Part shown: piece by piece, positions 1 to 64,000 of the stretch
How positions within the stretch are numbered: the first letter of the stretch is position 1
Layout of the letters: the number at the start of each line of letters is the position of its first letter
From: Candidatus Gottesmanbacteria bacterium
GTDB taxonomy: Bacteria; Patescibacteriota; Microgenomatia; 2-02-FULL-39-11
Length of the DNA stretch: 64,000 nt
Reading direction: 5' to 3'
Assembly (NCBI GenBank): GCA_016195685.1
Contig: JACPZE010000003.1
Span: forward strand, 899-64,898
Translations under genes and position numbers: made by a program
Notes under the pieces: generated by a model
The model's database searches: none
What the model saw: only the letters and a program-made list of their open reading frames with translations
What the model was told of the DNA's origin: nothing

Positions 1-20
1 AGTGAGGAAAATCCCAATGA

Positions 21-212
21 TCAGGAAGGTTTGGATGAAGAATAGTGGACTATTTTCTTTTTCAAAAATAAGATTACTCCTGAAATAGATTTCTTCCTAT
101 CAATTTTCAATTTATATAGTTCAGCCGGTACTGACAATTCACGATTGGCGGAACGGATAGCAAGAAAAATAGAAATGACCAAAATTACGAATATGCTTCC
201 CAAAATTATCAT
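21..212 (-). CDS. small hydrophobic ORF (63 aa), weakly supported
   Basis: ORF track only; TM-like N-terminus MIILGSIFVILVISIFLAI; no recognisable family. Confidence 0.2.
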   Translation of the reverse strand: MIILGSIFVILVISIFLAIRSANRELSVPAELYKLKIDRKKSISGVILFLKKKIVHYSSSKPS

Positions 213-1192
213 TGTAAATACTCCTGGCCCAGAATAACTTTGATATCAGAAACATCCGTCTCATTACTCTCTTCCACACTACATTTATAAAACTTTTTTA
301 GTCTATCAACTATTATACTTGAAGATAGCTCGTGTCGAAAAGTAACTACCCTACAATTTCCATTTTCTTTTTGGACAGCCGTTGATTTCGAAACTACGTT
401 TGCGCCTAAATTATGTAAAATGCGGCTAAATTGAGAAGCAACCTTTTCCCGATCAGTGGCGTTTATCACCTCAACAGATACGTTTTGCAATCTGACTACT
501 TGGTCTTGAAAACTGGGAGAGAAAAATTGATCAAGTAAATCCGGGTCAGTTTTATAAACAATTGATCCATCTGGTAATTTCTCCTTTATCAAAGCATGAC
601 TATTAACCAAATCCACAATTTTTATATTATCGCTTCTTAAATATCTTACTGCATTCCAAAAGCGTACAATATCGGCCAGATTAAGATCAGTTTTGACATT
701 TTTAATTCCTGATTGGATTGAGAAGATTGACGGTAATAATCTTCTAAAAGAAAAATATTTTCTTTTTAAATCTAAAACTTTATCTAACTCAGTTGGTAAT
801 AAATACTTATCCGAATCGCCTCTAGCAAAAAAACCTCCTACCACAATACCGAAAGTGTTTTCAATACTTTTGCTCAATAATTTCCCCCCTCCTCTTTTTG
901 GATCCAGATTTCCTAACTCATAAACAGCACCTGCCGGATAGGTATTATATCCATATGGAACATCCAAAATCGTATTGACCGGTATGGTAACAAGTATAGC
1001 TTGATGCGTTGACGGTTCTAGTGAAAAAAGGAATAAAGGATTTCCATCTATTATTACCGTAAACCGACGCATACCATCCCACTTGCCGCCTGTTGTTAAT
1101 TTAACCACCAATATTAAAACCAAAAAAAATGTTGCCGCAACTAAAATTAGGCGGCAAATGCGAAAAAATTCTGCTCCCCTTTTTTTTCTCAT
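209..1192 (-). CDS. LytR-CpsA-Psr (LCP) family envelope protein with LytR_C-like C-terminal domain
   Basis: N-terminal membrane anchor; LCP-like core (VTIPVNTILDVPYGYN...AVYELG); C-terminal segment VEVINATDREKVASQFSRILHNLGANVV resembles LytR_C. Confidence 0.55.
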   Translation of the reverse strand: MRKKRGAEFFRICRLILVAATFFLVLILVVKLTTGGKWDGMRRFTVIIDGNPLFLFSLEPSTHQAILVTIPVNTILDVPYGYNTYPAGAVYELGNLDPKRGGGKLLSKSIENTFGIVVGGFFARGDSDKYLLPTELDKVLDLKRKYFSFRRLLPSIFSIQSGIKNVKTDLNLADIVRFWNAVRYLRSDNIKIVDLVNSHALIKEKLPDGSIVYKTDPDLLDQFFSPSFQDQVVRLQNVSVEVINATDREKVASQFSRILHNLGANVVSKSTAVQKENGNCRVVTFRHELSSSIIVDRLKKFYKCSVEESNETDVSDIKVILGQEYLQ

Positions 1193-1203
1193 TGATTCGT
1201 ATT

Positions 1204-1350
1204 TCAGCTTTCTTGTTTGCCTTTCTTGATAATTTCTATACTCGGCAGAACAAAACTCTGTTTTTGAGTTAGGGTCCTTGCTTTCTTATCTAGCAATTCC
1301 TTTTTTGTTTTTTTCTTGTCTCCTTTATAAAAGCCTCCAAAATTACCCAC
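1204..1350 (-). CDS. small Lys-rich ORF (48 aa) with perfect SD, translationally adjacent to LCP gene
   Basis: AAGGAGGTGATT followed by GTG; MGNFGGFYKGDKKKTKKELLDKKARTLTQKQSFVLPSIEIIKKGKQES; below ORF-track cutoff. Confidence 0.3.
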   Translation of the reverse strand: MGNFGGFYKGDKKKTKKELLDKKARTLTQKQSFVLPSIEIIKKGKQES

Positions 1351-1488
1351 AATCACCTCCTTTAGAAACAGTTAATGAATAAAATTTACTCTTTCTTCAG
1401 CCCTCCGTTAAGGCTTACCGCCAAAGGCGGGATAAGTTAAGGCTGGTTATAATCATTAATTATATTACAATACATAATTATTCTGTTG

Positions 1489-3213
1489 TCAAAATCCATT
1501 ATGCGATCGGTATTCTCTCTGCAAATTTCTAACTTTCCCTTCTATTTCTTTCTCCTGTAAATTGAGCATATGAAGTAATTCTTCTGTCATAGAAATCGCG
1601 GCTTCGAATTCTGGTTGGACAATGGTATTTACACCAAGACTTTTTAATAATTTCCAATCTTCTTCAAAATGGGTTCTGACTATCAGTTTAACATTTGCAT
1701 TCAAAGTCAAAATGTTGGCTATAACTGTTTCTTGCGTATGACGATCGGCATAAGCCAAAATGACAACTTTAGCGTTTTTCACTTGGGCAAAATTAAGTAC
1801 GTCAATTTCCGCCGGATCTCCATAGATTACGGAAATCCCTTGCCTGCGCAAACTTCTTACTAATTTATGATTATAATCGATAACTATAAAAGGAATCTGG
1901 GAAATGGAAAGTGCATGACAAATATATTTTCCTACTCTGCCGTGACCCAAAACTACTACATGATTGGAGAGATCTTCAACTTCTTCATTTTTGGATCTGT
2001 CCAGGGTGGTAAATATTTTCCTACCCAAAGGAATAAAACTTATCGCATGCTTTAACCGATAATAAATTCTTTCGCCCAAACTTATAAAAGGAACCGATAC
2101 TATCAAGGAGATGAAGGAGACAGATAATATTGTCATGTAAATATCATTTGTTATCAAATTACTACTAAGCCCGATGATTGCCAAAATGAAGGCAAATTCT
2201 CCAACCGAAACTAGCGAAAATCCCACCAGGAATGCGGTTTTACTATGATATCCAAGCAATAAAACCAATATTATAGAAACAAGAAGCTTTACACTGATAA
2301 CGATTAAGGAAAATAATAGCAAAATGGCAGCGTGTGAAATAAAATAAGACGGGTTTACCATAAATCCCAAAGAAACAAAAAAAACCGTGGAAAATAAATC
2401 TCTTAAGGGACGTACTTCTGCAAAAATACCGTGATTAGCAGATGAAGTAGAAAGGATAATTCCGGCTATAAAAGCTCCTAGAGCAAAAGATAAACCAAAA
2501 TGTTGAAAAACATATGCAAATAATAAGCAGATTGAAACCGCTCCAATCAACAGTAATTCACGACTTTTAAAGTCTGCTATTTTCTCTATAATTTTGGGTA
2601 CGATATTTTTTCCTACGGTAATTACGAAAAAAAACGATAGCAATGCGAAAAAAAGACTTTTAGCAAATGTAAGTATTGGAGCAATCCCGATCCCTGGTCC
2701 TCTAATCAAATATGCTATCGTAGGCAAAAGAATAATAATGGGTAATGTATAGACATCCTGCATAAAAAGCCACCCTTGTGCCATCTCTCCATGCAGAGTT
2801 TCTAACTCTCCTTTGTCCGACAAGGTTTTCAAAACCAAAGCAGTTGAAGATAAAGAAAATACGCACCCTAAAAATAATGCACTGTAAAAATCTATTCCGA
2901 AAAGGGTAAAAATCAAGATAAACAGAAGTATGCAAAAAAATACCTGGACAAGAGAACCAAAAATTATAACTTCTCCTAAACTTTTAAGTTTTGACAAAGA
3001 AAATTCAAGCCCGAGTGTAAAAAGTAACATCGCTACGCCAATTTCTGCAATATTGCCGACTGCACTTCCAAAAGAATTAAACTTGGTAAAAAATGAGGAG
3101 ATAAATATTCCGCCAACAAGATATCCCAGTAGTATCGGCATCTTGAGCTTCTTAAATATTACGCCACCGATAAAAGCGGTAAGAAGTATTATGATGAGAT
3201 CCCGAATAAACAT
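1489..3213 (-). CDS. monovalent cation:proton antiporter (CPA2, KefB/KefC-like) with C-terminal RCK/TrkA-N domain
   Basis: about 12 TM helices followed by a Rossmann motif VVVLGHGRVGKYICHAL and an RCK-like region (VIDYNHKLVRSLRRQGISVIYGD). Confidence 0.8.
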   Translation of the reverse strand: MFIRDLIIILLTAFIGGVIFKKLKMPILLGYLVGGIFISSFFTKFNSFGSAVGNIAEIGVAMLLFTLGLEFSLSKLKSLGEVIIFGSLVQVFFCILLFILIFTLFGIDFYSALFLGCVFSLSSTALVLKTLSDKGELETLHGEMAQGWLFMQDVYTLPIIILLPTIAYLIRGPGIGIAPILTFAKSLFFALLSFFFVITVGKNIVPKIIEKIADFKSRELLLIGAVSICLLFAYVFQHFGLSFALGAFIAGIILSTSSANHGIFAEVRPLRDLFSTVFFVSLGFMVNPSYFISHAAILLLFSLIVISVKLLVSIILVLLLGYHSKTAFLVGFSLVSVGEFAFILAIIGLSSNLITNDIYMTILSVSFISLIVSVPFISLGERIYYRLKHAISFIPLGRKIFTTLDRSKNEEVEDLSNHVVVLGHGRVGKYICHALSISQIPFIVIDYNHKLVRSLRRQGISVIYGDPAEIDVLNFAQVKNAKVVILAYADRHTQETVIANILTLNANVKLIVRTHFEEDWKLLKSLGVNTIVQPEFEAAISMTEELLHMLNLQEKEIEGKVRNLQREYRSHNGF

Positions 3214-3217
3214 AATT

Positions 3218-3949
3218 TCAACTTAAAAGCAAAAGCGTATCTAAAACATCCTGTAAATCCTGTGGCAACTTACTATCAAACTCTAAAACTTTGTCTGAAA
3301 CTGGATGCGAAAATTTTAAATATTGAGCATGTAAAAATAGTCTTGGGCAAAATTTCACATCCCACCTAAAAGTCTTCCTGCCTGCATAGAAACTATCAGA
3401 AACGACAGGGTGTCCTAGATATTTTAAGTGTATCCGTATTTGATGAGTCCGTCCAGTATGTGGAGTCACTTCAAGAAGCGTAAGTATTTCTCCTTTAGGT
3501 GACTTAAGTGACTTAAGTGATTTATAGAAAGTCATCGCTTCCCTACCCCCAGGCAATACTCCGAACCTTTCTCTGTTCCATGGCAGTCTTCCTACACTCG
3601 CTTTGATTTCACCCTCACCTGGAACAACATTTCCATGTACAAGTGTCTTATATTTTTTGGCGATTTGCCTTTCTTTAAATTGTTGCTGAAGAGTGAAAAA
3701 TGCTTGAGGGTTTTTCGCTATTATTAAAAGTCCAGAAGTATCTTTATCTAGTCTATGAACAATTCCCGCTCTACTATAAAAATCAGTTTCCTCTGTGACT
3801 TTTAACTTTTCACTTTTAACTTTTAACTTCTTTTCCGCCCAATCTTGAATTGTTTCAACCTTCACCGATTCTGCTTTATTCACCACTACTCCTGCGGGTT
3901 TATCTATTACAAGAAAACTGTCATCCTCAAAAATGATGGGGATTTGCAT
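3218..3949 (-). CDS. RluA-family 23S rRNA/tRNA pseudouridine synthase
   Basis: catalytic motif HRLDKDTSGLLIIAKN; VIDKPAGVVV substrate-binding segment; contains short in-frame tandem nucleotide repeats. Confidence 0.8.
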   Translation of the reverse strand: MQIPIIFEDDSFLVIDKPAGVVVNKAESVKVETIQDWAEKKLKVKSEKLKVTEETDFYSRAGIVHRLDKDTSGLLIIAKNPQAFFTLQQQFKERQIAKKYKTLVHGNVVPGEGEIKASVGRLPWNRERFGVLPGGREAMTFYKSLKSLKSPKGEILTLLEVTPHTGRTHQIRIHLKYLGHPVVSDSFYAGRKTFRWDVKFCPRLFLHAQYLKFSHPVSDKVLEFDSKLPQDLQDVLDTLLLLS

Positions 3950-4011
3950 GGGAAAATTGATATTGGAGATTATTAATTGGTTCTAGATATGTTACCCAAT
4001 TAACAATCCTT

Positions 4012-4374
4012 TTATTTTTTTTCTCTTTTCCTCTCACAATCTACGCAGTAAAGAGCTGTTGGTTTCACTGTCAATCTTTCGATACTGATCATCTTACCGC
4101 AGGACAAACATTTTCCGTAGATTCCTTTTTTAATCCGCAATAAAGCTTCTTCGATCTCAGACATATGCAAACGCAACTCCTTTTCCAGTGCCTGCATTCG
4201 TTCATGTGATATCTCTTCCTTGGCGTCGGTATCAGAAGCAGCGTTATCATTTAGCCTATCAGGGTCAGAAAATGGATCTTGGGATTTAAGCGACGTAATT
4301 GTAGTATCGACTTTTCTTTTTTCTTTAAGTAATGATAAATTTATTTTTTTCAGAAAATCAAGTGTAATTTTCAT
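4012..4374 (-). CDS. TraR/DksA-family C4-type zinc-finger protein
   Basis: C-terminal CLSCGKMISIERLTVKPTALYCVDCE four-Cys finger preceded by a coiled-coil region. Confidence 0.65.
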   Translation of the reverse strand: MKITLDFLKKINLSLLKEKRKVDTTITSLKSQDPFSDPDRLNDNAASDTDAKEEISHERMQALEKELRLHMSEIEEALLRIKKGIYGKCLSCGKMISIERLTVKPTALYCVDCERKREKK

Positions 4375-5128
4375 TATTTTTTTGGCTCCTCCTTTTAAAT
4401 TTTATAATCAGCGGAACTACAATTGCCACAAGCAATATTAAAACACCTACCTGGCGAAAACTCAGACCATATAAGTATAGGTTATAAACTTTTAGGAATT
4501 CAAGTAGGAATATAATCAACGCAAGACCTATTCCGAAAATGGATGCGACCAACCCTTCGGGCAAAATATTTCTTTTAACCCGTTTGTAAATAAGATAAAG
4601 TATTAATGTAAGTATAGATAACAAAAATGCTTCATAAAGTTCTACAGGATGATGTTTTCCCGGTAACCCTATAATTTTTATTCCCAGAAAAAAGTTCGTT
4701 TCTCGACCAAATCCTGCACCACCTAGTTGTTCACCAAGTTTGGCAAGAATCAGGGCAAAACTGGAAGCAAGCGAAAAAAGATCCAGTAGCTTCCAAAAGT
4801 TTCTTTTTATTCTCCTGGCATACCAAAAAAGGAAAATAAATCCACCAAATAATCCGCCCACAAGGGATAAACCAGGAGTTTCCCTGACTACGATATATTT
4901 GAGAAAATTCAGTCCGAATTCATTAAAATGAAATAGGATAAACCCTAGTCTGCTAGCGATTAATGATGCTAAACTTGTATAAAGAAAAGCATCTAAGTAT
5001 TCCTCCTCGGCAAGTTCCTCTTTGGCATTTTTCCATACAATAAAAGTGGAAAAAAGAAATGCTAAAGAGAGAAAAAATCCGAATGCGTAAACATTAAATG
5101 ACCCGATGGTAAAAAGTACAGGAGACAT
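4358..5128 (-). CDS. lgt: prolipoprotein diacylglyceryl transferase
   Basis: polytopic membrane protein with Lgt signature region GRETNFF...HPVELYEAFL and conserved N-terminal FTIGSF..YAFG. Confidence 0.7.
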   Translation of the reverse strand: MSPVLFTIGSFNVYAFGFFLSLAFLFSTFIVWKNAKEELAEEEYLDAFLYTSLASLIASRLGFILFHFNEFGLNFLKYIVVRETPGLSLVGGLFGGFIFLFWYARRIKRNFWKLLDLFSLASSFALILAKLGEQLGGAGFGRETNFFLGIKIIGLPGKHHPVELYEAFLLSILTLILYLIYKRVKRNILPEGLVASIFGIGLALIIFLLEFLKVYNLYLYGLSFRQVGVLILLVAIVVPLIIKFKRRSQKNNENYT

Positions 5129-5129
5129 A

Positions 5130-6413
5130 TTAGTTAATCGTAGTATTTACTTTTCTCCTTTGCAAGTAATGGTAAATTCCACTTATAAGTACTAATACCC
5201 CGATGACCGAAAGTGCCCTACCAACACCAGCAACATCAGCAAGAATACCGGAAAAAATACCAGGAAGTATTGAAACTCCACCTGTGAGTGATGTTAATAC
5301 ACCATAGATACGACCCTGCATTTTGGTATCTGAATCAGATTGTAAAATAGCATTTGCCGGAACGCTTACGAAAGAATTAAAAATCCCCAGAAAAAATAAA
5401 AGACCAATTGCCATCATAAGATTATTTAGTACAAACCGTCTGTGCAAAAAATATATAAACAGACCAATACTGGGTTTCCCCGCTTTGGTCAAAAGAGACA
5501 ACAAAAGTAAACAAAAAGCAACACCCCACATCCCCAAAAGTATGATCGTGCCTTTAAGATATCTATTCCCAAATCCTCCCACCCAAAATGCTCCCAAAAC
5601 TAAACCGATCGCTGCTGGACCCATGATCAAATATGAAGCATCTTTAAGATCTATATTTAGTATTCTGTCAGAAAACCCAGGACCCAATACCGCTAGTGTC
5701 GCTATAAGTGCTTGAGAAAAAGTAAGAAGAAGTAAACTTTGCCTTACACGAATATTTTCCCGGATAAAAAGTAAGCCTTCTTTTGTCGTATCCGTGAAAA
5801 GACTAAATGTTATATTTATTTTGGATTTTCCTTTTGTAGCTTTTATACTGGGTAATAAATAAATAAACGCTGTAGCCAAAATCATAAGACTTCCCATAAA
5901 TAGATAGACAAAAGTTTCACCAAAAAGGCGAATCATTGGTCCGGAGAGAATAAATCCTAAAACAGTGGATAAATAAAAACTGATCGTAAAAAGAGAGTTG
6001 GCGGTAAGAATTTGTGAAGGCTCAACCAAATTCGGAATAGATGGTGCCTCGGCTGGAATAAAAAATTGGGTACTTATGGAGATAAGTATTGCCAGAATAA
6101 AAATAGCAAGAATGTTATTTGCAAATAAAAAAAATCCGATAAAAATAAAAACTCTAGAAATATTACACAATAAAAGGACAATTCTTTTATCATAAAAATC
6201 GACAATCCCTCCGGCTACTACCCCAAAAATAACCGACGGAATAGCAAAACATAAAAGCATCAAAGATACTACCGTACTAGACCTGGTAGTTTGATATACC
6301 ATGATTGCCAGAACAAAAATAAGCATGTTTAAGGAAATTTGAGAGGTAATTTGACCAAGCCAAATATTGCGGAAATTTGTATTTTTTATAACTGAAATGT
6401 AGGAGTTCAGCAT
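5130..6413 (-). CDS. MFS-type transporter
   Basis: 12 predicted TM helices in a 6+6 arrangement; no family-specific motif recognised. Confidence 0.65.
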   Translation of the reverse strand: MLNSYISVIKNTNFRNIWLGQITSQISLNMLIFVLAIMVYQTTRSSTVVSLMLLCFAIPSVIFGVVAGGIVDFYDKRIVLLLCNISRVFIFIGFFLFANNILAIFILAILISISTQFFIPAEAPSIPNLVEPSQILTANSLFTISFYLSTVLGFILSGPMIRLFGETFVYLFMGSLMILATAFIYLLPSIKATKGKSKINITFSLFTDTTKEGLLFIRENIRVRQSLLLLTFSQALIATLAVLGPGFSDRILNIDLKDASYLIMGPAAIGLVLGAFWVGGFGNRYLKGTIILLGMWGVAFCLLLLSLLTKAGKPSIGLFIYFLHRRFVLNNLMMAIGLLFFLGIFNSFVSVPANAILQSDSDTKMQGRIYGVLTSLTGGVSILPGIFSGILADVAGVGRALSVIGVLVLISGIYHYLQRRKVNTTIN

Positions 6414-6425
6414 TTAAAAATGAAC

Positions 6426-7970
6426 TTATAAGTTTCCCAATATGTACTCCAGAAGAGTTCTTACCCCAAAACCTACCCCTCCGATAGAAGAAAGAGGAGT
6501 ATCGCGTTCGGCGAAAGCAGGACCAGCTATATCCAGATGTACCCAAGGCGTATCCCCAACGAACTCAGCCAAAAATAAAGCGGCGGTAATGGCTCCACCG
6601 TATCTGCCTGTCTGGATGTTTTTGACGTCTGCAATGTGGCTCTTGATAAGGGATTTATAGTCGGAAAAAAGCGGCATGTTCCATACCCATTCGCCTACAT
6701 TTTCTCCTGATTTACTTATAGAATCTATAAGTTTGGTATTATTCCCCCACATACCGGCAATATCATCACCTAAAGCAACCATGCACGCACCCGTCAGTGT
6801 AGCTAAATCTATGATTTCATCAGGTTTCTCTTTCAAATTGGCATAAGATATGGCATCGGCTAAAGTAAGTCTTCCTTCAGCATCGGTATTGAGTACTTCA
6901 ATCGTCTTTCCGTTCATGGCTTTTAGTATGTCTCCGGGTTTTAATGCTTTTCCAGAAGGCATATTTTCACAAGCGGCTATAAGACCCACTACCTCAATAA
7001 TAGGATTTAAAAGTGTGATGGCATGAAATACTGCTAAAATTGCAGCTGCTCCGGCCATATCCAGTTTCATCGTTTCCATGTGCTCGGCTGACTTAAGAGA
7101 AAGTCCGCCGGTATCAAAAGTGATCCCTTTACCTATTAACACTATTTTTTTCGACGATCCGGCAGGTTTATACGATAAATGGATAAATTTTGGCGGTTTA
7201 TCACTGCCCGATGCTACCCCCAGAAATGAATTCATTCCTAATTTGGCTATTTCATCCTTGTCCATAATTTTTACTTTCACGGTGTTTTTACTTTCCTTTG
7301 CAATATTTAAAGCAACATCAGCTAAATAACTAGGTGAGGTAATTTCAGGAGGTTCATTTATAAGATCACGGGCGAAAACAGTTGAATTGGAAAATATTTC
7401 ACCCTTCCGCATTCCTTCTTCACCCAAAGTTAATTTGGGTGCGGAAAGAGATAATAGGACTTCTTCGATAGGGCGATTATTTTTCTGTTCCTCCTCACCT
7501 TTGTATTTGATAAATTTATATGAGGAAAGATTAACTGCCTCTACAACGGATTGAATGACTCTTTCCACCGGATATTTTTTCATCCAATAATCATCTACTA
7601 TTAAGGCTATTTTGGCCGGTTTAGTATCTATAACGCGTTTGATGGAAGTTGCAATCAATTTGTATAGTTTGTAGATATCAAATTCCTCTTTTTTACCTAT
7701 CCCAAACAAAAAAAACTTATACGCTGCTAAATCACCTTTGGGATAAACAAACAGTGTTTGACTCTCTTTCCCTTTGAATTCTTCCTTTTCGGCAAGAGTT
7801 TTTAATTCATCTAAAAAAGCCTTGGGGAGCGACGCGACATTTGAAAATTCTCCTTCCCAACAGTATTTTATAAGCACATCGACTTCTAGTTTTTCTGGAT
7901 TTGTAGGTTTGAGAAGAAATTTCATTTGTTTGACTAATACGAGTGTACAAAATATAATGATTGGAGTCAA
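6426..7970 (-). CDS. pepA: leucyl aminopeptidase, peptidase M17
   Basis: M17 signature NTDAEGRLTLADA and metal-binding region around VGKGITFDTGG. Confidence 0.85.
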   Translation of the reverse strand: MTPIIIFCTLVLVKQMKFLLKPTNPEKLEVDVLIKYCWEGEFSNVASLPKAFLDELKTLAEKEEFKGKESQTLFVYPKGDLAAYKFFLFGIGKKEEFDIYKLYKLIATSIKRVIDTKPAKIALIVDDYWMKKYPVERVIQSVVEAVNLSSYKFIKYKGEEEQKNNRPIEEVLLSLSAPKLTLGEEGMRKGEIFSNSTVFARDLINEPPEITSPSYLADVALNIAKESKNTVKVKIMDKDEIAKLGMNSFLGVASGSDKPPKFIHLSYKPAGSSKKIVLIGKGITFDTGGLSLKSAEHMETMKLDMAGAAAILAVFHAITLLNPIIEVVGLIAACENMPSGKALKPGDILKAMNGKTIEVLNTDAEGRLTLADAISYANLKEKPDEIIDLATLTGACMVALGDDIAGMWGNNTKLIDSISKSGENVGEWVWNMPLFSDYKSLIKSHIADVKNIQTGRYGGAITAALFLAEFVGDTPWVHLDIAGPAFAERDTPLSSIGGVGFGVRTLLEYILGNL

Positions 7971-7983
7971 TTAGACGATCAAT

Positions 7984-8068
7984 GCCGAGGTGGCGGAATG
8001 GCAGACGCGCAGGTCTCAAAAACCTGTGGGCCTCAAAGCCCATGAGGGTTCGACTCCCTCCCTCGGCA
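7984..8068 (+). tRNA. tRNA-Leu (anticodon CAA) with long variable arm
   Basis: GCCGAGGTGGCGGAATGGCAGACGCG; anticodon stem-loop caggt-CTCAAAA-acctg; long extra arm; GGTTCGACTCC T-arm; acceptor 3' strand cctcggc then discriminator A. Confidence 0.9.
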
Positions 8069-8141
8069 CATATAATTTATCACTAAATAAATTTAGGTCA
8101 TGAAATTTTTAGTATAGTATAATGAGTTTATTGATTAAAAA

Positions 8142-9566
8142 ATGTCTAAACAACAAGCAACAAAGACAAAAACCTATTTGTTCGTTGGAATTTCAATTCC
8201 TTTATTACTAATAATACTTGTTTACTTCTTAAACAAAACATACAATTATTCCTCTATAGTTCATTCAGAACCGGCAGTAAAACCAATCGAACCTGAACCT
8301 CATCAGGTTCTTGTCTGTCCTGAGAATGAAAAAGACAAACCCAATAACAATTGTAATTATTTCGGAGGAAATGGTCTTGCTAAAGCCATAAATGACGCGG
8401 ATAAAAACATTGATACCATAATCAAATTAAAACCTTCAGAATATACCAGACTAGAAAATTCGGAGACATTTACAGATAATGAAGGAATCAATCAGAAATG
8501 CTTCCTCTACTCGAAAGACAAAAATATCAAACTAGTTGGTCTTGAATCTGACGATCATACAAAACCAATTATCAACGGCCGAGGCATGGATAATCCTATG
8601 TCCGGTATTTGTATTGATGGAGGTCATTTTGAAATAAGCAACATAATACTAAAAGATTTTCTAAGATCTACTACGTTTTGCACAAAAGAGGACGTCGATT
8701 GCTCTGAAGGATCCGGAATTGCTATCTTGTCCTACAATTCAGAAATTACCATAAAATCAGTAATTCTGGGAACGGGAAATTTCAGTGCAATGAAATCTGA
8801 TAATTCTAACCTGGCAATTTCTGATTCAGATATTGCAGAAAACTCTGATGGAATATCACTGTATAATGGTTCCATAAAAGTTTCCGGCTCCAGATTTTAT
8901 AACAATCGCTTTTCAGCTGGATATTACGTTAACTCAGATGTAGTTTTCCAAAATAATATATTTTTTGAAAATGGACCAAAAGGAGGAATGAACCTTTATA
9001 ATTCTAACAAAACTCCTAACTATACCATCATTAATAATACTTTTTATAAGAATACATATGCCAATTTGAATATAGAAATCGGTTATGGCAGCGATTCTCC
9101 ATTCATGAAAATAACCAATAATATTTTCACAGATGCACAAGTCTATTTTGGTTCGCTAGGAAGCTGGGGTGAAGGTATTCACTTGGAAGATTACGATAAT
9201 TATCTAGCCAAAAAACCCGAGAATTTCGATATAGGTTTCAACCTTTTTTGGAAAAATGGCAATACACCGGAAAAGTATTGTGCAAATAACTATTTATTAT
9301 GTAACATGAAAGGATCAATTATTGGCAAAGATCCCTTATTTAATAATCCAAATGAAAAAGATTTCCGATTGAAAACCGGTTCTCCAGCCATAAATGCCGG
9401 AGCAAATGGCTTAACGATTGGAGCTATTGAGCAAACTGTAGATACTACAAGTGAGGATAAAAAACCGGCTATTCCGAATGATCAACCTGTTCCTGAAACT
9501 GATACTCCAGTAGAAGCATCATCACCCACTGAAACACCATCTCCAGACTCAACTTATAATCCGTAA
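8142..9566 (+). CDS. secreted/membrane-anchored right-handed beta-helix (pectin-lyase-fold-like) repeat protein with Pro/Thr-rich C-terminus
   Basis: N-terminal TM/signal anchor; repeated Asn/Gly-rich beta-helix-like units (NNIFFENGPKGGMNLYNSN, NNTFYKNTYANLNIEIG); C-terminal PVPETDTPVEASSPTETPSPDSTYNP. Confidence 0.55.
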   Translation: MSKQQATKTKTYLFVGISIPLLLIILVYFLNKTYNYSSIVHSEPAVKPIEPEPHQVLVCPENEKDKPNNNCNYFGGNGLAKAINDADKNIDTIIKLKPSEYTRLENSETFTDNEGINQKCFLYSKDKNIKLVGLESDDHTKPIINGRGMDNPMSGICIDGGHFEISNIILKDFLRSTTFCTKEDVDCSEGSGIAILSYNSEITIKSVILGTGNFSAMKSDNSNLAISDSDIAENSDGISLYNGSIKVSGSRFYNNRFSAGYYVNSDVVFQNNIFFENGPKGGMNLYNSNKTPNYTIINNTFYKNTYANLNIEIGYGSDSPFMKITNNIFTDAQVYFGSLGSWGEGIHLEDYDNYLAKKPENFDIGFNLFWKNGNTPEKYCANNYLLCNMKGSIIGKDPLFNNPNEKDFRLKTGSPAINAGANGLTIGAIEQTVDTTSEDKKPAIPNDQPVPETDTPVEASSPTETPSPDSTYNP

Positions 9567-9699
9567 ATTCCGGTTCCTAACTTTGATAAATCTTTTATAT
9601 TAAATATATTAATAGCTATATCATTCCGAAATTTCAAGAATAAATTTATCCATAGCCCAACTCCCTCCCTCGGCATCAAAATATTATTTTAAATAATTT

Positions 9700-10617
9700 T
9701 TATCTTATTCGCACTGGAGGTGTTCGTGTAGGAACAATATAAATTGGGGTAGGAAATTCTTGTCGCATTCTTTCATCACCAACAAATTTTGCATATTGCA
9801 TTAAATCGTAATAAGCGTCTTTCGTCAGATGTGATAGATCAAATTTATCTCTATATCTTAATAAAATTTTTGTTGGGTCAACAAACACAACAAACTTGTT
9901 ACGTGCATAATGATCTTGTAACACTTTTACTAAGCGGCGTTGCCGATCTTCCATCAATTTTCTAAACCCAACGTCCTCAGAATTTGAAGGGTATGGCAAT
10001 ATATATTCTATTAATACCCCTTTATAGTACAGATCATTCAGCAAAAAATCTATCAATTTAAAGTAATCCGCTGCAATACTGGTTTTATTTTCATCGCCTG
10101 GATTGGGTATCACTTCAATCCTTTCTTTAGCTGGATTCATGTTGGCCAATTTTTTATCTACTCCAAATATTAATCTTAATCTTTGGGGTTTTTCAGGATA
10201 AAATGACGGTACCAAACCATTTTCAAATTCTTCTCTTGCAAAATCAACATCCATATCAGGGAATCCTATTTCAAAGCATATTCCATCAGGAGAATAAATT
10301 AGCTTACAACCGTTCTCAGTCAGAACTTCAGAAGAAATAAATTCCTCAGAAGAAGTACCTACGCCCATTTGCAAATTTTTGAGGTTTGGTCTTAATATTT
10401 CGGTCGGGGTTGGCAACACTGTTGCAGTAGGATAAATTAATGTCCTTGTTGGTAATGGTGGAGGGATCAGATTTTTATTTACCGGAGTTATAGTGGGCGT
10501 TCTATCTTGAGAAGCAATCGTTTGTGTAGGAAATATGTTTGCACTTCTTGCACATCCCATTAAGGCGAAGGCTATGCCAATTTCGCTCCCAATCTCCAAC
10601 CCCCTACGCCATGACAT
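9700..10617 (-). CDS. hypothetical lipoprotein
   Basis: signal peptide with lipobox-like LMGCARS; Pro/Thr-rich linker; no recognisable domain. Confidence 0.45.
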   Translation of the reverse strand: MSWRRGLEIGSEIGIAFALMGCARSANIFPTQTIASQDRTPTITPVNKNLIPPPLPTRTLIYPTATVLPTPTEILRPNLKNLQMGVGTSSEEFISSEVLTENGCKLIYSPDGICFEIGFPDMDVDFAREEFENGLVPSFYPEKPQRLRLIFGVDKKLANMNPAKERIEVIPNPGDENKTSIAADYFKLIDFLLNDLYYKGVLIEYILPYPSNSEDVGFRKLMEDRQRRLVKVLQDHYARNKFVVFVDPTKILLRYRDKFDLSHLTKDAYYDLMQYAKFVGDERMRQEFPTPIYIVPTRTPPVRIR

Positions 10618-10622
10618 AAACT

Positions 10623-11951
10623 TTACCCTTCTTTTTTCTCTACCCCGTAGAATTTTATTCTGTCACCCTTAAAGACTAAGTCCACTTCTCCAGTAGGACC
10701 ATTTCTGTGTTTTGCTATAAGAAATTTCACTATCTGATGCTCCCATTTTTCAGTCGTATCCTGGTCTTCCCGGTATAAAAACACCACTACATCGGCGTCC
10801 TGTTCTATAGAGCCTGATTCTCGAAGATCGGCAAGCTGAGGTATTTTGGTACCCCTAGACTCAACGGCCCTGGATAATTGGGATACACAAAGGACCGGAA
10901 TTTTTAGTTCACGGGCGAGATTTTTCAATGATTGGGAAATTATAGACACTTCTTGTACACGATTATCATATCGCCTACCCGGATCAATCAATTGCAGATA
11001 ATCAACAATCAATAATTTCATCTGTTGATTCACCATAAGTCTTCTTGCTTTGGTACGCATCTCAAAAAGATTAATGCCAGGTGTATCATCTATAAAAAGT
11101 GGCGCATCTGCCAACTCTCCCATTGCTTCCGAAAGCCTCGTAAAATCATCATCTGAAAGTCTACCGGTCTTTAACCTCCAAGCATCCACATCTGCTTGTG
11201 AAACTAATAGCCTGTCAACCAATTCCTCTTTGCTCATCTCAAGAGAAAAAATTCCTACTGTCTGTTTTTGCGATACTGCTACATATTGGGCAATATTTAA
11301 TACTAAAGCTGTTTTGCCTTGTCCGGGTCTTGCGGCAAGAATTAAAAGATTAGAATCCTGCATTCCGGATAACCTGCGATCTACATCTGCAAATCCTGTA
11401 GATACTCCCCGAAGGCCTGATCCTTTCTTGTGAAGTTCATCAAGCCTGTCAAAACTTTCAGCAAGCGCATCTTTTATGGGTATAAAATCCTTGTGACTTC
11501 GAAGCTGGGAAATAGCTAAAATTTCACTTTCTGCCTTATCCAATATATCCTTAACGTCTTTTTTCTCAGAAAAAGCTTCCTGACTGACAGTAGCTGAAAC
11601 ATCTATAAGTCTTCTTTTTGTAAAATGGTCTGCTACAATTTTTCCATAAGTTTCTATGTTGGCTGATGTAGGAACCATGTTAGTTAAGTCACTTAGATAT
11701 GTTGATCCCCCCACATCCTTGTATTTCCCCATTTTTTTAAGTTCCGCAGTTACTGTAACTATGTCTACCGGTTCGTGTTTTTCAAAAAGAGCCATCATGG
11801 CAGAGAAAATATGGCTATGGGCTTCTTTGTAAAAATATTCCGGACGAAGAAAATCTATAACATCAGACAATGCATCCTTGTCTATAAGGATCGCACCTAG
11901 GACAGAAGATTCTGCTTGTTCATCATGGGGAGAGATACGGGCTTCGGACAT
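10623..11951 (-). CDS. dnaB: replicative DNA helicase
   Basis: Walker A ARPGQGKTALVLN; DnaB N-terminal domain and RecA-like C-terminal domain; no intein. Confidence 0.9.
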   Translation of the reverse strand: MSEARISPHDEQAESSVLGAILIDKDALSDVIDFLRPEYFYKEAHSHIFSAMMALFEKHEPVDIVTVTAELKKMGKYKDVGGSTYLSDLTNMVPTSANIETYGKIVADHFTKRRLIDVSATVSQEAFSEKKDVKDILDKAESEILAISQLRSHKDFIPIKDALAESFDRLDELHKKGSGLRGVSTGFADVDRRLSGMQDSNLLILAARPGQGKTALVLNIAQYVAVSQKQTVGIFSLEMSKEELVDRLLVSQADVDAWRLKTGRLSDDDFTRLSEAMGELADAPLFIDDTPGINLFEMRTKARRLMVNQQMKLLIVDYLQLIDPGRRYDNRVQEVSIISQSLKNLARELKIPVLCVSQLSRAVESRGTKIPQLADLRESGSIEQDADVVVFLYREDQDTTEKWEHQIVKFLIAKHRNGPTGEVDLVFKGDRIKFYGVEKKEG

Positions 11952-11968
11952 AATTGCACCTTGAACTT

Positions 11969-12613
11969 TTATTCTAATACTACTACCATCGGTTCCACCG
12001 GCAGTTTATCCTTTGTGATAACCAATTTCTGTTGAGGAAAAATACCCTCCTTACCCATTTGTTTTAAGAAAACTTCAACACCTGCCAATTTGGAAAATAC
12101 TTTTTGGTCCAGGCTTGGAGTATTATAGTGCATCGGAATAATAATACTCGGATTCACCTGAGAAACAACTTCGGATGCGGTTGCCGCATCTATAGTATAA
12201 AATCCCCCTACAGGAAGCATCAATATATTTGCTCCTTCTAGTGTTTCCAACTGAATGTCATCAAATTTATGACCCAAATCACCGCAATGCACTATCGTTA
12301 CTCCATCAACAGTCATTCTATAAACTGTATTTTTGCCACGTTCGGTACCCTTAGAGTTATCGTGAAATGTTGGAATACCGATTATCTTTGCTCCTTTTAC
12401 TTCATATTCTCCGGGAGCTGAAAAAATTATCGGTTCTCCCTCAAGTTGTCCTTTGAAATTATGATCCTCATGATCATGTGAAATCGTCACTACGTCAGCG
12501 GTAACGCTTGGGAATTTTATCCCCAACATTTGCGGATTGAATGGGTCTGTTACCAGCGTGACGTTTTTACCGCGTATTTTAAAAGATGCATGACCCAAGT
12601 GAGTAATTTCCAT
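11969..12613 (-). CDS. MBL-fold metallo-hydrolase
   Basis: HLGHASFKI...ISHDHEDHN metal-binding motifs; start moved to the internal Met (MEITHLGH) because the longer ORF overlaps a divergent gene. Confidence 0.65.
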   Translation of the reverse strand: MEITHLGHASFKIRGKNVTLVTDPFNPQMLGIKFPSVTADVVTISHDHEDHNFKGQLEGEPIIFSAPGEYEVKGAKIIGIPTFHDNSKGTERGKNTVYRMTVDGVTIVHCGDLGHKFDDIQLETLEGANILMLPVGGFYTIDAATASEVVSQVNPSIIIPMHYNTPSLDQKVFSKLAGVEVFLKQMGKEGIFPQQKLVITKDKLPVEPMVVVLE

Positions 12614-12680
12614 AATGTCATTAATTTTTACCACTTTTGCCAAGTATTGACAAGAGGCAGCAATCGGATTTAACATTGAA

Positions 12681-13124
12681 TTGAATTTAATGAAAAAAGA
12701 TATCGCTGTAGCTATTTTTGTAGGCTTTATCATAGGAATTGTAGTTGCTCTTACGGCTGTCAATTTGCCGGTAATTTTAAAAGAAGGAATAAAAATTTCA
12801 AAAGGTTTACCCGCACCTACAGTAACCCCCATACCAGTGAATGCAACCACTCAAAACTTGGATTTCACGCTTGATTCACCCAAAGATGAAAGTATTGCGG
12901 AATCCAAAACTGTAGAATTTTCTGGACATGCAAAGGCGGGACAAAGTGTTTTTATAGAAAGTTTCTACGACCATAATGCAACTATCGTTCATGACTCTGG
13001 ACAATTTAGTACTAAATTAAATTTAGCCGAGGGAGTAAATAATATTTTTGTGTCTATCTTTGATGATACGGGAAACTCAAGTTCAAAGACGATAAACGTT
13101 TATTTCACATCTGAAAAGTTATGA
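12681..13124 (+). CDS. membrane-anchored hypothetical protein
   Basis: N-terminal TM helix IAVAIFVGFIIGIVVALTAV; ATGA overlap with next gene. Confidence 0.4.
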   Translation: MNLMKKDIAVAIFVGFIIGIVVALTAVNLPVILKEGIKISKGLPAPTVTPIPVNATTQNLDFTLDSPKDESIAESKTVEFSGHAKAGQSVFIESFYDHNATIVHDSGQFSTKLNLAEGVNNIFVSIFDDTGNSSSKTINVYFTSEKL

Positions 13125-13906
13125 AAAAAATAATATTTATAGTAATCATTTTTGCTGTTTTGATTTTAAATTCTTCAATTGTCCAAGCCATTACTTCTAC
13201 CCCCACACCATCTGATTCCCCAACACCTACTATCACAACATTTATCGATAAATTAAAACAGATAGAAATATTAAAAGAAAAAATAGCGACCAAAGTTGCA
13301 GAGATAAGACAAACTGAAAAGTCCGGACTAAACGGTACGATTAAATCTGTCGCTGATACATCTATCACACTTACCACCAAATCCACTGATCAGGTAATTT
13401 CTTATTCCGAGGATACAATATTTTTCAAGATGACAGATGGGGTTAAAAGCGAACCTTTAGATTATAAACAGGCAAAAAAACTTAAAAGCGGCGATCAATT
13501 AGCAATTTTAGGCTATTTTGATTCTTCACACAGTACTTTTTCTGCCAAATATGTCTATATGACTGTCACACCGCTTCACTTGATTGGAAAAATCGCAGAC
13601 ATGGATAAAACTAACTACACTATTACCGTGAATGAACCGAAAGGAAATACTCTTGTCGATATAGAGACTTACACCAAGATTTACTCTTTTACCAAAAAGG
13701 CAGGCCTTGTGAAAAGCGGATTTTCAAAACTTAAAGAAAATGACGTCGTGCATATTTTTGCGACAACAAATCCCAAAGAAGAAACAAGGGCATCTGCTAG
13801 CAAAATCGTCAGTTTGGCTTTTGGAGAAATGGTCAGTACTCCGTCTGCTACTCCAATGGTGAAAATAAAAGATGCATCCCCATCTGCGGCTTCTAAAAAT
13901 AAATAA
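13121..13906 (+). CDS. secreted hypothetical protein
   Basis: signal peptide MKKIIFIVIIFAVLILNSSIVQA; Thr/Pro-rich segment; no domain recognised. Confidence 0.45.
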   Translation: MKKIIFIVIIFAVLILNSSIVQAITSTPTPSDSPTPTITTFIDKLKQIEILKEKIATKVAEIRQTEKSGLNGTIKSVADTSITLTTKSTDQVISYSEDTIFFKMTDGVKSEPLDYKQAKKLKSGDQLAILGYFDSSHSTFSAKYVYMTVTPLHLIGKIADMDKTNYTITVNEPKGNTLVDIETYTKIYSFTKKAGLVKSGFSKLKENDVVHIFATTNPKEETRASASKIVSLAFGEMVSTPSATPMVKIKDASPSAASKNK

Positions 13907-13911
13907 TTCCA

Positions 13912-14991
13912 ATGAACAATCTCAATAAAATCAGGGAAGATATTAAAAGTTTCAACATCGATTCTATTTTTATCACGAATCAACAAAATGTCAGTTATCT
14001 TACGGGATTTGTAGGATTAGCCCCGTCCGAACGGGAAGGATTTCTTTTCATCACTCTCCAAAAAGCATATCTACTGACTTTCCCTACCTATTTTGGCCTT
14101 TATGAAAAGGGCGGGGATGGATTTATAACTGTCAATATTACCCAAACTAAAAGACTATCGGATCATTTAGCTGAAATATTAGGAATTGACGGCGTTCACT
14201 CTATCGGTGTTGAAAAGGAAAATTTAACCGTTGCCGAACTGAATTCACTTAAGGCCAAATTAAAGGCAAAATTTGTAGAAACAGAAGGTATTGTAGAAAA
14301 ACAAAGACTGATAAAGAACAAAATAGAAATCCAAAATATAAAAAAAGCAGCAGAAATCACTGATCTTGCTTTTGAATTTATTAAAACAAAAATCATAAAA
14401 GGGATCACCGAAAAAAACTTGGCTCTAGAGCTGGAATTTTTCCTCAAAAAAACAGCCGGCGATATCGCCTTCTCTCCTATCGTGGCCTTTGATGAAAACG
14501 CCGCCATCCCCCATTATCTACCGACTAACAACCACCAACTAACAACTAATAACTTAATTTTATTAGATTTTGGAGCAAGGGTAAACGGATACTGTTCCGA
14601 CATGACGCGTGTGGTATTTTTAGGGAAAGCGAATGAACATCAAGTAAAAATTTATGAAACTGTTCTTCAAGCACAAAGACTCGCTTTAGAATCTGTAAAG
14701 AATGGTATCTTAGCCAAACTACCGGATAAAATAGCAAGAGAGTATATCAAATCCCATGGGTTGCCAGACTATCCCCACGGATTAGGCCACGGGGTGGGAT
14801 TAGCCATCCATGAAAGGCCAAGACTCCGTATCGGAAGTGATGAGCAACTTTTAGAAAATATGGTTGTAACTGTTGAACCGGGCATTTATCTTCCGGGTGA
14901 CTGTGGTGTGCGGATCGAAGATTTGGTAGTATTGAGAAAGGACGGAATAGAAATATTATCAAAATCGAGTAAAGAATTGATAATTTTATGA
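13912..14991 (+). CDS. Xaa-Pro aminopeptidase / M24-family peptidase
   Basis: M24 pita-bread motifs [13 protein letters not shown] and VEPGIY; N-terminal creatinase-like domain. Confidence 0.8.
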
Positions 14992-16199
14992 TTACTCCAC
15001 AAACTCTGAAAGGTTTTCGTGATTTTTTGCCCGAGGAAGCAATGAAACGTCAGTATGTAATAGATATCATTCGGAAAACTTTTGAATTGTACGGATTTGA
15101 ACCGATAGAAACTCCTGCTATCGAATATCTGGAAGTTTTTACCGGAAATATCGGGGAAGATGAAAAATTATTTTATAAATTTACAGATACGGGTGGAAGA
15201 CAAGTGGCGCTTCGTTATGATCAAACTGTCCCCACTTGTCGAGTAATTGCTCAATACCCGGAGAAAATTACTCTTCCTTTCAAACGCTACCAAATTCAGA
15301 CAGTTTGGCGAGCAGAAAAACCGCAAAAAGGAAGATATCGAGAATTTCTGCAATGCGATGCCGATATTTTTGGTGTGGATGACAGAACAGCAGATGCAGA
15401 AACAATTGCTTTGACTATCGATATTTACAAAAATCTGGGTTTTAAAAACCCTATTGCTATCATCAATGACCGTGATCTTTATGCCGGAATTCCATACAAA
15501 GCCATAGTCGCCATAGATAAACTCGGTAAGATAAAGGAAGAAGGGGTGCTTGAGGAATTGGTTTCAAAAGAGTACACAAAAGACGAAGCAGTTAAACTAT
15601 TAAATTCAGTAAAGAACAATAAGCCAAATGAGCGTTTAAAACAAATATTTACTTTTCTTGATAATTACGGAATGAGCGAAAATTATCTTTATAAACCTAC
15701 TCTAGCCCGTTCTTTTTCTTATTCAGAAGGAACAATTTGGGAAATAATAATTGAAGGATTTACTGCAGGTTCTGTATGCGGTTGTGAAAGATATGATAGT
15801 CTAGTATCTCGCTTCTCAAAAAAAAGAATTCCTGGAGTTGGATTTGCCGTCGGATTTGACAGAACTGTGTTGGCTATGGATGAATTGGGCTTATTTCCTC
15901 CCATGCAAACTAAAACTTTAGTTTTGGTCACAGTTTTTAACAAAGACATGCTACCCCACTCTCAAAAACTTACACAAGAATTAAGAAAAGAAAATATTAA
16001 TTCAGACCTTTACCCAGATCCCAATGAAAGGTTGGATAAGCAAATAAAATATGCAGACAAAAAAGGAATTCCATATGTTGCTATAATCGGTCCGCAAGAA
16101 GCAAAAAGTAAAAAAGTGACTGTGAAAAACCTCAAAGACAGATCGCAAATTACTGTATCCTACGATGAACTTTCTGCCCTACTCCAAAAACCAGCATAG
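14988..16199 (+). CDS. hisS: histidyl-tRNA synthetase
   Basis: N-terminal KGFRDFLPEE, class II motifs, RYDQTVP, C-terminal anticodon-binding domain; ATGA overlap with upstream gene. Confidence 0.85.
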   Translation: MITPQTLKGFRDFLPEEAMKRQYVIDIIRKTFELYGFEPIETPAIEYLEVFTGNIGEDEKLFYKFTDTGGRQVALRYDQTVPTCRVIAQYPEKITLPFKRYQIQTVWRAEKPQKGRYREFLQCDADIFGVDDRTADAETIALTIDIYKNLGFKNPIAIINDRDLYAGIPYKAIVAIDKLGKIKEEGVLEELVSKEYTKDEAVKLLNSVKNNKPNERLKQIFTFLDNYGMSENYLYKPTLARSFSYSEGTIWEIIIEGFTAGSVCGCERYDSLVSRFSKKRIPGVGFAVGFDRTVLAMDELGLFPPMQTKTLVLVTVFNKDMLPHSQKLTQELRKENINSDLYPDPNERLDKQIKYADKKGIPYVAIIGPQEAKSKKVTVKNLKDRSQITVSYDELSALLQKPA

Positions 16200-17088
16200 C
16201 CAAGCCATACTTGCCTTGATACTTGCAAACATCATTTGGGGTATCGGCTCCCCAATCTTTAAACTGGCCTTGCAAAATATCCCTCCGTTTACACTGGCGT
16301 TCTTTAGATTCTTCGGCGCCATGCTTATACTTTTCCCATTTACTGTCTCCAACCTTTGGATAAAAAAAGAAGACTGGTTTAAATTAATCGTACTTTCATT
16401 TTTTGGAATTACGGTAAACATCACTTTTTTCTTTTTGGGCTTAAAATATGCTCCATCCATAAATGCACCAATCATCGCCTCTGCCGGACCTGTATTTTTA
16501 TACCTGTTTTCCATATTTTATTTGCATGAGAAGAATCATCCAAAGGTACTCATTGGAACAATCATCAGTTTGATTGGCGTATTTGTCATCATCGGCCAAC
16601 CAATACTTAAAGAAGGTTTGGATGGACAAGTTTTGGGTAATTTGTTTTTCCTACTTTCCGCACTGGGAGCGGTAATCCACGCTGTCATGATGAAGCAAAT
16701 AAATAGTAAGTATCCGGCGTCAGTTTTAACGTTTTGGTCATTTCTTATTGGTAGTCTAACCTTCTTGCCATTTTTTATCTTGGAAATGACGACTCTTCAT
16801 CCCTTTAATACAATCGACAACCGCGGATGGCTGGGATTGGTATTTGGAATACTACTATCTTCTCTAGCAGCATATTGGTTATTTGATTGGGGACTGAAAA
16901 AAATCGCCGCTCAGGAAGTGGGACTATTTTATTATATCGACCCTATAGCTGCAGCGGTAATTGCCATACCACTCCTGGGAGAAACAATCAGTCTACTTTT
17001 CGTAACAGGAAGTATACTCGTCTTTGGCGGGATTTTTATCGCCGAAGGCAGATTACATTATCATCCGTTGCATAAGTTGAGTAGGTAA
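16165..17088 (+). CDS. EamA/DMT-family transporter
   Basis: 10 TM helices in two EamA-like halves. Confidence 0.7.
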   Translation: MNFLPYSKNQHSQAILALILANIIWGIGSPIFKLALQNIPPFTLAFFRFFGAMLILFPFTVSNLWIKKEDWFKLIVLSFFGITVNITFFFLGLKYAPSINAPIIASAGPVFLYLFSIFYLHEKNHPKVLIGTIISLIGVFVIIGQPILKEGLDGQVLGNLFFLLSALGAVIHAVMMKQINSKYPASVLTFWSFLIGSLTFLPFFILEMTTLHPFNTIDNRGWLGLVFGILLSSLAAYWLFDWGLKKIAAQEVGLFYYIDPIAAAVIAIPLLGETISLLFVTGSILVFGGIFIAEGRLHYHPLHKLSR

Positions 17089-17134
17089 ACGGTAAACTTG
17101 ACAACCATTATAAAACCATTATAATTATAATAAT

Positions 17135-17416
17135 ATGAATACAACAATAATTCAGGTTCCAGTAACTAAGGTATTACGAGATCAAGCCGTCAGAGTTGCT
17201 CAAGAAAGCGGCTTTTCGTCTCTCCAAGATGTAATCAGAATTTTTCTTACCAAGCTGGCAAGAAAGCAAATTGCAGTCAACTTAGAAGATACCTCAATGC
17301 CATTAAGCTGGAAGAACGAAAAAAGATATATTCGGATGGATAAGGATTTTGATAAAGGCAAAAATGTGAAATCGTTTTCTTCTGTTGAAGAGCTGATGAA
17401 AAATCTACGGGCATGA
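17135..17416 (+). CDS. RelB/DinJ-like antitoxin
   Basis: 93 aa; N-terminal ribbon-helix-helix-like segment; ATGA overlap with downstream toxin. Confidence 0.45.
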   Translation: MNTTIIQVPVTKVLRDQAVRVAQESGFSSLQDVIRIFLTKLARKQIAVNLEDTSMPLSWKNEKRYIRMDKDFDKGKNVKSFSSVEELMKNLRA

Positions 17417-17676
17417 TAGTTGAAAGGCACAAACAATTCCTCAAAAATTATCACAAACGTATCATCCCTCATCCCACCATAGATCATAAATTTGAAGAAA
17501 GATTAAAATTATTCCTACTTGATCCAAAAAATCCAATTCTGAAGGATCATCAGCTAACAGCCAAAAAGAAAGCATTTAGATCTTTCTCTGTAACTGGAGA
17601 TATAAGAGTGGTTTATAAAATAGAGGGAAACTCAATACGTTTATACGACATCGGAACTCACAATCAAGTTTATTGA
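17413..17676 (+). CDS. RelE/YafQ-family mRNA interferase toxin
   Basis: 87 aa; C-terminal pattern DHQLTAKKKAFRSFSVTGDIRVVYKIEGNSIRLYDIGTHNQVY typical of YafQ/RelE. Confidence 0.55.
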   Translation: MIVERHKQFLKNYHKRIIPHPTIDHKFEERLKLFLLDPKNPILKDHQLTAKKKAFRSFSVTGDIRVVYKIEGNSIRLYDIGTHNQVY

Positions 17677-17721
17677 TTTTCCTCCACCACCATACTCTTC
17701 ATAATTTGAGATTTTCATTTA

Positions 17722-17982
17722 TTAATAGTCGAATTCCAACGGTTTCCAAGATAGAGTATTTCTCAATTGACACCCTCCGTTTCCTTTCCTACAATCTAAA
17801 CTAAGCGCTTGCGTAGTTTCACAATACACTGATCCTACTCCATCTCCTTTATCTACACATACTAAATTTGGTTCCTGGCCAGTAGCTACCCTTCCTTTAC
17901 ACCAATTAGGCACAAATCTTTGCCTTGCTTGTTGCTCGATTTGTTCAACGTTTGCCATATTCAATTTTAACCTATAGTACAC
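17722..17982 (-). CDS. small Cys-rich hypothetical protein
   Basis: ORF only; five Cys in about 78 aa; no signal peptide; convergent with toxin gene. Confidence 0.25.
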
Positions 17983-18056
17983 TCTCTCTGCCTAAAAGTC
18001 AAGATTTTGGAGTGCTTATTTCCTTTTTTATAAGAATTTTGTATAATAAGAGTCTT

Positions 18057-18365
18057 ATGAAAGCTGGAATACATCCAACTTGGTATCCGGACGCACAAGT
18101 AGTGTGTGCCTGTGGTAATTCTTTTACGATTGGTTCTACCAAGCAATCTATCCACATGGAAATTTGCCACAAGTGTCATCCCTTCTTTACAGGAGAGATG
18201 AAATTCGTGGATACTCTGGGTAGAGTAGAAAAATTCCAAAAAAAGCAAAAAACAGCTGCCGCCCAAGCTCAAGTCCTGGCAGACAAGAAGAAAAAGAAAT
18301 TGCAAAGACAGGAAGAAGTCAGACACCCCAAATCCCTTCGAGAGATGTTAATGGGATCCTCATGA
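18057..18365 (+). CDS. rpmE: 50S ribosomal protein L31 with Lys-rich C-terminal extension
   Basis: [29 protein letters not shown]...[10 protein letters not shown]; start at internal ATG 18057; TGA stop overlaps next start. Confidence 0.85.
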
Positions 18366-19060
18366 ATAATGATGTTGCCATACTAGAAATAAGAGGTGCC
18401 ACCGGTGGCGATGAGGCGAAAATCTGGGCAAATGACCTAGTGCGTATGTATAGCCGATATGCTTTATCCAAAGGATGGACCGTGCAATCACTGGATGATG
18501 CGGTAATAAGGATAAAAGGATTAAATGCTTTCTCGCAACTTCAGTATGAAGGAGGGGTACACCGCGTACAGCGGATACCTAATACTGAAAGATATGGCAG
18601 AATCCATACTTCTACAGCAACTGTCGCAGTGCTCCCTGAAATTGCCGACAATCAAATTTATATTAACCCTTCTGAACTGGAATGGGATTTCTATAGAAGC
18701 GGCGGTCATGGAGGCCAAAATGTAAATAAAGTATCAACTGCAGTACGGTTGCGACATAAACCTACCGGCATGGTAGTCACGGCCTCACAGGAAAGATTCC
18801 AGGAACAAAACCGCAGAATAGCCTTAAATTTACTCCGCTCCAAATTATGGGAAATCGAAGAGGAAAAGCGCCTTGTGGAAATCGGCGGAGCCAGAAGTGC
18901 AATTGGTAGAGGCATGAGGTCTGAAAAGATCCGCACGTATAATTTTCCGCAGAACCGCCTTACTGACCACCGCATCAATAAAAGCTGGCATAATTTGGAA
19001 GATATTATGAACGGAAAATTGGATAAAGTCCTTACTACGTTACTGAGTACCGTCGTTTGA
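18362..19060 (+). CDS. prfA: class I peptide chain release factor (RF1-like) lacking N-terminal domain 1
   Basis: GGQ motif [11 protein letters not shown]; RF1-like recognition region [26 protein letters not shown]; begins at the position equivalent to E. coli RF1 residue ~105 ([11 protein letters not shown]). Confidence 0.75.
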
Positions 19061-20209
19061 TCCGATAGCCACCTTTAAATTCACGGTTTTGCCATCACGC
19101 CAAATTTCTATACTCAAAGTATCTCCTACTTTTTTCCCTGAAATGATAGAAGATAAGCCACCATTTGCATCCGTAATTTTTTTACCATCTATTTTGGTAA
19201 TGATATCATCGGTTTTTACGCCTGATTTATCGGCGGGTGAACCATTTACTACTTGTTGTACATATGCTCCCTCGGGCACTTCATTTAAAAGAGCCAGGTC
19301 ACGCGTAATCATCTTGTATCGGACTCCTAAAAACGGCCTCTCAAATTTGCCGCCGCTTTTATGGAACTGATCCAGTGCGTCTTTCACTACATTTATGGGA
19401 ATTGCAAAACCTATGTTTTGCCCATCGGCTGAAACAGCCGCATTTATACCAATTACTTGCCCGGAAGAATTAAGCAGTGGTCCACCTGAATTACCCGGGT
19501 TTATTGCCGCATCTGTCTGGATGACGTTATCCAATCTTTCTACAGACCCCTCGTAGGGACTGCCTGCTGTGATACCTCTTCCTAATCCAGAAATCACCCC
19601 TACAGTCACTGTATTTCGAAATTCTCCGAGTGCAGTACCTATAGCGATAGCCATCTGGCCTACTTTGAGTTTTGAGGAATCACCCAGTGTAACAGGTTTT
19701 AAGTCAGTAGAATCGATTTTGATAATGGCCAAATCGTTTGCCGGATCGCGATAAATCTTTTGGACGTCGTATGATTTATCATCTTTGGTCACAACTTTAT
19801 ATTTCGCTTGTGTATCAGAAACTACATGCTTGTTGGTCACTATCAAACCATCTGCCGAGACTACAAAACCGCTGCCGATATCCTGTTGTAATTTTTGCGG
19901 TTGATTCCCTTGGGGTTGTTGGAACATATTAAAAGGATCCATGGGGTTGATTTCAAAAATTTTTCCTATAGATTTGGATTGAACAATAGATACAGTAACC
20001 GTGGAAGGTGAAACTTTATCCACGACATCTGTAATAACAGATTCTTCTTGGACTATTTTCACCTTTTCCCCACTCGTATTAGTATCTAATGAAGATTTTG
20101 AGGGAAGATAATTTTTCAGGGAATTTAAATTCAGTTTAAAGCTCCCGGTAGATGTGCCAATCAAAAGAAATATGATAATAAGAGCCGCTAATATGAGTAC
20201 TCTTTTCAT
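19040..20209 (-). CDS. HtrA/DegP-family serine protease with PDZ domain
   Basis: signal anchor; trypsin-like catalytic region GNSGGPLLN; C-terminal PDZ. Confidence 0.85.
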   Translation of the reverse strand: MKRVLILAALIIIFLLIGTSTGSFKLNLNSLKNYLPSKSSLDTNTSGEKVKIVQEESVITDVVDKVSPSTVTVSIVQSKSIGKIFEINPMDPFNMFQQPQGNQPQKLQQDIGSGFVVSADGLIVTNKHVVSDTQAKYKVVTKDDKSYDVQKIYRDPANDLAIIKIDSTDLKPVTLGDSSKLKVGQMAIAIGTALGEFRNTVTVGVISGLGRGITAGSPYEGSVERLDNVIQTDAAINPGNSGGPLLNSSGQVIGINAAVSADGQNIGFAIPINVVKDALDQFHKSGGKFERPFLGVRYKMITRDLALLNEVPEGAYVQQVVNGSPADKSGVKTDDIITKIDGKKITDANGGLSSIISGKKVGDTLSIEIWRDGKTVNLKVAIGSNDGTQ

Positions 20210-20215
20210 AATAAA

Positions 20216-21511
20216 TTATTTTACTAAAGTTTCAATTGCCGTTTCAAGTTGTAGATCTTCATCTGATTTATTGTCGTCATTTTCTACTTTTATATCCGGT
20301 GTAATACCACTTCCGTTGATCCATTTACCGTTGGGAAGTAACCACTTGGCCGTGGTGATATGGATACCCGCTCCACCTGGCAATTCTTGAGCTTCTTGAA
20401 CGCTTCCTTTTCCAAATGATGCTTCACCTACAATTTTTGCCCGACCCCGCACCTGAAGAGCTCCAGCAACAATTTCACTGGCGGAAGCGCTTCCCTTATT
20501 TACCAACACAACCATCGGGATATCCGTAAATTTTCCTTTCCTGTCTACTTCATATGATTGCTTTCCACTTGCGATAGATTCCTGGGTGACAACAGTACCG
20601 TCTTTTAGAAATTCTGAAGCTATAAATATTGAGCCGGAAAGGTATCCACCGGGATTGTTGCGCAAATCAAATACCAATCCCTTGATTTTATTTTGGGAAT
20701 TTGCAATCTTGGTTTTGATATCAGTCACTGCTTTATTCCACTCATCTGTGGTTTGATCACCAAAGCGTGTCAACCGCAAATCTATGACTTGCCCACAATC
20801 TGTACAGTCGTCTTTCACAATTTTGATTTTTGTTTTACCTGATTCAGATGCAACAATTGATGATTGATTTTTGAATTTTAATGTTTCCCATTCAACCGAG
20901 GCTACACTGATAGTATCTCTCATCACAGAAATATCAACCGGCTTTGCACCGTCTTTGTGCAAAATATTTAAAACCACACTACTGCCTTTTGTCCCGCGAA
21001 TCTTAGATACCGCTTCTGGCAAAGTCCAATTGGAAGTATCCTTACCATCGACTTTTACAATCCAATCGCCAGCCCGAAGACCTGACTTTTCGGCGGGAGT
21101 ACCTTTAAGTGGAGCTACTATAACTATTTTTTTGTCCTTTATACCAAGCTGTGCTCCGATACCTTCGAATTTCCCTCCCAAGTCATCTTTGACTTCTTGA
21201 TTTTGATCTGGAGGAAGAAATACAGTATACGGATCACCTAGAGAAGAAACAACACCCGATATGGCACCGTATACCATCTTTTGGTAATCCAATGCTTTTT
21301 TATCTATATAATATCGATTTAATCTGTCCCAAACATCCCAAAAAAGAGAAAAATCAACAGAGGTAGGTTTGACGGGTATATTGCCTACGATTGGAGTATT
21401 TTGTAGTATTTCTCGTCCGACTCCCCTTGCTCCCGCACGATATCCCACTCCCATCGCAACAACCATTAGAGCTAATATTAAAAATAAATTACGCAAAGTT
21501 TTCAAAGACAT
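20216..21511 (-). CDS. S41-family C-terminal processing peptidase with PDZ domain
   Basis: S41 motifs LVNKGSASASEIVAGALQ and PDZ segment; N-terminal signal anchor. Confidence 0.85.
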   Translation of the reverse strand: MSLKTLRNLFLILALMVVAMGVGYRAGARGVGREILQNTPIVGNIPVKPTSVDFSLFWDVWDRLNRYYIDKKALDYQKMVYGAISGVVSSLGDPYTVFLPPDQNQEVKDDLGGKFEGIGAQLGIKDKKIVIVAPLKGTPAEKSGLRAGDWIVKVDGKDTSNWTLPEAVSKIRGTKGSSVVLNILHKDGAKPVDISVMRDTISVASVEWETLKFKNQSSIVASESGKTKIKIVKDDCTDCGQVIDLRLTRFGDQTTDEWNKAVTDIKTKIANSQNKIKGLVFDLRNNPGGYLSGSIFIASEFLKDGTVVTQESIASGKQSYEVDRKGKFTDIPMVVLVNKGSASASEIVAGALQVRGRAKIVGEASFGKGSVQEAQELPGGAGIHITTAKWLLPNGKWINGSGITPDIKVENDDNKSDEDLQLETAIETLVK

Positions 21512-21512
21512 A

Positions 21513-22238
21513 TTAATCTAGAATTACTATCTGTTTCTGGTTAGGTCTTAACCAAACTTTTTTCTTATCACAGTTTATCAGTTTCTCAAAAATATTTTCT
21601 TCAACCAAAATCCAGGGTAAAATAGTATCTCCTTTTATTTTTTGCATCACCATTCCTTTTACTCCGATTACTGAAAACTTTACTAATGTTGCTTCTTGTG
21701 CATATTTGCATAAAACTACAGATTCTTCAAGATTATCGTGACTTTCCAATACGCCTACGACATCACCTTTTAAATATTTTAATTCACCCATTACATCCTT
21801 ACCATCACCTTTTATTCCTTTTACGCTTTGGTTTTTCACTTCAATTTCAATAGCAAATTTACCTATAGCCATAATCTTACCGGAAACTGGAGACACCAAA
21901 TCTTTTTTCGCATCAATGGAATATTTGGTAAGACTGATTGTACCTTTTGACAAATCCATTTCCAAAAGTTCTCCGTCTATCGGGCTTTTAACTATTGTGG
22001 AGGAAAAAAATCCTTTTTTTTCTGCAATTATATCTCCCGCATGAATCTTGTCTCCTACTTTTCTCTGAAGATACCCTGCAATTTTTGCACTGTTTACTCC
22101 TAGTAATTTTGCCAAGTGGATTGTTTCTAGATTGTGGACTTCATCAAACTTTGCCAAAGTAGTCTTATCGGTAATATGATCTCCTTCCTTAACTAATATC
22201 TTTGCGGAAGAAGTTATAGGCAGTGTTATGATACTCAT
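21513..22238 (-). CDS. hypothetical protein co-transcribed with rpsR
   Basis: ORF only; possible barrel-sandwich-like N-terminus; no confident family. Confidence 0.35.
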   Translation of the reverse strand: MSIITLPITSSAKILVKEGDHITDKTTLAKFDEVHNLETIHLAKLLGVNSAKIAGYLQRKVGDKIHAGDIIAEKKGFFSSTIVKSPIDGELLEMDLSKGTISLTKYSIDAKKDLVSPVSGKIMAIGKFAIEIEVKNQSVKGIKGDGKDVMGELKYLKGDVVGVLESHDNLEESVVLCKYAQEATLVKFSVIGVKGMVMQKIKGDTILPWILVEENIFEKLINCDKKKVWLRPNQKQIVILD

Positions 22239-22487
22239 TTATGAGGGACGGACTAAATAAGGAATTAAAGCGAGAAATCTTGCTTGCTTGATAGAAGAAG
22301 CAAGAAGTCTTTGGTGTTTTTGACAAACGCCACTACTTCCCCTTGGTATAATTTTACCTCTTTCGGTTATAAAATGTTCCAAAGTGGCCGTTTCTTTGTA
22401 GTCCGGAACAATTTTTTGCTTGCAATACAAGCAATTTGTCGGTACTCGCTTCACTATTCGCCTGGTTTTTTTAAATGGTTTTTTCAT
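22239..22487 (-). CDS. rpsR: 30S ribosomal protein S18
   Basis: YKETATLEHFITERGKIIPRGSSGVCQKHQRLLASSIKQARFLALIPY matches S18. Confidence 0.85.
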   Translation of the reverse strand: MKKPFKKTRRIVKRVPTNCLYCKQKIVPDYKETATLEHFITERGKIIPRGSSGVCQKHQRLLASSIKQARFLALIPYLVRPS

Positions 22488-22494
22488 AATTTAT

Positions 22495-23094
22495 TTAAAA
22501 TGGTATATCGTCGGGAGTAATATCCTCGGTCATTGGTTTTTCTTCTTCTTTTTCTTCTTTCTTCTTATCAGTAGGTTTTTTACCGGAAGGCGCTTGGGCA
22601 ACTGCTTTTTTCTCTTTCGGCTTGTCCTGCGAAGTATTTTCACCTTGGGGAACTACATCGGCTTTCACATCGACTTCGGGTACTTTAACTGGTTCAGCCG
22701 CTACCTTCACCGTTGGTTCTGCCACCGTTCCTGCCGATTCACCTTCCCTTAGGAGTCTTTTGGAATCGAGGATAATCATATCCTCTATCACTACTTCGGT
22801 TGTCATTCTTTGCGTCCCATCTTGGCCTGTCCAACTGTGGGTAGAAAGCCTGCCTTCTACGTAAGTTTTTCTACCTTTTGCCAAAAGTTGTGCACACAAT
22901 TCTCCTAATTTATTCCATGCCACAATCCTGTGAAATTCCGTTTCCTCTTTTGTCTCACCTGTCTGTGTAGTCCAGCTTCTGTTGGTAGCTAATCCAAATG
23001 TACAAACAGCCGTCCCGGCAGGTGTGTAACGGAGTTCCGGATCCCTAGTCAAATTCCCTATCAAAATAACCTTGTTTAACGATCGTGCCGACAT
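22495..23094 (-). CDS. ssb: single-stranded DNA-binding protein
   Basis: OB-fold N-terminus (LNKVILIGNLTRDPELRYTPAG), Gly/Pro-rich linker, acidic tail ending DDIPF. Confidence 0.9.
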   Translation of the reverse strand: MSARSLNKVILIGNLTRDPELRYTPAGTAVCTFGLATNRSWTTQTGETKEETEFHRIVAWNKLGELCAQLLAKGRKTYVEGRLSTHSWTGQDGTQRMTTEVVIEDMIILDSKRLLREGESAGTVAEPTVKVAAEPVKVPEVDVKADVVPQGENTSQDKPKEKKAVAQAPSGKKPTDKKKEEKEEEKPMTEDITPDDIPF

Positions 23095-23096
23095 AG

Positions 23097-23384
23097 TTAT
23101 TGATTTCTGATAACCAAATATCTCAAAACATCAACATTCAATGCCAATTTCTTGTTGATGGGAGCAGATTCTTTCCCTTCCACTGTAAACTTTATTATAT
23201 AATAAAATCCTTCCGTTTCTTTTTTTATGGAATAGGCTAATTTTTTTTTGCCCAAAAGTTTAGCCTCATCCGCTTTGCCGGAAACCGAAGTAATGTATTT
23301 TTTCACTTCATCCAGCACTTTTTTCTGCTTTTCCTCAGCAAGTTTAGCGCTTAAAAGCAATGCTAATTCGTAACTGTATAACAT
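23097..23384 (-). CDS. rpsF: 30S ribosomal protein S6
   Basis: S6-like sequence and the conserved rpsF-ssb-rpsR order. Confidence 0.8.
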   Translation of the reverse strand: MLYSYELALLLSAKLAEEKQKKVLDEVKKYITSVSGKADEAKLLGKKKLAYSIKKETEGFYYIIKFTVEGKESAPINKKLALNVDVLRYLVIRNQ

Positions 23385-23602
23385 AGGGGAAAGTATAACA
23401 TAACTTAGTTAAAAATTAAATACCAATTAGTTAATTTGTTAATTAGTTACTTGGTTACTTAGACAGTTAATTAAAGAGAAAGGATGGAATAAATTTTGAA
23501 GATCTTTGCAATTGAGCGCGAGAATACTAAGATTTATGGATAGAAGCTAAGGGCTATTCCGAACGCGAACTGCAGAGTCTGAAAAATTTATTCCTGATTA
23601 AG

Positions 23603-24679
23603 TTATGCATTTACTTTAAACTCAACAACATCACCATCTCTTATAATATAATCACGCCCTTCCATCCTCACTTTTCCCACCTCTCTGCACTTCGTCCATC
23701 CTCCATATTTTACAAATTCATCAAAAGAAACAGTATCAGACTTTATAAATCCTTTTTCAAAATCGGTATGGATGACTCCAGCAGCTTGTGGCGCCTTCAT
23801 CCCTTTCTCTATTGTCCATGCTCTCACTTCTTTTTCTCCGCAGGTAAGAAATGAGATAAGACCTAGTGACTCATAAGCAAGTCTAATTAGCCTATCCAAT
23901 CCGGCTTCTTTCATACCGAGCTCTGCGAGGTATGCCATTTGTTCTTCTTCGGACAAACTGGATAATTCCGATTCAATCTTGGCCGAGATAGACATGATTG
24001 GCTTTAAACCAAAGGTATCTTGCAATTCCTTTGCTATTGCACCCTCCGCAACATTTGCTACATAAATCACAGGTTTCATCGTCAACAAATGCAAATCTTT
24101 TATTGCTTCCTTTTCCTCATCAGTTAGATTTACGTCTTTTGCTAAAATGCCTTTATCTAATTCATTTATAAGTTTCCCAACTAGTTCCGGAGTAAATTTC
24201 ACTTCCTTATTTTTTGTATCTTTGTTTTTTGAAAGAGTTTGCAGGTCTGCCAAAATAAGTTCTGCTTTTATAATCTCAACATCGCGTTTCGCATCCACGC
24301 TTCCAGAGACATGAATAATATTCGTATCCTCAAAAAACCTAACTACATGACAAATGATATTCACTTCACGAATATGTGACAAGAATTTATTCCCCAATCC
24401 CTCTCCTTCTGCGGCCCCGGAAACGAGTCCCGCGATATCTACAAATTGTACTGTTGCCGGCAATATAGGTGGCAATTTATCCATCTTTATTTCTTCTTTA
24501 GTAATTTTTGCTAGCCTTTCTAAGCGTGGATCCGGTACCGGCACCACTCCAATATTCGGCTCTATGGTAGCAAATGGATAATTGGCCACAAATGCCGTTT
24601 GTCTTTTCAAAAGCGCATTAAAAAGAGTACTTTTTCCTACATTCGGAAGGCCTACTATACCTACTGAAACAGATGACAT
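23603..24679 (-). CDS. ychF: ribosome-binding ATPase YchF (Obg family)
   Basis: G1 motif GIVGLPNVGKSTLFNAL; C-terminal TGS domain. Confidence 0.9.
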   Translation of the reverse strand: MSSVSVGIVGLPNVGKSTLFNALLKRQTAFVANYPFATIEPNIGVVPVPDPRLERLAKITKEEIKMDKLPPILPATVQFVDIAGLVSGAAEGEGLGNKFLSHIREVNIICHVVRFFEDTNIIHVSGSVDAKRDVEIIKAELILADLQTLSKNKDTKNKEVKFTPELVGKLINELDKGILAKDVNLTDEEKEAIKDLHLLTMKPVIYVANVAEGAIAKELQDTFGLKPIMSISAKIESELSSLSEEEQMAYLAELGMKEAGLDRLIRLAYESLGLISFLTCGEKEVRAWTIEKGMKAPQAAGVIHTDFEKGFIKSDTVSFDEFVKYGGWTKCREVGKVRMEGRDYIIRDGDVVEFKVNA

Positions 24680-24774
24680 TTCTAAGATTATATCATCCCT
24701 TTGTGCTGAAGAATAATTAAATTCTGCTTTGATAGAAGATTGTGTATTAGCGCAACTATTAATATACTAGTTAT

Positions 24775-25776
24775 ATGGATAATAACGTTTGGATGGAAAT
24801 TCTTGAATATGCACGATGGTCCGCATCACCCCACAATGTTCAACCATGGAAAATTGAGGTCGTTTCAGCAACTGAAGCAAATATTCTATACGATCCAATA
24901 CGTTTACTACCTGTTGAAGATCCTACAGGTTGTTTTACAACTGCCGGTTTTGGAATGTTCATTGAAAACTTATCTGTTGCTGCCCACAGTAAAGGCTTTA
25001 AAATTGAAGAAAAATATACTGAAACAATTTTAGACCATACGAAAAAAGAATTAACTCCTTTTGCCAAGATAAAATTAGTAAAGACCGATGATAAAGAAAT
25101 ATTCGATAGAGAGCTTATAACAGAGCGCCGTACCTCCAGACTTCCTTATAATGGGAAACCTGTAACCGATGATGTAATAAGGGAACTTGTAAAAATTGCA
25201 ATGGAATTTGGACATACTTTTACATTTAGTAAAGACATGAGGATGATTAATTGGGTATTAACGCTTAATAGAGATACCATTTTTTATGATATGAATGATG
25301 CTGAATCAAGAAATGAAATAGGTTTATGGCTACGGTATTCAGCAGAAGATGCTCACAAAAAGAATGATGGCTTATGGGCTCATTGTATGAATTTCCCAGG
25401 AGCACTTATGTACCTTTTTTTTCATACACGCTGGTTATTTAATTTTCCTATAATAAACTCTTTTGTTAAATATTTATATTTGCAATCAACATCAGGAACG
25501 CGTACAGTTGCTTGGCTATCTGGACCATTCAATACACCTTATGACTGGTTAAATGCAGGACACATGCTTGCTCGCTTGTGGCTCTGTATGACCAAACACC
25601 ATGTATATCTTCATCCATTTGGATCTATTATTACTAACAAAAAGTCGCATAAACGATTACGAGAAAAATTTAATGTTGAAGAAAAAACCAATAAAATATG
25701 GTTAATCGTTCGGTTGGGATACAGCAAATTACCACCTCGCAGTCTACGATTAAGTGTGGCAGATATTTTAGTATAA
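24775..25776 (+). CDS. nitroreductase-superfamily protein (extended, two-lobed)
   Basis: N-terminal nitroreductase signature EYARWSASPHNVQPWKIEVV; 333 aa, roughly twice a single nitroreductase domain. Confidence 0.55.
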   Translation: MDNNVWMEILEYARWSASPHNVQPWKIEVVSATEANILYDPIRLLPVEDPTGCFTTAGFGMFIENLSVAAHSKGFKIEEKYTETILDHTKKELTPFAKIKLVKTDDKEIFDRELITERRTSRLPYNGKPVTDDVIRELVKIAMEFGHTFTFSKDMRMINWVLTLNRDTIFYDMNDAESRNEIGLWLRYSAEDAHKKNDGLWAHCMNFPGALMYLFFHTRWLFNFPIINSFVKYLYLQSTSGTRTVAWLSGPFNTPYDWLNAGHMLARLWLCMTKHHVYLHPFGSIITNKKSHKRLREKFNVEEKTNKIWLIVRLGYSKLPPRSLRLSVADILV

Positions 25777-25778
25777 AT

Positions 25779-27287
25779 ATGAAGCAAAAAATCATTTTTT
25801 CATTTCTTAAACTTGCTAAAATTATTCGTAATCTATCATCATCTTCTGATAAAGCATATAAACTCTTGTTTACTCCTGGGTTTGAAAATTTTCGTTGGAT
25901 GATAGGAAAATGGAAAGCATGGCAAGTTTTTGAACATGCAAAAACAACAACTCCCGCATATAAAGATTTCCTTGTAAAACATCCTAAAGCGAAAATAATT
26001 ATGAGCGGTTGGAATCCTGACTTATCTTCGATTCCTGTGATGGATAAAGAATCATATATCAAAAAGTATTCTATTGAATCAAGATGCATAAATGGACTTA
26101 TTCCTTCGCAAGGCGTTGTAATTGATGAATCCTCTGGCACCAGCGGAACGCCAAATAATTGGGTCAGGGGACCAAAAGAAAGAGCAGACGTTAAAAAAGC
26201 ATTGCAGGTTGCCCTCCACTTTCATTTTGGGGACAAACCAATATTTATTATAAATGCTTTTGCACTTGGCCCATGGGCAACAGGCATGAATGTTTCGATG
26301 TCGCTTGTTGATATATCCGTACTTAAATCGACAGGTCCAGATATTAAAAAAATTGAAAACACTTTAAACTTTTTTGGCCCAAAGTATAATTATGTCATTA
26401 TGGGTTACCCGCCCTTTCTGAAATCTTTAGTTGACAGTACAACGGTTGATTGGAAAAAATTTAAAATTACTGCAGTTTTTGGTGGAGAAGGAATGAGTGA
26501 AGGAATGAGAACATACTTAAATAAGGTTTTCCAAAAATGTTATGGATCATATGGAGCTTCTGATTTGGAAATTAATATTGCAGCAGAAAATGATTTTACA
26601 ATTGCCTTGCGTCAATTACTCATTGAAAATAAAGAGCTGACAAATAAAATTATAAAAAATCATAACAGCTCTATACCTATGATATTTCAATATAATCCTT
26701 TGGATTATTTTATTGAAAACAATGATTCGGGCGAACTTATAGTAACACTCTGTCGTCTTGCAAATGTTTCTCCAAAGATTAGATATAATATTCATGATAC
26801 TGGCCATGTACTACGATTCTCACAACTCAAAAAAATCTTGGATGAATGTAAAATCAAAATTGCTGATATTTGTAAAGAATATTCTGATCTGCCTCTTCTT
26901 TTTCACTACGGCAGAGCAGATATGGCTGTTGCATTTTATGGATGTAAAATTACTCCTAGCGACATACAGGAAATTATTTACAATAACCCCGATTTAGCTA
27001 AAATAATTAGTTCGTTCTCTTTGATCACTTCTGAAGATGAGAATGCAAATAAGAAATTGACATTGGCACTGGAAATGGCTGAGGGGAAAGAATTAATTGC
27101 AAAGAATATTGAAATGTATCGAGAAGAAATTTTTGAGCACTTGAAAATTATAAATCAAGACTATAGGGAAGCTTCAAAGATGATACCAAAAGGATTTGAA
27201 CCGGGGTTAGAATTTTATGCTTTTGGAGCTGGTCCTTTTGCGACCAATGATATTCGATTAAAAAAACATTATATCCAGAATCGTTAA
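25779..27287 (+). CDS. ANL-superfamily adenylate-forming enzyme of the GH3/PaaK (F390-synthetase-like) type
   Basis: adenylation P-loop-like SSGTSGTPNNW; YGASDLE; GELIVT...RYNIHDTGHV resembling GH3 YELVVT...RYRLGD; start at internal ATG 25779 just after previous stop. Confidence 0.6.
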   Translation: MKQKIIFSFLKLAKIIRNLSSSSDKAYKLLFTPGFENFRWMIGKWKAWQVFEHAKTTTPAYKDFLVKHPKAKIIMSGWNPDLSSIPVMDKESYIKKYSIESRCINGLIPSQGVVIDESSGTSGTPNNWVRGPKERADVKKALQVALHFHFGDKPIFIINAFALGPWATGMNVSMSLVDISVLKSTGPDIKKIENTLNFFGPKYNYVIMGYPPFLKSLVDSTTVDWKKFKITAVFGGEGMSEGMRTYLNKVFQKCYGSYGASDLEINIAAENDFTIALRQLLIENKELTNKIIKNHNSSIPMIFQYNPLDYFIENNDSGELIVTLCRLANVSPKIRYNIHDTGHVLRFSQLKKILDECKIKIADICKEYSDLPLLFHYGRADMAVAFYGCKITPSDIQEIIYNNPDLAKIISSFSLITSEDENANKKLTLALEMAEGKELIAKNIEMYREEIFEHLKIINQDYREASKMIPKGFEPGLEFYAFGAGPFATNDIRLKKHYIQNR

Positions 27288-27294
27288 TTCTTTT

Positions 27295-27849
27295 ATGAAT
27301 GTAGAAACAACTAGTCAAAAATTGGTCAACGGATTATTACTGGAACAGACCATTGAGTTTTTGAAAACTAAAAAGGGTGAAAACGCTGTTTCAGAACTGG
27401 AAAAATCACTCGGCCCATTTATTTTTGATCAATACCGTATGTATCCGGTCGAGCAATTAATTTTATTGCAACGAGAAGTTGTAAAATCAGCCTTTGGCAG
27501 CGAATCTGATGAGGGATATTATATTTTGGGAAAGAATGCTTTCGACAAGTATGCTCATACTTTGGTTGGGGCGACTTTGACAAATATTTCTTCTTCCCCA
27601 ATTGAAGTTTTAAAGAAAATCCAGGATATTTGGAATTCAGTCGTTAATTTCGGAACAAGGAAATTGATTGAAGCAGACGAAGTAAAAGGCAAGGCAATAA
27701 TTGAAATTGCGGATGACCCCAGAAACTATTCTTATTTACGCGGGGTGATTGAAGGGGGGTTAAATGCAACACATGTAATTAATCCTTCAACCAAAATTAT
27801 TTACAAAGATAACAATAAATACGATATAGAAATAACATGGCAACCCTAA
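27295..27849 (+). CDS. hypothetical protein (184 aa), third gene of the module
   Basis: ORF only; 8-nt spacing from upstream gene. Confidence 0.4.
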   Translation: MNVETTSQKLVNGLLLEQTIEFLKTKKGENAVSELEKSLGPFIFDQYRMYPVEQLILLQREVVKSAFGSESDEGYYILGKNAFDKYAHTLVGATLTNISSSPIEVLKKIQDIWNSVVNFGTRKLIEADEVKGKAIIEIADDPRNYSYLRGVIEGGLNATHVINPSTKIIYKDNNKYDIEITWQP

Positions 27850-27861
27850 AAGTAGTATAAG

Positions 27862-27900
27862 AACAAAGGATTTATCTTTTCTTTGTTTTTTTCTTTTTTT
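27862..27900 (+). terminator. intrinsic terminator after the three-gene module
   Basis: hairpin aacaaagg-atttatctttt-ctttgtt followed by a long T-run. Confidence 0.5.
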
Positions 27901-27951
27901 TCATCATAACTATTTTCACCTCCTTTTTCTACAATTAATCTGTCAGGTAAC

Positions 27952-28989
27952 TTACTCTACTGATTCTCTTAAGCTCTTCAAAAAACACGTGAGTAATTTA
28001 ATGCAATTTACCACATCATTCCAGCAAAATAATTCTCCAGGAAAGTGTGTGTACCTTACCGGTATACCAACAACAATAGTAGCAGTTCCTATACCACTAA
28101 TTTGAATAGGATCGGCATCAGTTGCCGTGGGTCCTGCATCTGCTTCTACCTGATAAGGAATACTTTCTCTTTTTGCAATTTCTTTTAGAATAAAAAATAA
28201 ATCGGGATTTGTATTGCTCCCTCTTGTAATAACTGGTCCTTCTCCGAGTACAATTCTTCCAATTTCTTCTTTATCTGCTATGGGAGTATCGGTTGCTCTA
28301 ATAGTATCAATAATTATTGAATATTTTGGCTGTATGTGATTTACTGCAGGCTGTGCTCCACGCGAACCAACTTCTTCTTGTGTAGTTGTTACTGCGTATA
28401 GACTCACATTTGGATTTGGCTTTTGTGATAAGGTATGAATAAGTTGAATTAGGGCATATACTCCTAGTTTATCGTCTGCGCCTCTGGCTAAAATAAATGA
28501 GTCTTGTAAAACTTTACAAGAGGTATCAAAAGTAACTGTATCTCCTATTGCAACTAATTGTGCTGCCTTCTTATTTGCACCAATATCAATCCATAAGTCT
28601 TTATAAGGAATGCTCTTTTCCGACTCTTTAGTACTGGCAGTATCCCAAACTTCTTCTCGTCCAATAATACCAGGTACTATCCCATTTGATGTATGAATAT
28701 TGACGGCTTGACCCACAGCAATATCTGCATCAATACCTCCAACAGGTTGAAAATAAATAAAACCCTCATCGTTAATAAATGTAATAATGAAACCTACTTC
28801 ATCCGCATGAGCTGTAATGAGTACCTTTTGAGGTCCCTGTCCAACTTGCACTGTAAAATTATTTAGTATATCGGCAAATTTAATTTCGGAGTATGCAGAT
28901 AATTCTTTTGCAACAAGTTTTTGAAAAAGTGATTCATTTCCAGAAATACTGGGAATTGCAACAAGTTTTTGAAATAATTCATCAACCAT
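27952..28989 (-). CDS. M42-family aminopeptidase (FrvX/CelM-like)
   Basis: HADEVGFIITFI metal-binding motif and overall M42 architecture. Confidence 0.8.
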   Translation of the reverse strand: MVDELFQKLVAIPSISGNESLFQKLVAKELSAYSEIKFADILNNFTVQVGQGPQKVLITAHADEVGFIITFINDEGFIYFQPVGGIDADIAVGQAVNIHTSNGIVPGIIGREEVWDTASTKESEKSIPYKDLWIDIGANKKAAQLVAIGDTVTFDTSCKVLQDSFILARGADDKLGVYALIQLIHTLSQKPNPNVSLYAVTTTQEEVGSRGAQPAVNHIQPKYSIIIDTIRATDTPIADKEEIGRIVLGEGPVITRGSNTNPDLFFILKEIAKRESIPYQVEADAGPTATDADPIQISGIGTATIVVGIPVRYTHFPGELFCWNDVVNCIKLLTCFLKSLRESVE

Positions 28990-29156
28990 AACTATAATAT
29001 TAGTATAGCATGATTGTTTTTTAAATAATCCAGTGTGGATATTAAATTAATTGGACTCATTGTTTAGAATGAACTATTCTCACTCACTCGTCCCTTCATG
29101 AAGTTTATATAACAGAGTGGAAAACATTATTGACATAAAGTGGAAATACTATAACA

Positions 29157-29783
29157 TTGGAGAAGATGATGTCTAAAAAATTACTCGCGGAATTTATCGG
29201 AACTTTTTCTTTGACGTTTGTCGTACTTCTGTCTTCTGCTACCGACAAATTCCCTATCCCCACTCCTGTTTTTGCAGGTCTGACTCTCGGACTTTTTGTA
29301 TACTTTATAGGAAATATTTCCGGTTGTCATATAAATCCAGCTGTCACACTGGGATTATTATCGATTAAAAAAATTGAGGTATCTGAAGCAGTAAGGTACA
29401 TAATAGCCCAAGTCGCAGGTGCCATACTTGCTTTAATGGTGATGAACACACTCGGTGCTGATGTTACCGGCCAAAGCTTTCTGAAATCCAAATATGTATT
29501 CGTCGGTGAAATTATCGGAACCGCCCTTTTCACTTTTGGAATTGCTTCTGTGGTTCTGGGAAAAATAACAAGCGGAATTAAAGGAGTAATTATAGGTTCT
29601 TCTCTACTTCTGGGAGCCAGCTTTGCAGTCATGATTGGTGCACCGGGATTTTTAAATCCAGCTGTAGCTCTTGGCACCAATTCACTTACAATTACAACAC
29701 TTTTGGGGCCGATAATCGGATCGATAGTTGGTATGCAGCTTTATAAATATCTCATCACAGACAAATCTTCTCAAAAGAAATAG
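29157..29783 (+). CDS. aquaporin (MIP family channel)
   Basis: two NPA boxes (HINPAVTLG and FLNPAVALG); six TM segments. Confidence 0.85.
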   Translation: MEKMMSKKLLAEFIGTFSLTFVVLLSSATDKFPIPTPVFAGLTLGLFVYFIGNISGCHINPAVTLGLLSIKKIEVSEAVRYIIAQVAGAILALMVMNTLGADVTGQSFLKSKYVFVGEIIGTALFTFGIASVVLGKITSGIKGVIIGSSLLLGASFAVMIGAPGFLNPAVALGTNSLTITTLLGPIIGSIVGMQLYKYLITDKSSQKK

Positions 29784-29827
29784 TTATTATTTACTTTTTA
29801 CGCTACGGTTGGAAAAGATGATTTTCA

Positions 29828-30520
29828 TCAAGTGGGCGGTTGGCCAAAGATGGTGATCGCTGTTCCGGGATTTGTATCAGAAGCATTCGTAGTATCACCT
29901 GTGCTTTCTGGTCCTGCCCAATAATAAAGTTTCTTTGCATCCTCAGGCCTTATGTTCACACACCCATGGCTCATGGGGTAACCAAAGTTATTATGCCAAT
30001 ATGCTCCGTGTAGACTAAATCCGCGACCAGCAGATGCGTTTGGACCAGAATAAAACATCGTATAAGGAATATTATATAAATTATAATAAGTCCCATCAGC
30101 CGGGTTTCCACCAGACATATGGGCATATCGTAGTTTTATCCAAATTTTAAACTCCCCTGTGGGAGTAGGAAACCATTTACCAGAAGATATAGGGAATTCC
30201 ATCACTTTTTTATCTCCCGCAAACGCTGAAAGACTCTGTCTTTGTAAATCTACATAAATGTGTTTTTTCTCACTCGTCTCCCCTAATACACCTGATGAAA
30301 TATAATTATCCGCTATATAGTCAGGAGAGTTTACATCTTTACCCATAAATACATTGTTTTTCCCGTACTGGTAGGTAGCAGATAAATCCTTTGCACAGGT
30401 TATGGAATTTGCACAAACAGAAGATTTTCCTGTTAATTTATTAAATAGAAGCACCACAATGAAAATAAAACAGCCAACTACAATCCAGGAAAGAGGGAAA
30501 TGAGATCTTCTTTTAGCCAT
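29828..30520 (-). CDS. L,D-transpeptidase (YkuD family)
   Basis: catalytic motif SHGCVNIRPEDAKKLY; N-terminal membrane anchor. Confidence 0.8.
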   Translation of the reverse strand: MAKRRSHFPLSWIVVGCFIFIVVLLFNKLTGKSSVCANSITCAKDLSATYQYGKNNVFMGKDVNSPDYIADNYISSGVLGETSEKKHIYVDLQRQSLSAFAGDKKVMEFPISSGKWFPTPTGEFKIWIKLRYAHMSGGNPADGTYYNLYNIPYTMFYSGPNASAGRGFSLHGAYWHNNFGYPMSHGCVNIRPEDAKKLYYWAGPESTGDTTNASDTNPGTAITIFGQPPT

Positions 30521-30632
30521 TGTATCTATCGTAGTTTATATATGTGAAAAAGTAAACTTTCAAACTTGACAAATAACCTATAGTATGTTATAGTCTGTGA
30601 TATAAAGGATCCTTCGGGATCCTATTTTAATT

Positions 30633-31280
30633 ATGATAATCATATTCCTTATCTTATATTTACTTTTTGGAGGTCACAGTTATCACGTAGCTTTTTTTGA
30701 TAACAAACCTTTAGCTATACACGAATTTTCCCTAAATAATAGATATAAAAATTCGTATGTAAATAACGTTTTTAAAGATAACGTTTTACTGGCTATAAAA
30801 TATACAACTGGTGTAAAAATTAACCCAAAATCCATAGATTGGAATGATGTCGAGGCGCCATTTATATATAAAATGACGCTTAAACCGGGTGAAGTTTTTG
30901 CTTTTCACGATGATGTACTCCCCCAATATAGCGGAAAAGTCATAAAAACAACAAACGCACACTTTAACTTTCAGGAAGGATTTAAGTCCGATGGATATCT
31001 TGTAGGAGACGGAGTTTGTCATTTAGCATCACTTTTATATTGGGTAGCCACAGATGCGGGACTTTCTGTATACGCTCCCACAAGCCATAATTTTGCACAG
31101 GTTCCGGAAGTTCCAAAAGAATTTGGAGTTTCTATATACAATTATCCTGGAAGAAGCTCTTCAAATCGACTTCAAAATTTGTATATTACCAACAATAAGA
31201 ATAGGAATATTGCATTCGAATTTAGATTTTCGGGAGAATATTTAAAAATTAGTGCACTTGAGTCTTTATCGACTAGCTAA
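30633..31280 (+). CDS. VanW-family protein
   Basis: GDGVCHLASLLYWVATDAGLSV and downstream SHNF...YNYPG resemble the VanW domain. Confidence 0.55.
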   Translation: MIIIFLILYLLFGGHSYHVAFFDNKPLAIHEFSLNNRYKNSYVNNVFKDNVLLAIKYTTGVKINPKSIDWNDVEAPFIYKMTLKPGEVFAFHDDVLPQYSGKVIKTTNAHFNFQEGFKSDGYLVGDGVCHLASLLYWVATDAGLSVYAPTSHNFAQVPEVPKEFGVSIYNYPGRSSSNRLQNLYITNNKNRNIAFEFRFSGEYLKISALESLSTS

Positions 31281-31904
31281 TATATAAAAATTCTTGCCTT
31301 CCACATCAAACCAGAAAGACGGACCTTTTGTACCATCACCTTTGACAGTATATACATGAAGTAAGTTATTGGAATCCCAACCTGTAATATCAGACAATTT
31401 ATATTCGTATTTTTTATTTTCAAATAAAGGTACTACATCTATATATTGTTTCCCATCTGCAAATGATTCTCCTGTTGACTTAAAGACAAAAAAAGATACT
31501 TTGTCTTTGTCAGTTTCTTTCAAAAACAAATATTTATTATCCGGAGACCAGCTATTATCAGGAATTTGGATTGATTGATTTTCGCCCAGAGTCCTTGAGA
31601 GAATAATTTTCTTATTTGTTCCTGATATTTCTGAAACAGTAATCGTATAGTTTGCCAAAGCTTGGGGTCTGGTTGTTTTGTCCATAACAATTTTCATCTT
31701 TCCATCTGGAGAATGAACTTCTGATGTTTTAGAAGCTTCTTTTATAGGAACCAGAGTTGGGACAGGAAGAATAGTATTTGCAAAAGAAAATCTGTTAAAT
31801 AACATTGAAGAAGTGTTGGATAATTGTATTGTAAAAACAACTGCAAATATTGCAATTATAAATGTAGAGATAAAAACTTTGGGTGTTATTAAAAATTTAG
31901 CCAT
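31266..31904 (-). CDS. secreted hypothetical protein
   Basis: N-terminal signal/TM; ORF only. Confidence 0.4.
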   Translation of the reverse strand: MAKFLITPKVFISTFIIAIFAVVFTIQLSNTSSMLFNRFSFANTILPVPTLVPIKEASKTSEVHSPDGKMKIVMDKTTRPQALANYTITVSEISGTNKKIILSRTLGENQSIQIPDNSWSPDNKYLFLKETDKDKVSFFVFKSTGESFADGKQYIDVVPLFENKKYEYKLSDITGWDSNNLLHVYTVKGDGTKGPSFWFDVEGKNFYILASR

Positions 31905-31944
31905 CTACTCTAGAATAAAAAGACTATAGGAAGAAGTCAATGAT

Positions 31945-32499
31945 CTAATTCGGCTTCGGGGGAAATGTGCCGTCAGGAGCGTACCAATCTTTTACCTGTA
32001 CTTCTGTGTTGGTTTCTCCTGCTTTCACTGTAACCAGTATAAAAGAATGGTCATTGCAGGAAACAGATAGTCCACAAGGCACAGCCTTCGTATAACCACC
32101 AGCGAGTTTAGAATTACCTTTTGGATATGCGACAAAATAATAAGTCCCTGGGTCAACCTCTAGTTGAAAAGTGGATACGTTTTGAGCGGTTTCTACAAAG
32201 TTATATTTTGTTTTATCATTGGCATTAATAGCATAAACTAAAAGTGGTGGGATTCCTTCCGCCGGGTATCCAAGAGTTCCTTCAACTTTTGCCTTCTGTT
32301 GTATGGCTTTGGGCGGTAACTTCATAAGCGTGGGTATCGATGTTGGGGATTCCACTGTAACTGTAGGAATCGTAGATATCTGCGTCACGGCCTGTTGGAG
32401 CTGGGTGTTTTGTTCTTTAAGTTGTGTATATTTCGTCCAACCATAAAAAAGACCAATACCTACCAGAAAGCATAAAATTCCCACAACCACAGTTTTCAT
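31945..32499 (-). CDS. secreted hypothetical protein
   Basis: N-terminal signal anchor; ORF only. Confidence 0.4.
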   Translation of the reverse strand: MKTVVVGILCFLVGIGLFYGWTKYTQLKEQNTQLQQAVTQISTIPTVTVESPTSIPTLMKLPPKAIQQKAKVEGTLGYPAEGIPPLLVYAINANDKTKYNFVETAQNVSTFQLEVDPGTYYFVAYPKGNSKLAGGYTKAVPCGLSVSCNDHSFILVTVKAGETNTEVQVKDWYAPDGTFPPKPN

Positions 32500-32561
32500 G
32501 AGTAGTAGTATAACACCTCTCAGAGATAAATTAAACTAAAAAAGACTACTTAGAAGGTATT

Positions 32562-33083
32562 TTAAAAAGGATAACCTTTGAGACCCTGTACTCCTTTTGC
32601 CGCTGATACCTCACCCGTGAGATTGGCAATATGTAGTACAATAAAGTTAGAAATCACAAATGCCATGGTTTGTTTACCCATACCCATAAAAGATAGGTCC
32701 ATCTCTTTATCTAAATCTGCATCTTTGAGTGACGCCAGATACTCATCCGTAGCCTTGTAGACTTTTTGAGCATATTTTTTAAGCCTTGGCAAATCCACTT
32801 TGACTGACTTATACCAGGCTTCATGTTTATCCCAATTTTTCAAATCTGGCATAGGCTTTGACAATCCAGTTTCTTGACTTTTATATAACGGGTCTTTCAT
32901 AGCTAACATCGTTGAGACTGCCATATCTTCACCCCAAACAGAATGTGCGTAAGCTGCTCCCACCGGGATAGCTTTTCCCGTATTTCGAAAGTGAGCGGTA
33001 TGGAGGGAAACATCAGCCATCGTTGCTTCCTGGGTCTCATGAGCTGATTTAAACTGTAGCCGAAGAAGTCCAACTGCATTCAT
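32562..33083 (-). CDS. DinB/YfiT-like four-helix-bundle protein
   Basis: weak resemblance to the DinB_2 superfamily with conserved His positions; low confidence. Confidence 0.35.
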   Translation of the reverse strand: MNAVGLLRLQFKSAHETQEATMADVSLHTAHFRNTGKAIPVGAAYAHSVWGEDMAVSTMLAMKDPLYKSQETGLSKPMPDLKNWDKHEAWYKSVKVDLPRLKKYAQKVYKATDEYLASLKDADLDKEMDLSFMGMGKQTMAFVISNFIVLHIANLTGEVSAAKGVQGLKGYPF

Positions 33084-33183
33084 ATATTTTTTCCTTTCAA
33101 TAATAAATTTATAATATGTGTTAAAGAGTACTATAATTTTCTCAAAGAAGCAATATTTAAATCAAGCAGTGTATAATTTGGTT

Positions 33184-34203
33184 ATGAAAAAAATTATTAT
33201 AATTTGTGTAATTTTAATCTTTATCGTTACGGCAGCAATTTTTTTATTTTTTACCAAGTCAAATTCCAATAAATTACTTAGCCCCATAAATAAAATCACG
33301 GAAAAACCGCTGGAGAAATACGGATTTGAGAAACTAAAAAACAGAATTCCTGCCGGAGGGAATATTGAAATTGGTGAACAACAGAAAAAAGAAAACAGCT
33401 TTTCTTCACATATTTTCTATTTCACTACAGAAGGCAAGAAGGTAAGCGGGATGATGAATATCCCTACAAAACCGGGTAAATATCCGGTATTAATTCTACT
33501 GAGGGGATTTATTGACCAGCAAATTTACACTACAGGTGATGGCACGAGAAGAGATGGAGAGATATTTGCCCAAAACGGATTTATTACCCTCGCTCCTGAT
33601 TTTTTGGGATATGGAGAGTCCGCTTCCCCATCGGCTAATCCCGTAGAGGAGCGTTTTCAAACTTATACAACTACATTGGATTTATTATCTTCCATAAATA
33701 ATATCAACCAATCACTATCAACTCTAAATGGCAATATAATTGCAGACACACAAAAAGTAGGCATCTGGGGACACTCAAACGGCGGACAGATTGCATTGTC
33801 AGTTTTGACAATCACAGGTAAAAATTATCCAACTGTCCTTTGGGCACCTGTATCCAAACCGTTTCCCTACTCTGTACTGTACTATACTGATGAATTTGAT
33901 GATCACGGCAAAAAACTGCGCAAAGTGATAGCCGATTTTGAAATTGATTACGACAGCGAGCTTTATACTTTTACCAATTATTTAGATTGGATAAATGCAC
34001 CTATCCAGTTAAATCAAGGAACAACTGATGAAGAAGTACCGCAGAGATGGTCGGATAGATTGGTAAAAGAATTAAAAGATAAGCAAAAAGAAATCACTTA
34101 TTTCACATACCCTGGTGAAGATCACAATTTTACAAAAGGAGATTGGTCAAATATCATCGCCAGAAACATCGCTTTCTATCAAAAAGTTTTTGCAACCCAC
34201 TGA
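33184..34203 (+). CDS. alpha/beta hydrolase (S9/dienelactone-hydrolase-like)
   Basis: signal anchor; nucleophile elbow GIWGHSNGGQ; C-terminal YPGEDHNF. Confidence 0.65.
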   Translation: MKKIIIICVILIFIVTAAIFLFFTKSNSNKLLSPINKITEKPLEKYGFEKLKNRIPAGGNIEIGEQQKKENSFSSHIFYFTTEGKKVSGMMNIPTKPGKYPVLILLRGFIDQQIYTTGDGTRRDGEIFAQNGFITLAPDFLGYGESASPSANPVEERFQTYTTTLDLLSSINNINQSLSTLNGNIIADTQKVGIWGHSNGGQIALSVLTITGKNYPTVLWAPVSKPFPYSVLYYTDEFDDHGKKLRKVIADFEIDYDSELYTFTNYLDWINAPIQLNQGTTDEEVPQRWSDRLVKELKDKQKEITYFTYPGEDHNFTKGDWSNIIARNIAFYQKVFATH

Positions 34204-34787
34204 TCTATCTCTTCCCAATTTTTTACCCTCTTCACATTTTCCGGCAAAGTCCCTTGATTCCATGGCCGGTCGATTAAATATACGGGGATATCCAAAGATT
34301 TTGAAATATCTAGACTATCTTCTATGAAAATATCCAGTTTTTTCTTGTCTGCAATATCTCTTTTATAATTGTTAATCCGGGATATGTGCTTGAAATTATG
34401 CTCTTTTTCATTATACAAGTCCAGAGTGACTCCCTTTACCCAAAACCCATGTTTTTTCAACCATTTTAACGTTTCATTTTTTGTATCTATTGGTCTTGAA
34501 GTGATGTAATGGATCCAATAACCTTGTTTTATCCATTTTTTGATTATCGACAAGGCATTTACTACCGGAGGAATTCGTAATTGAAATTCCTCTGAATGAA
34601 CTATAGATTCGATAAATTCAGAAACTTTCGCCTCTTCTATTCCTACATTTTTCTCCAAATAATAAAAATGGAAAATCTCCTCGTACTGAACTGTGGTACC
34701 AAATTCCTTATTGAATGCATCTATGTACAGAGGATATGAGTCTGCAATCACATTATCTATATCTATACCGATTTTGAGATGTTTCAT
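34179..34787 (-). CDS. 5'(3')-deoxyribonucleotidase (NT5C-like HAD phosphatase)
   Basis: HAD motif I IGIDIDNVIAD and NT5C-like overall pattern. Confidence 0.65.
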   Translation of the reverse strand: MKHLKIGIDIDNVIADSYPLYIDAFNKEFGTTVQYEEIFHFYYLEKNVGIEEAKVSEFIESIVHSEEFQLRIPPVVNALSIIKKWIKQGYWIHYITSRPIDTKNETLKWLKKHGFWVKGVTLDLYNEKEHNFKHISRINNYKRDIADKKKLDIFIEDSLDISKSLDIPVYLIDRPWNQGTLPENVKRVKNWEEIDQWVAKTF

Positions 34788-34793
34788 TGGATA

Positions 34794-34991
34794 TTATCCC
34801 TCAAATATTGTTCTAGTATCTGAAGCCCCAAGAGGTCTAGGAGGAGTAATGTCAAATTGTGACCTACCTCGACCAGGAGTGAATTGTCTCGCAGGACGTT
34901 CATCGTGAATATTTAACTTGATTGGACCTTGTGCTTTAATCAATTGTTCGGAAGTAACTTCAACATTTAATTCTTTAACAGTAGGAGCCAT
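34794..34991 (-). CDS. small hypothetical protein (65 aa)
   Basis: ORF only, between cysS and the nucleotidase gene. Confidence 0.25.
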   Translation of the reverse strand: MAPTVKELNVEVTSEQLIKAQGPIKLNIHDERPARQFTPGRGRSQFDITPPRPLGASDTRTIFEG

Positions 34992-35014
34992 ATATACGCT
35001 AATTATACTATTAA

Positions 35015-36550
35015 CTAATTCTTTTTAACAACTGTACCCAAAGCTGTATCTTTAATAGAAACTTTATCTATTTCTTCTATTTCTTTTTTAATCTCATCTG
35101 CTTTCTTGAAATCTTTATTTGACCTAGCAAGTTCTCTCATATCAACTCTTGAAATTGTAGCACCACTAAGATCAGGAATAGAAGTAATAAGATTCCCTTT
35201 TGATTTTGGCAAAGCAATTTTTATCTCTTGTGTAATATTAGTTACACTTAAGTTAAGACCCAGAACTTCATCAAAACGCATAAGCAAGTCGTATTTATCT
35301 CCCGGTGGAATATTACTTTTTAGAACTTCCCAAACTACAGCCAACCCTTGTGCAGTATTTAAATCATCACTGATTACCTCTGTGAATTTCCTACGGAATA
35401 TATCTAACTTCTCTAATTTTTCTTCCGACAAACTATTTCTTTCAGTCGATTGGCTTTTGATATTTATTAATTGACTTACCAAACTATCATAAGCCGTCTG
35501 GACCGCTTCCAAAGATTTCCAAGTGAAATTCATTTGAGACCTGTAACTGGCCGTAAGGAATAGATAACGAAGAGCAAGCGGAGAAAATCCTTTCTTTTCA
35601 ATATCCGATAAACGATAAAAATTCCCCAAAGACTTACTCATTTTCTCTCCATCCACTAAGAGATGATCTGCGTGGAGCCAATATTTGACAAATGACTTGC
35701 CGGTTGCCGCCTCGCTTTGGGCAATTTCGTTGGTATGATGGATGGGGATATGGTCTACTCCACCTGTATGGATATCAAAAGTTTCTCCCAAGTATTTTAT
35801 AGCCATAGTACTACATTCTATATGCCATCCAGGGAAACCAATCGTTGACCAAAATTCTTCAGAAACATTAAGTCTATTAGTTGCGGTAACGAGTTGTCCT
35901 TTTAATGGTCCTTCGAAATACCACTCCATTTGTCTAGGAGTACCCGGAGGTGAAAATTTCCAAAGAGCAAAGTCTGTAACGTTTTTTTTACCACTCACCA
36001 ATTCAACTCTGGCTCCTGCCTTTAAAGTTTTCTGCAGTTTCTCAAAACTTTGTCCAGTAAGTTTTCCATAGTCGGGAAATTTGGAAGTATCAAAATAAAT
36101 TCCGTCTTTTATTTTGTAAGTAAATCCTTTTTTCTCAAGAATTTTTATCATCTCTATCATTTCTTTGACATGATCAGTTGCCTTACAAATAATTTCTGGT
36201 CTTTTAATATTTAATTTTGATAGCATTTCAAAAAAATCTTCTGTATAAAAAGCCGCTATATCCCATACAGATTTACCTTCTCTTTTTGCACCTTTTTCCA
36301 TCTTATCTTCACCCACATCACTGTCAGATGTAAGATGGCCTACGTCCGTAATATTCATGACTCTTTTCACTTTGTAGCCGTTAAATTCCAATACTTTTTG
36401 CAAAACATCTGTAAAGATATATGTACGTGCATGGCCTATATGGGCAAAATCATAAACTGTGGGACCACAGGAATAGTAACCTACTTGTATCGTATTAAGC
36501 GGTTTAAAATCTTCTATTTTTCTTGTAAGAGTATTGAATAAACGCAACAT
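35015..36550 (-). CDS. cysS: cysteinyl-tRNA synthetase
   Basis: HIGHARTY and KMSKSLGN class I motifs; start at Met13 ([11 protein letters not shown]) immediately after the upstream stop. Confidence 0.9.
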
Positions 36551-36551
36551 G

Positions 36552-37034
36552 TTATCCAACCTTCGAATCCTTTTGCAATCCTTCAAATCCTTTGTTGGCT
36601 GATTTTTTCCTGCCCCCTAACATTCCTCTGGCCTGTTTACTGGAAGGCATTGGCAGAGGTTGGGGATTTTTTTTCTGCGCTTCTAGTTGTTGAGCTTTTC
36701 TCCTTTCTTCTTCTTGCGCTAATACTTCAAAAGGACGAAGTTCGGGAGGTTTTTGTTCCGGCTGCATATGGCGTGGAGTAGTATTTTTGAGGACTTTTCT
36801 CGCTTCTTCCAATTCTTTTTGCTCAGAAGTTTGATATTCCTGTTTCCTTTTTTCCATTTCTTCGGGAGAGAGATTGGGACCAAGGTTTTTCAGATAATCG
36901 CCAAATTCGTTTTTAGGCTGTTGCCCTAAAGCTTGTCTAGCAAGAGCATCCGGACTGACAGTCTGTGCTATTTGTTTGGCAGAATCTTTGACAAACTCCA
37001 ACCCCCCGGTAATGATTTTTTTAACTTTAATCAT
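36552..37034 (-). CDS. charged low-complexity hypothetical protein
   Basis: ORF only; Lys/Glu/Gln-rich. Confidence 0.35.
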   Translation of the reverse strand: MIKVKKIITGGLEFVKDSAKQIAQTVSPDALARQALGQQPKNEFGDYLKNLGPNLSPEEMEKRKQEYQTSEQKELEEARKVLKNTTPRHMQPEQKPPELRPFEVLAQEEERRKAQQLEAQKKNPQPLPMPSSKQARGMLGGRKKSANKGFEGLQKDSKVG

Positions 37035-37205
37035 ATAAGTAAGACGAGTATTATAAATTTTTCAAAGCGCACATACGGAACGTTTGAACCAAGTAGATAA
37101 ATCAAGATCAAGTAGTAAGTTGCTGAAACAAGTTCAGAATGACAACGCAATAACGAAATACTGACATCTTGTAAGCTAGAAAAATTTATATGCGAGTCTT
37201 AACTT

Positions 37206-37508
37206 TTAAAAGAACCCTAATTTTACTCTTGCTTCTTTGCTCATTTTTGAAGGATCCCACGGCGGATCAAATGTAAGTTCCACGCTTACATCTTTTACTC
37301 CTTTTAACTTCTGCAATTCACTTCTAACCGGACCTTCTATGAGATCAAAAAGTGGGCAACCCATCGTGGTCAAAGTCATCGTCACTTCTACGTCCCCGTC
37401 TTTATCCGCTTTCACTCCATAGACAAGACCAAGATCAACTATCGAGATCCCCAATTCCGGATCAGGAACATTCTTGAGTTGATTAAGTAACAGTTTTTTG
37501 GATAACAT
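37206..37508 (-). CDS. Fe-S cluster assembly protein, DUF59/MIP18 (SufT-like)
   Basis: VPDPELGISIVDLGLVYGV...MTLTTMGCPL. Confidence 0.7.
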   Translation of the reverse strand: MLSKKLLLNQLKNVPDPELGISIVDLGLVYGVKADKDGDVEVTMTLTTMGCPLFDLIEGPVRSELQKLKGVKDVSVELTFDPPWDPSKMSKEARVKLGFF

Positions 37509-37528
37509 ATTTGTTCTATTGTAACATT

Positions 37529-38164
37529 CTAGAACTCTCTTCTTCCCTCAACAGCATTTGACAAGGTTACTTCATCTGCGTATTCTATATCCCCGCCTAC
37601 CGGCAATCCATGGGCCAATCTGGTAACAGAAATATTTTCCAGATTTGGTCCGCCAACTGGCGGATGAGATTTGAGATTGGAAATTTCACGTTTTATGTAC
37701 ATCGCAGTTGCCTCCCCTTCCATATTGGGATTGGTGGCTAAAATCACTTCTTTTATTTTACCAGATCTTAATCGATCTATAAGTTCTACAATATGGATTT
37801 CATCCGGGCCAATGTTATTAAGAGGATTTATAGCGCCATGAAGCACATGATACAATCCTTTGTATTTACCGGTTTTTTCCAAAGACACTATATCTATCGG
37901 TTGTTCGACAACACACACCAAAGATGCATCTCTATCGGTATCTAGACAAACCACACAAGGATCAGTTTCTCCTATATTTAAACACTGCGAGCAAAAGACC
38001 GTATTGGTTTTTAGGCTTTTTACTGCATCACCAAATTGGTCAAGCTGTATTTGCGGAACATGAAGAAGGTAAAAAGTGAGTCGATTCGCAGTCTTGGGAC
38101 CGATACCCGGCAGTTTTTGAAATGACTCAATAACTTTTTCAACTGATTTTGGCAATATTTTCAT
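37529..38164 (-). CDS. recR: recombination protein RecR
   Basis: HhH N-terminus LPGIGPKTANRLTFYLL; C4 zinc finger; Toprim domain. Confidence 0.9.
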   Translation of the reverse strand: MKILPKSVEKVIESFQKLPGIGPKTANRLTFYLLHVPQIQLDQFGDAVKSLKTNTVFCSQCLNIGETDPCVVCLDTDRDASLVCVVEQPIDIVSLEKTGKYKGLYHVLHGAINPLNNIGPDEIHIVELIDRLRSGKIKEVILATNPNMEGEATAMYIKREISNLKSHPPVGGPNLENISVTRLAHGLPVGGDIEYADEVTLSNAVEGRREF

Positions 38165-38340
38165 ATTTTTTCAAGTTTAAAAGACGAGCAATGTAAAATT
38201 TTAGAAGATCGCATACGGGACTCTTGAATTATGCTGTAAACAATATTCAGTATATAGTTATTGAATAAATATTATTGCAAGTACTCTATATGATCTGCCT
38301 ATATTACGAGCTAGAAAATTTTATATTCGAGTCTTTACTC

Positions 38341-39249
38341 TTATTTTATCATTTTTTTCATGGCAGAGGCGATAATGGAGGCAATTGGAAAAACCGTAAG
38401 CTTGGCAAATCTCCGATCCTCATGCACCGGAATAGTATCAGTAACCCAAATCTTATCAATGGGACTATCCTGCAATATTTTATCGGCTCCCCCAACAAAG
38501 TCTGCATGAGTGGCTGCAGCTATCACTTGTTTTGCCCCTTTTTGCTTCAGTAAATATGCAGCGTTGATTAGCGTACCTCCAGATACAATCACATCATCTA
38601 CTATAAAGGCCCGTTTATCTTTCACATCCCCCACTACTTTCATTGAAATTATCTTGTGAGCCTGATTTAAGTCCCTTTTTTTCTCGATATAAGAAAGTGG
38701 CAGGTCAAGCATTTCGGCAAAACTTTGAGCCCTTTTTGCCGCGCCCGCATCCGGGGATACAATCACAACATCATCTTTGTTTTTCTCAATTTCTTCTTTG
38801 AAAAGTGACAATCCGGATAGGTGTATAAGAGGAATTTTGAAAAACCCCGAAATGGCATCGGAGTGCAATTCTACGGTAATAAGTTTATCAAAACCAATTG
38901 ATTCAATTAATTTGGTAACTACGGATGCAGAAAGACATTCTCCCATCCGATGGACTCTATCTTGCCTGGCATATCCATGGTAAGGCAGTACTGCGATCAC
39001 TTTTCTCGCCTCGCCTCTTTTGACTGCATCACCCAGCAAAAGTAACTCCATAAGATTTTCATCTACGGGATTTGATACTGATTGAATTATAAATACGTCT
39101 TGGTCGACAACGTCTTCTTCTATCCGGACACGGCATTCGGAGTCGGCAAATCTGATGATTTCTACCTTGGAAAGAGTTTGGCCAAGTTGCTTTGCGATTT
39201 CTCGAGCAAGAAGTGTATTACTATTGCCGGAAAAAATTTTAAACCCCAT
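38341..39249 (-). CDS. prs: ribose-phosphate pyrophosphokinase
   Basis: MGFKIFSGNSNTLLAREIAKQLG N-terminus and PRPP-binding loop VDDVIVSGGTL. Confidence 0.9.
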   Translation of the reverse strand: MGFKIFSGNSNTLLAREIAKQLGQTLSKVEIIRFADSECRVRIEEDVVDQDVFIIQSVSNPVDENLMELLLLGDAVKRGEARKVIAVLPYHGYARQDRVHRMGECLSASVVTKLIESIGFDKLITVELHSDAISGFFKIPLIHLSGLSLFKEEIEKNKDDVVIVSPDAGAAKRAQSFAEMLDLPLSYIEKKRDLNQAHKIISMKVVGDVKDKRAFIVDDVIVSGGTLINAAYLLKQKGAKQVIAAATHADFVGGADKILQDSPIDKIWVTDTIPVHEDRRFAKLTVFPIASIIASAMKKMIK

Positions 39250-39372
39250 CGAGTTTTATTATGAGGTTTTGCCCATTTTTTTGCAATAGGAAAATTATGA
39301 TACAATCCTCTTGGTTGAGGAGAGCCATAAAAGTTCACTACTTAGACTCTCCCCAACCATTGATTATCCGCT

Positions 39373-39681
39373 TTAACTTTCTAAACTTCCTCTTACTTTT
39401 ATATCGGAAAGAATACCTCTATAAAGAATACTTGAAGCGGTCTCTTCACCATTTAATCTGACTAATTCTCTTCCCAATCTGCGTCTAACTTTTTTGCCAA
39501 ATTTTTCCTTTCTTCCTATTCTTCTATCTTCATTTGGATCTTTATTCAAATAATCTATTATTCGATGTCCTACTCCGTGTCTAACAAACGGTGATCGGTT
39601 AGGATCAAATAATATTCTAATGAAAGTTTTATTTTCTATCGCCATATTTCTCACCTCCTTTCTGATAAAATTTATTTTCAT
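39373..39681 (-). CDS. basic small hypothetical protein
   Basis: ORF only; Arg/Lys-rich. Confidence 0.3.
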   Translation of the reverse strand: MKINFIRKEVRNMAIENKTFIRILFDPNRSPFVRHGVGHRIIDYLNKDPNEDRRIGRKEKFGKKVRRRLGRELVRLNGEETASSILYRGILSDIKVRGSLES

Positions 39682-39688
39682 ATAAGTA

Positions 39689-40453
39689 TTATCTTGTTAC
39701 AAAATAATATTCCCGAGCAGGTCCTCTACGATTGGGTGGTTGCAATATATTTTCATACTTTTGACGTAATTCATCTGGTGGCATAAAACCAAGCTGAGTC
39801 GGATAATTTATCCTCGCGTTCTCAACTCTTTCATCCATTTCTTGAGGCGTTACAGATAAATAATGACTGGCTTTCAGAGGATCAGAAGTTATTTCAATTA
39901 AATGTGGTCGTCTTTTGATTGCGGGATGACCGGGAGGTAAATTTTTTGTATTTACTTGTTCTGCGCTAATAACTATATCTCCACCCGGATGATCCGTGTT
40001 ATCCCATTCAGGCGTAATCTCGTTACGGTGAATCGTGACTACATAATCCGGATTGGCGGCTTCAAGTAAAGTGCTAACTTTATCTATTACATTTTCTTTA
40101 CGCCTATATAAAACTCCATCCCCTAAATCCAGGGTAAATTGTGAAGTTTTATAATACCGCATGGCATGATTCGCTTCCCCCTGCCTCACCTCGCGTACTA
40201 TTTCCTCCGGTTCTGTCTCTCCATTTAATTTTCCTTTTTCCCCTTCAGTAAGATATACAAATACAACATCATAACCTTTCTCCTGAAATTTTCGTCTTAA
40301 TTTATCACCAAACGCCGTATCATCATCTTGATGCGGAAAGAAAAACATAACCAATCCCGTAGTTCCCTTAACGGGATCAACAGATGCATCTGGAATTTCT
40401 AATAAATCCAAAGTATGTGTATATTCAATTGAAACACGTTCACTTTCCATCAT
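39689..40453 (-). CDS. PIG-L/LmbE-family N-acetylglucosaminyl deacetylase
   Basis: FFFPHQDDDTAFG (HxDD) motif; start moved to MMESERV because a terminator hairpin overlaps the longer ORF. Confidence 0.65.
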   Translation of the reverse strand: MMESERVSIEYTHTLDLLEIPDASVDPVKGTTGLVMFFFPHQDDDTAFGDKLRRKFQEKGYDVVFVYLTEGEKGKLNGETEPEEIVREVRQGEANHAMRYYKTSQFTLDLGDGVLYRRKENVIDKVSTLLEAANPDYVVTIHRNEITPEWDNTDHPGGDIVISAEQVNTKNLPPGHPAIKRRPHLIEITSDPLKASHYLSVTPQEMDERVENARINYPTQLGFMPPDELRQKYENILQPPNRRGPAREYYFVTR

Positions 40454-40460
40454 ATTTTTC

Positions 40461-40488
40461 CCACAAAAAAACCCCGCAAATGCGGGGC
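40461..40488 (-). terminator. intrinsic terminator (minus strand)
   Basis: GC hairpin ccccgcaaatgcgggg followed on the minus strand by TTTTTTTG. Confidence 0.55.
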
Positions 40489-40625
40489 TCATGCTATATT
40501 TATTAAATGTTATTTAATCCACTAACAAATATACCTCCCCGCTATTTGAGAGGTACAACAACAAACTACTAGATTATTTAATTTTCTCTGCATTATATTT
40601 ATTTTATTATAAATAGACCGGATTA

Positions 40626-41492
40626 TCAAGCTTTTACAACTTCCAATATTATCGGTTTCATATCATCCCACGGCCCATCCACTTTAAAATCATCACAAGC
40701 ACGCGCCATAAGCCTGACTATTTCCAAGAAATTCGCTTGTTTGCCTCCGGATGACCCCTGTACCAGGCACAAATCATAAGATCGGGCAGTGATAGGTGTA
40801 CCGTTTAAAGTATTGATCACTAGATGGGAATAACCATTGATAGTCACCCGGAGAATTCTGGATTTGAGTACATTTTCCTTCAGATGACTTTTTTTAATCG
40901 TTGTTTTTAAATTTCCATATCCATCAACTGATGCTAACTTATATAATGGCACATCGGGAATTTTATTTATGCTTATCTCATCTCCAATTTTACTCATATC
41001 ACCCGAAAGAATTGCCATTGCGGCTTCTGGATAATAATCACGAGAACGAAATTGTGTCCCTTCGTTGGAACAATCCACTATCCAAAGACCTTTTAACCTG
41101 CTTTTTACAAATGACAAATTATATCCGGCATTCACTGCAAAGACCGGAATACCATTATCCAATATTCCGCAGACAAAATACTGCCTTTGTTCTCCATGCC
41201 AGGTGATATCACCCCGAGGTGCTGTATTTGAGAAAATTACCAGATCTTTATGCTCACTATGGAGTCCCTCTTGGGCTATCCAAAATCCCGTTTCTATCGT
41301 GGAGAATGCATAAACAGGATGCTCTGTGATGTTCCTGATTTTTTTATCCTTGTCAAAGCGGTAAAAATGATTGCGCACTTCGGCAAAAGCATGATCTGTA
41401 GTATATCCTCCTCCATAATCAGCGATAACTTCAATATGAAGGCTGTTTTTTTCTATTTTACTTGTCGGTCGATAATTCCATTTGAAAGACAT
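40626..41492 (-). CDS. SAM hydroxide adenosyltransferase family protein (DUF62, fluorinase/chlorinase-like fold)
   Basis: N-terminal IADYGGGYTTDHAFAEV and C-terminal SVDGYGNLKTTI resemble DUF62 motifs (LTDFG..D.YVG / IDxFGNLxTN). Confidence 0.65.
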   Translation of the reverse strand: MSFKWNYRPTSKIEKNSLHIEVIADYGGGYTTDHAFAEVRNHFYRFDKDKKIRNITEHPVYAFSTIETGFWIAQEGLHSEHKDLVIFSNTAPRGDITWHGEQRQYFVCGILDNGIPVFAVNAGYNLSFVKSRLKGLWIVDCSNEGTQFRSRDYYPEAAMAILSGDMSKIGDEISINKIPDVPLYKLASVDGYGNLKTTIKKSHLKENVLKSRILRVTINGYSHLVINTLNGTPITARSYDLCLVQGSSGGKQANFLEIVRLMARACDDFKVDGPWDDMKPIILEVVKA

Positions 41493-41539
41493 ATGATAAT
41501 TATAACAAATTGCCTGAAAAATCTATAGCTACTTAAATT

Positions 41540-41884
41540 TTATTTTGGATTTTGATTTGAGGATCCGAATGAGGTAGCGGTTGGCAAATAGATTTTCACA
41601 TTGGGATAAAGTCTACCACATATTATATCGCCTTGTGGTAAAGAAGAATCACCTGGTCTAATTGCGTCACAAATATTTGATCAGGGTCTAAGTGCTGAAC
41701 AACTACGAGCATCTGATTGACTACAATTGACACGAAATACGGTTTTTCCCTTTACAGAAACAATCGTGTTTAATTGAATATGATCCGCTGGTATTACTAC
41801 AACATATCCACCAACTGGTTTCGCCAAGTCTGGAAAAGAGGCAGTTGCTTTATTTTCATCAAAATATTCTATAGGTAAACCCAT
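41540..41884 (-). pseudogene. ORF interrupted by an in-frame TGA (67-aa ORF plus 47 in-frame codons downstream)
   Basis: translation continues in the same frame after the TGA at 41681-41683 (…SALRP*SNICDAIRPGDSSLPQGDIICGRLYPNVKIYLPTATSFGSSNQNPK). Confidence 0.3.
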
Positions 41885-41906
41885 ATTCTATTTAGAAAAT
41901 ATTAAA

Positions 41907-43178
41907 TTATGTTCCCTCTTGCCAATTATTAAGGTAGTTTTCTTGTTCTTTTGTCAGTTTATCTATTTTAACTCCCAGCGCTTCCAATTTCAACCTTGCT
42001 ATATCTGTATCAATTTTTTGGGGAAGTCTGTAGACTTTGGGTGACAACTTCCCTCGGTGTTTTACCAACCATTCACAAGCAAGCGCTTGATTGGCAAAAG
42101 ACATATCCATCACTTCAGCCGGATGACCCTCTGCAGCTACTAAATTTATAAGCCTTCCCTCACCTAAAACATAGATTTTCTTCATTGTTGATTTTTGAAC
42201 CTTGATCGAATATTCTTCTACAAATGGTCGAAGTTGTCGCTTTTTTACAGAAATTTTTTCAAGCTTTTCAATCGCAATTTCCACATTGAAATGGCCTGCG
42301 TTGGCTAAAATTGCGCCATCCCTCATCTGCAAGATATGATCTATTGAAATCACGTGTTTATCTCCAGTAACGGTAACAAATATGTTTCCGATTTTGGCTG
42401 CATCACCTATCTTCATCACTTCATACCCATCCATCACCGCCTCGAGTGCCTTTACCGGATCAACTTCTGTAACTACAACATGTGCTCCCATCCCTCTTGC
42501 CCTTGATGCTAAACCTCTTCCGCACCAACCATATCCGCATACTACAAATGTTTTTCCGGCTAGTAATATATTTGTTGCTCTCATAATTCCATCTATGGTT
42601 GATTGCCCCGTGCCATAGCGGTTATCAAACATGTGTTTTGTATCACTGTAGTTTATAGCCATAACAGGAATTTTTAATGCCTTTTCTTTTTCCATTGCTT
42701 TTAGCCTTATAATTCCAGTTGTTGTTTCTTCATTTGAACCAATAACTTCTTTAATCTGTTCTTTTCTTTTAGTATGAAGAAGTGAAATTAGGTCTCCCCC
42801 ATCATCCATAGTAATTTGGGGATGGGTATCCAAAACTGCATTTATATGTTGGTAATAGACTTTATTATCCTCACCCTTTATGGCAAATGTAGGTATTTCA
42901 TAGTCAAATACTAAAGAGGAAGCTACATCATCCTGGGTGGAAAGAGGATTACAAGCACACAATGCTAAATTTGCTCCACCAGCCTGAAGAGCAAGCATCA
43001 AATTGGCAGTTTCTGCTGTCACATGCAAACACGCACCGATATTTATATCTCTGAGGGGTTTTTCCTTTTCGAACCTATCTTTTATAAGCGACAAGACTTG
43101 CATTGATTCACCAGCCCATTCAATTTTTTTCTTACCGACCGAAGCTAAAGTTTTATCTTTTATATCGAATTTAATCAT
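41907..43178 (-). CDS. ahcY: adenosylhomocysteinase
   Basis: NAD-binding [34 protein letters not shown]; overall SAHH architecture. Confidence 0.9.
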
Positions 43179-43194
43179 AGATTGTAATTATCTC

Positions 43195-43893
43195 TTATTT
43201 TTGTATGATTTTCAAAAATACTTCTTTTTCTTTTAAGGAATCCAATATAAACTCTGCTCCTGCTTTTTCTAAAACATCCCTCTTATCATAACCTGAGCAA
43301 ACGCCGATCGGGTGAATATTTGCTTTTTTATCCGCATCCATATCGTATTTCGAATCCCCCACGTCATAGATATTTTCCTTAAAAAATTTCCTGCCCAATA
43401 TTTTTTCTGCATTTCCTATGGCGATTTCGATAGATTCCGCCTTGGAAGAAACATTATCTCCCCATCCGCCGGTAGTAAAATAACTTTCCAATTCACAACT
43501 TTTTAATCTATACATACCTATTTTTTCCAAATTACCGCTTTTTATGGCCAGAGGAATATTTTTTTGCGAAAGAGTAAAAAGAAGGTCAACTACGCCGGGC
43601 AAGATATATTTATGGTAATCTTTTTGTGCATGTGCAAAAAAATATTCTATTTTGGCTTGTTTTAAGTCCCCGATTTTTTCATTGATGACTTCCTTTTTGA
43701 TTTCATGACAAAGCTCCGGTACCTTTGCCAGTAAAACTACATCGGGCTGCCCATGGTGATCCGGCCAGTCGGAAAGTTTGGCATCTATCCCTAATACACT
43801 TTTCCATGCATAAGAAAATCCGTCTATATGTTCGGGTAATCCTCCGGCAAGAAGCGTCCAGTCTATGTCAAAAAGAATGAGAAGCTTATCCAT
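43195..43893 (-). CDS. HAD-superfamily hydrolase
   Basis: motif I LILFDIDWTL; start at internal Met giving ATGA overlap with upstream kinase gene. Confidence 0.55.
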   Translation of the reverse strand: MDKLLILFDIDWTLLAGGLPEHIDGFSYAWKSVLGIDAKLSDWPDHHGQPDVVLLAKVPELCHEIKKEVINEKIGDLKQAKIEYFFAHAQKDYHKYILPGVVDLLFTLSQKNIPLAIKSGNLEKIGMYRLKSCELESYFTTGGWGDNVSSKAESIEIAIGNAEKILGRKFFKENIYDVGDSKYDMDADKKANIHPIGVCSGYDKRDVLEKAGAEFILDSLKEKEVFLKIIQK

Positions 43894-44831
43894 CAAAGTT
43901 GTATCGTCACGCCAAAATTTTCCTTGTACCTTTTGCAAAACTCTTCGATTGTAAATTTATGAGTTGTCGTACCAAATTTTTCTACCGTGTATATCGCCGT
44001 CAGAGATCCCATCTGTCCGCAAGTTTTCAGAGGCAGATTGCGTAAGTATCCTGCTACAAATCCTGATCTATAGGCATCCCCCGCTCCTGCGGGGTCAGAG
44101 ATAGATTTGGCCCGGCCGGGCATGATTTTAATCTTCTCATTTTTGGTCATTATTTCTGAACCCTGATCTCCCATTGTAGTGATAATTATTTTATCTTCTT
44201 TTGCATAATCTGATATTGGAGCTTCCACTTTTTTCTCTATGATGCTCATTTCGTAATCATTGCCGATGATGATTTTAGCGCCGATAAAGGCAGATCTTAA
44301 TTCCCCTCCCGTTAACCAAGGAAGCTGCATACCCGGGTCAAATAAATACGGAATTTTTTTTTGTTGGTATTCCCTGGCAAATTTGATCATAGATCTGGGA
44401 TTTTGAGGTGATACAATACCGAAATCAATCATCCTATCTATACTATAAATTGATAGATGCTCGGATAATTTATCTGCACCCATATAAAATCCCCATATTT
44501 GATTATCTTTCGAATCTGTAATGCCAAAAGCAGTTGAAGTATATAAATTATTTACTACTTTTATGTATGAAGTATCTACCTGATTTGACTCTAAGAAATC
44601 CTTGTATGTGTTGAAATCCTCTCCTGCCACAGCCAAAATGCCTGTTTTAATACCTAAAAGAGATAGAGAGTAAGCTATGTTGCCTGCGGTACCTCCGAAA
44701 CTTTTGCGCATTTCGTCCACCAGGAATGAAACATTGAGTATGTGAATTTTATCCGGCATTATGTGGTCCCCTAATTTGCCGGGGAAATTCATAATATGAT
44801 CAAAAGCAAGCGAACCGGTTACTAGTATCAT
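43893..44831 (-). CDS. PfkB-family carbohydrate/nucleoside kinase (adenosine-kinase-like)
   Basis: PfkB signature DPAGAGDAYRSGFVAGYL; N-terminal GG motif region. Confidence 0.75.
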   Translation of the reverse strand: MILVTGSLAFDHIMNFPGKLGDHIMPDKIHILNVSFLVDEMRKSFGGTAGNIAYSLSLLGIKTGILAVAGEDFNTYKDFLESNQVDTSYIKVVNNLYTSTAFGITDSKDNQIWGFYMGADKLSEHLSIYSIDRMIDFGIVSPQNPRSMIKFAREYQQKKIPYLFDPGMQLPWLTGGELRSAFIGAKIIIGNDYEMSIIEKKVEAPISDYAKEDKIIITTMGDQGSEIMTKNEKIKIMPGRAKSISDPAGAGDAYRSGFVAGYLRNLPLKTCGQMGSLTAIYTVEKFGTTTHKFTIEEFCKRYKENFGVTIQL

Positions 44832-44868
44832 AAAAAATTAGGCGAGTAAGAATTTTCTTATTGCGAGC

Positions 44869-45156
44869 TTATTTATTTCCTCCTCCAAGTAATCCCTGCA
44901 AGCCTCCACTCATCTCAGTCAGCTTTTTGGCCGCAATTTCTTGGGATTTTTTGATAGCTTCGGAAAGCGCTTCTTTTACTTTCCAGTCATCCTGGCCATC
45001 TATCACCAGAGATTTTATTTTCTGGTCTCCGGTCATGACTACTTTCACACCATTTCTCTCCACCACCACTTCCTCGCCGGCTAACATCTGCTGCATTTTT
45101 ACCGCCTGGTCACGCATCGACTTCAGATCCCCAACGGCTTTAAACGGATTAAACAT
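44869..45156 (-). CDS. ybaB: nucleoid-associated protein YbaB/EbfC
   Basis: MFNPFKAVGDLKSMRDQAVKMQQ...GLQGLLGG typical YbaB; downstream of dnaX. Confidence 0.85.
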   Translation of the reverse strand: MFNPFKAVGDLKSMRDQAVKMQQMLAGEEVVVERNGVKVVMTGDQKIKSLVIDGQDDWKVKEALSEAIKKSQEIAAKKLTEMSGGLQGLLGGGNK

Positions 45157-45256
45157 TTTTTCCTCCTTTAATATTTAAAATTAATAATATTCAATCTAAT
45201 ATAATCTACTATCCACATTTTAGATTAGAATGTCAAATCTAATAAAGATTTGAGTT

Positions 45257-46354
45257 TTACGTTGTAGTTTTGAGTTCCTGTTCGCACCACTCCACCACCG
45301 CTACTTCCAAAGGTATTTGTGGCATGCTTGCATTTTTAAGATCGGTGTATACTTTGGAAAATAATTTTATAAGAGTAAGTACCTCTTTTGTTCCAAAAAC
45401 ACCGGTTAATTCAGTTTCTTCTCTTTCTTCCGATACATCGTGCTGTTTTAAAAGTATCTGATGCAATAAACGCAAAATATCTTCTACAAAGAAACGTATA
45501 TTTACTCCTCTTTCGACCATTTGATTTATTTGAGTGAGTACAACTTTTAAATTTTTTGCGGACAGAAGTTTGAGAAACTTTCCTGCTGTCATGTTGTCCC
45601 GACCCAAAATATGGGATAATTTTTCGGCAGTCAGCGCATTTTCCAAAATTGCCTGCTCCAGTATTTTTGTAGCATCCCGAAAAGACCCTTCGGAACTTTG
45701 GGCAATTTGGGTAAGAAAATCATCCGTTACGTCCAGTTTCTCTCCCTTAACCACTCTTTTTAGACAATTGACTATCTCAGAAACTTGTGCTTTTTTGAAG
45801 TTGAATATGATACAGCGAGAGAGAATTGTTGCCGGCAGTTTATCCGGTTCGGTAGTAGCCAGTACGAATACCGCATGGGCAGGAGGCTCTTCCAAAGTTT
45901 TCAGAAGAGCATTGAAAGCCTCTGTTGTCAACATATGAACTTCGTCAATGATATAAACCTTAAAGCGGGAAGAAACCGGCGCCAGCTTTATTTTTTCCCG
46001 AAGATCGCGGATCTCATCAATTCCTCTATTTGAAGCAGCGTCAATTTCCAAAACATCCAGATTTCTTCCCTCTGTTATGGAAATACAACTTTCGCAAGTA
46101 TTGCAAGGTTCGATATTAGTTGGTAGTTGTCCTTTATCCTTACTTTTCAATTCCTGACTCTTAATTCGCTTCTCGCAGTTTAAAATTTTCGCTACAATTC
46201 TGGCTGCGGATGTTTTCCCAGTACCGCGACTTCCGCAAAAAAGAAGAGCATGGGGGGTAAATGCAGATGAAAATGTCCGGATCAATCTATCCCTTACTTC
46301 ACTACTATCTAGCTCAGATAAATTTTGAGGACGGTATTTTCTGTACAGAGTCAT
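45257..46354 (-). CDS. dnaX: DNA polymerase III subunit gamma/tau (short form)
   Basis: AAA+ P-loop GSRGTGKTSAARIVAKILNC; Zn module CNTCESC; SRC motif ATTEPDKLPATILSRC. Confidence 0.85.
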   Translation of the reverse strand: MTLYRKYRPQNLSELDSSEVRDRLIRTFSSAFTPHALLFCGSRGTGKTSAARIVAKILNCEKRIKSQELKSKDKGQLPTNIEPCNTCESCISITEGRNLDVLEIDAASNRGIDEIRDLREKIKLAPVSSRFKVYIIDEVHMLTTEAFNALLKTLEEPPAHAVFVLATTEPDKLPATILSRCIIFNFKKAQVSEIVNCLKRVVKGEKLDVTDDFLTQIAQSSEGSFRDATKILEQAILENALTAEKLSHILGRDNMTAGKFLKLLSAKNLKVVLTQINQMVERGVNIRFFVEDILRLLHQILLKQHDVSEEREETELTGVFGTKEVLTLIKLFSKVYTDLKNASMPQIPLEVAVVEWCEQELKTTT

Positions 46355-46365
46355 ATTTAAATGTA

Positions 46366-46761
46366 TTACTCATGGTGCTGTCCCAACAAATGCAACATAC
46401 TATGTGCCACTAATTCATCTATCTTGTCATCCACTAATTTATTTTCTACCGATGCATCTTCCCTGGCCTGAGGATAAGATATAATAATATCACCTAACCT
46501 CAAAATATTATCCGGAGGATCTACAAAGGGTTTATCATTTGCGTCACCTCCAAGAGGAAAAGAGAGTACATCGGTAGTTTCATCTAAGTTCCGGTATTTT
46601 TTATTTAGCTCCTTCATCAACCGATCGCCCACTATATTTACACTTACCTCTATTTTTCCTTTGACTCCTTTTTCTCCTAATACTTTCTCTACGGCACTTC
46701 TTATCCTCTGCCGATCTACCGTGTAATGTGACTCTGTTTTAATGAGTACATTGATCATCAA
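46366..46761 (-). CDS. ybeY: rRNA maturation endoribonuclease YbeY
   Basis: metal-binding motif HSMLHLLGQHHE. Confidence 0.85.
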   Translation of the reverse strand: MMINVLIKTESHYTVDRQRIRSAVEKVLGEKGVKGKIEVSVNIVGDRLMKELNKKYRNLDETTDVLSFPLGGDANDKPFVDPPDNILRLGDIIISYPQAREDASVENKLVDDKIDELVAHSMLHLLGQHHE

Positions 46762-46967
46762 ATTTTCGATACCCTTGCGCGGGCGCGTTTCCTAGCCTTT
46801 TGACGTCTTTGAATTTCTTTATTATGCTCTTTTCTTTTTTCTGCAGGTTTTTGATAGAATTCTTTCTGTTTAAATTCTAAAAGAAGTCCCTCCATAATCA
46901 CCTTTTTGGTAAATTTACGGATGACAGAATCAGTTGTATCACCTGGTTGAGCTTTCACAAAAATCAT
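46758..46967 (-). CDS. rpsU: 30S ribosomal protein S21
   Basis: basic 69-aa protein with S21-like REFYQKPAEKRKE...RARARV. Confidence 0.75.
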   Translation of the reverse strand: MIFVKAQPGDTTDSVIRKFTKKVIMEGLLLEFKQKEFYQKPAEKRKEHNKEIQRRQKARKRARARVSKI

Positions 46968-46988
46968 AAAATATAAAACACCCCCTTT

Positions 46989-47336
46989 TTATACTTGCCA
47001 TCCCGGGCTTTTATTCCATCCTCCCAAAAGATGCAAGTGCAAATGGAAAACCAATTGTCCTGCCCCTTCTCCATTATTTATTACCACTTTATACCCGCCT
47101 TTATCAATCCCCAACTTCTTGGCAACATTGTGGACAGTCAAAATTACCTCTCCCATTAAATCTTTCTCACCGTCATTGACCGAACGCAATGATTCCAAAT
47201 GCTTTTTAGGCATTACTAATACATGAACTGGGGCCTTGGGACTTATATCGTAAAAACCTACCATCAACTCATCCTGATAAACAAATTTTGCCGGTATTTC
47301 CCCTTTTATAATTTTACAAAAAATACAATCAGTCAT
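46989..47336 (-). CDS. HIT-family (histidine triad) protein
   Basis: HLHLHLLGG histidine triad. Confidence 0.85.
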   Translation of the reverse strand: MTDCIFCKIIKGEIPAKFVYQDELMVGFYDISPKAPVHVLVMPKKHLESLRSVNDGEKDLMGEVILTVHNVAKKLGIDKGGYKVVINNGEGAGQLVFHLHLHLLGGWNKSPGWQV

Positions 47337-48211
47337 TTCTGCAAAACATCAATAATCTCCCTTAGTGTCAACGAACTTGGCTTGCTATCAGGATTCTTGA
47401 CAGATCCGTTTAACACCATTTTTCGGCTTGCATGCAAAAACCATGTAGCTTGCGGGTCCATTTTCTTATATATATTGTAACACGGAGTAAGATTTGCTTT
47501 CGATTCCGGAAGTGCTTTTATTCTGACAAAGCCTTTTTTGGGATCTTTCCTTACCGCTACTGTATATCCTTGTTTTTGGGCTATCCGCACAGTCTCATCA
47601 TTTATAGTTTCTAAAGCTAATCCCTTACCCCAAGGAGTTTTAAATTCTATTCCTTTTTCTTTTATCTCTTCTTCTGCCCAAACTTTGTTTTGGAATGATT
47701 TATATATCCCGTCCAGTGCAATCATACTGAAATCTACAATTTTTATGTTTTTATCAGCCATAGTCAGTTTCAACCCGTCCAGGATACCAATCAATCCCAT
47801 TTCATAAAAATCAGCATTGGGATTGGGATAATAAACCTCCCGGAAATGGTCTATATCATTTACTACTTCTACTAACCTTTCTAATGCTTCATTCTCCCAT
47901 TTTTGATTTTTGCCCGCCCCGCGCCGGGCGAGGCCGGGGCTTTTTGACTTTTGAGTTTTAGATTTGATGTATTCCAAACATCTTCTCGCTGCGCAGGTAT
48001 CTTCATCGGTTTGGTGATGATCAAGTATCCCCATACCTGTATCTACATGTAGAATTTCGGGGTCACTATCCACTATTTCATTATTCAAAGTTTTCCCGGC
48101 CGGCACGAAGTCCACGTCCGCCTTTTCCCATCCGGGTAAAAATCGCTTCAGCAACCAAACAGAAGTAACCGCATCCACATCAGGCGCAATATGAGTAACT
48201 ATCGTTTTCAT
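47333..48211 (-). CDS. DHH-family phosphoesterase (NrnA-like)
   Basis: HIAPDVDAVTS and LDHHQ motifs; contains an unusual GC-rich in-frame segment. Confidence 0.65.
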   Translation of the reverse strand: MKTIVTHIAPDVDAVTSVWLLKRFLPGWEKADVDFVPAGKTLNNEIVDSDPEILHVDTGMGILDHHQTDEDTCAARRCLEYIKSKTQKSKSPGLARRGAGKNQKWENEALERLVEVVNDIDHFREVYYPNPNADFYEMGLIGILDGLKLTMADKNIKIVDFSMIALDGIYKSFQNKVWAEEEIKEKGIEFKTPWGKGLALETINDETVRIAQKQGYTVAVRKDPKKGFVRIKALPESKANLTPCYNIYKKMDPQATWFLHASRKMVLNGSVKNPDSKPSSLTLREIIDVLQK

Positions 48212-48251
48212 CGCTCTATTTTAAAACTAATGGGGATTTGAAACAAGACTG

Positions 48252-49457
48252 TTAATATGCTTGGGCGAAATACCAGCGGTGGGTAGATGCTTTGCCGCAA
48301 TAAATACATTCCCCTTTATCTTCTTTAGCATCCAAAGGTAATACCCTACTGGTTGCTTTAGTTTCTTCTTTTATCTTGGCTTCACAGACCGGATCTTCAC
48401 ACCAGAAAGTATAGATCAATCCCTTTTTTGTCTTCATTATTTCTTTAAACTCGACGTAGTTTTCTATTTTGTGTGTATTTTCTTCTCGGAATTTTTTCAT
48501 CCGCCCAAAAATATTTATCTGTATTTCATCCAGTAATTTTTTCATCTCGCTTACCAACTTTGTCCTACTTACCTTTATTTTCTCTCCCGTATCTCGTCTT
48601 ACTACTGTCATTTCATTTGCATCTATTTCCCTTTCTCCCAGTTCAATTCTCAAAGGTACTCCTTTTAGTTCCCATTCGTTGAATTTCCATCCTACGGTTT
48701 TTTCTTCTCTATCATCTACCTGTACTCGGAAACCTTGTTTATTTAAAAGTATTTTTAATTCTTCGCTGTATTTTTTAACTTTTGAAGTGATTTTGATAGG
48801 TACAATCACTACTTGGATCGAAGCAATTTTAGGCGGAAGGATAAGTCCCTGGTCATCTCCGTGTGAAAGTATTAAGGCACCTATTACACGGGTTGTTTCT
48901 GCCCAACTAGTTTGCCATACATATTGCTGCTTACCTTCCTTATCCAAATATTTTATATCAAATACTTTGGCAAAATTGTCTCCAAGATGATGTGACGTAC
49001 CCATCTGGATAACTTTTCCATCCGGCATAAGTGATTCGAGGGAATAAGTAATAGCTGCCCCGGGAAATCTTTCACTTTGGGATTTTTTTCCAGTAATCAC
49101 TGGAATGGCTAATATTTCCTCATCAAATTTTGCATATATTTTTAGTATTTTGCGGGCAAAATTATCTGCGTCTTCAAAAGTTGCATGAGCAGTATGCCCT
49201 TCCTGCCAAAGAAATTCAGTCGTACGTCTGTGCGGAATAAACAGAGGAAAATAAGCGTTCTTTACTCCCAATTCTTTAAATCGATCATCCAGATAATCTT
49301 GAATTTTTTCCCAAATCTCGTAACCGTAAGGCCTAATGATCATACAGCCCTTTACCGGTGAGTAATCCGCCATTTCGGCTTTGAGAATAACATCGGTATA
49401 CCACCTGTCAAAATCCTGAGACTTTTTTGCGATCTCTTTTTTATCGAACTGTTTCAT
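48252..49457 (-). CDS. proS: prolyl-tRNA synthetase, archaeal/eukaryotic type
   Basis: class II core with archaeal-type N-terminus (DFDRWYTDVILKAEMADYSPVKGCMIIRPYGY) and C-terminal Cys-rich Zn module ending ...Y. Confidence 0.85.
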   Translation of the reverse strand: MKQFDKKEIAKKSQDFDRWYTDVILKAEMADYSPVKGCMIIRPYGYEIWEKIQDYLDDRFKELGVKNAYFPLFIPHRRTTEFLWQEGHTAHATFEDADNFARKILKIYAKFDEEILAIPVITGKKSQSERFPGAAITYSLESLMPDGKVIQMGTSHHLGDNFAKVFDIKYLDKEGKQQYVWQTSWAETTRVIGALILSHGDDQGLILPPKIASIQVVIVPIKITSKVKKYSEELKILLNKQGFRVQVDDREEKTVGWKFNEWELKGVPLRIELGEREIDANEMTVVRRDTGEKIKVSRTKLVSEMKKLLDEIQINIFGRMKKFREENTHKIENYVEFKEIMKTKKGLIYTFWCEDPVCEAKIKEETKATSRVLPLDAKEDKGECIYCGKASTHRWYFAQAY

Positions 49458-49458
49458 A

Positions 49459-49785
49459 TCAATAAATTCTTTTTCCCAATTTGGCCTGCGGAAGAGGAGT
49501 TAGAAGTTCATATCCTCCTTCATCACGCTGTGCTCCCAAAGTCAAAACTTCAGAGATAAAAGGACCTATCTGTTTCGGCGCAAAATTAACTACACAAATT
49601 ACTTGCCGTCCGATAAGTTCTTCTTTTTTATAATTTACTATCTGTGCTGAAGATTTTTTTATCCCCAACGGTCCAAAATCAATCGTCAGTTTATAAGCGG
49701 GTTTGATAGCTTGTGGGAAATCTTCTACTGCAATCACCTTTCCCACCCGCATATCCACTTTTGCAAAATCATCATACGTTATCAT
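49459..49785 (-). CDS. CsaA/Trbp111-like tRNA-binding domain protein
   Basis: OB-fold tRNA-binding pattern DFAKVDMRVGKVIAVEDFP...KKSSAQIVN. Confidence 0.75.
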   Translation of the reverse strand: MITYDDFAKVDMRVGKVIAVEDFPQAIKPAYKLTIDFGPLGIKKSSAQIVNYKKEELIGRQVICVVNFAPKQIGPFISEVLTLGAQRDEGGYELLTPLPQAKLGKRIY

Positions 49786-49810
49786 ATTTATATAATTATA
49801 TATGCTGTTT

Positions 49811-50833
49811 TTAATTTAATAAAGCAAATAAATCTTTAGGATCGGTAACTACTGGTGTCATATTGAGTTCTTCACCTATGTGATATTTTTGGGCAAGCTC
49901 ATATGTTAACCTTAGCACTGAATAATCTTCCAGTGCTATGCCGACGGAATCAAATAGAGTTATTTCCCGCTCATTTTCGCGGCCGCATTTAAAACCATTT
50001 ATCAATTCATAAAGCTCTCCATACACAAGTTTTTTTGCTTGAGATTTTTCCAGAACCTGGATTTCTCCTTCATCCTTTGATTGGTCAAAATATTCCACTA
50101 CTATACGACTCATAGGTAAAATACTTGCTTCCAACTCCGTTTTGCCTTTACTATCTCCACCGATAGCGTTTATATGAACCCCAGCCTTCACCCAATCCTT
50201 TTTTAGTGCTTCCATATGACCATAACATACCGTACAAACCGTAATAATATCAGCACTTTGTGTTGCTTCTTTGGCACTCTTACATCTTATTAGTCTTAAA
50301 TCTTTTCCGCTTAAATTCTTCTCGAATTTATCCATTGCTTTTGCATCTATATCAAAATATCGTACTTCCTTAATTCCTCTTATAATTTGCATTGCTTTCA
50401 CTTGAAATTCACTTTGGGCACCAGTTCCGATGATTGCTAAAGTCTTGGCATTTTTGCGAGCCATGAAATCCGCTGCTAACGCTGAGGTGGCCGCGGTTCG
50501 CAAAGCTGTAAGTATGGTCATCTCACTAAACATAAGTGGATAACCGGTGGCAATACTGACAAGTTGACCGGTAGCCACAATTGTTTGTTTACCAATCGAC
50601 GGGTTTTTAGGATGTAAATTCACGTATTTGAAAGTGTAATAAAGCTCATTATCACAAATAGGCATAAGCTCCAATACGCCAGCCGAGACACGCATACCCG
50701 GACGAGGTATTTTCGCAAACGTATGCCAACGACCAAAATCTCTCCGAAGAGATTTCATAACATCCCCCATGAAATTATCAAATCCATGAAGATTAAGCAG
50801 TTTAATTAGTGATTCCTCAGTTATTATTTTCAT
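49811..50833 (-). CDS. ornithine cyclodeaminase / mu-crystallin family enzyme (likely proline-forming)
   Basis: Rossmann motif AIIGTGAQSEFQVKAM and OCD-family length and pattern; sits under a T-box-type leader with proS. Confidence 0.7.
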   Translation of the reverse strand: MKIITEESLIKLLNLHGFDNFMGDVMKSLRRDFGRWHTFAKIPRPGMRVSAGVLELMPICDNELYYTFKYVNLHPKNPSIGKQTIVATGQLVSIATGYPLMFSEMTILTALRTAATSALAADFMARKNAKTLAIIGTGAQSEFQVKAMQIIRGIKEVRYFDIDAKAMDKFEKNLSGKDLRLIRCKSAKEATQSADIITVCTVCYGHMEALKKDWVKAGVHINAIGGDSKGKTELEASILPMSRIVVEYFDQSKDEGEIQVLEKSQAKKLVYGELYELINGFKCGRENEREITLFDSVGIALEDYSVLRLTYELAQKYHIGEELNMTPVVTDPKDLFALLN

Positions 50834-50869
50834 AATAGATTCGTCGTTTCACTCCTCAAACTCTGTTCA

Positions 50870-51110
50870 CTTCCACAAAAAAGTCCTCTCCTCCGCCAAC
50901 TGGCGGATTCAAGGACGTTAAGTTTAACGTGGTACCACCTTGTTTTTGGTCTTTAAAAAAGCACAACATTTAGTTGTGCGTCTTAAAAACTCTTTTAATG
51001 CTCCTTCCCGCTTGGCGGGATGACACACTTTGTTTTATTTTTACGGTTAAACTTCCGGAATGCTTATCGCATTCAGCTCATCTAGCGGGAAACTAGACTA
51101 TAGCGCTTTT
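50870..51110 (-). promoter_or_regulatory. T-box-type riboswitch leader (candidate tRNA-Pro-responsive) controlling ocd-csaA-proS
   Basis: minus strand: -35 TTGACA; Stem-III-like hairpin GCACAAC-UAAAU-GUUGUGC; T-box core AAGGUGGUACCACG; terminator hairpin (GUCC..CCGCC-AGUU-GGCGG..GGAC) followed by UUUUUU, 45 nt before the start codon. Confidence 0.6.
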
Positions 51111-51151
51111 ATTTATTCTATTATACTACAAACTGTCAACTCACTCACTTA

Positions 51152-52309
51152 TTATTTTATAAATATTCTTACAATATCGTTGAAAGTTACAAAAAGCATA
51201 AGAGCCAAAAGTAAAGCCATCCCTATCTGATGTATATGACGCTCCCAGTTGGCCTTTACCTTCTTACCGGTAATGCCTTCGATTACTACAAAAAGTAATC
51301 TTCCACCGTCAAGAGCCGGAAACGGCAATACGTTAAAAATAGCCAGGCTTATCGTCATCAAAGCCATAAGTTGAACTATGTTAAAAAATGCTTCAAAACC
51401 TCCGATTTTTAGAAAACTACCTATAACATTAAATATCCCGACTGGCCCGGATAAATTTTTTGCAATCGGATCAACCGTCCTGGTAGCTACAGAAGTACTG
51501 ATCAAAGTACCCAAAACTTTCATAGTATAAACACCCATGTCATAGGTCAGCGTAAATCCGGATATCAATTTTTGAGAAAAAGCCGGATAAGATATTTCCA
51601 ATACATCGGCTATTTTTATACCCATCGGTCCCTCGCCTTTCGGCGGATTCGCACGAGGTATAGCAAAAACATTTCGGGGATTTATAGGAATTTGGTGATA
51701 TAACTTTATATTTATGCTTTTTCCTGACTTTTGCTTCGTAACGTTCATCATTCCTTCGGATCCATTTATATCTTGACCATCTACCGAAACCAATATATCC
51801 CCATCTTTGATACCTGCTAAATCAGATGGGGATCCTTTTGCAACATCAGTCACAATCACTCTTTTTGCTTGAAGGGCATTGTGAAAATTATATTTGGCAA
51901 AATCCGGCACAAATGTTTTAAATGATGAAAGAGACAACATCATGTACAATAGGACCACCCCCAATACCAAATTCATCGTCACTCCGGCCAGAAGTATCGC
52001 AGCTCTAGCCCAAGGAGTTTTGTGGACAAACGAGGCCGGGTTACTACGCTCTTCATCGCCCTCTTCTCCCAAAAGCCTAACAAATCCTCCGAAAAGTACA
52101 GGATAAACAGCCCAGATCATCTTGTCCTTGCCTTTTTTGGAGAAAAGCGGTTTTGTGAAAGGAAGTCCAAGAGCAAATTCTTCTACTTTTACTTTAAAAA
52201 ATTTGGCAGCAAGGAAATGCCCAAACTCATGGACCAAAACTAATACTGATAAAACAACAAAAAAAATTAAAAGTACAAACAAAAATACTAAAATAGTTGG
52301 AAGAAACAT
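51152..52309 (-). CDS. rseP: RIP site-2 metalloprotease RseP (M50) with PDZ domain
   Basis: HEFGHFLAAK HExxH in TM1; PDZ; C-terminal LDGG motif region. Confidence 0.85.
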   Translation of the reverse strand: MFLPTILVFLFVLLIFFVVLSVLVLVHEFGHFLAAKFFKVKVEEFALGLPFTKPLFSKKGKDKMIWAVYPVLFGGFVRLLGEEGDEERSNPASFVHKTPWARAAILLAGVTMNLVLGVVLLYMMLSLSSFKTFVPDFAKYNFHNALQAKRVIVTDVAKGSPSDLAGIKDGDILVSVDGQDINGSEGMMNVTKQKSGKSINIKLYHQIPINPRNVFAIPRANPPKGEGPMGIKIADVLEISYPAFSQKLISGFTLTYDMGVYTMKVLGTLISTSVATRTVDPIAKNLSGPVGIFNVIGSFLKIGGFEAFFNIVQLMALMTISLAIFNVLPFPALDGGRLLFVVIEGITGKKVKANWERHIHQIGMALLLALMLFVTFNDIVRIFIK

Positions 52310-52364
52310 AGGGAAAATTTCTAATTACTAATGAAAGTTTAAATATTTTAAAATTAAAATTCTC

Positions 52365-52928
52365 TTATATCTCACTTAGCTCCTTCTCCTTATTCTCCCT
52401 CATCATGTCTATCTCTGCCATAAATTCATCTGTAAATGTCTGTATCTCCTTTTCCAGATGTTTTTTCTCATCCTCTCCTAATTCCTTAGCTTCAAATTTA
52501 TGCTTCAGTTGTACCATGGACTCATGCCTGACTTGTCTCACCATCACCCGTCCTCCTTCAACTTTAGCATGGGCTAGCTTTATGTATTCCTGGCGCCTAT
52601 CATCCGTAAGGGGCGGAATACTGATCCGAAGGATATTGCCATCGGAAGCGGCAGAATAACCTAAATTAGCCGTATTGATGCTACGCTCGATATCCCGAAT
52701 GACTGTCGGATCAAAGGGGGCGATGACTAGCATCCTCGGACCATCGGTTGTGATGGTGGCCATTTCTTTAAGTCTTAGATGTTGGGTATTATCGTAAGCA
52801 GCTATTACTAAATTCTCAATAAGGGCAGCAGTGGCCCGGCCTGTTCTTATGGTACCCAAGTCTTCGGATAGGACTTTCATGGCCTTGACCATTTTATCTT
52901 TTGTCGAAGCTAGAAACTGTTGATCCAT
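52365..52928 (-). CDS. frr: ribosome recycling factor
   Basis: RRF pattern ...DDRRQEYIKLAHAKVEGGRVMVRQVRHE. Confidence 0.9.
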   Translation of the reverse strand: MDQQFLASTKDKMVKAMKVLSEDLGTIRTGRATAALIENLVIAAYDNTQHLRLKEMATITTDGPRMLVIAPFDPTVIRDIERSINTANLGYSAASDGNILRISIPPLTDDRRQEYIKLAHAKVEGGRVMVRQVRHESMVQLKHKFEAKELGEDEKKHLEKEIQTFTDEFMAEIDMMRENKEKELSEI

Positions 52929-52977
52929 GTGTCATTAGGATAACAAGAAACAGTATGTAAAACAAGTAGAAATTATT

Positions 52978-53348
52978 TGTCATTGCGAGCGAAGCGAAGC
53001 AATCTCTATAATAAAATTAGTGAAAAAACAATATTTTGTTTATATTGCTACGAATACAACGAATCGTGTTCTTTATACAGGAGTCACTAATAACTTAATT
53101 AAAAGAAATTTCCAACATAAAAAACAGTTTATATCCAGTTTTACCTCAAAATATAAAATTAATAAACTCGTTTATTATGAAATATTCGATGATATCAATG
53201 AAGCAATTAAAAGAGAAAAACAAATTAAAGGAGGATCTCGTAAAAAGAAAATAGATTTAATAAGAAACCTGAATCCTGGTTTTATTGATTTATATGAAGA
53301 AATTATTAAGTAAAGATTGCTTCGTCGCTAACGCTCCTCGCAATGACA
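52978..53348 (+). mobile_element. compact GIY-YIG element bounded by imperfect terminal inverted repeats
   Basis: left end tgtcattgcgagcgaagcgaagcaatct (52978-53005); right end agattgcttcgtcgctaacgctcctcgcaatgaca (53314-53348); outer 12 nt and inner 11 nt are exact inverted complements. Confidence 0.5.
53020..53313 (+). CDS. small GIY-YIG nuclease-family protein (97 aa)
   Basis: GIY-YIG core YFVYIATNTTNRVLYTGVTNNLIKRNFQH and conserved downstream E/R (YYEIFDDINEAIKREKQIK). Confidence 0.7.
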   Translation: MKKQYFVYIATNTTNRVLYTGVTNNLIKRNFQHKKQFISSFTSKYKINKLVYYEIFDDINEAIKREKQIKGGSRKKKIDLIRNLNPGFIDLYEEIIK

Positions 53349-53373
53349 TAAATGAATTAGTTGAATTAGTTTA

Positions 53374-55563
53374 ATGTATACTTATATTATGAAGGAAGAA
53401 AAAGTAGTATTGGAGCTTCGGACTCCCAAAACAGCCGAGGAAACACCTGAACATATGCAGCAGGTTTTCTCCGCGCTTTTTTCCGGCGGACACATCCCCC
53501 ATTGGAAAAGGCTTTGGATAAAAGTACGCACCCTTTCTTTTGAAATCGCATCGTTTAACCAAAGCATACATTTCTATACCGTTATCCCTAGGCCTTTTAA
53601 GACCTTCATCGAAAGCCAGCTCACCAGCCAGTATCCCAAGATCCTTATATCCGAAACGCCGGATTACATGGCAAATATCACCAAAAACAGATTTTTAGCC
53701 ATAGGAAATCTGCAACAAGCCGCCCCATTTTATTACCCTATAAAAACTCATGCGGATTTTAAAGAAATTGATTCCATATCTTCTATTCTGGGTGTACTCT
53801 CCAAATTCAGCCCGGAGGAAAGCTGCGTCATACAGATGGTGATAGAACCTCCGCATTTCAACTGGCAAGGTATGATACAACGGATGGTAGACCGAGGCAT
53901 TCCCGATCCTACTACCACGGCACCCAACCGGACCAAATCATTCCCTCATGCAAGTTTGATCGAGCAGAAAGTCAAACAAAGTGGTTATCGTACCTACATC
54001 AGAATCATGGTAGGAGCAGAAGATAACAAAAAAGCCCTATCCCTTCTTTTTAATATCGCCGGATCGTATGGAGCCTTTGCCTTGGGTGAAGGCAATAGAC
54101 TTGTTCTTCGTCGTCCCAGGCTTTTTTGGAAAAAAGTCATCTACAATAGAATACTGAAGCGCGAAAAAAGCCATTATCCCAGACACCAGGTATTAAATAC
54201 AGGCGAACTGGCTACCATCTGGCATCCGCCCACGATGCTACTTGCTGGGATAAAAAATATCGTCTGGGGCAGATCACTCGTGGGAGAACCTCCCCAAAAT
54301 CTGCCTGTTGCCGCAAATATCACAGAAATTGAAAAAGGGGATATAAATTTCATCGCCCGGGCTGAATTTAAAAATACCCTCACCACTTTTGGTATAAAAA
54401 GACCGGACAGAAGAAAACACATTTACATAATAGGGAAAACCGGTACCGGTAAATCTACCATGATCGCCAATATGGCTATAAACGACATGAGGAATCGGGA
54501 AGGTCTAGCTGTCATAGACCCTCATGGAGACCTATCTGACATACTTTTAAATTATATTCCCTCATATAGGATAAACGATGTCATATATTTGGAACCTTTT
54601 GATGTGGAACATCCCTTTTGGATGAACCCGTTGGAAGTGAAAAATCCCATCCACAAAGAATTGGTCACCTCCGGAATCGTATCGATCTTTTCCAAGCTTT
54701 ATGCCAAATCCTGGGGTCCCAGGCTTGAGTATATACTGCGGAATGTCATCCTTACTCTTATGGATTATCCGGATGCCACACTGGTTATGGCTTTGGATCT
54801 TTTATCTGACCAGAATTTCCGCCAGGGAGTACTAAATAAAGTAGAAAATAAGATCCTGCAGAATTTTTGGCACAATGAATTTGACAAAATGCACCCCAGG
54901 CTTAAAAGCGAGGCTATAGCTCCAATTCAAAATAAAGTAGGCCAGTTTGTACAATCTCCCACTATACGTCAAATCATCGGACATCCTACATCTACCATAG
55001 ACCTGGAGGAAGTGATGAACCAGGGGAAAATACTGATACTGAATCTTGCACAGGGTAAATTGGGTGAAGACAACGCAGCGCTTTTGGGTGCCATGTTTAT
55101 CACCAAAATGCAATTGGCAGCCATGAACAGGGTAAATTTGCCGGAGGAACAGAGGCGTGATTTCTACCTTTATGTAGATGAGTTTCAAAACTTCGCTACC
55201 ACATCTTTTATAAAAATATTATCTGAGGCGCGGAAATACCGCCTTGATCTTATCATGGCCAACCAATACATCGGACAAGTGGAGGAAGAAGTGCAAAAAG
55301 CTATTTTTGGCAATGCCGGATCTCTTATTTCTTTTGTCATCGGCGCCCAGGATGCTAGTGCTCTGACTAAGGAATTCGGCCAGTGGTATAAAGAAGAAGA
55401 CCTTGTAAATTTGGGTTCTTATCAGATAATCATCAAACTGGCTATAGATAACCTGACTTCACTTCCATTTCACGCACTCACTTTGCCACTTCCTAAATCA
55501 AAGAATCAAAACCGCGATAAAGTCGTGCGCCTCTCCAAAGAAAGATACACTAAGAAGCCTTAG
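53374..55563 (+). CDS. FtsK/HerA/TraG-VirD4-superfamily P-loop ATPase (DUF87/T4CP-like), 729 aa
   Basis: Walker A IIGKTGTGKST followed by AVIDPHGDL; Walker B LYVDEFQNF; downstream RKYRLDLIMANQYIGQ arginine-finger/Q motif region; non-TM 340-aa N-terminal domain. Confidence 0.6.
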   Translation: MYTYIMKEEKVVLELRTPKTAEETPEHMQQVFSALFSGGHIPHWKRLWIKVRTLSFEIASFNQSIHFYTVIPRPFKTFIESQLTSQYPKILISETPDYMANITKNRFLAIGNLQQAAPFYYPIKTHADFKEIDSISSILGVLSKFSPEESCVIQMVIEPPHFNWQGMIQRMVDRGIPDPTTTAPNRTKSFPHASLIEQKVKQSGYRTYIRIMVGAEDNKKALSLLFNIAGSYGAFALGEGNRLVLRRPRLFWKKVIYNRILKREKSHYPRHQVLNTGELATIWHPPTMLLAGIKNIVWGRSLVGEPPQNLPVAANITEIEKGDINFIARAEFKNTLTTFGIKRPDRRKHIYIIGKTGTGKSTMIANMAINDMRNREGLAVIDPHGDLSDILLNYIPSYRINDVIYLEPFDVEHPFWMNPLEVKNPIHKELVTSGIVSIFSKLYAKSWGPRLEYILRNVILTLMDYPDATLVMALDLLSDQNFRQGVLNKVENKILQNFWHNEFDKMHPRLKSEAIAPIQNKVGQFVQSPTIRQIIGHPTSTIDLEEVMNQGKILILNLAQGKLGEDNAALLGAMFITKMQLAAMNRVNLPEEQRRDFYLYVDEFQNFATTSFIKILSEARKYRLDLIMANQYIGQVEEEVQKAIFGNAGSLISFVIGAQDASALTKEFGQWYKEEDLVNLGSYQIIIKLAIDNLTSLPFHALTLPLPKSKNQNRDKVVRLSKERYTKKP

Positions 55564-55647
55564 GCTATAAATACACATCCTTATACATGTTTTAATACAT
55601 ATCTCAATACTTGACAGAATATGTATTTTGTGATATGTTAGCTTTGT

Positions 55648-55902
55648 ATGGACACGATAATTATTCCCATAACGGATTTTTTAAGGAAAGCCGGAGAATA
55701 CGCGGATAGACTTCCTTCACTTGAGAAAATCATCATAACCAGAGGCGGAAGACCGTTTGCTGAATTAAAGGCATCTCCCCAGGAAAAAAATAGAAAACTC
55801 ATAGAACTTATAAAAAGTTTTAACGGTAAACTTTTTGAAAATGAAGAAGTATGGAAAGCAGTATATACCAGAAGAAATAGAAAAAAGCCCATTACAATAT
55901 AA
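55648..55902 (+). CDS. Phd/YefM-family antitoxin
   Basis: 84 aa; IIPITDFLRKAGEYADR...IIITRGGRPFAELKA typical Phd/YefM. Confidence 0.55.
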   Translation: MDTIIIPITDFLRKAGEYADRLPSLEKIIITRGGRPFAELKASPQEKNRKLIELIKSFNGKLFENEEVWKAVYTRRNRKKPITI

Positions 55903-56262
55903 ATGAATTTTTTAATTGACACCTCTATACTTATAGAAATGCTTAGGAAAAATAAAGATGTTTTGGATTTTCTAGCTAATCATCTGGAAGATAGGTTTCT
56001 CACAAGCAGTATATGTGAGGCAGAAATTTGGGAAGGAGTTTATAGAGAAAAACCGATTAATTTTGTAAAAAGAAAGAAAAATGTTGAAGTTTTATTGGAA
56101 TCCCTGACAGGGACCATTACTTTTGATTCAAATCAGGCACAGATTGCAGGACAAATAAGATCTTCCCTTTCCTTAAAGGGAGAATTGACGGGTGACCTGG
56201 ATATTTTGATAGCCGCATCTGCTGTAACAAACGATGCAACCCTATATTTAATTTACCCATAA
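55903..56262 (+). CDS. VapC-type PIN-domain toxin (C-terminus looks truncated)
   Basis: MNFLIDTSILIE PIN N-terminus; immediately follows antitoxin; ends ...TNDATLYLIYP without the usual terminal acidic motif. Confidence 0.6.
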   Translation: MNFLIDTSILIEMLRKNKDVLDFLANHLEDRFLTSSICEAEIWEGVYREKPINFVKRKKNVEVLLESLTGTITFDSNQAQIAGQIRSSLSLKGELTGDLDILIAASAVTNDATLYLIYP

Positions 56263-56290
56263 AAAAGAGGTATCAAAACCAATCCTTTTA

Positions 56291-56623
56291 TCACCTCGTC
56301 TGGTGAATGATGTCTACTCCTTCTTCTACATTTTTCACTTTATCACCAGGTGCTAAAAAACTTCTGCTAGGCCCAACGAGAATTTGTTTTTCATCTGATA
56401 TTCCGTATCCTATATCGCATATATTATTTGGGTCAGTACCAGGTAGATGAACCATTACATCCACGTGTAAAATACGCCCACTTGAAAGCTTCCCCGAAAA
56501 ACTACTATTGCCTGTAATTTGTCCATCATCGACGATAGGATTATTCTTTCCATGATCGACAAAAATTAATCGACCATGACAACGTGGTATACCAAAAGTA
56601 TATTTGATACCTTCTCTAAACAT
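56291..56623 (-). pseudogene. N-terminally truncated dCTP deaminase/dUTPase-family gene fragment
   Basis: 110 aa matching only the C-terminal two thirds of Dcd (SSGRILHVDVMVHLPGTDPNN...FLAPGDKV versus [23 protein letters not shown]...ALRPGMLIG). Confidence 0.4.
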
Positions 56624-56701
56624 ATTAAATATTATACTAAATCTATCCTATAGTTTCAACAAAACTTGACTTATACTATAGGTTATGATATAAATTGCAG
56701 T

Positions 56702-56800
56702 CTATGCGGTATCAACAGGCCGTTTTTATTGTGGACCAATTTTTTGTGAATATCACCTTTATAAAAGGCAAAGCTTCCCTTTTGCGGGAAGATTTTTGCT
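56702..56800 (+). ncRNA. candidate ~100-nt small RNA (promoter plus intrinsic terminator, no ORF)
   Basis: TTGACT(56666-56671)-17 nt-TATAAA then about 100 nt ending in hairpin cttccc-ttttgc-gggaag (56774-56791) followed by ATTTTTGCTGAATTTTG. Confidence 0.3.
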
Positions 56801-57116
56801 GAATTTTGTTGTAAGTTCCGGTCCTAAATTGTGGGTATTTGCACTCACAACCAAAAACTGAAACTTACGACTTCGGAGCAAACGCTTCGAATAGCACTTT
56901 AACAAGGGAAATAGTGAAATTTATACCTCTAAATTATCTGGTTGTAGAGCTTCACATGGCAGAAAAATCTTTTCTACCAACTGTAGCTTTACAATCGGAT
57001 GAAAAAGGGTAAATAATGTTTGGTAAATATAGTTAATATTTAAGGATAGCGCTGTTGTTATAGAAAACATAATCTCAGTGACAGAAGATCTAAATCCGAC
57101 GTCACAAGAGGTTAAA

Positions 57117-58007
57117 ATGTTTAAAAGCAAAAGCACGCGGATCGCGGTAATTCTCGCGATCATCATGTTCGTCACGACTTTCGCTTTTACCGCGAACGTC
57201 GCAAGCGCACAGGGTCCCACACCTACGAAAAGCGTTGGTAGCAACAACGTTAATCAGGACTGTTTCGACTTGAAAAGTCCGTCTGGACCCCGAACAAAAC
57301 CTGGGGGGAAAGATAGCGCCGGGAACACCTGCGTCGCTGGCTTGCTCTGGACTGACCCCCAAGGCCGGTCGCTCAACGTCCCATACAACGGATACGCACT
57401 CAGTGCATCTAGCACAACGACGGGGACGATTACGCCAGGTGTGTCACTCACGAACACGGCTCCCTCCGACAATCTGGCAGCACCAACGGGTTCGACAAGA
57501 CCGAAGTATAATGTGTGCACGTTCAACGAGGACGGCACAAAGTATACGGTCGAACCAGATGCAGCCCCGGCAGTGGTCCACGCGCCTAACGGTACAATCG
57601 TTACTTTGGCGTGCACTTGGGATGATTCTCGCGGGGCAGTACCGGATCGGTCGGAAAAAACAGCGCTCGAAGTACAAATCGAAACCTGGCGGAGTGTCCT
57701 CTGGACAGGGATCACGATGATCCTCTCCGTTGTGTTTGCGATTGGCGCGCTGGTAGCAGCTGGGTTCATCGCGGTAGCGATGGTGCATGGCGACTTGTTC
57801 CGATCGGTGCGTGACTTCTGCTCTTCATGCACATCCCTTTGGTGGGGGTGGCGGCGGAGCACCCGGTGGTGGAGAACACGCTGCGAAAGAAAACCACTAG
57901 AAGCAGGCTCCTCAATGAGTCGACTTCGCTGTACGAAAGGTACCAGAACGAAAGATAAGGGGCCGCCGGGGAGTGGAGAAGCTGTTTTGTGGACCAACAC
58001 AAAATAA
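57117..58007 (+). CDS. GC-rich (foreign-composition) secreted protein with C-terminal TM anchor
   Basis: signal peptide MFKSKSTRIAVILAIIMFVTTFAFTANVASAQ; Thr/Ser/Pro-rich ectodomain with Cys; TM helix ITMILSVVFAIGALVAAGFIAVAMV; third-codon positions mostly G/C, unlike every other gene. Confidence 0.55.
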   Translation: MFKSKSTRIAVILAIIMFVTTFAFTANVASAQGPTPTKSVGSNNVNQDCFDLKSPSGPRTKPGGKDSAGNTCVAGLLWTDPQGRSLNVPYNGYALSASSTTTGTITPGVSLTNTAPSDNLAAPTGSTRPKYNVCTFNEDGTKYTVEPDAAPAVVHAPNGTIVTLACTWDDSRGAVPDRSEKTALEVQIETWRSVLWTGITMILSVVFAIGALVAAGFIAVAMVHGDLFRSVRDFCSSCTSLWWGWRRSTRWWRTRCERKPLEAGSSMSRLRCTKGTRTKDKGPPGSGEAVLWTNTK

Positions 58008-58176
58008 ATGCGGTTCACCGCAGCTTCCTCCGCCTTCGGCGCGACATCACAACCAAACATCATCACTATTTCCCTTATCTTTCAAATCTTCAGAATTCTG
58101 GAAGTTTGGGAGATAGGACAGAACAATTTCTAATTACTGATTTTTAATTTCTAATAAATTTAGATTGGAAATTGGG

Positions 58177-58422
58177 TTAATTTTGGGGTACGATTTCGAG
58201 GCGTTCTTCTATAAGTTCAACTCTCTTCCGGAGATCGAGATACTCTTTGTCGAAAAAATCAGCGATTGTACTTATATCTTTACGGATTTTTGTATTATCT
58301 TTTTTTATCACCTTCACATCTGATTTTAAAGCATTCAAATCAGTTTTTATGGGATGAAGTTCTTCTTTAATAAATTTCATTAAAGTATTTCTAATAGATA
58401 GAAGATCAATTTTTGTCAACAT
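58177..58422 (-). CDS. small coiled-coil hypothetical protein (81 aa)
   Basis: ORF only; its promoter and first 11 codons are duplicated 580 bp away. Confidence 0.4.
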   Translation of the reverse strand: MLTKIDLLSIRNTLMKFIKEELHPIKTDLNALKSDVKVIKKDNTKIRKDISTIADFFDKEYLDLRKRVELIEERLEIVPQN

Positions 58423-58511
58423 GAAAAGATATTACCAAGTGAAAATTACGAAGTCAATTACTAATCAGAAGAATTGCATTTGACAAAAAAGTTAAAAGCA
58501 GGAAAATAGAG

Positions 58512-58949
58512 GTGCTTATGACCGATCATAGAATTGATGCGGATAGAATCGGTGAAGTAGCAGCTAAATACCGGTCGAAATTGGATTATCATCAAAGAGA
58601 CGTTGTTCAGAGTTTCGATATTTTTGTTTACAGAAATGCTTCTAGAATAATTAATAACCCCAGAGGTGACCAATCTCCGGTAGGTTTGAATTGGGCACAT
58701 CAATCTGAAGCAAAAACGACCGCAGATACATTAAGAGCAGATTTACAAAGAGCTCGAGTTTTTAAAAAAATTCCACTAAGTGCACTAATTTATTTTACCG
58801 CCGGAGATATAATCGCATACCAACAAGAAAATATAAGAGATCCCAGAAGAAGGGAATATCCCCATGTCATTTTGCAAAGTGTTGCTTTTGATGTAGTTGG
58901 AGTAATTTTTCCTAATAATGGATTGAGAAGAGATATACCGAATTGGTAA
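58512..58949 (+). CDS. hypothetical protein (145 aa) between duplicated segments
   Basis: ORF only; no domain recognised. Confidence 0.3.
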   Translation: MLMTDHRIDADRIGEVAAKYRSKLDYHQRDVVQSFDIFVYRNASRIINNPRGDQSPVGLNWAHQSEAKTTADTLRADLQRARVFKKIPLSALIYFTAGDIIAYQQENIRDPRRREYPHVILQSVAFDVVGVIFPNNGLRRDIPNW

Positions 58950-58974
58950 GGTGAATCCTTATTGTATTTCTGAT

Positions 58975-59038
58975 AGATAAAAGATCGATTTTTATCAGCA
59001 TGAGGAAATATTATCAAGTGAAAATTGTGAAGTCAATA
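58975..59038 (-). repeat. second copy of a ~65-nt promoter/5'-CDS segment (first copy 58397-58460)
   Basis: about 85 % identity; copy 2 encodes MLIKIDLLSIRNT then stops after 29 codons (copy 1 begins MLTKIDLLSIRNT). Confidence 0.6.
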
Positions 59039-59099
59039 AGTTTGTTAGAAAAAAAGAAGAAAAATTATTTCCCACCTAATTGATAGCGAATGAAGTAGA

Positions 59100-60080
59100 C
59101 TAGTGTCCCCTATTTATCCAGTAATTTTCATCCACTTTACCGTTTGCCAAATCATTCCAATAATCTTCCCCCATTAAATTTCCGCTTCTTTCTTTCATAC
59201 GCTTTTTCATGAGGGATATTTTTGCATATAATATGCTGTCAGATTGAGCAATATTCATAATATCCTGATACTTATTCATCAACCACCATGCAACAGTTGC
59301 CTGATCTTCATCAGCATCTACAGTTCCGTACCGTTCAGCAAATCCTTGCGGTCTTGAGTTAATATCAAAATATTTCCAGGTTCTTCTATCAAAAAGATTA
59401 AAAGCTGGCAGTGGCCACTGATATTCATATAACTCTGCACCTTCCGGACCATTCAAATTTACCCATTCAGCATCCCCGATTGGAAATTTTTGCTCCCTTT
59501 TGATTGCAAGATGATTTAACTCATGATGAAAACCCCACGGCTCACCATTATCATCCAGCTCTACAAAAAATGAGTTTTCGATCGGACATGCTTCTGAACG
59601 GGAAGAACATGCCTTTCCACCCCAATCGTTACCATCTTGCTTCAATTTCTTAATTAACCTAATTTCATCTAATTTAGTGTACCTTATATATGTGGGAGGA
59701 TATTTGGCCAGTTCCTTCTTAAGGCTATAAATCGCGTTTAATTCCTCACAGGCCGTAAGTTTTTGGCCTGAAAATTTTGCCCTTTTTTCTTCATCAGTCA
59801 AATCTCCAGAATAGATATATACACCATAACGTACCTTCAATTCTGCTTTCAATTGCGCAATAGCTTTATTTTGACTTTCACCATCTGCTGGACAACCTAA
59901 ATCTGAAAATGCAGCTGTTTGAACCCCAACCGTAGAAGAATTAATACTTGCATAAGTGGGAGTAGTGGTGGTAAAACCTCGTTGCGTTCCTGTACCAGCT
60001 AATTTTTGTAACGCGTCAATTGAATCTACTATAGGTTTCGCACCAAATACATATGCGGCGGCTTGTGCGCTATTACGCAA
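59100..60080 (-). CDS. HExxH-motif putative zinc metallopeptidase (C-terminal part of a split gene)
   Basis: FHHELNHLAI motif; begins at TTG directly after an in-frame stop; overlaps upstream ORF in another frame. Confidence 0.4.
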   Translation of the reverse strand: MRNSAQAAAYVFGAKPIVDSIDALQKLAGTGTQRGFTTTTPTYASINSSTVGVQTAAFSDLGCPADGESQNKAIAQLKAELKVRYGVYIYSGDLTDEEKRAKFSGQKLTACEELNAIYSLKKELAKYPPTYIRYTKLDEIRLIKKLKQDGNDWGGKACSSRSEACPIENSFFVELDDNGEPWGFHHELNHLAIKREQKFPIGDAEWVNLNGPEGAELYEYQWPLPAFNLFDRRTWKYFDINSRPQGFAERYGTVDADEDQATVAWWLMNKYQDIMNIAQSDSILYAKISLMKKRMKERSGNLMGEDYWNDLANGKVDENYWINRGH

Positions 60081-60406
60081 AAATCTCGTCTAGTAATAGC
60101 ATTTCCTGTAAATTGATGATTGACTAGTATAGCATGTTCATCCGATACTGCCACCGAATGAACCGTTTCTTTTTCTGGATTACCTATCACCCTGCGAATA
60201 AACCCCCTTCTTGGCAGTTGAGATGAGGCTGTTAAGATATTCTCTTTTGGAAATACAATACTTGATTGAGCTGTTTGGGCGGGACTGACCGGAACTAAAT
60301 GTGTCTCAGGTACAGGAATTAATGCCGTTGACTTTGGATCAGCTACAACAAAATCCGGCATTCTTTTTACCGATGTAAAAGTATCCATTTCCTGTCTGAT
60401 TGACAT
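60029..60406 (-). CDS. N-terminal part of the split HExxH gene (125 aa)
   Basis: 52-nt out-of-frame overlap with 59100..60080 around a T5 homopolymer. Confidence 0.35.
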   Translation of the reverse strand: MSIRQEMDTFTSVKRMPDFVVADPKSTALIPVPETHLVPVSPAQTAQSSIVFPKENILTASSQLPRRGFIRRVIGNPEKETVHSVAVSDEHAILVNHQFTGNAITRRDFCVIAHKPPHMYLVRNL

Positions 60407-60489
60407 AACTATAGGATATTATAGACTAAAAACCGTGCAGGTTCAAGTTTCTATAGGGATTTAAATTATTTAGTATTCTAGAGGAATAT

Positions 60490-60948
60490 TTACTTTTCTC
60501 CAAGCTGGAAGCGGATGAAGCGAGCTACGGTGATATTTTCTCCAAGTTTACCAATCACTTGCTTTACTAATCTTTCAATTGTCAATCCCGGATCACGGAT
60601 ATATTCTTGGGCAAGAAGTGCTTTCACATCTTTCGGATTCATAGAGGCTATTTGAAGACAAAGTTCGTGGGCGAGATTTTTAAAATCATCGGTTCGGGCG
60701 ACAAAATCTGTTTCACAAAGTAGTTCTACCAATACTCCCACTTTCCCCCCGGGATGGACATAACTGTCTACAATACCAGCTTTGGTCTCTCGGCCTACTT
60801 TTTTCTCCGATTTCTCTATCCCCCATTTGGCTAAAAGTGCTTCAGCCTTTTTCTCATCTCCTTTGGTTTCTTCCAAAGCGCGCCTGCAATCCATGATACC
60901 GGCGCCTGTTTTTTCCCGGAGTTTTTTGATTTGAGCAATTGTGGACAT
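60490..60948 (-). CDS. tsf: elongation factor Ts (short form)
   Basis: N-terminal UBA-like IAQIKKLREKTGAGIMDCRRALEETKGD; 152 aa. Confidence 0.85.
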   Translation of the reverse strand: MSTIAQIKKLREKTGAGIMDCRRALEETKGDEKKAEALLAKWGIEKSEKKVGRETKAGIVDSYVHPGGKVGVLVELLCETDFVARTDDFKNLAHELCLQIASMNPKDVKALLAQEYIRDPGLTIERLVKQVIGKLGENITVARFIRFQLGEK

Positions 60949-60960
60949 AAGTTTCTAAAG

Positions 60961-61767
60961 TTACTTAAGTTTCTTAGGTTTTGATTTTTTCTGCGGTTTC
61001 TCTTCTTTCTTTGCTTCAATTTTTTCTTCTGTTTTTTTCGGTAATTCTTTCTCTTTCGGTTCTGAAGTGTCTTCTTTTTTCTCACCAAGTTTTTTGCCTT
61101 CCAGATATGCATCTGCCAAGTAATTTACGATAAATTGGATGCTTCCAACTGCATCATCGTTGGCAGGTATGGGATAGTCTACATTATTCGGATTGGTGTT
61201 AGTGTCTATAATGGCCACTATCGGAATTTTACATTTGACGGCTTCCCGAAGAGATGATATCTCCCTTTTGATATCTATGATGAATATGGCTTCTGGGACT
61301 CTGGTGAGTTCTTTTACACCGGTATATACAGACTCCAGCTTACGGAGATCTTTCTCCAATTTCACTTGTTCATGCTTGGGGAATTTTTTCCAGATACCTC
61401 CATCCAGCTCTTTCCTCATCCTGTTTGCCTTGTCTATATTTTTCTTGACTTCTTCCCAATTGGTCAGAAATCCACCAATCCAACGGTTTGTGAGATAGAA
61501 AACAACTGCTCTTTTGGCAGCATCTGAAACAATGCCCTTTGATTGCCTTTTGGTAGCTACAAAAAGAACAACTTTACCTGTCTGGCCGAGATTTTTGAGA
61601 TATTCTCCAGCATTTTTCAGCCCGTCGCGGGTCTTCACCAAATCTATGATGTGTATCCCTTCACGCTCACCAAAGATAAATTCAGCCGCTTTAGGATGCC
61701 ACCTCTCTACCTTGTGGCCAAAATGACAACCTGCTTCCAATAGATCTTTCAGTGATACGTCTTTCAT
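60961..61767 (-). CDS. rpsB: 30S ribosomal protein S2 with Lys/Glu-rich C-terminal extension
   Basis: LLEAGCHFGHKVERWHPK... S2 core; tail KKEDTSEPKEKELPKKTEEK. Confidence 0.9.
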   Translation of the reverse strand: MKDVSLKDLLEAGCHFGHKVERWHPKAAEFIFGEREGIHIIDLVKTRDGLKNAGEYLKNLGQTGKVVLFVATKRQSKGIVSDAAKRAVVFYLTNRWIGGFLTNWEEVKKNIDKANRMRKELDGGIWKKFPKHEQVKLEKDLRKLESVYTGVKELTRVPEAIFIIDIKREISSLREAVKCKIPIVAIIDTNTNPNNVDYPIPANDDAVGSIQFIVNYLADAYLEGKKLGEKKEDTSEPKEKELPKKTEEKIEAKKEEKPQKKSKPKKLK

Positions 61768-62038
61768 ATTATTCTTATCTTTCTTTCCGGGTCCTGCCGC
61801 TTAGGTATCCCAAACTACGATACATCTTCGTTTGGGACCTCGCACCTATCGCGTCACCCGTAGTTAAAATTACGGTAAATAAATAAAAAACGCAAGAACA
61901 AATCTTGCGTCTGCGAAAATTTGTCTCCTTCAACCTCCATCTGAAACAAATTTTGTCAGGAGACTATTCAGATGTGAGTAATACTAATAATATAACACAA
62001 TATTAAGATATAGACAATAGACGATCAAAAGCATCTAC

Positions 62039-62713
62039 TCACCACCCGCCGCTACTTCCGCCTCCTCCGGATGATCCGCCTCCGAATCCGCCAAATCCTC
62101 CGCCTCCACCCCCATCTCCTCCAAATCCTCCCCAGGTAGTGAAAAATCCTGTCGGTAATCCCTTTGCTTTCCTCACGTTGTAATTTTTCGTCAGGATCCA
62201 GTCAAAGAAAAGACCTAGCAAGCCAAAAATTACAGCACCAAAAATCAGCCCTAAGATTGAAGCAATAAATATTCCACCTATACCTCCTAATATGATTCCT
62301 AATACTCCCCCCGGCCAAATTTCTTTTGTTCTACCCAGATACCCTGCAATATAAGTTGCAAGAAAATATAAAACTACAAATCCTATTCCTATCAAACTTC
62401 CTATCGAATCTTTTGATTGGGAATTGCCCGAAGATGTTACAGGTGCTATATCCTTGTCGGAGATATATTTCTCAAGTTGCGCTACCGCAGCAGAAGTACC
62501 ACCCTCGTAGTTTTCTTTTTTAAATTCGGGGGCTATCGTATTTCTGATGATATCTCCCGCCCTTCCGTCTGTAATATATGGTTCGAGTCCGTATCCTACT
62601 TCTATCCTGACTTTTCTGTCTTCTTTGGCGATAAGTAAGAGCAGTCCATTGTCTTTTCCCTTTTTCCCTATTTTCCAATTTTCAAAAAGTTTCACTGCAA
62701 TAACAGAAAACAA
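62039..62713 (-). pseudogene. TPM-domain (YgcG-like) protein gene, N-terminally disrupted, with Gly-rich C-terminus
   Basis: only the second half of the TPM domain is present (WKIGKKGKDNGLLLLIAKEDRKVRIEVGYGLEP); a separate 18-codon signal-peptide ORF (MKNIFFILLSVICFLLLQ) stops with TGA just upstream in another frame. Confidence 0.5.
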
Positions 62714-62882
62714 ATAACAGATAACAAAATGAAAAATATATTTTTCATATAATTCACTTAATTTAAAGAGTCTGCGGGGAGGTCATGCTTTTTGAGCACG
62801 CCCACCGTGTTTGAATCCGTCACTAGGCGGATGAGTTTGGGAGGTGCGCAAAAAAGCCATGGCCGACCTCAGCAGACGAAAA

Positions 62883-63437
62883 TTATAACTCCACCTTCGG
62901 CGCGACTTCTGAACCAGTTGTCGCCTTGAAATATGCTCGTTCCCGAAATCCAAACATGCCGGCTACAATATTGGTCGGCACTGTCTTAATCTTGGTATCA
63001 TATATTTGCACCAACTCGTTAAATCTTCTTCTCTCGACACTGATGCGATTTTCTGTTCCTGCTATTTCATCCATCAGTTTGGATACAGTCTGGTCGGATT
63101 TTAAGTTGGGATAATTTTCCATGATCACTAGTAATCGCGACAATGCGCTATCCAGACTAGAAGCACCGGCTACTTTTTCATCAACTGTTCTTGCTCCGGC
63201 GTATTGTGTCCTGGCTTGGGCAATATCGTCAAATATGCCTTTTTCCTGCTTAAGAAAACCCTTGGTAGCATTTACCAAATTGGGTATAAGATCAAACCTC
63301 CTTTGGTATTGGGTTTCCACCTGTGCCCATTGTCCGTCTATGGCAGTATTTTGGGTCACCAATCCATTGTACGAACCAAAAAGCATGACACCGACTAGAA
63401 GAATTGCGCCAATAATGACTAATAATATTTTGTTCAT
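62883..63437 (-). CDS. lemA: LemA-family protein
   Basis: N-terminal TM; conserved LemA core GLVTQNTAIDGQWAQVETQYQRRFDLIPNLV. Confidence 0.85.
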   Translation of the reverse strand: MNKILLVIIGAILLVGVMLFGSYNGLVTQNTAIDGQWAQVETQYQRRFDLIPNLVNATKGFLKQEKGIFDDIAQARTQYAGARTVDEKVAGASSLDSALSRLLVIMENYPNLKSDQTVSKLMDEIAGTENRISVERRRFNELVQIYDTKIKTVPTNIVAGMFGFRERAYFKATTGSEVAPKVEL

Positions 63438-63461
63438 AAACTATCACCTCCAATCACAATT

Positions 63462-64000
63462 TTAAATTTTGAATTGCAATTTTGCATTTTGCATTTTGAT
63501 TTTTGACTTTACTACATCCCAAATCTCTTTCTCCACTTCCGCTATCGATTTACTACCATCTAATACAAAATACCGATCCTTAAAATTTACAGTTAGTTTC
63601 TTATAACCTTTATATACACGATCATAGAAATCTTTTTGCTGCAAATCAAGACGGTCAATTTTCTCAGTACCATTTCGACGAGAAAATCCCAAAGCAGGCG
63701 TTACATCTAGGAAAATTGTAAGATTTGGCAAAACTTCATCTATAGCTAATTTATTTAACTGCCAAATGGTTTCCTCACTTAATCCCCTTCCATATCCCTG
63801 GTAAGCAAGCGAAGAATCGACGAAGCGATCAACGATGACAATTTTATTGTCTTTCAGGGCCGGACGTATAATTTCGCGCACTAATTGTGCACGGGCCGAA
63901 GACATAAGATATGCCTCGGTTGTCGCCGTCAGATCCACATTCTCACGTCCGTGCGTGATGTTTCGGATAAGTTCACCTATTCTTGTCCCTCCGGGTTCCC
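63462..64000 (-). CDS. tmk: thymidylate kinase (partial; 5' end beyond window)
   Basis: DRFVDSSLAYQG and LID-region pattern; reading frame stays open upstream of the annotated GTG up to the window edge (…GTRIGELIRNITHGREN). Confidence 0.7.
   Translation of the reverse strand, partial: EPGGTRIGELIRNITHGRENVDLTATTEAYLMSSARAQLVREIIRPALKDNKIVIVDRFVDSSLAYQGYGRGLSEETIWQLNKLAIDEVLPNLTIFLDVTPALGFSRRNGTEKIDRLDLQQKDFYDRVYKGYKKLTVNFKDRYFVLDGSKSIAEVEKEIWDVVKSKIKMQNAKLQFKI

Follow-up and report, generated by a model that had tools for sequence, protein, structure and literature searches.

Sublocation classes of tRNA integration sites were reportedly set out by Williams in 2002. The integration of mobile DNA into such sublocations of tRNA genes is described in 10.1101/2020.11.02.365908, and islands integrated in tRNA genes are defined by a regenerated target together with a displaced fragment of it (Islander; Hudson, Lau & Williams 2015, PMC4383910). 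Attachment in the T-stem region is a common class, accounting for 1,836 of 3,919 islands (PMC4383910). The leuX gene of E. coli, which encodes a tRNA-Leu, is a proven integrase target whose tRNA gene is restored by integration, and the 107-kb construct of PAI II536, which possesses its own integrase, shows measurable excision (PMC3202238). The locus presented here lies in a window of 64 kb (the whole stretch of DNA that was analysed) from a genome of Candidatus Gottesmanbacteria, an uncultivated groundwater bacterium. Bacteria of the CPR (Patescibacteria) have genomes of about 1 Mb with few recognisable mobile elements, and their lifestyle is thought to be reliant on surface proteins.

The tRNA-Leu(CAA) gene and its repeated 3' end

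The window contains an intact tRNA-Leu(CAA) gene at 7984-8068 on the plus strand, identified by ARAGORN (as 7984-8069) and by Rfam (RF00005, 58.7 bits), with no encoded CCA. A promoter-like element, TTGACT-17-TATAAT, is located 5' of the gene at 7930-7958 on the same strand; it matches the consensus at 11 of 12 positions and may serve as the tRNA promoter, and a TTGACT..TATAAT..GAGTCAA block is also encountered 5' of the tRNA locus in three related loci (L004, L012 and L084). The conserved left flank is pepA, encoding a leucyl aminopeptidase (6426-7925, minus strand, Pfam Peptidase_M17) and divergent from the tRNA gene; its start at 7925 was set from the gene called in L001, one of the Logan contigs described below, and from alignments of homologues. 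The conserved right flank is dnaB (10623-11951, minus strand), assigned by Pfam DnaB and DnaB_C and by synteny.

The initial annotation reported that the last 16 nt of this tRNA gene recur downstream, and this proved exact. The 16-mer ACTCCCTCCCTCGGCA is present in exactly two copies in the 64 kb, both on the plus strand, and no third copy is found even when up to 2 mismatches are allowed. The left copy (8053-8068), which is attL-like, lies inside the tRNA and extends from T-loop position 58 to the discriminator at position 73, and the right copy (9660-9675) is an attR-like candidate for a displaced tRNA 3' end. On the cloverleaf the block opens with the final 3 nt of the T-loop, continues along the 3' strands of both the T-stem and the acceptor stem and closes with the discriminator A, so that its end coincides exactly with the end of the tRNA. 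The edges of identity are sharp, with g8052 against a9659 on the 5' side and c8069 against t9676 on the 3' side. Two independent Logan assemblies from separate runs (SRR12113415 and SRR12113409) yield contigs, L001 and L002, that are exact substrings of the window (7334-9980 and 7743-9914) and both cover the two 16-nt copies; the arrangement of tRNA, repeat and intervening gene is real and no assembly artefact.

The small size of the block is the one point in favour of a chance repeat with no biological meaning, an explanation that the counts effectively refute. The expectation is 0.01 matches with up to 2 mismatches allowed, and none of 100 shuffles contained two matches. When the 3' 45 nt of the tRNA were compared with the region, the best ungapped match scored 16, a value that none of 100 shuffles equalled. 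The block is moreover G+C-rich in surroundings of 35% G+C, and is exactly aligned with the end of the tRNA.

The right copy is located in the 133-nt spacer that separates two convergent genes, ORF474 and ORF305. Its perfect preservation in non-coding DNA might mean that the second 16-mer was kept for a function of its own and is no scar. It might signal processing or termination, offer a protein the same binding site as the tRNA gene does, or act through a Shine-Dalgarno-like complement. On the minus strand the sequence GAGGGAGGGAGT is followed, 7 nt on, by the ATG of a putative 10-codon ORF, and the Shine-Dalgarno-like complement GGGAGGGAG on that strand might serve such a small ORF. This explanation is nevertheless very improbable, for the 64 kb contain a single further copy, none of about 100 related loci shows a conserved distal element comparable to it, and the spacer contains neither a stable local structure (z = +1.04) nor a terminator-like site. 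The limits of the block, furthermore, match the tRNA end, as is predicted by a scar and not by a signal.

The gene between the repeat copies

Between the repeat copies lies an islet body of 1,591 nt (8069-9659, plus strand), which is missing from every related locus, as judged by tblastn of its gene and by empty sites in relatives. As had been noted at the outset, it holds a single gene, ORF474 (8142-9566, plus strand, 474 aa), and no other ORF in this interval reaches 70 aa. The remaining 166 nt are non-coding and contain no recognisable debris.

ORF474 has no close relative. Its search against the 90% clusters returned the self-hit alone, under the NCBI name 'right-handed parallel beta-helix repeat-containing protein', and no relative above 38% identity was found among 1.8 billion cluster representatives. 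An exact look-up of the protein returned only identical short contigs, tblastn against the related loci gave nothing beyond the identical Logan contigs, no paralogue of ORF474 or ORF305 is present within the window, and no ORF474 relatives were found in viral contigs. No Pfam family matches at E<=0.01, the weak matches being HAAS_TM (0.047) and DUF5123 (E=4). With phmmer, 73 distant relatives were recovered at E<=1e-3 (best 2e-23); all 10 of the top relatives that were scanned carry PF13229, and most carry NosD as well. A profile built from 13 sequences of the family matches the AlgE4 epimerase (2pyg, 4e-11), a 'parallel beta-helix repeat protein' (9rx2, 4e-8), GH110 and NosD. Single-sequence AlphaFold2 prediction of ORF474 gave a mean pLDDT of 38, with many short strands across residues 100-350, and is too poor to interpret.

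By transitive homology, ORF474 is predicted to be a membrane-anchored right-handed beta-helix protein, in which the anchor at the N terminus is followed by a body of right-handed parallel beta-helix and by a Pro/Thr-rich tail. The earlier description of a secreted beta-helix protein thus stands in its fold, which is supported through the PF13229-bearing relatives and the family profile with no direct Pfam match, and is better altered in its localization: the sequence suggests an N-terminal signal-anchor helix at about residues 13-30 followed by an extracytoplasmic body. The Pro/Thr-rich C-terminal tail is real and, from the translation, acidic. A role as an adhesin or in host interaction, as suggested in the same annotation, is conjectural; the closest solved relatives are carbohydrate-active beta-helix enzymes. 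The foreign composition that a codon-usage and GC test of 8142-9566 might have revealed is not observed. ORF474 is native in GC, GC3 and codon usage, deviating from the window genes by less than 1 SD, and a slight excess (97th percentile) is seen in the tetranucleotide distance alone.

ORF474 is co-oriented with the tRNA gene and no terminator-like site was seen from the tRNA to ORF474, so that read-through from the tRNA promoter may express it. A transposon, IS element or MITE was considered for the islet and rejected, as there are no terminal inverted repeats at 8069 and 9659 and no transposase. As a transposon target-site duplication the 16-nt repeat would be atypical, being in register with the tRNA end.

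The second gene of the interval and the search for a recombinase

Outside the repeats, and next to dnaB, is ORF305 (9700-10617, minus strand), a lipoprotein-like orphan with the lipobox LMGC and a Pro/Thr-rich linker. It has no match in Pfam or PHROGs, a protein search returned the self-hit alone, and it is missing from every other locus. ORF305 is therefore as lineage-specific as ORF474, which indicates that the repeat frames only a part of the variable segment. An older attR at the border of ORF305 and dnaB, as expected of tandem islands, was sought and rejected; the best gapped score was 13, a value reached by about 10% of random windows. Since ORF305 is lineage-specific and no older tRNA fragment lies at dnaB, at least part of the variable segment came without leaving a scar of this kind.

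The absence of an integrase, which had been pointed out from the start, is upheld for the islet and the adjoining gene by the domain searches: neither ORF474 nor the flanking ORF305 has a recombinase match in Pfam (E<=10) or PHROGs (E<=1). ORF305 was weighed as an integrase, for which its size is suitable, and was rejected as a lipoprotein-like orphan. Among 61 further ORFs of the window, no recombinase is found among the matches listed (25 of 92 families), and none was found in ten more window ORFs that were checked singly. The gap between dnaB and the tRNA gene in 23 relatives contains 48 ORFs, none of them an integrase-type recombinase. A search for phages or plasmids that bear an attP was negative. 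The 16-mer does occur in 11 IMG/VR contigs of 41-70% G+C, all unrelated: two of the matches are tRNA-Leu(TAG) genes, one is a lone match on a contig of 70% G+C, and eight are copies of one phage CDS.

Comparison with related loci

The order dnaB, tRNA-Leu(CAA) and pepA is kept in about 100 related loci, and MFS and lgt are part of the conserved order; the tRNA gene of the window is syntenic with a tRNA-Leu(CAA) gene in about 80 related loci. These relatives are distant, so that the comparison is made at genus-to-family range, with pepA at 40-73% identity. Exact-protein look-ups of the window pepA and dnaB returned no record; the best relatives in the GTDB and JGI scans reach 64% identity for pepA and 80% for dnaB, and in the large protein search the best pepA, at 73%, belongs to a contig whose sequence stops within the tRNA. 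In the closest relatives the contigs are broken at or in this gene, L174 inside the tRNA and L176 60 nt past it.

The uninterrupted tRNA-Leu locus that the initial annotation had proposed to look for was found in many relatives, including L085, L177, L083, L014, L013 and L018, where the dnaB stop lies at a distance of 8-50 nt from the tRNA 3' end; the same distance is 2,553 nt in the window. The relatives thus show strong length polymorphism, with no constant-length copy of the gene and repeat and no conserved regulatory element at the position of the 16-mer. In other lineages the dnaB-tRNA-Leu gap accommodates a diversity of cargo, including toxin-antitoxin pairs, a methyltransferase, a carbamoyltransferase, a CNNM transporter, a radical-SAM enzyme and Ig-domain proteins. 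As ORF474 and ORF305 are found in no relative, it is likely that ORF474 is an insertion and, jointly, that the second 16-mer is a displaced tRNA 3' end. A search for the repeat copy that adjoins the ancestral downstream flank gave no signal, the relatives being too divergent.

Fragments of tRNA-Leu genes in related loci

Several relatives possess partial copies of tRNA-Leu genes beside the intact one. In L004, a complete tRNA of a second allele (B) is bordered on either side, at a distance of 13 nt, by remains of allele A, one a 5' fragment and the other a 3' part, and the acceptor strand of the fragment cannot pair with the resident 5' strand. Copies truncated at the 5' or 3' end are located 2-26 nt from the intact tRNA in L012, L084, L003, L024, L026, L096, L025 and L178; in L024 and L026 they are present without cargo. 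L021 carries, 107 nt downstream of its tRNA, a foreign-allele fragment that covers the T-arm through to the 3' end; this is the layout of the window in miniature. Some of the fragments contain a conserved hairpin of 26-32 nt before the anticodon loop. They retain a paired variable arm of differing sequence, which indicates an origin in once-functional alleles. No recombinase was seen at any of these fragment-bearing loci. Rfam matched the intact tRNA alone in the window, and the tRNA-like fragments in L004, L012 and L084 fall below its threshold.

That foreign-allele fragments abut the intact tRNA points to a recombination other than the classical attL-island-attR type, and a serious, if rather unlikely, rival explanation is that the islet is a scar made with no integrase. 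A donor segment with a complete tRNA-Leu(CAA) and ORF474 would have been inserted by short-homology or illegitimate recombination, for example by homology-facilitated illegitimate recombination after DNA uptake or when a break in the tRNA gene was repaired from a template. The right joint would then lie inside the resident tRNA, whose last 16 nt were orphaned, and the working tRNA would be the donor copy. Just such products are seen in L004, where an allele-B tRNA is flanked by allele-A parts; the truncated copies in the eight further loci are similar, and L021 mimics the window. The origin of the fragments in functional alleles, their occurrence without cargo in L024 and L026 and the absence of a recombinase at every locus that bears them are all in keeping with such events, as the native composition of ORF474 is with a closely related donor, and the contig breaks of L174 and L176 hint at strain heterogeneity at the tRNA. 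The window itself is less accommodating: its fragment is 16/16 identical to the resident allele and 1.6 kb off, not adjacent, and there is neither a 5' fragment nor any other partial tRNA copy. The T-loop GGTTCG, the best microhomology candidate between alleles, lies just outside the retained block, and a mechanism of this kind is undemonstrated in these organisms.

A more far-reaching, and distinctly improbable, proposal is that the dnaB-adjoining tRNA-Leu(CAA) gene of Gottesmanbacteria and related Microgenomates may undergo repeated rewriting through a recombination that is neither of the classical integrase type nor transposition. Whole foreign alleles would be dropped into or beside the gene, leaving nested fragments and occasionally a passenger gene, and the ORF474 islet would be one product. 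If true, such rewriting would provide genomes that seem almost free of mobile elements with a way to gain genes. The nested tRNA-Leu fragments with no recombinase nearby hint at an undescribed replacement of a single-copy tRNA gene, which could matter more than the islet.

Origin of the islet

Integrase-type integration followed by decay is the best single reading of the islet, though a tentative one. According to this reading, ORF474 with its flanks of about 70 nt and 90 nt (8069-9659) would have been inserted, as a single gene, at the 3' end of the sole tRNA-Leu(CAA) gene. The incoming DNA would have brought a 16-nt copy of the tRNA end, and recombination within the 16-nt block (the 3' strands of T-stem and acceptor) would have rebuilt an intact tRNA from the copy of the insert, the resident end being displaced 1.6 kb downstream and surviving at 9660-9675. 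The event would be a site-specific recombination of tyrosine-integrase type, with attL at 8053-8068 and attR at 9660-9675. The recombinase may have acted in trans, or may have belonged to a larger element that subsequently lost its integration module, and the outcome would be a fixed, non-mobile islet. At the predicted junction of an empty site GGTTCGACTCCCTCCCTCGGCA would be followed directly by TCAAAATATTATTTT, and at that of a circular islet TTATCCATAGCCCAACTCCCTCCCTCGGCA by CATATAATTTATC.

The 16/16 match and its sharp edges are more in keeping with a recombination joint than with a pseudogene in decay. As the block shares only 3 of the 7 T-loop bases, the T-loop cannot have been the crossover overlap and the crossover would have to lie in the asymmetric 3' part; the block is compatible with the T-stem-region or the 3'-end class of site, and integrase-free joints would also be biased to conserved tRNA segments. 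The footprint and decayed islet proposed in the initial annotation accordingly draw support from the repeat, the empty sites and the lack of a recombinase in the islet, and are weakened by the native composition of ORF474, by ORF305 and by the foreign-allele fragments. Integrase-type integration is made less certain by the absence of a recombinase from the islet, its neighbours and the gaps of relatives, by the negative search for an attP element and by that native composition. The fragments of relatives, being mostly of other alleles and abutting the tRNA, are moreover not predicted by integrase recombination and are not explained by a simple attL/attR pair.

If integrase-type integration is nonetheless true, the locus would be a clean, small case in CPR/Patescibacteria of a gene acquired next to a tRNA, the gained gene encoding a fast-evolving extracytoplasmic beta-helix protein. 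The dnaB-tRNA-Leu interval would be a place to seek lineage-specific surface and accessory genes in this group, which is useful and unsurprising.

Comparison with known systems

The insertion of DNA at a tRNA gene, of which a repeated tRNA end is the usual scar, is an ordinary kind of event, though here no recombinase is seen. Like the islands in Islander, the islet is bounded by an intact tRNA on one side and by a displaced, directly oriented 3' fragment on the other, and its content is missing from relatives; its block of identity, which reaches from the T-arm region as far as the last base of the tRNA, is compatible with theirs. Unlike those multigene islands, it is 1.6 kb long with one gene and displays no anomaly of GC or codon usage; possessing no integrase gene, it also fails the integrase filter of Islander. 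The leuX gene of E. coli carries the CAA anticodon, and the leuX islands with a P4-like integrase, such as PAI II536, share with the islet the tRNA-Leu target, the completed tRNA and the flanking direct repeats. In contrast to PAI II536, the islet retains nothing mobile, and its host, a member of the Patescibacteria (CPR), is unrelated to enterobacteria.

Recombinase-less remnants of islands resemble the islet in their repeat-flanked cargo, presumably fixed in place. Such remnants usually retain pseudogenes or phage debris, whereas none is recognisable in the 166 nt of non-coding DNA of the islet. Finally, bacterial genomes contain hotspots in which accessory genes turn over between conserved core genes with no resident mobile-element genes. 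The dnaB-tRNA-Leu interval is similar to these in having unrelated cargo in each lineage and no recombinase, and differs from them in that the window adds a precise duplication of the tRNA end.

Gene neighbourhood and the tRNA-Leu repeat

The window was assigned to Candidatus Gottesmanbacteria (Microgenomates, CPR/Patescibacteria) by the NCBI names that identical proteins bear and by the best-matching related contigs. Its only tRNA gene is a tRNA-Leu(CAA), placed at 7984-8069 by ARAGORN and at 7984-8068 by the Rfam tRNA model (58.7 bits), with a strong sigma-70-like promoter (TTGACT-17-TATAAT) 26 nt upstream. To its left, on the minus strand, lies a housekeeping flank consisting of pepA, an MFS transporter gene, lgt, and genes for a pseudouridine synthase and a Na+/H+ exchanger. 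To its right are ORF474 (8142-9566, +) and then ORF305 (9700-10617), dnaB (10623-11951) and a metallo-beta-lactamase-fold gene, all on the minus strand. No terminator-like site was found between the tRNA and ORF474.

Elsewhere in the window, a 0.9-kb segment at 57150-58050 has 56-59% G+C, against about 36-38% for the genome, and no Rfam match. No ORF of the window deviates more in codon usage than the one in this segment (57078-58007, +), whose product has a signal peptide and no Pfam family; the segment may have been acquired recently from a foreign source or may reflect a chimeric assembly. At 55903-56262 (+) there is a gene for a PIN-domain toxin (Pfam 2.6e-8), and PIN and Phd toxin-antitoxin genes also occur in the dnaB-tRNA gap of two related loci, L006 and L009.

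The last 16 nt of the tRNA, ACTCCCTCCCTCGGCA (8053-8068), recur with exact identity on the same strand at 9660-9675, and no further copy with up to two mismatches exists in the 64 kb. The block takes in the final 3 bases of the T-loop, the 3' strand of both the T-stem and the acceptor stem, and the discriminator, so that its end coincides with that of the tRNA; identity breaks off sharply at either edge (g/a on the 5' side, c/t on the 3' side). A 16/16 match with such edges resembles a recombination joint more than a decayed pseudogene. Between the copies there is one ORF of at least 70 aa, ORF474. Chance as the origin of the repeat has a negligible probability, since only 0.01 matches are expected in dinucleotide-preserving shuffles. 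Two independent Logan assemblies, made from separate sequencing runs, match the window exactly over their whole length and include both copies; the layout is therefore not a binning or assembly artefact. A direct repeat of the tRNA 3' end framing a single gene, as described in the initial annotation, is thus borne out by both tRNA searches, the shuffles and the two assemblies.

On the minus strand, the second copy (window 9630-9675) presents a Shine-Dalgarno-like motif, GAGGGAGGGAGT, with an ATG 7 nt past it that opens a 10-codon ORF (MDKFILEISE). This is probably fortuitous, because every copy of this tRNA arm yields the motif, and it is very improbable that the second copy has been kept for a function.

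Gap length in related loci and probable gene gain in the lineage of the window

The locus was compared with 80 loci around pepA homologues in GTDB species representatives, 80 around dnaB homologues in metagenomes, and five from the closest pepA homologues. The order ORF261, MBL-fold gene, dnaB, tRNA-Leu(CAA), pepA, MFS gene, lgt is kept across Gottesmanbacteria, and the linkage of dnaB with tRNA-Leu reaches beyond this group. Where the tRNA converges on dnaB as in the window, the gap between the 3' end of the tRNA and the stop codon of dnaB is 8 (L085), 9 (L177), 11 (L083), 32 (L014), 34 (L013), 48 (L018), 70 (L022) and 113 nt (L005) in eight related loci, versus 2,553 nt in the window; in other lineages it is 0.3-6.7 kb. 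Neither ORF474 nor ORF305 was matched by tblastn in any related locus, and each is an orphan among the 90% clusters of a 5.8-billion-protein database. Because these gaps are short and both ORFs are absent from the relatives, the compact arrangement is likely to be ancestral, and both genes were likely gained in the lineage of the window. The proposed insertion has therefore gained support from the relatives, which offer uninterrupted tRNA-Leu loci and gaps of varying length rather than the same gene and repeat at constant length.

In L004 the gap is occupied by a 73-nt tandem repeat (L004:7278-7581, 4.2 copies, 99% identity) that begins at the dnaB 3' end; one related unit is present in the gap of L005. 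Three Logan contigs from the relatives closest in pepA (67-73% identity; L174:1-29, L176:1-146 and L178:1-155) break off in the tRNA-Leu or no more than about 60 nt away from it, and the terminal 29 nt of L174 are identical to the 5' end of the tRNA of the window. These assembly breaks suggest strain-level heterogeneity at the tRNA-Leu locus.

Products of ORF474 and ORF305

The ORF474 product begins with a basic N-terminus, after which comes a single hydrophobic helix (about residues 13-30); its body abounds in repeats of Asn, Gly and Ile, and its tail is acidic and rich in Pro and Thr. Pfam and PHROGs gave no direct match. An exhaustive phmmer search found 73 distant relatives (best 2e-23), the better-scoring ones with at most 38% identity; PF13229 Beta_helix was identified in all 10 of the relatives scanned, and NosD in most. 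A 13-sequence profile matched several solved beta-helix structures, namely alginate C5-epimerases (2pyg, 4e-11), 9rx2 ("parallel beta-helix repeat protein"), GH110, alpha-galactosidases and NosD. The single-sequence AlphaFold2 model (pLDDT 38) is unusable. We read ORF474 as a putative membrane-anchored, extracytoplasmic right-handed beta-helix protein that possibly acts on or binds polysaccharide. The beta-helix fold and the Pro/Thr-rich tail proposed initially are thus retained, the fold by way of relatives and profile, while the designation "adhesin" is conjecture.

ORF474 has 0.343 GC and 0.269 GC3, and its synonymous-codon likelihood differs by less than 1 SD from that of the other 70 ORFs. 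Its tetranucleotide distance is slightly high (97th percentile), for which an Asn-rich repeat protein can account. The GC and codon-usage check suggested in the initial annotation thus gave a native composition. ORF305 is a lipoprotein-like orphan with an LMGC lipobox and a Pro/Thr-rich linker.

Partial tRNA-Leu copies in relatives

All loci were searched by nhmmer with a profile of 74 distinct tRNA-Leu(CAA) genes, contig-end truncations and N-gaps being excluded. Partial copies beside an intact tRNA were found in L003, L004, L012, L021, L024, L025, L026, L084, L096 and L178. Nested or serial copies are located at L004:7600-8040 (-), L012:7690-8060, L084:11380-11760, L025:7640-7900, L178:1-155 and L003:7596-7678. 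In nested loci the complete tRNA is flanked, at a distance of 2-26 nt, by a 5' fragment, a 5'-truncated copy or both; in L004, L012 and L178 these pieces clearly derive from another allele. No recombinase was found near the nested copies. [quoted passage not shown] The fragment acceptor strand is unable to pair with the resident tRNA 5' strand.

L012 and L084 share the order 5' fragment, complete tRNA, 5'-truncated copy. Their truncated copies (L012:7716-7818 and L084:11411-11518, both -) contain, between the anticodon-stem 5' strand and the anticodon loop, a near-perfect hairpin of 26-32 nt (GGACGT...ACGTCC) whose inner stem differs between the loci; the hairpin flank ACGTCCTCTCAAAAACCTGT is common to these two only among the 173 loci compared, and Rfam gave no match on these copies. 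A copy of the 3' two-thirds of the tRNA follows the intact gene at L024:2127-2191, L026:7926-7991 and L096:6740-6806 (+), with a conserved lead, TGGCAGGCGGGTCAAAAACCTGT, a spacer of 5-7 nt (after removal of 2-3 trailing bases added by ARAGORN) and no cargo; in these lineages the tRNA is co-directional with dnaB. The intact tRNAs of L024 and L026 are identical, and their fragments differ only in the variable arm, which has been swapped and is still base-paired. Compensatory changes keep the variable-arm hairpin paired in all seven aligned 3' fragments, which therefore originate from once-functional alleles. In L021, a fragment of 25 nt from a foreign allele (T-arm to 3' end) lies 107 nt downstream of the tRNA and reproduces the layout of the window in miniature. 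These nested fragments are a more unusual observation than the islet itself.

Such patterns point to replacement of whole tRNA genes in which parts of the earlier copy stayed in place, and are not predicted by a simple attL-island-attR structure. The fragments make integrase-free recombination, in which a segment of tRNA and ORF474 would have been pasted in, the main alternative for the window, and they fit whole-tRNA replacement with no accompanying recombinase. The fragment of the window, however, is distal rather than beside the tRNA, identical to the resident allele and sharply edged in the T-loop, and the window has no 5' fragment or other partial copy; we consider this course of events rather unlikely. 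Fragments in relatives start in the D-loop, anticodon loop and T-arm, which are integrase-favoured but also the most conserved tRNA stretches, where short-homology joints between divergent alleles are expected, so the argument from canonical sublocation is weaker here than usual.

Mechanism and comparison with known islands

That ORF474 was inserted beside the tRNA, the 16-mer being a displaced tRNA 3' end, is highly probable when the mechanisms are taken together. Integrase-type integration at tRNA-Leu, with later loss of the integration module or with mobilisation in trans, would be a tentative reading with slightly less than an even chance. The decayed integrase islet of the initial annotation thus stands well as an insertion with a displaced tRNA end, and only tentatively as the work of an integrase. 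As had been noted, no integrase remains, no recombinase being present in or beside the islet. The 48 ORFs occupying the dnaB-tRNA gap in 23 relatives likewise include no integrase, and the sole mobile-element protein is an IS200-like Y1 transposase (L025). Their products include toxin-antitoxin pairs, a PaaX/Cas2-like protein, a methyltransferase, a nucleotidyltransferase, a carbamoyltransferase, a CNNM transporter, NUDIX, TrpR-like proteins, a radical-SAM enzyme, a Na+/H+ exchanger, Ig-domain proteins, a Mur ligase, FemAB, Maf and HAD. A donor element was sought with the 16-mer in IMG/VR, where only unrelated contigs (41-70% G+C) matched, and no viral relative of ORF474 was found. ORF305, which starts 5 nt from the stop codon of dnaB, lies outside the repeat and is as lineage-specific as ORF474; no older tRNA fragment is detectable at the ORF305/dnaB border, and part of the variable segment therefore came without a surviving scar.

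Integrases are known to prefer the anticodon loop, the T-loop or the asymmetric 3' end of tRNA genes (10.1101/2020.11.02.365908). Of the 7 bases in the T-loop the repeat includes only 3; the T-loop was therefore not the crossover, and any integrase crossover would fall in the asymmetric 3' part. The E. coli tRNA-Leu gene leuX is a proven integrase target, the complete gene being restored on integration (PMC3202238). Islander maps tRNA-integrated islands by a regenerated tRNA, cargo and a displaced 3' fragment, and about half of its islands have their attachment site in the T-stem region (PMC4383910). The window has the same layout, with the fragment in direct orientation, in an under-studied phylum. 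By the criteria of Islander the insertion, having no integrase, is not a member; a degenerate, single-gene, tRNA-flanked islet is the most fitting description.

Follow-up and report, generated by a model that had tools for sequence, protein, structure and literature searches.

A probable housekeeping release factor 1 without domain 1 in Gottesmanbacteria and its relatives

To our knowledge, virtually every RF1 or RF2 protein described so far has a domain 1, and the role of this domain is debated, with bL12 recruitment, uL11 dependence and RF3 coupling all having been proposed. The release factor (RF) gene directly downstream of rpmE in the window, by which we mean the whole 64,000-nt stretch of DNA analyzed here, encodes a protein of 232 aa with domains 2, 3 and 4 only. 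The locus therefore raises the question of whether such a protein is a housekeeping RF1, an accessory member of the RF family or the product of an error. Our data suggest that the ORF is probably the ordinary housekeeping RF1 (the prfA ortholog), in a naturally minimized form that many of the Microgenomates typically have.

The RF ORF lies at 18362..19060 (+), and rpmE, encoding a bL31 of 102 aa (Pfam PF01197 over residues 1-63, 2.1e-27; NCBIfam L31), lies at 18057..18365 (+). The two genes share an ATGA overlap at 18362..18365 (+) that can be read directly from the junction, tcctcATGAataatg, in which the RF ATG (18362-18364) starts one base ahead of the rpmE TGA (18363-18365). The encoded bL31 carries a Lys-rich C-terminal extension of ~35 aa beyond the L31 domain. 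A consensus scan placed a promoter-like site (TTGACA, 17-nt spacer, TACAAT; 11/12 matches) at 17767..17795 (+), ~260 nt 5' of rpmE, and this site is a promoter candidate for an operon of the two genes; in the leader region of rpmE, an Rfam scan returned nothing relevant. On the opposite strand, a gene for an htrA/DegP-like serine protease (19040..20209, -; Pfam Trypsin_2 and PDZ) converges on the RF gene, and the two 3' ends overlap by 21 nt. This neighbor, also present in three related loci (L001-L003), is part of the gene's context and lies outside the RF system. The RF protein itself is 100% identical to MBI3379257.1, annotated as a "PCRF domain-containing protein", a label that annotation pipelines apply because short RF1s score under the RF1 equivalog cut-off.

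Profile comparisons nevertheless place the protein with RF1. Residues 5-228 align with positions 105-339 of the 347 positions of the NCBIfam RF1 profile at 316.7 bits, and the first ~105-110 profile positions have no counterpart. The equivalog cut-offs are missed (316.7 against 400 for NF001859; 308.4 against 423.25 for TIGR00019), and apart from this and the lacking domain 1 the protein has what distinguishes an RF1: the PCRF and RF-1 domains, the PxT and GGQ motifs, RF1 as its best-scoring profile and the rpmE-prfA position. The other RF families fit less well on every count. The RF2 profile scores 208.4 bits (cut-off 370), the stop-codon tripeptide is PNT rather than SPF, and there is no internal in-frame stop; PrfH scores 62.2 bits (cut-off 166.65) through the GGQ domain only, and the upstream gene is rpmE; ArfB/ICT1 scores 54 bits (cut-off 100) over residues 96-132 only, whereas the window RF has a full decoding domain. 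The earlier note on this DNA, made from the letters alone, had called the factor RF1-type and dismissed a frameshifted prfB, and had proposed comparison with these same four profile families; on both points the scores and the motif side with it.

The position of the truncation is equally consistent among methods. Pfam matches positions 100-194 of the 194-position PCRF profile (1.9e-33) and the RF-1 domain in full (positions 3-116; 2.7e-35). In an alignment with E. coli RF1, whose reference sequence was checked to be identical to that of PDB 5J30, the window RF starts at about residue 108, in the first strand of domain 2. Among PDB sequences it matches T. maritima RF1 best (residues 85-321, 3e-73), and other solved RF1 relatives are those of E. 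coli (residues 111-344) and T. thermophilus (residues 106-339); RF1 proteins matched at 1e-57 to 1e-73 and RF2 proteins at ~1e-39. An AF2 model built from a 49-sequence family alignment (mean pLDDT 79.6) was compared by Foldseek with ribosome-bound RF1 of T. thermophilus and E. coli and can be superposed on these structures over ~241 columns (E 1e-20, TM 0.62). The missing domain 1 comprises ~100 residues in the E. coli protein and 84 in the T. maritima protein.

A protein shortened in this way could owe its length to a wrongly called start codon, to an assembly error or a spurious frameshift, or to the decay of a pseudogene, and both the source, a metagenome-assembled genome, and the openness of the RF frame 5' of the ATG would be compatible with such an artifact. 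The open stretch, however, comprises 46 codons only, lies within rpmE, contains no start codon and is bounded by a stop, and there is consequently no coding room for domain 1. A release factor without domain 1 and without upstream space for it, as the earlier note had described, is therefore what both the reading frame and the profile start at position 105 indicate. A hidden N-terminal part was also considered as a candidate and was rejected on the same start-less, stop-bounded frame.

Comparison with relatives bears on the artifact more strongly still. The best 120 protein clusters at 90% identity are all 210-253 aa long and 69-100% identical to the window RF, and the named members among them are Gottesmanbacteria. 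A genome scan of one genome per GTDB species, with search patterns specific to the short form, yielded 80 loci from Gottesman-, Woese-, Shapiro-, Ames-, Pace- and Daviesbacteria and TM6. Short forms, from Gottesman-, Woese- and Shapirobacteria, make up ~37 of these 80 loci; they are 227-245 aa long with 12-19 residues before the GGxEA element of domain 2 (26 in two, counted from the first ATG). The relatives thus share the short form, as the earlier note had proposed to check. In every short locus an in-frame stop occurs 12-52 codons upstream and the upstream DNA encodes rpmE in another frame, while the start is conserved as "MN.D/N", 14 residues before GGxEA, and the catalytic motifs are invariant. 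Gottesmanbacteria gene pairs show dN of 0.2-0.3, far below a dS that is saturated, which implies purifying selection on the short RF1 gene. The earlier note had allowed that error correction might reveal an upstream N-terminal part, an idea that does not survive the recurrence of the architecture in ~37 independent species-level genomes and at least 120 protein clusters. The comparative data effectively refute the artifact reading, which retains next to no probability, and judged from sequence comparison the domain-1-less RF1 is neither an artifact nor a fragment.

The codon-reading and catalytic parts of the protein are, by contrast with its N terminus, conserved throughout. G15-G16-D17-E18-A19 (18404..18418, +), at the start of helix alpha5, aligns with E. 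coli G120-A124, and G15, G16, E18 and A19 are invariant among 49 family members; from published RF1-ribosome structures we take this GGxEA element to be the one that reads the first stop-codon base. The PxT stop-codon tripeptide, P73-N74-T75 (18578..18586, +), aligns with E. coli P188-A-T190. Among the 49 relatives P73 is invariant and T75 at least 90% conserved, and the middle residue may be N, K, T, A, R, Q or S; because it varies so freely, PNT carries no special meaning, and the earlier remark that PNT stands in place of PA/VT describes an ordinary PxT variant. The catalytic G117-G118-Q119 (18710..18718, +) is invariant in the family and aligns with E. coli G233-G234-Q235. In all, Q70, P73, T75, E76, H82, T83-T85, G117-G118-Q119 and E144-R145 vary little or not at all among the 49 members (E. 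coli counterparts in the alignment: Q185, P188, E191, T198, GGQ233-235 and E260-R261), and the GGQ and an RF1-like codon-recognition region are thus retained, as had been stated before. Every known stop-codon-reading and catalytic residue is accordingly intact in the aligned window RF.

Two further reductions, neither of them mentioned in the earlier note, affect other parts of the protein. Alignments show that the C-terminal tail is shorter than in canonical RF1, and that a 10-residue hairpin of domain 2, equivalent to approximately E. coli 151-160, has been deleted, with D45-D46 (18494..18499, +) at the junction. The deletion is evident from the distance between GGxEA and HRVQR, which is 52 residues here but 60-62 in canonical proteins. 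Across the 80 loci it occurs in all short forms and in some forms with a partial domain 1, and the loss of the hairpin therefore appears to be older than the complete loss of domain 1. In E. coli, Glu155 and His156 of this hairpin contact the anticodon stem-loop of the P/P-site tRNA, a contact that disappears once RF1 is destabilized (PMC6076264).

If the gene is real, it might still be an accessory paralog, that is, a rescue factor of the PrfH, ArfB or ICT1 kind or a specialized RF, accompanied by a full-length prfA elsewhere. The known natural RF-family proteins without domain 1, PrfH and ArfB, are indeed accessory factors (PMC1586002), the genome scan used patterns specific for short forms, and our search for other RF genes covered the window and 87 related loci. 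Set against these points, the window RF scores 316.7 bits as RF1 but 62 as PrfH and 54 as ArfB, and it has retained PxT together with the full set of decoding residues, which are altered in PrfH and missing from ArfB. The gene also lies in the rpmE-prfA slot where sister lineages carry the longer RF1, and the protein nests within the Microgenomates RF1 tree. There is no RtcB-like partner adjacent to the gene. With the window RF as query, tblastn found no second RF gene in the 64-kb window, and with verified E. coli RF2 as query it found none in 87 loci, each searched to within ~10 kb of prfA. An accessory role is unlikely on this evidence, and we continue with the gene as the housekeeping prfA.

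Gene order makes the orthology explicit. Relatives conserve the order hisS-EamA-rpmE-RF, with htrA and ctpB next on the opposite strand, and one locus with this synteny (L004) encodes a 64% identical RF1 (P0121, 303 aa) that has a 70-aa N-terminal remnant. In 80/80 loci an extended rpmE (94-131 aa) lies directly 5' of RF1, including the loci with a partial domain 1. The two genes are spaced by anything from -20 to +537 nt. The ATGA overlap to which the earlier note drew attention, although real in the window, recurs in L014 and L015 only among the 80 scanned loci. The conserved feature is the adjacency of rpmE and prfA, not their overlap. The retrieved loci around prfA contained no prfB, prfC or rplK of Gottesmanbacteria.

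This adjacency could be taken to mean that domain 1 is supplied in trans or by fusion, whether by a separate gene, by the C terminus of bL31 or by a -1 frameshift that joins L31 to the RF. The constant pairing of the two genes, their overlap here, the ~35-aa extension of bL31 and an RF frame that is -1 relative to rpmE and open through a Lys-rich AAG/AAA stretch would all be in keeping with such an arrangement. The variable spacing, however, leaves no conserved fusion frame, and the bL31 extension is also found where RF1 has a partial domain 1, in line with bL31 enlargement being a general CPR feature (PMC9297842). In searches for the domain itself, tblastn with 15 residual domain-1 sequences found none in the window or around short genes. 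A profile search for stand-alone domain 1 in a set of 5.8 billion proteins returned two contig-end fragments only, from a Daviesbacteria-like lineage, a negative that carries little weight. A supply of domain 1 from outside the short gene is thus very improbable. An L31-RF fusion through a -1 frameshift on the Lys-rich AAG/AAA run, tried as a specific candidate, was rejected on the -20 to +537 nt range of spacing.

The intermediate forms suggest how an orthologous RF1 may have come to lack domain 1. Before GGxEA, E. coli RF1 has 119 residues and T. maritima RF1 has 96, Pace- and Daviesbacteria and TM6 have ~79-102, and members of the Amesbacteria clade have 56-82, apart from a subclade with ~31. 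The PCRF profile match starts at ~42 in intermediate forms versus ~100 in short forms, and intermediate forms keep a helical hairpin of ~50 aa and a low-complexity linker. This corresponds to about half of domain 1, so that in that part of the tree the domain had already been cut by half.

In a bootstrapped NJ tree of the shared RF region, short forms and five longer sisters constitute a clade in 95/100 replicates, while short-form monophyly appears in 19/100, so that this RF-only tree does not settle the order inside the clade and is compatible with either one loss or two in Gottesmanbacteria and Woese/Shapirobacteria. The Amesbacteria-type clade, recovered in 60/60 bootstrap replicates, holds both the 56-82-residue and the ~31-residue forms, which implies an independent loss there. 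Two divergent lineages also encode a domain-1-less RF1: P0127 (232 aa, L089) overlaps rpmE by 17 nt, and P0136 (242 aa, L090 and L091) has a GTGA overlap with rpmE and has kept the domain-2 hairpin. Microgenomates RF1 was not found among viral contigs. Domain 1 has, on these sequence comparisons, been lost independently at least twice; neither this recurrence nor the spread of the loss across lineages had figured in the earlier note.

Stop-codon usage provides a further view of what the factor may do. The 58 long ORFs of the window end in TAA (36), TGA (15) or TAG (7). UAG is still in use as a stop, and RF1 activity is therefore needed; TGA is in use as well, and an RF2 is therefore expected elsewhere in the genome. 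One could instead suppose that the minimal factor is the sole class I RF, reading all three stop codons in a genome without RF2, since TGA ends 15 of the 58 ORFs, rpmE included, and neither the window nor the 87 related loci yielded a prfB. The RF1 determinants (PxT, Q70 and H82-T83) are, however, canonical, with nothing like the SPF of RF2. The absence of prfB from the 64-kb window also means little, because the window represents a few percent of the genome (the largest contigs of relatives are ~1.1-1.2 Mb). Furthermore, the UGA-recoded CPR lineages of which we know are Gracilibacteria and Absconditabacteria, not Microgenomates. A single factor for all three codons is, in our assessment, highly unlikely.

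TAG stops are rarer in short-RF1 loci (84/522) than in loci with ≥56 N-terminal residues (101/441; chi-square p 0.0096), and rarer still in the Gottesman clade (30/265 versus 101/441; chi-square p 0.0002). Since these tests treat loci without phylogenetic correction, the difference (11-16% versus 23%) is suggestive only.

The minimal protein retains a decoding module (domains 2/4) and a GGQ module (domain 3), and with both intact, termination at UAA and UAG is to be expected of it as a housekeeping RF1. It would bind the A site at these codons and hydrolyze peptidyl-tRNA as canonical RF1 does, an activity and specificity that we infer from the conserved residues. Two peripheral ribosome contacts would be gone, one to the stalk through domain 1 and one to the P-site tRNA through the hairpin, so that binding may be weaker or shorter-lived. 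In E. coli, domain 1 is also where RF1 responds to RF3. Recruitment via bL12 would then probably be slower, and spontaneous dissociation may be easier, potentially allowing recycling without RF3. RF3-less bacteria such as Bacillus retain domain 1, and the absence of RF3 alone is therefore insufficient to account for its loss.

Published observations support the view that RF1 can do without domain 1. In E. coli the C-terminal domain of bL12 bridges RF1 domain I to uL11, and depletion of bL12 slows RF1 binding 150-fold (PMC6076264). An engineered E. coli RF1 from which domain 1 was removed is active in peptide release in vitro and functional in vivo, but it fails to stimulate RF3, according to the account of Mora 2003 given in PMC1586002. 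RF3 is absent from 72/191 genomes, for which weaker RF binding has been proposed as compensation (PMC1780047).

A broader reading, which we advance tentatively and rate at somewhat below an even chance, is that domain 1 loss is a recurrent, selected trait of Patescibacteria. It would have arisen at least two to four times (in Gottesman/Woese/Shapirobacteria, in the Amesbacteria subclade, and in the lineages of P0127 and P0136), often after domain 1 had been reduced by half and the hairpin in contact with the P-site tRNA had been deleted. The loss may then mark a lineage-wide rewiring of termination, with no recruitment through bL12/uL11, an RF3-free exit from the ribosome, and lower UAG usage as the footprint of a weaker RF1.

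A housekeeping RF1 without domain 1 across a bacterial radiation amounts to a natural experiment. It would show that living cells can do without domain 1 over evolutionary time, beyond what engineered E. coli constructs can show, and it provides a concrete system for termination and RF recycling without RF3, a question raised in 2007 (PMC1780047). Natural minimal RFs of ~230 aa may also be of use in structural work and in reconstituted or minimal translation systems. We found no literature description of a natural domain-1-less RF1, in CPR or otherwise, including in a survey of CPR ribosomes (PMC9297842).

Among known systems, canonical RF1 (prfA; TIGR00019/NF001859; T. maritima 1RQ0, E. coli 5J30) is ~46-50% identical to the window RF over domains 2-4. 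The two have in common PxT, GGQ, the GG(D/E)E of alpha5, the Q/H-T third-base readers, the switch-loop region and the rpmE-prfA neighborhood. Unlike canonical RF1, the window RF has neither domain 1 nor the P-tRNA hairpin, has a shorter tail and falls below the equivalog cut-offs. PrfH (RF-H, TIGR03072) resembles it in being natural, in lacking domain 1 and in starting near or overlapping the upstream gene (PMC1586002), but is an accessory factor; its decoding region is altered, and an RtcB-like partner gene upstream is obligatory. ArfB, ICT1 and C12orf65 likewise combine a GGQ domain with the absence of domain 1, but they have no domain 2/4 for codon reading, in place of which they use a C-terminal tail. 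The same architecture of domains 2-4 was created artificially in the truncated E. coli RF1 and RF2 of Mora et al. 2003, which, as PMC1586002 relates, gave codon-specific release in vitro, with truncated RF1 supporting growth. Those constructs are engineered and their host has RF3, whereas the window RF, known from its sequence, is natural and lineage-wide and has an additional hairpin deletion. The reduced RF1s of other Microgenomates, Pacebacteria and TM6 (282-340 aa) are orthologs in the same rpmE-prfA context that keep about half of domain 1 and, in some cases, already carry the 10-aa hairpin deletion.

Stop-codon usage and the state of RF1 vary together across the window and the 80 related rpmE-RF1 loci (L008-L087). 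Stop usage was 16% TAG (11% in the Gottesman clade) and 25% TGA at loci whose RF1 lacks domain 1, and 23% TAG and 17% TGA where RF1 retains at least 56 N-terminal residues before the GGxEA motif. GC content was nearly equal between these two groups (0.41 versus 0.42, respectively), and chi-square tests of stop usage against RF1 state, which ignore shared ancestry, gave p values of about 0.01 and 0.0002.

Microgenomates-type rpmE-RF1 loci also occur in many third-party-annotated MAG records filed under other taxon titles (L009-L087): "uncultured Gammaproteobacteria", "uncultured Pseudomonadales", "Clostridia", and "Thermodesulfovibrionales". These titles look wrong or like placeholders. The full-length RF1 representative P0123 (477 aa) carries an exact internal repeat of about 120 residues across the PxT-to-GGQ region; faulty assembly, not a genuine tandem duplication, probably accounts for this repeat. 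On a Daviesbacteria-like contig, the ORF following rpmE (P0279; L088, 885-1133) consists only of an 82-aa residual domain 1 and ends 6 nt short of the contig end; this domain-1-only ORF could reflect a frameshift, an assembly error, or a split gene. In the divergent lineage of P0136, the short RF1 is adjoined by an EF-Ts gene (L090, 2408-2803; L091, 2404-2853) encoding only 131-149 aa, approximately half the usual length, which may represent a further minimised translation factor.

Downstream of the window's RF gene lies a convergent htrA-like protease gene (19040-20209, minus strand). The 3' ends of the two genes overlap by 21 nt (19040-19060), and no terminator-like hairpin was found between them.

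Upstream, the interval between the EamA gene and rpmE holds a two-gene, toxin-antitoxin-like pair (segment 17098-17676), in which a 93-aa ORF without a Pfam match (17135-17416) is joined by a 4-nt overlap to a gene for an 87-aa YafQ-family toxin (17413-17676; PF15738, 1.1e-08). A perfect sigma-70 consensus (TTGACA, 16-nt spacer, TATAAT) precedes the pair at 17098-17125. Since the EamA-rpmE gap is only 19 nt in related genomes (L001), the intervening segment of about 970 nt is an insertion confined to the window's genome. The spacer of about 380 nt immediately 5' of rpmE contains an 86-aa ORF (17722-17982, minus strand) with no Pfam match, and a promoter-like site (17767-17795) falls within its span. 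An Rfam scan of this spacer returned no relevant match; the stretch at 17722-17982 may be either a gene or an rpmE leader. Elsewhere in the window, a 729-aa protein (53374-55563) combines a TrwB/VirD4-type coupling-protein domain (PF10412, 2.5e-12) with a HerA/DUF87 ATPase domain. This protein could belong to a type IV secretion system or conjugation-like apparatus, or to a mobile element carried by this CPR genome.

The bL31 protein encoded by rpmE carries a lysine-rich C-terminal extension of about 35 aa (18247-18362). The whole protein is 102 aa long in the window and 94-131 aa at all 80 related loci, with the extension present both where RF1 has domain 1 and where it does not. An enlarged bL31 has been described in CPR bacteria (PMC9297842).

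Follow-up and report, generated by a model that had tools for sequence, protein, structure and literature searches.

The locus examined here raised the question of whether a nitroreductase-fold protein and an adenylate-forming enzyme encoded one directly after the other act together on one molecule, by what kind of reaction, and whether the gene that follows them belongs to the same system. In the 64,000-nucleotide window (the whole stretch of Candidatus Gottesmanbacteria DNA that was analysed), the three same-strand ORFs described in an earlier note, here called g1, g2 and g3, were all present (Table 1). The spacers measured 2 nt (g1–g2) and 7 nt (g2–g3), not 3 and 8 nt as given there, and g2 encodes 502 rather than 503 aa, its start being best placed at ATG 25779, with homologues aligning with residue 1 of this form. 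A longer g2 ORF starting at 25698 was ruled out, since homologues align from its M28 and it would otherwise overlap g1 by 79 nt.

Table 1 Features of the g1–g2–g3 locus and its flanks (window coordinates).
Feature	Position	Strand	Support
ychF-type GTPase gene, divergent from g1	23603-24679	-	
Intergenic region between ychF-type GTPase gene and g1, 95 nt	24680-24774	.	
g1, 333-aa Acg/FDO-type double nitroreductase	24775-25776	+	PF00881, AF2, Foldseek
g2, 502-aa divergent PaaK-clade ANL adenylate-forming enzyme	25779-27287	+	Fold and motifs
g3, 184-aa DUF2378/TIGR02265 protein, weak H-NOX (HNOB) similarity	27295-27849	+	PF09536, TIGR02265
Weak AT-rich hairpin: 7-bp stem AACAAAG/CTTTGTT, 12-nt loop, then T-run	27862-27901	+	
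M42 aminopeptidase gene, convergent	27952-28989	-	PF05343, 1e-73

The operon promoter presumably lies in the gap upstream of g1, where promoter-like matches were no more numerous than expected from shuffled sequence. Scanned at Rfam gathering thresholds, the window and 11 diverse loci yielded tRNAs only, and g1 was preceded by neither a riboswitch nor a leader RNA. Of the terminator claimed after g3, the weak hairpin (stem arms at 27862–27868 and 27881–27887) and the T-run were found, but the structure was not picked up by a G+C-based terminator scan; it may act as the intrinsic terminator of the operon. The M42 aminopeptidase gene was syntenic with the three genes in 7/7 close-relative contigs.

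Comparison of 85 loci, from sources including CPR, Actinomycetota, Melainabacteria, Bacteroidota, Planctomycetota, Gemmatimonadota and one archaeon, revealed a g1 homologue directly upstream of the g2 homologue in 84 loci, spanning at least eight phyla; the single exception was cut by a contig end. The gap between the two genes had a median of 4 nt, and 22 of 68 pairs overlapped, often at the stop and start codons. Pairwise identities of g1 and g2 were correlated (Pearson r = 0.89), and in two natural fusion proteins, P0335 (806 aa) and P0363, a g2-like N-terminus is joined to an Acg-like double nitroreductase at the C-terminus. A distant Nonomuraea locus retained both genes 1.5 kb apart. No third conserved neighbour emerged from all-vs-all clustering of ORFs of ≥70 aa (maximum, 9/81 loci), which turned up nothing besides carotenoid genes specific to Hymenobacter. 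By Pfam, the 150 flanking genes closest to the pairs gave the same picture, with nothing recurrent, no ThiF family and no recurring acyltransferase. The strict pairing, co-variation, fusion and lack of any other partner showed that g1 and g2 form a conserved, tightly coupled unit. The first three of these features speak for a reaction in two steps on a single substrate, which g1 and g2 probably share. The adjacency, correlation and fusions also bore out the earlier proposal that a flavin redox enzyme is coupled to an acyl-adenylate-forming enzyme; the pathway had been put forward as one not previously described, and we likewise found no account of the g1–g2 pairing in the literature.

The distribution of the pair was patchy, with at least 485 of ~185,000 GTDB species representatives fitting the search patterns. 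Viral contigs encoded no relative, and matches in plasmid records were limited to one megaplasmid and one replicon of chromosome size, neither of them mobilisable; carriage by phages or plasmids was thus rejected. A reading as a defence system was also set aside, since none of the three proteins matched a PADLOC model at E ≤ 1. In Hymenobacter the pair lies among carotenoid genes, which are specific to that lineage, and beside a MerR-family regulator, and in one actinomycete locus it is divergent from a riboflavin operon.

The nitroreductase signature reported for the first gene, RWSASPHNVQPWKI, was found in the 333-aa protein, and the proposed two-lobed fold was supported by a match to Pfam PF00881 (44.8 bits, cut-off 23.5; E 2e-11), which places g1 in the nitroreductase superfamily, by a confident AF2 model (pLDDT 91.8) and by a top Foldseek match to MsAcg (PDB 2YMV; E 3e-15, TM 0.72) that covered the whole chain. 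The other Foldseek matches spanned about half of the chain, and the C-terminal domain of FbiB was among the structural matches. A profile of the g1 family also matched 2YMV (E 6e-13). The motifs PSPHNxQPW, RRTSRL and LHPFGSxITN were invariant across 19 g1 homologues, and the putative flavin-phosphate motifs of g1 are intact. By its model, g1 is a monomeric pseudo-dimeric (‘double’) nitroreductase-fold protein of the Acg/FDO type and a predicted FMN protein. It shares the full-length fold of the Acg family (Acg/Rv2032, Rv3131 and Rv3127 of Mycobacterium tuberculosis, and MsAcg), as well as the single-chain pseudo-dimeric architecture of ~330 aa and the N-terminal PSxHNxQPW motif. However, identity to MsAcg was only 17%, and the alignment with the NCBIfam model of the Acg family, NF047509, scored 158.2 bits, below the cut-off of 199, although it was full-length (residues 9–332 vs 2–319 of 319). 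Moreover, mycobacterial Acg genes are DosR-regulated and have no reported adenylating-enzyme neighbour, whereas g1 is always paired with g2.

The motifs previously listed for the second gene, SSGTSGTPNNW, YGASDLE and GELIVT...RYNIHDTGHV, were all found, together with the adenylating-enzyme fold, but its assignment as GH3/F390-synthetase-like rather than PaaK did not hold. By fold, g2 is a divergent PaaK-clade ANL enzyme of two domains, in which every core motif (P-loop, YGxSE-like, RYxxxD, GRxD hinge, C-terminal Lys) was invariant, and the closest solved structures were the aryl-CoA ligases PaaK and BT_0428. PaaK models matched 14/17 g2 relatives, albeit weakly (best E 3.5e-10), whereas the F390 synthetase model TIGR03335 (F390_ftsA) matched one of the 17 at E 0.11 and not the window g2. 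Among GH3 models, only Pfam GH3_C (PF23572) matched, in 1/17 members at E 0.074. The window g2 itself had no NCBIfam match at E ≤ 1, including the PaaK models TIGR02155 and NF041878. The PaaK-family enzymes (PaaK1/2, BT_0428, HCL, NatL2/AjiA1/ClxA and EhpF) have the ANL fold and core motifs in common with g2, but share only 13–18% identity with it; g2 is ~70 residues longer, with an N-terminal helical extension, and unlike theirs its context contains no paa or benzoxazole genes. Clustering of the family at 90% identity gave over 3000 clusters, and at 50% identity with E < 1e-30 there were 373. It is an uncatalogued enzyme family, with neither a Pfam or NCBIfam model nor a solved structure. Conservation within it was high, with a mean column identity of 69%, about 130 invariant positions and about 50% identity across phyla.

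In one g2-family paralogue, P0360, a LuxD-like acyltransferase domain sits at the N-terminus (PF02273, E 1e-10), which hints at fatty-acyl substrates in the wider g2 family. In the similarly long proteins P0340, P0347 and P0358, the corresponding region had no significant Pfam match; that of P0340 had a weak alpha/beta-hydrolase match (E 0.012). A 557-aa protein encoded beside the LuxD-like/g2-like fusion was considered as a g1 relative and rejected (hhalign probability 0.2%, no Pfam domain).

The structural proximity of g2 to aryl-CoA ligases, the name phenylacetate-CoA ligase given to the g2 family by JGI and the nitroreductase-family annotation of g1 would all fit catabolism or detoxification, with g2 as an ordinary aryl/acyl-CoA ligase and g1 as a nitro-, quinone- or xenobiotic reductase acting on an environmental aromatic acid, and a self-contained cassette with a patchy, HGT-like spread is what an accessory detoxification function might look like. 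We regard this as improbable, because g2 is only 13–16% identical to PaaK and does not reach the curated PaaK models, no paa or other thioester-processing genes accompany the pair, and the pairing, co-variation and fusion favour two steps on a single shared substrate. The pair was also absent from mobilisable plasmids and phages, and Acg-type proteins differ from classical nitroreductases in not using NAD(P)H (PMC11841060).

The NCBI name for the g2 protein, ‘CoF synthetase’, points instead to cofactor modification, in which an F390-synthetase-like g2 would adenylylate a cofactor such as a flavin or deazaflavin, which g1 in turn would bind, sequester or deliver. F390 synthetase is itself a member of the PaaK-like group (COG1541), the Acg fold holds its FMN under a lid, and nitroreductase-fold domains bind F420, as in the FbiB domain matched by g1. 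However, most of the host groups (Bacteroidota, Melainabacteria, CPR) are not known as F420 makers, and TIGR03335 matched one member at E 0.11 against 14/17 for the PaaK models. The riboflavin operon in the one actinomycete locus and the carotenoid genes with the MerR-family regulator in Hymenobacter would suit such a role, but each is confined to a single lineage, and the Rfam scan of the window and 11 loci found no FMN or other riboswitch upstream. On this reading the pair would be a redox or oxygen-stress device and not a biosynthetic one; the H-NOX-like character of g3 and the membership of M. tuberculosis Acg paralogues in the hypoxia/NO DosR regulon (PMC11841060) are consistent with it. 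We consider cofactor modification unlikely.

The reading we prefer, at somewhat less than an even chance, is that the pair is a non-orthologous analogue of the oxazolone synthetases, combining carboxylate activation with flavin-dependent oxidation or desaturation. In those systems, FDO nitroreductases and ATP-dependent ThiF adenylating/cyclising enzymes, fused or encoded as neighbours, desaturate and cyclise N-acyl amino acids (PMC10404671, PMC12856293, bioRxiv 10.1101/2020.06.11.147165, PMC12479983). In our proposal, the functional unit would be the translationally coupled two-gene cassette, in which g2 would use ATP to convert the carboxylate of the substrate to an acyl-adenylate, which would then cyclise intramolecularly or be transferred to a nucleophile, and g1 would oxidise the same molecule by two electrons in a flavin-dependent step, for which desaturation between C-alpha and C-beta is the most plausible form. 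The most plausible substrate candidates are N-acylated amino-acid-like or fatty-acid-like carboxylates. By analogy, the pair would resemble OxzB, TyzB/TyzC or TrzS with an ANL-type adenylase in place of the E1-type one, and would carry the ‘adenylase + FDO’ principle over to a second, unrelated adenylase fold.

Comparison with these enzymes revealed both shared and divergent features. OxzB of Pseudoalteromonas rubra, a ThiF–nitroreductase fusion, and TyzB+TyzC and TrzS (Rv1355c) of M. tuberculosis show, like g1–g2, an obligate pairing of an FDO flavoprotein with a carboxylate-adenylating enzyme; the flavoprotein is lid-bearing, monomeric and of nitroreductase fold in both, and the partners are in both encoded by adjacent or overlapping genes or fused. 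However, the partner in the oxazolone systems (OxzAB, TyzABC, TrzAS) has the ThiF/E1 fold (PF00899), whereas g2 has the PaaK/ANL fold. Those systems also have an adjacent N-acyl amino acid synthase gene, and the lack of a conserved one near g1–g2, that is, of a substrate-supplying enzyme, speaks against our model. Profile scores weigh against it too: g1 scored 158 bits with the Acg/Rv3131 model, far above the 37–40 bits with the Rv1355c-type NCBIfam models of the ThiF-fused oxazolone group. In Acg the FMN is buried, and we know of no activity of the protein, which likewise weighs against the model. The Acg group (FDO-B) is held not to take part in oxazolone synthesis (PMC10404671), a further point against it; the supplement of that study contains no neighbourhood data for the non-ThiF FDO subclusters. 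Among the hosts are CPR bacteria of minimal metabolism and presumably anaerobic lifestyle, where neither an O2-dependent oxidase nor lipid-like secondary metabolites would obviously be expected.

The very high conservation of g2 also fits a macromolecular or cofactor substrate. In the macromolecular case, the threonylcarbamoyl carboxylate of tRNA t6A (cf. the ThiF-like TcdA) or a protein C-terminus would undergo adenylation-driven cyclisation followed by flavin oxidation. Besides the unusual conservation of g2 between phyla, the loci without a substrate-supplying neighbour and the occurrence of the pair in reduced CPR genomes are compatible with this. The mildly basic character of g1 and g2 (median pI 8.3) was also counted in its favour, but as a hint of nucleic-acid binding it was dropped as uninformative. 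Nevertheless, the support is purely circumstantial, the PaaK-clade enzymes that have been characterised have small-molecule substrates, Pfam and NCBIfam revealed no domain for binding nucleic acid or protein, and a patchy presence in 485 of ~185,000 species representatives is atypical of housekeeping modification enzymes. Although the ThiF enzymes that partner FDOs are kin to the tRNA-modifying TcdA (bioRxiv 10.1101/2020.06.11.147165), we judge macromolecule modification quite unlikely.

The absence of recurrent neighbours bears equally on RiPP-type peptide maturation, in which a SagB/McbC-type azoline or dehydro-residue oxidase would work with an activating enzyme. RiPP pathways do employ nitroreductase-fold FMN dehydrogenases to oxidise azolines and involve ATP-dependent activation. 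However, no YcaO, E1-like protein or conserved precursor or partner ORF of ≥70 aa lies nearby, the 95-nt gap upstream of g1 is too small for a precursor ORF in the window, and g1 is of the Acg type, with SagB-type models missing from its NCBIfam matches; peptide maturation is thus very improbable.

Returning to the pair as a two-step system, there is a small but appreciable chance that g1–g2 is an unrecognised, widely and horizontally spread two-enzyme system that makes or repairs one ubiquitous molecule, which could be a dehydro- or cyclised acyl/amino-acid metabolite of a new class or a universal cofactor or macromolecule modification. If so, its chemistry would show what Acg-type (FDO-B) flavoproteins catalyse, among them the DosR-regulated Acg, Rv3131 and Rv3127 of M. 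tuberculosis; the biochemical role of this group has been debated for more than 10 years in tuberculosis research. The linkage to g2 in bacteria and at least one archaeon offers these proteins a testable partner chemistry, ATP-dependent carboxylate activation. Retention of the cassette in minimal CPR genomes suggests a real physiological value, and cultured carriers (Hymenobacter spp., Pedobacter frigidisoli and Gemmatirosa kalamazoonensis) make experiments feasible.

The third gene had been left as unrecognised, but g3 exceeded the curated cut-offs of both PF09536 (DUF2378; 55.7 bits, cut-off 22.2; E 7e-15) and TIGR02265 (54.5 bits, cut-off 25), a paralogous family of Myxococcus, and all nine members of the g3 subfamily matched DUF2378. 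We know of no function for DUF2378, and the literature on it contained nothing on the g1–g2 pair. g3 lies directly 3′ of g2 in 7/7 Gottesmanbacteria-like contigs and in none of the 85 other loci, and is thus a lineage-specific addition to the g1–g2 operon. Co-occurrence in other genomes, by which the earlier note had proposed to judge its three-gene module, therefore holds for the pair but not for the triad, which is confined to one CPR lineage. In the Gottesmanbacteria lineage, g3 would probably serve as a binder or carrier of a hydrophobic substrate or product, or as a sensor; if the broader reading above is true, an H-NOX-like g3 would, in CPR bacteria, connect this system with the sensing of gas or redox state. 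Similarity to HNOB (PF07700) was below the Pfam gathering score in g3 itself (19.1 bits vs 25.5), and a weak match was seen in all nine subfamily members (best E 9e-7). At the canonical proximal His position, estimated roughly from the matched ranges and not from an alignment, g3 has no His, nor does one appear to be conserved there; a histidine away from this position, H88, was conserved in 8/9 g3 sequences.

The conserved unit at this locus is a pair of genes: g1, which encodes an Acg/FDO-type flavoprotein (FDO, flavin-dependent oxidase), and g2, which encodes a PaaK-clade adenylating enzyme. The three ORFs on one strand that the earlier note had placed at 24775–27849 were found there, together with all of the motifs it cited, in a window of low GC content (about 35–40%). 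Spacers of 3 and 8 nt had been claimed, but direct reading of the sequence gave 2 nt (AT) between g1 and g2 and 7 nt (TTCTTTT) between g2 and the third gene, g3. A mechanical ORF start for g2 at 25698 was rejected, since it would run into g1 and homologues align to the ATG at 25779. On the 5' side of g1, a ychF-type GTPase gene in divergent orientation lies 95 nt away. Where a terminator had been proposed after g3, there is only a weak AT-rich hairpin (7-bp stem, 12-nt loop) followed by a T-run, on which the terminator scan made no call.

Coordinates of the genes discussed, in the window unless another sequence is named
Feature	Coordinates	Strand	Remarks
Ribosomal protein L31 ORF	17925-18365		
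Class-I release-factor ORF	18362-19060	+	232 aa
Barrel-sandwich-hybrid protein gene	21513-22238	-	241 aa
g1	24775-25776	+	ORF, 333 aa
g2	25779-27287	+	ORF, 502 aa; start is the ATG where homologues begin aligning
g3	27295-27849	+	ORF, 184 aa
M42 aminopeptidase	27952-28989	-	convergent to g3 in 7/7 triad contigs
Distant g2 and g1 in Nonomuraea gerenzanensis (L091)	6001-7296, 8854-9732 (in this order)	same strand	1.5 kb apart, 413-aa ORF between

g1 matched Pfam Nitroreductase (E 2e-11) and, over its full length, the NCBIfam model NF047509 'Acg family FMN-binding oxidoreductase' with 158 bits, where the cut-off is 199; ThiF-fused Rv1355c-type models scored far lower (37–40 bits). The AF2 model of g1, built with 19 homologues as input, was confident (pLDDT 91.8), and its sole full-length structural match was MsAcg (PDB 2YMV; E 3e-15, TM 0.72), which the g1-family sequence profile also recovered (E 6e-13). 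Ordinary nitroreductases covered half of g1 in the structural matches, which agrees with the earlier description of a double-size nitroreductase-fold protein. Motifs of the flavin-phosphate type (PSPHNxQPW, RRTSRL, LHPFGSxITN and a C-terminal Arg) are invariant in 19 homologues. Because of these profile, fold and motif matches, g1 belongs to the Acg/FDO subgroup that Grigg et al. (PMC10404671) delineated. It falls narrowly short of the curated Acg family, sharing the fold but scoring under the cut-off.

g2 alone had no sequence match in Pfam, NCBIfam or PDB. Its AF2 model (pLDDT 80.8, pTM 0.82) matched PaaK1, PaaK2 and BT_0428 in Foldseek at E about 1e-15, the g2-family profile reached PaaK-type chains (E 5e-7), and TIGR02155 (PaaK) was weakly matched by 14 of 17 g2 relatives. 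Across 17 family sequences the ANL core motifs are invariant, namely the P-loop DESSGTSGxPxNW, YGASDLE and PKxRYNIxD, as are the hinge GRxD...GxKxTP and the C-terminal D..R.K..Y. Fold, profile, the weak TIGR02155 matches and the ANL motifs thus identify g2 as a divergent PaaK-clade adenylate-forming enzyme, and the previous assignment as GH3/F390-synthetase-like has to be dropped, as only one relative of the 17 touched the F390-synthetase model (E 0.11) and one GH3_C (E 0.074). F390-synthetase-like modification of a cofactor is an unlikely role. PaaK and g2 have a common fold, but PaaK models do not reach g2; detoxification by an ordinary CoA-ligase together with a reductase is rather unlikely. 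No curated Pfam or NCBIfam model covers the g2 family, although it is large (clustering at 90% identity gives >3060 clusters for E <= 1e-3, and at 50% identity 373 clusters for E < 1e-30) and very highly conserved, rank 120 being still 53% identical.

With each GTDB species represented by a single genome, a scan yielded 485 g2 relatives, the best 80 of which come from Patescibacteria, Gaiellaceae and other Actinomycetota, Melainabacteria/Obscuribacterales, a cyanobacterium, many Bacteroidota (Hymenobacter, Pedobacter, Flavobacteriales), Planctomycetota, Gemmatimonadaceae, a Rhodanobacter bin and a Thermoplasmata archaeon. That the pair modifies a universal macromolecule, for example tRNA (t6A) or a protein C-terminus, is quite unlikely. 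Of 85 loci, 84 have a full-length g1 homologue (32–53% identity) directly 5' of the g2 homologue; the remaining locus is cut by a contig end. The median distance from g1 stop to g2 start was 4 nt, with overlap in 22 of 68 pairs, and the pairwise identities of g1 and g2 correlated across 68 loci (Pearson 0.89); thus the two genes are inherited as one unit. Among more distant relatives, P0335 (806 aa) and P0363 each combine both domains in one chain, g2-like at the N-terminus and Acg-like at the C-terminus, and in Nonomuraea gerenzanensis (NZ_LT559118.1) distant versions of g2 (34% identity) and of g1 (21%, full length) flank an ORF with no Pfam domain. The pair had no further conserved neighbour: no ORF cluster extended beyond 9 of 81 loci, and those that came closest were Hymenobacter-type carotenoid genes, while nothing recurred when the 150 flanking genes nearest to the pair were surveyed with Pfam; a part in RiPP maturation is highly improbable. 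Neither a riboswitch or defence-system signature nor carriage by phage or mobilisable plasmids was found for the pair. Cultured carriers are available for experiments.

g3 had been described as unrecognised, but it matches DUF2378/TIGR02265, exceeding both curated cut-offs. The HNOB (H-NOX) model was weakly matched by all nine g3-subfamily members (best E 9e-7), and a His for haem ligation could not be assigned to the canonical site in g3. Only eight close homologues were found in a 5.8-billion-protein set. In the seven contigs with triad context (the window, L086, L087, a JGI contig and L092–L094), the order g1-g2-g3 with gaps of 1–7 nt is followed by the convergent M42 aminopeptidase gene, and the upstream flank varies; the M42 adjacency could reflect either simple synteny or a functional connection. 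Triad-bearing relatives are 63–75% identical in g2. Because the triad occurs only in these close relatives and more distant Patescibacteria (L010, L016, L020) are without g3, it is a real but lineage-specific elaboration of the pair. The three-gene module of the earlier note holds for all seven contigs, but g3 was present in 0 of the 85 other loci.

The FDOs of oxazolone synthetases (OxzB, TyzBC, TrzS) always act with an ATP-dependent, carboxylate-adenylating ThiF-type cyclase, fused or neighbouring, and the products are acyl-oxazolones (PMC10404671, PMC12856293, bioRxiv 10.1101/2020.06.11.147165, PMC12479983). The g1-g2 pair resembles these systems in the obligatory FDO/adenylase pairing, the overlapping genes and the occasional fusion, but its adenylase has a different fold, and with neither a ThiF partner nor an acyltransferase gene it falls outside them. 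Since the logic is the same, we propose that g2 activates and g1 oxidizes one molecule: g2 would convert a carboxylate to an acyl-AMP for cyclisation or transfer, g1 would perform a flavin-based oxidation of that molecule, and g3 may be an accessory protein binding a ligand. What the data show are the folds, the motifs and the genetic linkage; the shared substrate, the redox chemistry and the part played by g3 are inferred from them. An oxazolone-like reading is argued against by the lack of an N-acyl amino acid synthase near g1-g2, by the closer relation of g1 to Acg proteins, a group that published work holds not to be oxazolone-related, and by hosts that include minimal, presumably anaerobic CPR bacteria. 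As to the substrate of the proposed activation and oxidation, weak hints come from the lipid genes generally associated with FDOs (PMC10404671) and from a LuxD-like fusion (PF02273) in P0360, which would fit fatty-acyl chemistry. Full-text literature searches turned up no account in which a PaaK-type enzyme is the partner of an Acg-type flavoprotein; the pairing locks g2 to a class of flavoproteins whose role is debated in mycobacterial biology.

Four g2-family proteins of 970–1170 aa (P0360, P0340, P0347, P0358; locus L088) carry the g2-like adenylase at the C-terminus. The N-terminal region of P0360 matched the LuxD-like acyltransferase family at E 1e-10; the other three had no significant Pfam match there (P0340, weak alpha/beta-hydrolase, E 0.012), and P0340 had no adjoining FDO gene. 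A further g2-like subfamily (P0297, P0304, P0305, P0313, P0334, P0353, P0361, P0365, P0383, P0390; locus L090) has an unrecognised conserved N-terminal domain of ~150–200 aa ('NPRxxxGKxGI', 'YLNRxSxIKWLNAQ') and the P-loop DTSTGTTGKPT, and is without FDO pairing; in L090 the gene adjoins acetyltransferase, lnt, lpxC and fabZ genes.

The pair adjoins carotenoid-looking genes in Hymenobacter loci L032, L036, L037, L039, L044, L045 and L047 and in the 'Rhodanobacter' bin locus L042. The ~500-aa upstream neighbour matched Pfam Amino_oxidase/FAD families in 8 loci (crtI-like); visual inspection of the sequences gave the names of the other neighbours, which are 280-aa crtB-like, crtZ-like, MerR-type and ECF-sigma. 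If this carotenoid-like cluster is light-regulated, the pair there could share that regulation. In one lineage only, represented by actinomycete metagenome contigs L003/L004 (2616–8011), the pair is divergent from a riboflavin operon (ribD, ribE, ribBA, ribH).

Elsewhere in the window, the release-factor ORF, whose start precedes the end of the L31 ORF by 4 nt, contains only positions 100–194 of PCRF plus the RF-1 domain; compared with a normal RF1/RF2 it lacks ~100 residues at the N-terminus. A protein whose sole domain is a barrel-sandwich-hybrid (RnfC_N/NqrA_N-like) is encoded between rpsR-ssb-rpsF and a pair of protease genes; on sequence alone, one of these (431 aa) was named tail-specific-protease-like and the other HtrA-like.

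Follow-up and report, generated by a model that had tools for sequence, protein, structure and literature searches.

A predicted proline-specific T-box leader with a minimal decoding module upstream of an ocd-csaA-proS operon

The gap between an M50/RseP-like gene and an ornithine cyclodeaminase gene very probably harbours a proline-specific T-box, which decodes its tRNA with a minimal module and regulates the ocd-csaA-proS operon through transcription attenuation. The gap comprises 318 nt (50834..51151, minus strand) of a 64,000-nucleotide stretch of DNA that is called the window here in its full length. A sequence-only reading had described a T-box-type leader in a gap of just this size, and both its extent and its T-box identity hold, the latter by a match to the Rfam family RF00230 and by comparison with the leaders of relatives. 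The comparison supports a genuine T-box riboswitch of putatively minimal architecture, without the distal Stem I platform and without an S-turn in Stem II. Judged from its sequence, this leader is a member of a subclass found in Microgenomates-type Patescibacteria that serves proline genes, ileS and a his operon.

The locus and the downstream genes

The leader has the M50/RseP-like gene (51152..52309) as upstream neighbour, and the operon to be regulated occupies 48252..50833 of the minus strand, as established by Pfam, NCBIfam and synteny. Its first gene, ocd (49811..50833, minus strand), codes for an ornithine cyclodeaminase (NF005762, 409.7 bits at a cutoff of 350). It is followed by a csaA-like tRNA-binding gene (49459..49785, minus strand; NF007494, above cutoff) and by proS (48252..49457, minus strand) for a family-I prolyl-tRNA synthetase (TIGR00408, 430.7 bits, just under the cutoff of 437). 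Both family collections thus confirm the OCD-family, CsaA-like and ProRS assignments that had been made from the translations. The synteny of the operon is common to the window and to the loci L005, L009, L012, L013 and L021, and the closest relatives show the same gene order as the window, namely RRF-RseP-leader-OCD-CsaA/ProRS-DHH-HIT.

Promoter-like hexamers can be read directly at 51120..51139 (minus strand), with TTGACA at 51139..51134 and a perfect TATAAT at 51125..51120. The TTGACA reported before is therefore present, but its spacing to TATAAT is only 8 nt and non-canonical; a sigma-70 scan accepted no pair at 51120..51139 and gave no canonically spaced promoter for the leader. The arrangement of TTGACA and TATAAT-like hexamers with 8-nt spacing is common to the window, L001 and L002, and the spacers of other relatives measure 16-17 nt.

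The proS open reading frame of the window has 401 codons' worth of protein (401 aa) after an in-frame loss of ~225 nt (about 74 codons) with its junction near 49230. The missing part is equivalent to residues 75-148 of Thermus thermophilus ProRS and covers the motif 2 region, which is retained in the ProRS of close relatives. In an independent contig (L178 from SRR12113414, from the same organism and 99.93% identical over 1,410 nt) proS is intact, and its product reads ...FIPHSFLQKEKEHVAGF...RPTSET...VVRWEKRT across the region missing from the window. An exact look-up of the 401-aa ProRS sequence gave no match. That the 401-aa protein is a lineage-specific truncated paralogue was considered and rejected, since the relatives and the independent assembly hold the missing 74-77 residues. 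By this sequence comparison the deletion probably arose through misassembly or belongs to a minor allele, and it leaves the reading of the operon intact.

Identity as a T-box

RF00230 aligns in full length (model positions 1-219) to 50908..51121 with 42.9 bits. The E-value is 2.7e-8 for the gap and 4e-6 for the whole window, and with reporting by E-value this is the sole sub-threshold match in 64 kb. The covariance-model search that had been proposed as a check is thus significant, though its score stays under the Rfam gathering score of 93; at the gathering threshold Rfam reports in the whole window tRNA only and not the leader. What lowers the score is the distal Stem I, for whose 70 model positions the leader has just 9 nt. 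With 30-56 bits the window and 13 relatives lie below 93, and therefore the subclass goes unreported in routine annotation at the curated threshold. The T-box core AAGGUGGUACCACG, already claimed for this gap, stands at 50941..50928 and agrees with the consensus AGGGUGGNACCGCG at 12 of 14 positions. The leader as a whole folds with z=-6.1 against shuffles.

Given an alignment over the entire RF00230 model and a canonical 3' half, the leader might be taken for an ordinary class I transcriptional T-box, a plain member of RF00230 whose long Stem I was overlooked. This is highly improbable: the 9 nt that stand for the 70-nt distal Stem I cannot accommodate the platform, the Stem I of 6 bp and 7-nt loop that is found instead covaries in 50 relatives, and the window and the 13 relatives share the low range of scores given above. 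The reading as a T-box with truncated Stem I is followed in the next sections.

Relatives and covariation

A search with the OCD protein retrieved 54 genomic loci. The closest belong to Gottesmanbacteria, Woesebacteria, Levyibacteriota and Dojkabacteria MAGs together with several otherwise labelled MAGs, and the same leader type is located upstream of OCD in 15 of the 54. Scanning metagenomes with the antiterminator pattern added 120 further loci; because these were retrieved through the antiterminator sequence, their helices A1 and A2 (see below) carry no independent weight. For the 5' decoding module a covariance model (R1) was built from 22 leaders (alignment A2). It matches the window once (51026..51109, 89.5 bits) and elsewhere 54 leaders, 50 of them distinct. 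In alignment A3, which was fitted to R1 and therefore flatters the pairing figures, 94.4% of the cells are paired versus 21-40% (about 30%) with slid partners. Changes on both sides of a pair, i.e. compensatory ones, occur in 16 of 17 pairs, and the observed values were reached by 0 of 500 shuffles. The low pairing of the slid controls and the many different stem sequences speak for real helices in the decoding module. Across three further sequencing runs the leader is 99.9% identical.

Among the loci L002, L004, L008, L009, L010 and L013-L015 there are MAGs titled 'uncultured Gammaproteobacteria' or 'Pseudomonadales', and these loci match the CPR (Microgenomates-type) gene order and sequence; on these grounds the taxonomic labels look wrong. 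Two loci, L009 (3843-4000) and L013 (1239-1416), have kept Stem I, Stem II, the IIA/B pseudoknot, the linker hairpin and the Stem III hairpin with its U-run. There the OCD start codon comes directly next, without T-box core, antiterminator and second terminator.

The decoding module

All elements of this part are encoded on the minus strand. The truncated Stem I region (51075..51107) is covered by the R1 match of 89.5 bits. It starts with a basal helix P0, in which AGC (51107..51105) pairs with GCU (51077..51075) and two of three pairs show compensatory changes. At the position of the K-turn the 5' side is GCUAUA, hence GCU-AUA and not NNN-GA, and the 3' side is GA (51079..51078); many relatives carry the canonical GUU-GA / GA here. 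Stem I proper has 6 bp (GUCUAG/CUAGAU, 51098..51093 with 51085..51080), all six with compensatory changes, and is closed by an apical specifier loop of 7 nt, UUUCCCG (51092..51086). This loop presents CCC (51089..51087) as putative specifier, with the conserved purine G (51086) directly 3' of it, and among the relatives the same loop is borne by at least 11 different stem sequences.

Specifier loops of the relatives were read by parsing anchored on the covariance model, which was possible for 43 distinct leaders. In 40 of them the loop ends, on its 3' side, with a CCN codon and a purine, and all 40 lie upstream of proline-related genes (25 CCC-G, 5 CCC-A, 7 CCU-R, 1 CCG-G and 2 CCA-R). The proline specificity proposed in the sequence-only reading is borne out, but through CCC at 51089..51087 in the apical loop of Stem I and not through the Pro codon that had been noted, with an ambiguous assignment, in a presumptive Stem-I specifier region at UCAUCCCGCCAA. 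This candidate (51023..51012) was rejected, as it is paired inside the linker hairpin with its CCCGC-CAA-GCGGG helix, and the sequence of this hairpin varies among relatives.

Stem II (51058..51074) is a helix of 5-6 bp without internal S-turn in the window. Its core pairs 51073..51069 with 51063..51059, where all five pairs covary, and it carries the purine-rich pentaloop GAUAA (51068..51064). The consensus of this loop among the relatives is GANRA (GAUGA, GAAGA, GAUAA), and some of them (L007, L013, L021) have a longer Stem II. Next comes the Stem IIA/B pseudoknot (51032..51057) with the F-box-like CCGUAAAA, which is conserved in relatives. Helix IIA (CGG 51057..51055 with CCG 51046..51044) is 100% paired with compensatory changes. 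Helix IIB joins the loop GUUU (51052..51049) to AAAC (51035..51032); it is situated outside the R1 model and covaries as well, since matched loop/tail helices average 3.35 bp versus 2.85 +/- 0.09 bp for mismatched ones, a value as high being reached in 0 of 2000 permutations.

Linker hairpin and Stem III

Between the pseudoknot and Stem III a linker hairpin (50999..51028, minus strand) is part of the MFE fold. It is composed of an outer helix GUGUGUC...GGAGCAU and the inner CCCGC-CAA-GCGGG (51019..51007), and it is conserved in relatives with compensatory changes, e.g., GCGUGUC/GGAGCGC in L010, L064 and L097.

Together with a purine flank, ..AAAAGAG or 'RAG' motif, Stem III spans 50948..50998 (minus strand). 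The stem itself (50990..50949) has an outer helix of ~10 bp and folds at -17.3 kcal/mol overall, with -10.7 kcal/mol for the tip. At this tip GCACAAC-UAAAU-GUUGUGC (50979..50961) is followed by U6 (50960..50955), and a scan classified the combination as terminator-like. The perfect Stem-III-like hairpin noted earlier does exist at 50979..50961, but it is merely the tip of a longer Stem III. A hairpin plus U-run occurs in the Stem III region of 18 of the 50 leaders, the window included, versus 0.4 expected from shuffles. Leaders with such a GC-rich hairpin and U5-U8 at the tip of Stem III are, besides the window, those of L002, L005-L008, L010, L021, L063, L064, L072, L090, L093, L097, L121 and L137. 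The embedded hairpin with its U6 could terminate transcripts ahead of the sensing step, and we speculate that it represents a pause or early termination checkpoint. The conserved upstream GUGUGU was considered as an anti-terminator against the ACACAC arm of the Stem III tip and was dropped, because the complementarity is absent in L006, L008, L009 and L010.

Antiterminator, terminator and mode of control

The discriminator and antiterminator region (50910..50942, minus strand) was aligned to RF00230. Helix A1 has 5 bp (CAAGG 50942..50938 with CCUUG 50914..50910), the 7-nt T-box bulge reads UGGUACC (50937..50931) and helix A2 with 6 bp follows at 50930..50915, which gives the fold (((((.......((((((....))))))))))) at -7.2 kcal/mol. 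The competing intrinsic terminator (50877..50916, minus strand) reaches -22.0 kcal/mol. It consists of a hairpin (50916..50883) with the sequence GUCCUU-GAA-UCCGCC-AGUU-GGCGGA-GGA-GAGGAC and of U6 (50882..50877). Its 5' strand shares 50916..50910 with the 3' strands of A2 and A1. The alternative pairing of antiterminator and terminator, whose lack would have spoken against a T-box, therefore exists, and the overlapping terminator hairpin with U6 before the start codon was correctly recognised; it ends 43 nt upstream of the ocd ATG (50833). In T-boxes such an asymmetry between a weak antiterminator and a strong terminator is usual, as the antiterminator needs the tRNA to win. All full-length relatives have an equivalent GC hairpin with U6-U8, and the hairpin sequence covaries with A2.

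As short Stem I's are elsewhere a feature of translational T-boxes (PMC7583486, PMC11297988), a translational mode as in the Actinobacterial ileS leaders, with the 3' hairpin sequestering the ribosome-binding region, has to be weighed. In several relatives (e.g., L006, L008, L093) the U-run abuts the AUG, so that the hairpin could hinder initiation there. In the window, however, the hairpin is 43 nt away from the AUG and covers no Shine-Dalgarno sequence, the sole GAGGAG being outside this hairpin at a distance of 18 nt to the AUG. Transcriptional control is favoured over translational control because of this distance without a nearby Shine-Dalgarno sequence and because the strong GC stem, with -22 kcal/mol, and U6-U8 recur in every full-length relative, which is the signature of an intrinsic terminator. 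A purely translational T-box is thus unlikely, though in those relatives whose U-run abuts the AUG an added translational effect may occur.

Agreement of specifier and gene, and the proline regulon

If the leader is a T-box for proline, the codon in its loop should agree with the genes behind it. Pro-type leaders precede genes for OCD, nickel-pincer-type OCD, short ProB-like kinases, ProC (above its family cutoff), two kinds of ProRS, CsaA-like proteins and GNAT. The nickel-pincer-nucleotide-type OCD (TIGR00300, 349 bits) is unrelated to the mu-crystallin type. It is this enzyme or a GNAT acetyltransferase that follows the Pro-type leaders of L065, L097, L120 and L079. The loop of L165 is CGCA (possibly Arg) and stands ahead of an ORF without family match. 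Sister leaders in front of IleRS genes show AUC and then A in their loop; TIGR00392 scores above cutoff for the IleRS of L104, L110 and L135. In L002 a second leader (4111-4300), downstream of csaA, has CAC in the Stem I loop, the variant core AGGAUGGGACCGCG and a UGGG bulge; behind it (4487-7643) a tRNA-His gene is followed by hisG-hisD-hisC. The UGGG bulge fits C73 of bacterial tRNA-His. A T-box directly ahead of its own cognate tRNA gene, as in L002, is unusual.

For the proline leaders the UGGU bulge had been assigned to a tRNA end with discriminator A, and this is corroborated by the CPR tRNA-Pro(CGG) genes in L029 and L037, which carry A73 matching the U of UGGU. These genes (L029, 2025-2096; L037, 3014-3084) are located ~230 nt ahead of OCD and immediately precede the Pro leader-peptide element described below. 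ARAGORN found no tRNA-Pro(GGG) in 85 loci, and the tRNA gene content of the window is tRNA-Leu only.

Many CPR loci have the csaA-like gene in linkage with ocd and proS, and in seven metagenome loci (L063, L084, L100, L126, L157, L163, L166) it is the first gene behind the Pro T-box. This linkage suggests a role of the CsaA-like protein tied to proline or tRNA-Pro, e.g., as a trans-acting tRNA-binding partner of ProRS. In the IleRS ORFs of L104 (5452-7902), L110 (1461-3869) and L135 (2658-5087) approximately residues 490-700 match histidine-phosphatase / phosphoglycerate-mutase-like families, so a histidine-phosphatase-like region appears to be inserted or fused within these IleRS.

Loci of Saccharibacteria, Nomurabacteria and Paceibacterota type have no T-box ahead of OCD; its place is taken by an ORF of ~18 codons. 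This ORF ends with P-x-P-x-P-(K/I/R)-stop, its Pro codons vary synonymously, and a GC hairpin with U-run follows. This element is found in L017-L023, L025-L031, L033, L035, L036 and L040, about 60-200 nt upstream of OCD. From its sequence the combination of ORF and hairpin looks like a proline leader-peptide attenuator, and to our knowledge no family of this kind has been described. Since other CPR lineages place a Pro-codon leader peptide and a terminator before ocd, there is an independent sign that proline charging controls this gene. The proline-supply regulon proposed before gains from both sources, the agreement of codon and gene and the genes downstream of the relatives' leaders.

A last point concerns the possibility of a decayed, non-functional relic or a chance resemblance. 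It could be argued from the score under threshold, from L009 and L013 without T-box core and from the proS deletion in this assembly. Against it stand the window-wide E=4e-6, compensatory changes in every helix, a strictly conserved specifier and an agreement of codon and gene for three amino acids; the proS deletion, moreover, is absent from the independent assembly. A relic or chance match can hardly be upheld, and the functional proline-specific T-box is retained as the preferred reading. Against this reading weigh the score below 93, the AUA on the 5' side of the K-turn position, a Stem II without the S-turn that the solved T-boxes of short Stem I require, the missing canonically spaced promoter, the embedded Stem III hairpin with U6, and L009 and L013 without T-box core.

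Proposed mechanism

By analogy with known T-boxes, the anticodon of uncharged tRNA-Pro would pair with CCC in the Stem I loop. The Stem II loop and the IIA/B pseudoknot would brace the codon-anticodon duplex and so stand in for the missing elbow contact, and the free 3' ACCA of the tRNA would pair with UGGU and stabilise the weak antiterminator. With the antiterminator formed, RNA polymerase would read into ocd and proS, and the ocd product would make proline from ornithine. Prolyl-tRNA, on the other hand, would fail to stabilise the antiterminator, and the terminator would form. The proposed steps of tRNA binding and antitermination follow established T-box biochemistry (PMC7583486, PMC11297988).

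A more far-reaching model is offered tentatively, and we regard it as possible rather than probable. In it the leader would stand for a T-box subclass that has so far not been described, is widespread in Microgenomates-type CPR and makes its decision during transcription with no contact to the tRNA elbow. In place of the S-turn, a mini Stem II with a GNRA-like pentaloop would brace the codon-anticodon duplex. The hairpin and U-run inside Stem III (50979..50955) would serve as a programmed pause or as a first checkpoint, so that the slow-binding minimal module gains time to capture the tRNA ahead of the arrival of polymerase at the real terminator.

Comparison with known T-boxes and attenuators

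Leader-peptide attenuators of the his, trp and leu type have the same regulatory purpose as this leader. In contrast with them the window leader contains no Pro leader ORF and, by analogy with other T-boxes, would sense the tRNA directly.

The Bacillus proBA and proI leaders carry a long Stem I. As far as PMC13198045 describes them (citing Brill et al. 2011), they are, like this leader, proline-specific and act by transcription attenuation, and the logic would be the same, with uncharged tRNA-Pro inducing proline supply. In the same account they are canonical T-boxes with a CCU specifier and serve the glutamate pathway, whereas this leader has its putative CCC in an apical loop and is followed by ornithine cyclodeaminase as first gene and then by proS.

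With RF00230, which represents class I of TBDB (PMC7778990), the leader shares the T-box sequence, the antiterminator/terminator, Stem III, IIA/B and the K-turn position; it differs by the absence of the distal Stem I. The long Stem I with interdigitated T-loop platform that characterises class I is lacking.

The closest likeness in decoding is to the ileS T-boxes of Actinobacteria (M. tuberculosis, M. smegmatis, N. farcinica; Sherwood et al. 2015, as cited in PMC7583486 and PMC11297988), whose Stem I is termed short or 'ultrashort'. Most translational Actinobacterial ileS T-boxes have such a short Stem I, and a specifier in the apical loop is known from short Stem I's only (PMC7583486, PMC11297988). 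Both groups have in common the apical-loop specifier, the short Stem I, the absence of an elbow-binding platform, Stem II with the IIA/B pseudoknot, the discriminator with its UGGN bulge and the RAG flank. The differences are several. The Actinobacterial leaders sequester the Shine-Dalgarno sequence, have a Stem II of ~30-40 nt with an essential S-turn and belong to an isoleucine gene of Actinobacteria; the present one ends in a predicted intrinsic terminator, has a 5-6-bp Stem II with GANRA pentaloop and appears to serve proline in a CPR-like host. In addition it possesses an extra linker hairpin and a terminator-like Stem III tip, unlike the Actinobacterial leaders. Of the features of class II (Actinobacterial, translational) the apical-loop specifier is therefore present, and sequestration of the Shine-Dalgarno sequence or start codon and an elongated Stem II with S-turn, a 5-purine string, are absent.

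As read from its sequence, this leader joins the class II style of decoding to the expression platform of class I, and measured against the reviews this combination is new. A limited literature search found no report joining T-box riboswitches with CPR or Patescibacteria, which as an absence is not a proof. Terminator-type T-boxes have been held to need a long, elbow-binding Stem I for kinetic reasons (PMC7583486). The leader and its ~50 relatives counter this rule, and they point to the use of an apical-loop specifier together with an intrinsic terminator for proline, isoleucine and histidine in ultra-small bacteria. An entire subclass of T-boxes is missed by the Rfam threshold. The relatives also provide regulatory evidence for a CPR proline regulon, despite the usual picture of scant biosynthetic capacity, with two unrelated OCD types, short ProB-like kinases, ProC, ProRS and the CsaA-like protein as putative members. 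With a length of ~230 nt the leader offers a natural system for studying the minimum RNA needed in co-transcriptional tRNA sensing, where known terminator-type T-boxes have been thought to depend on the elbow.
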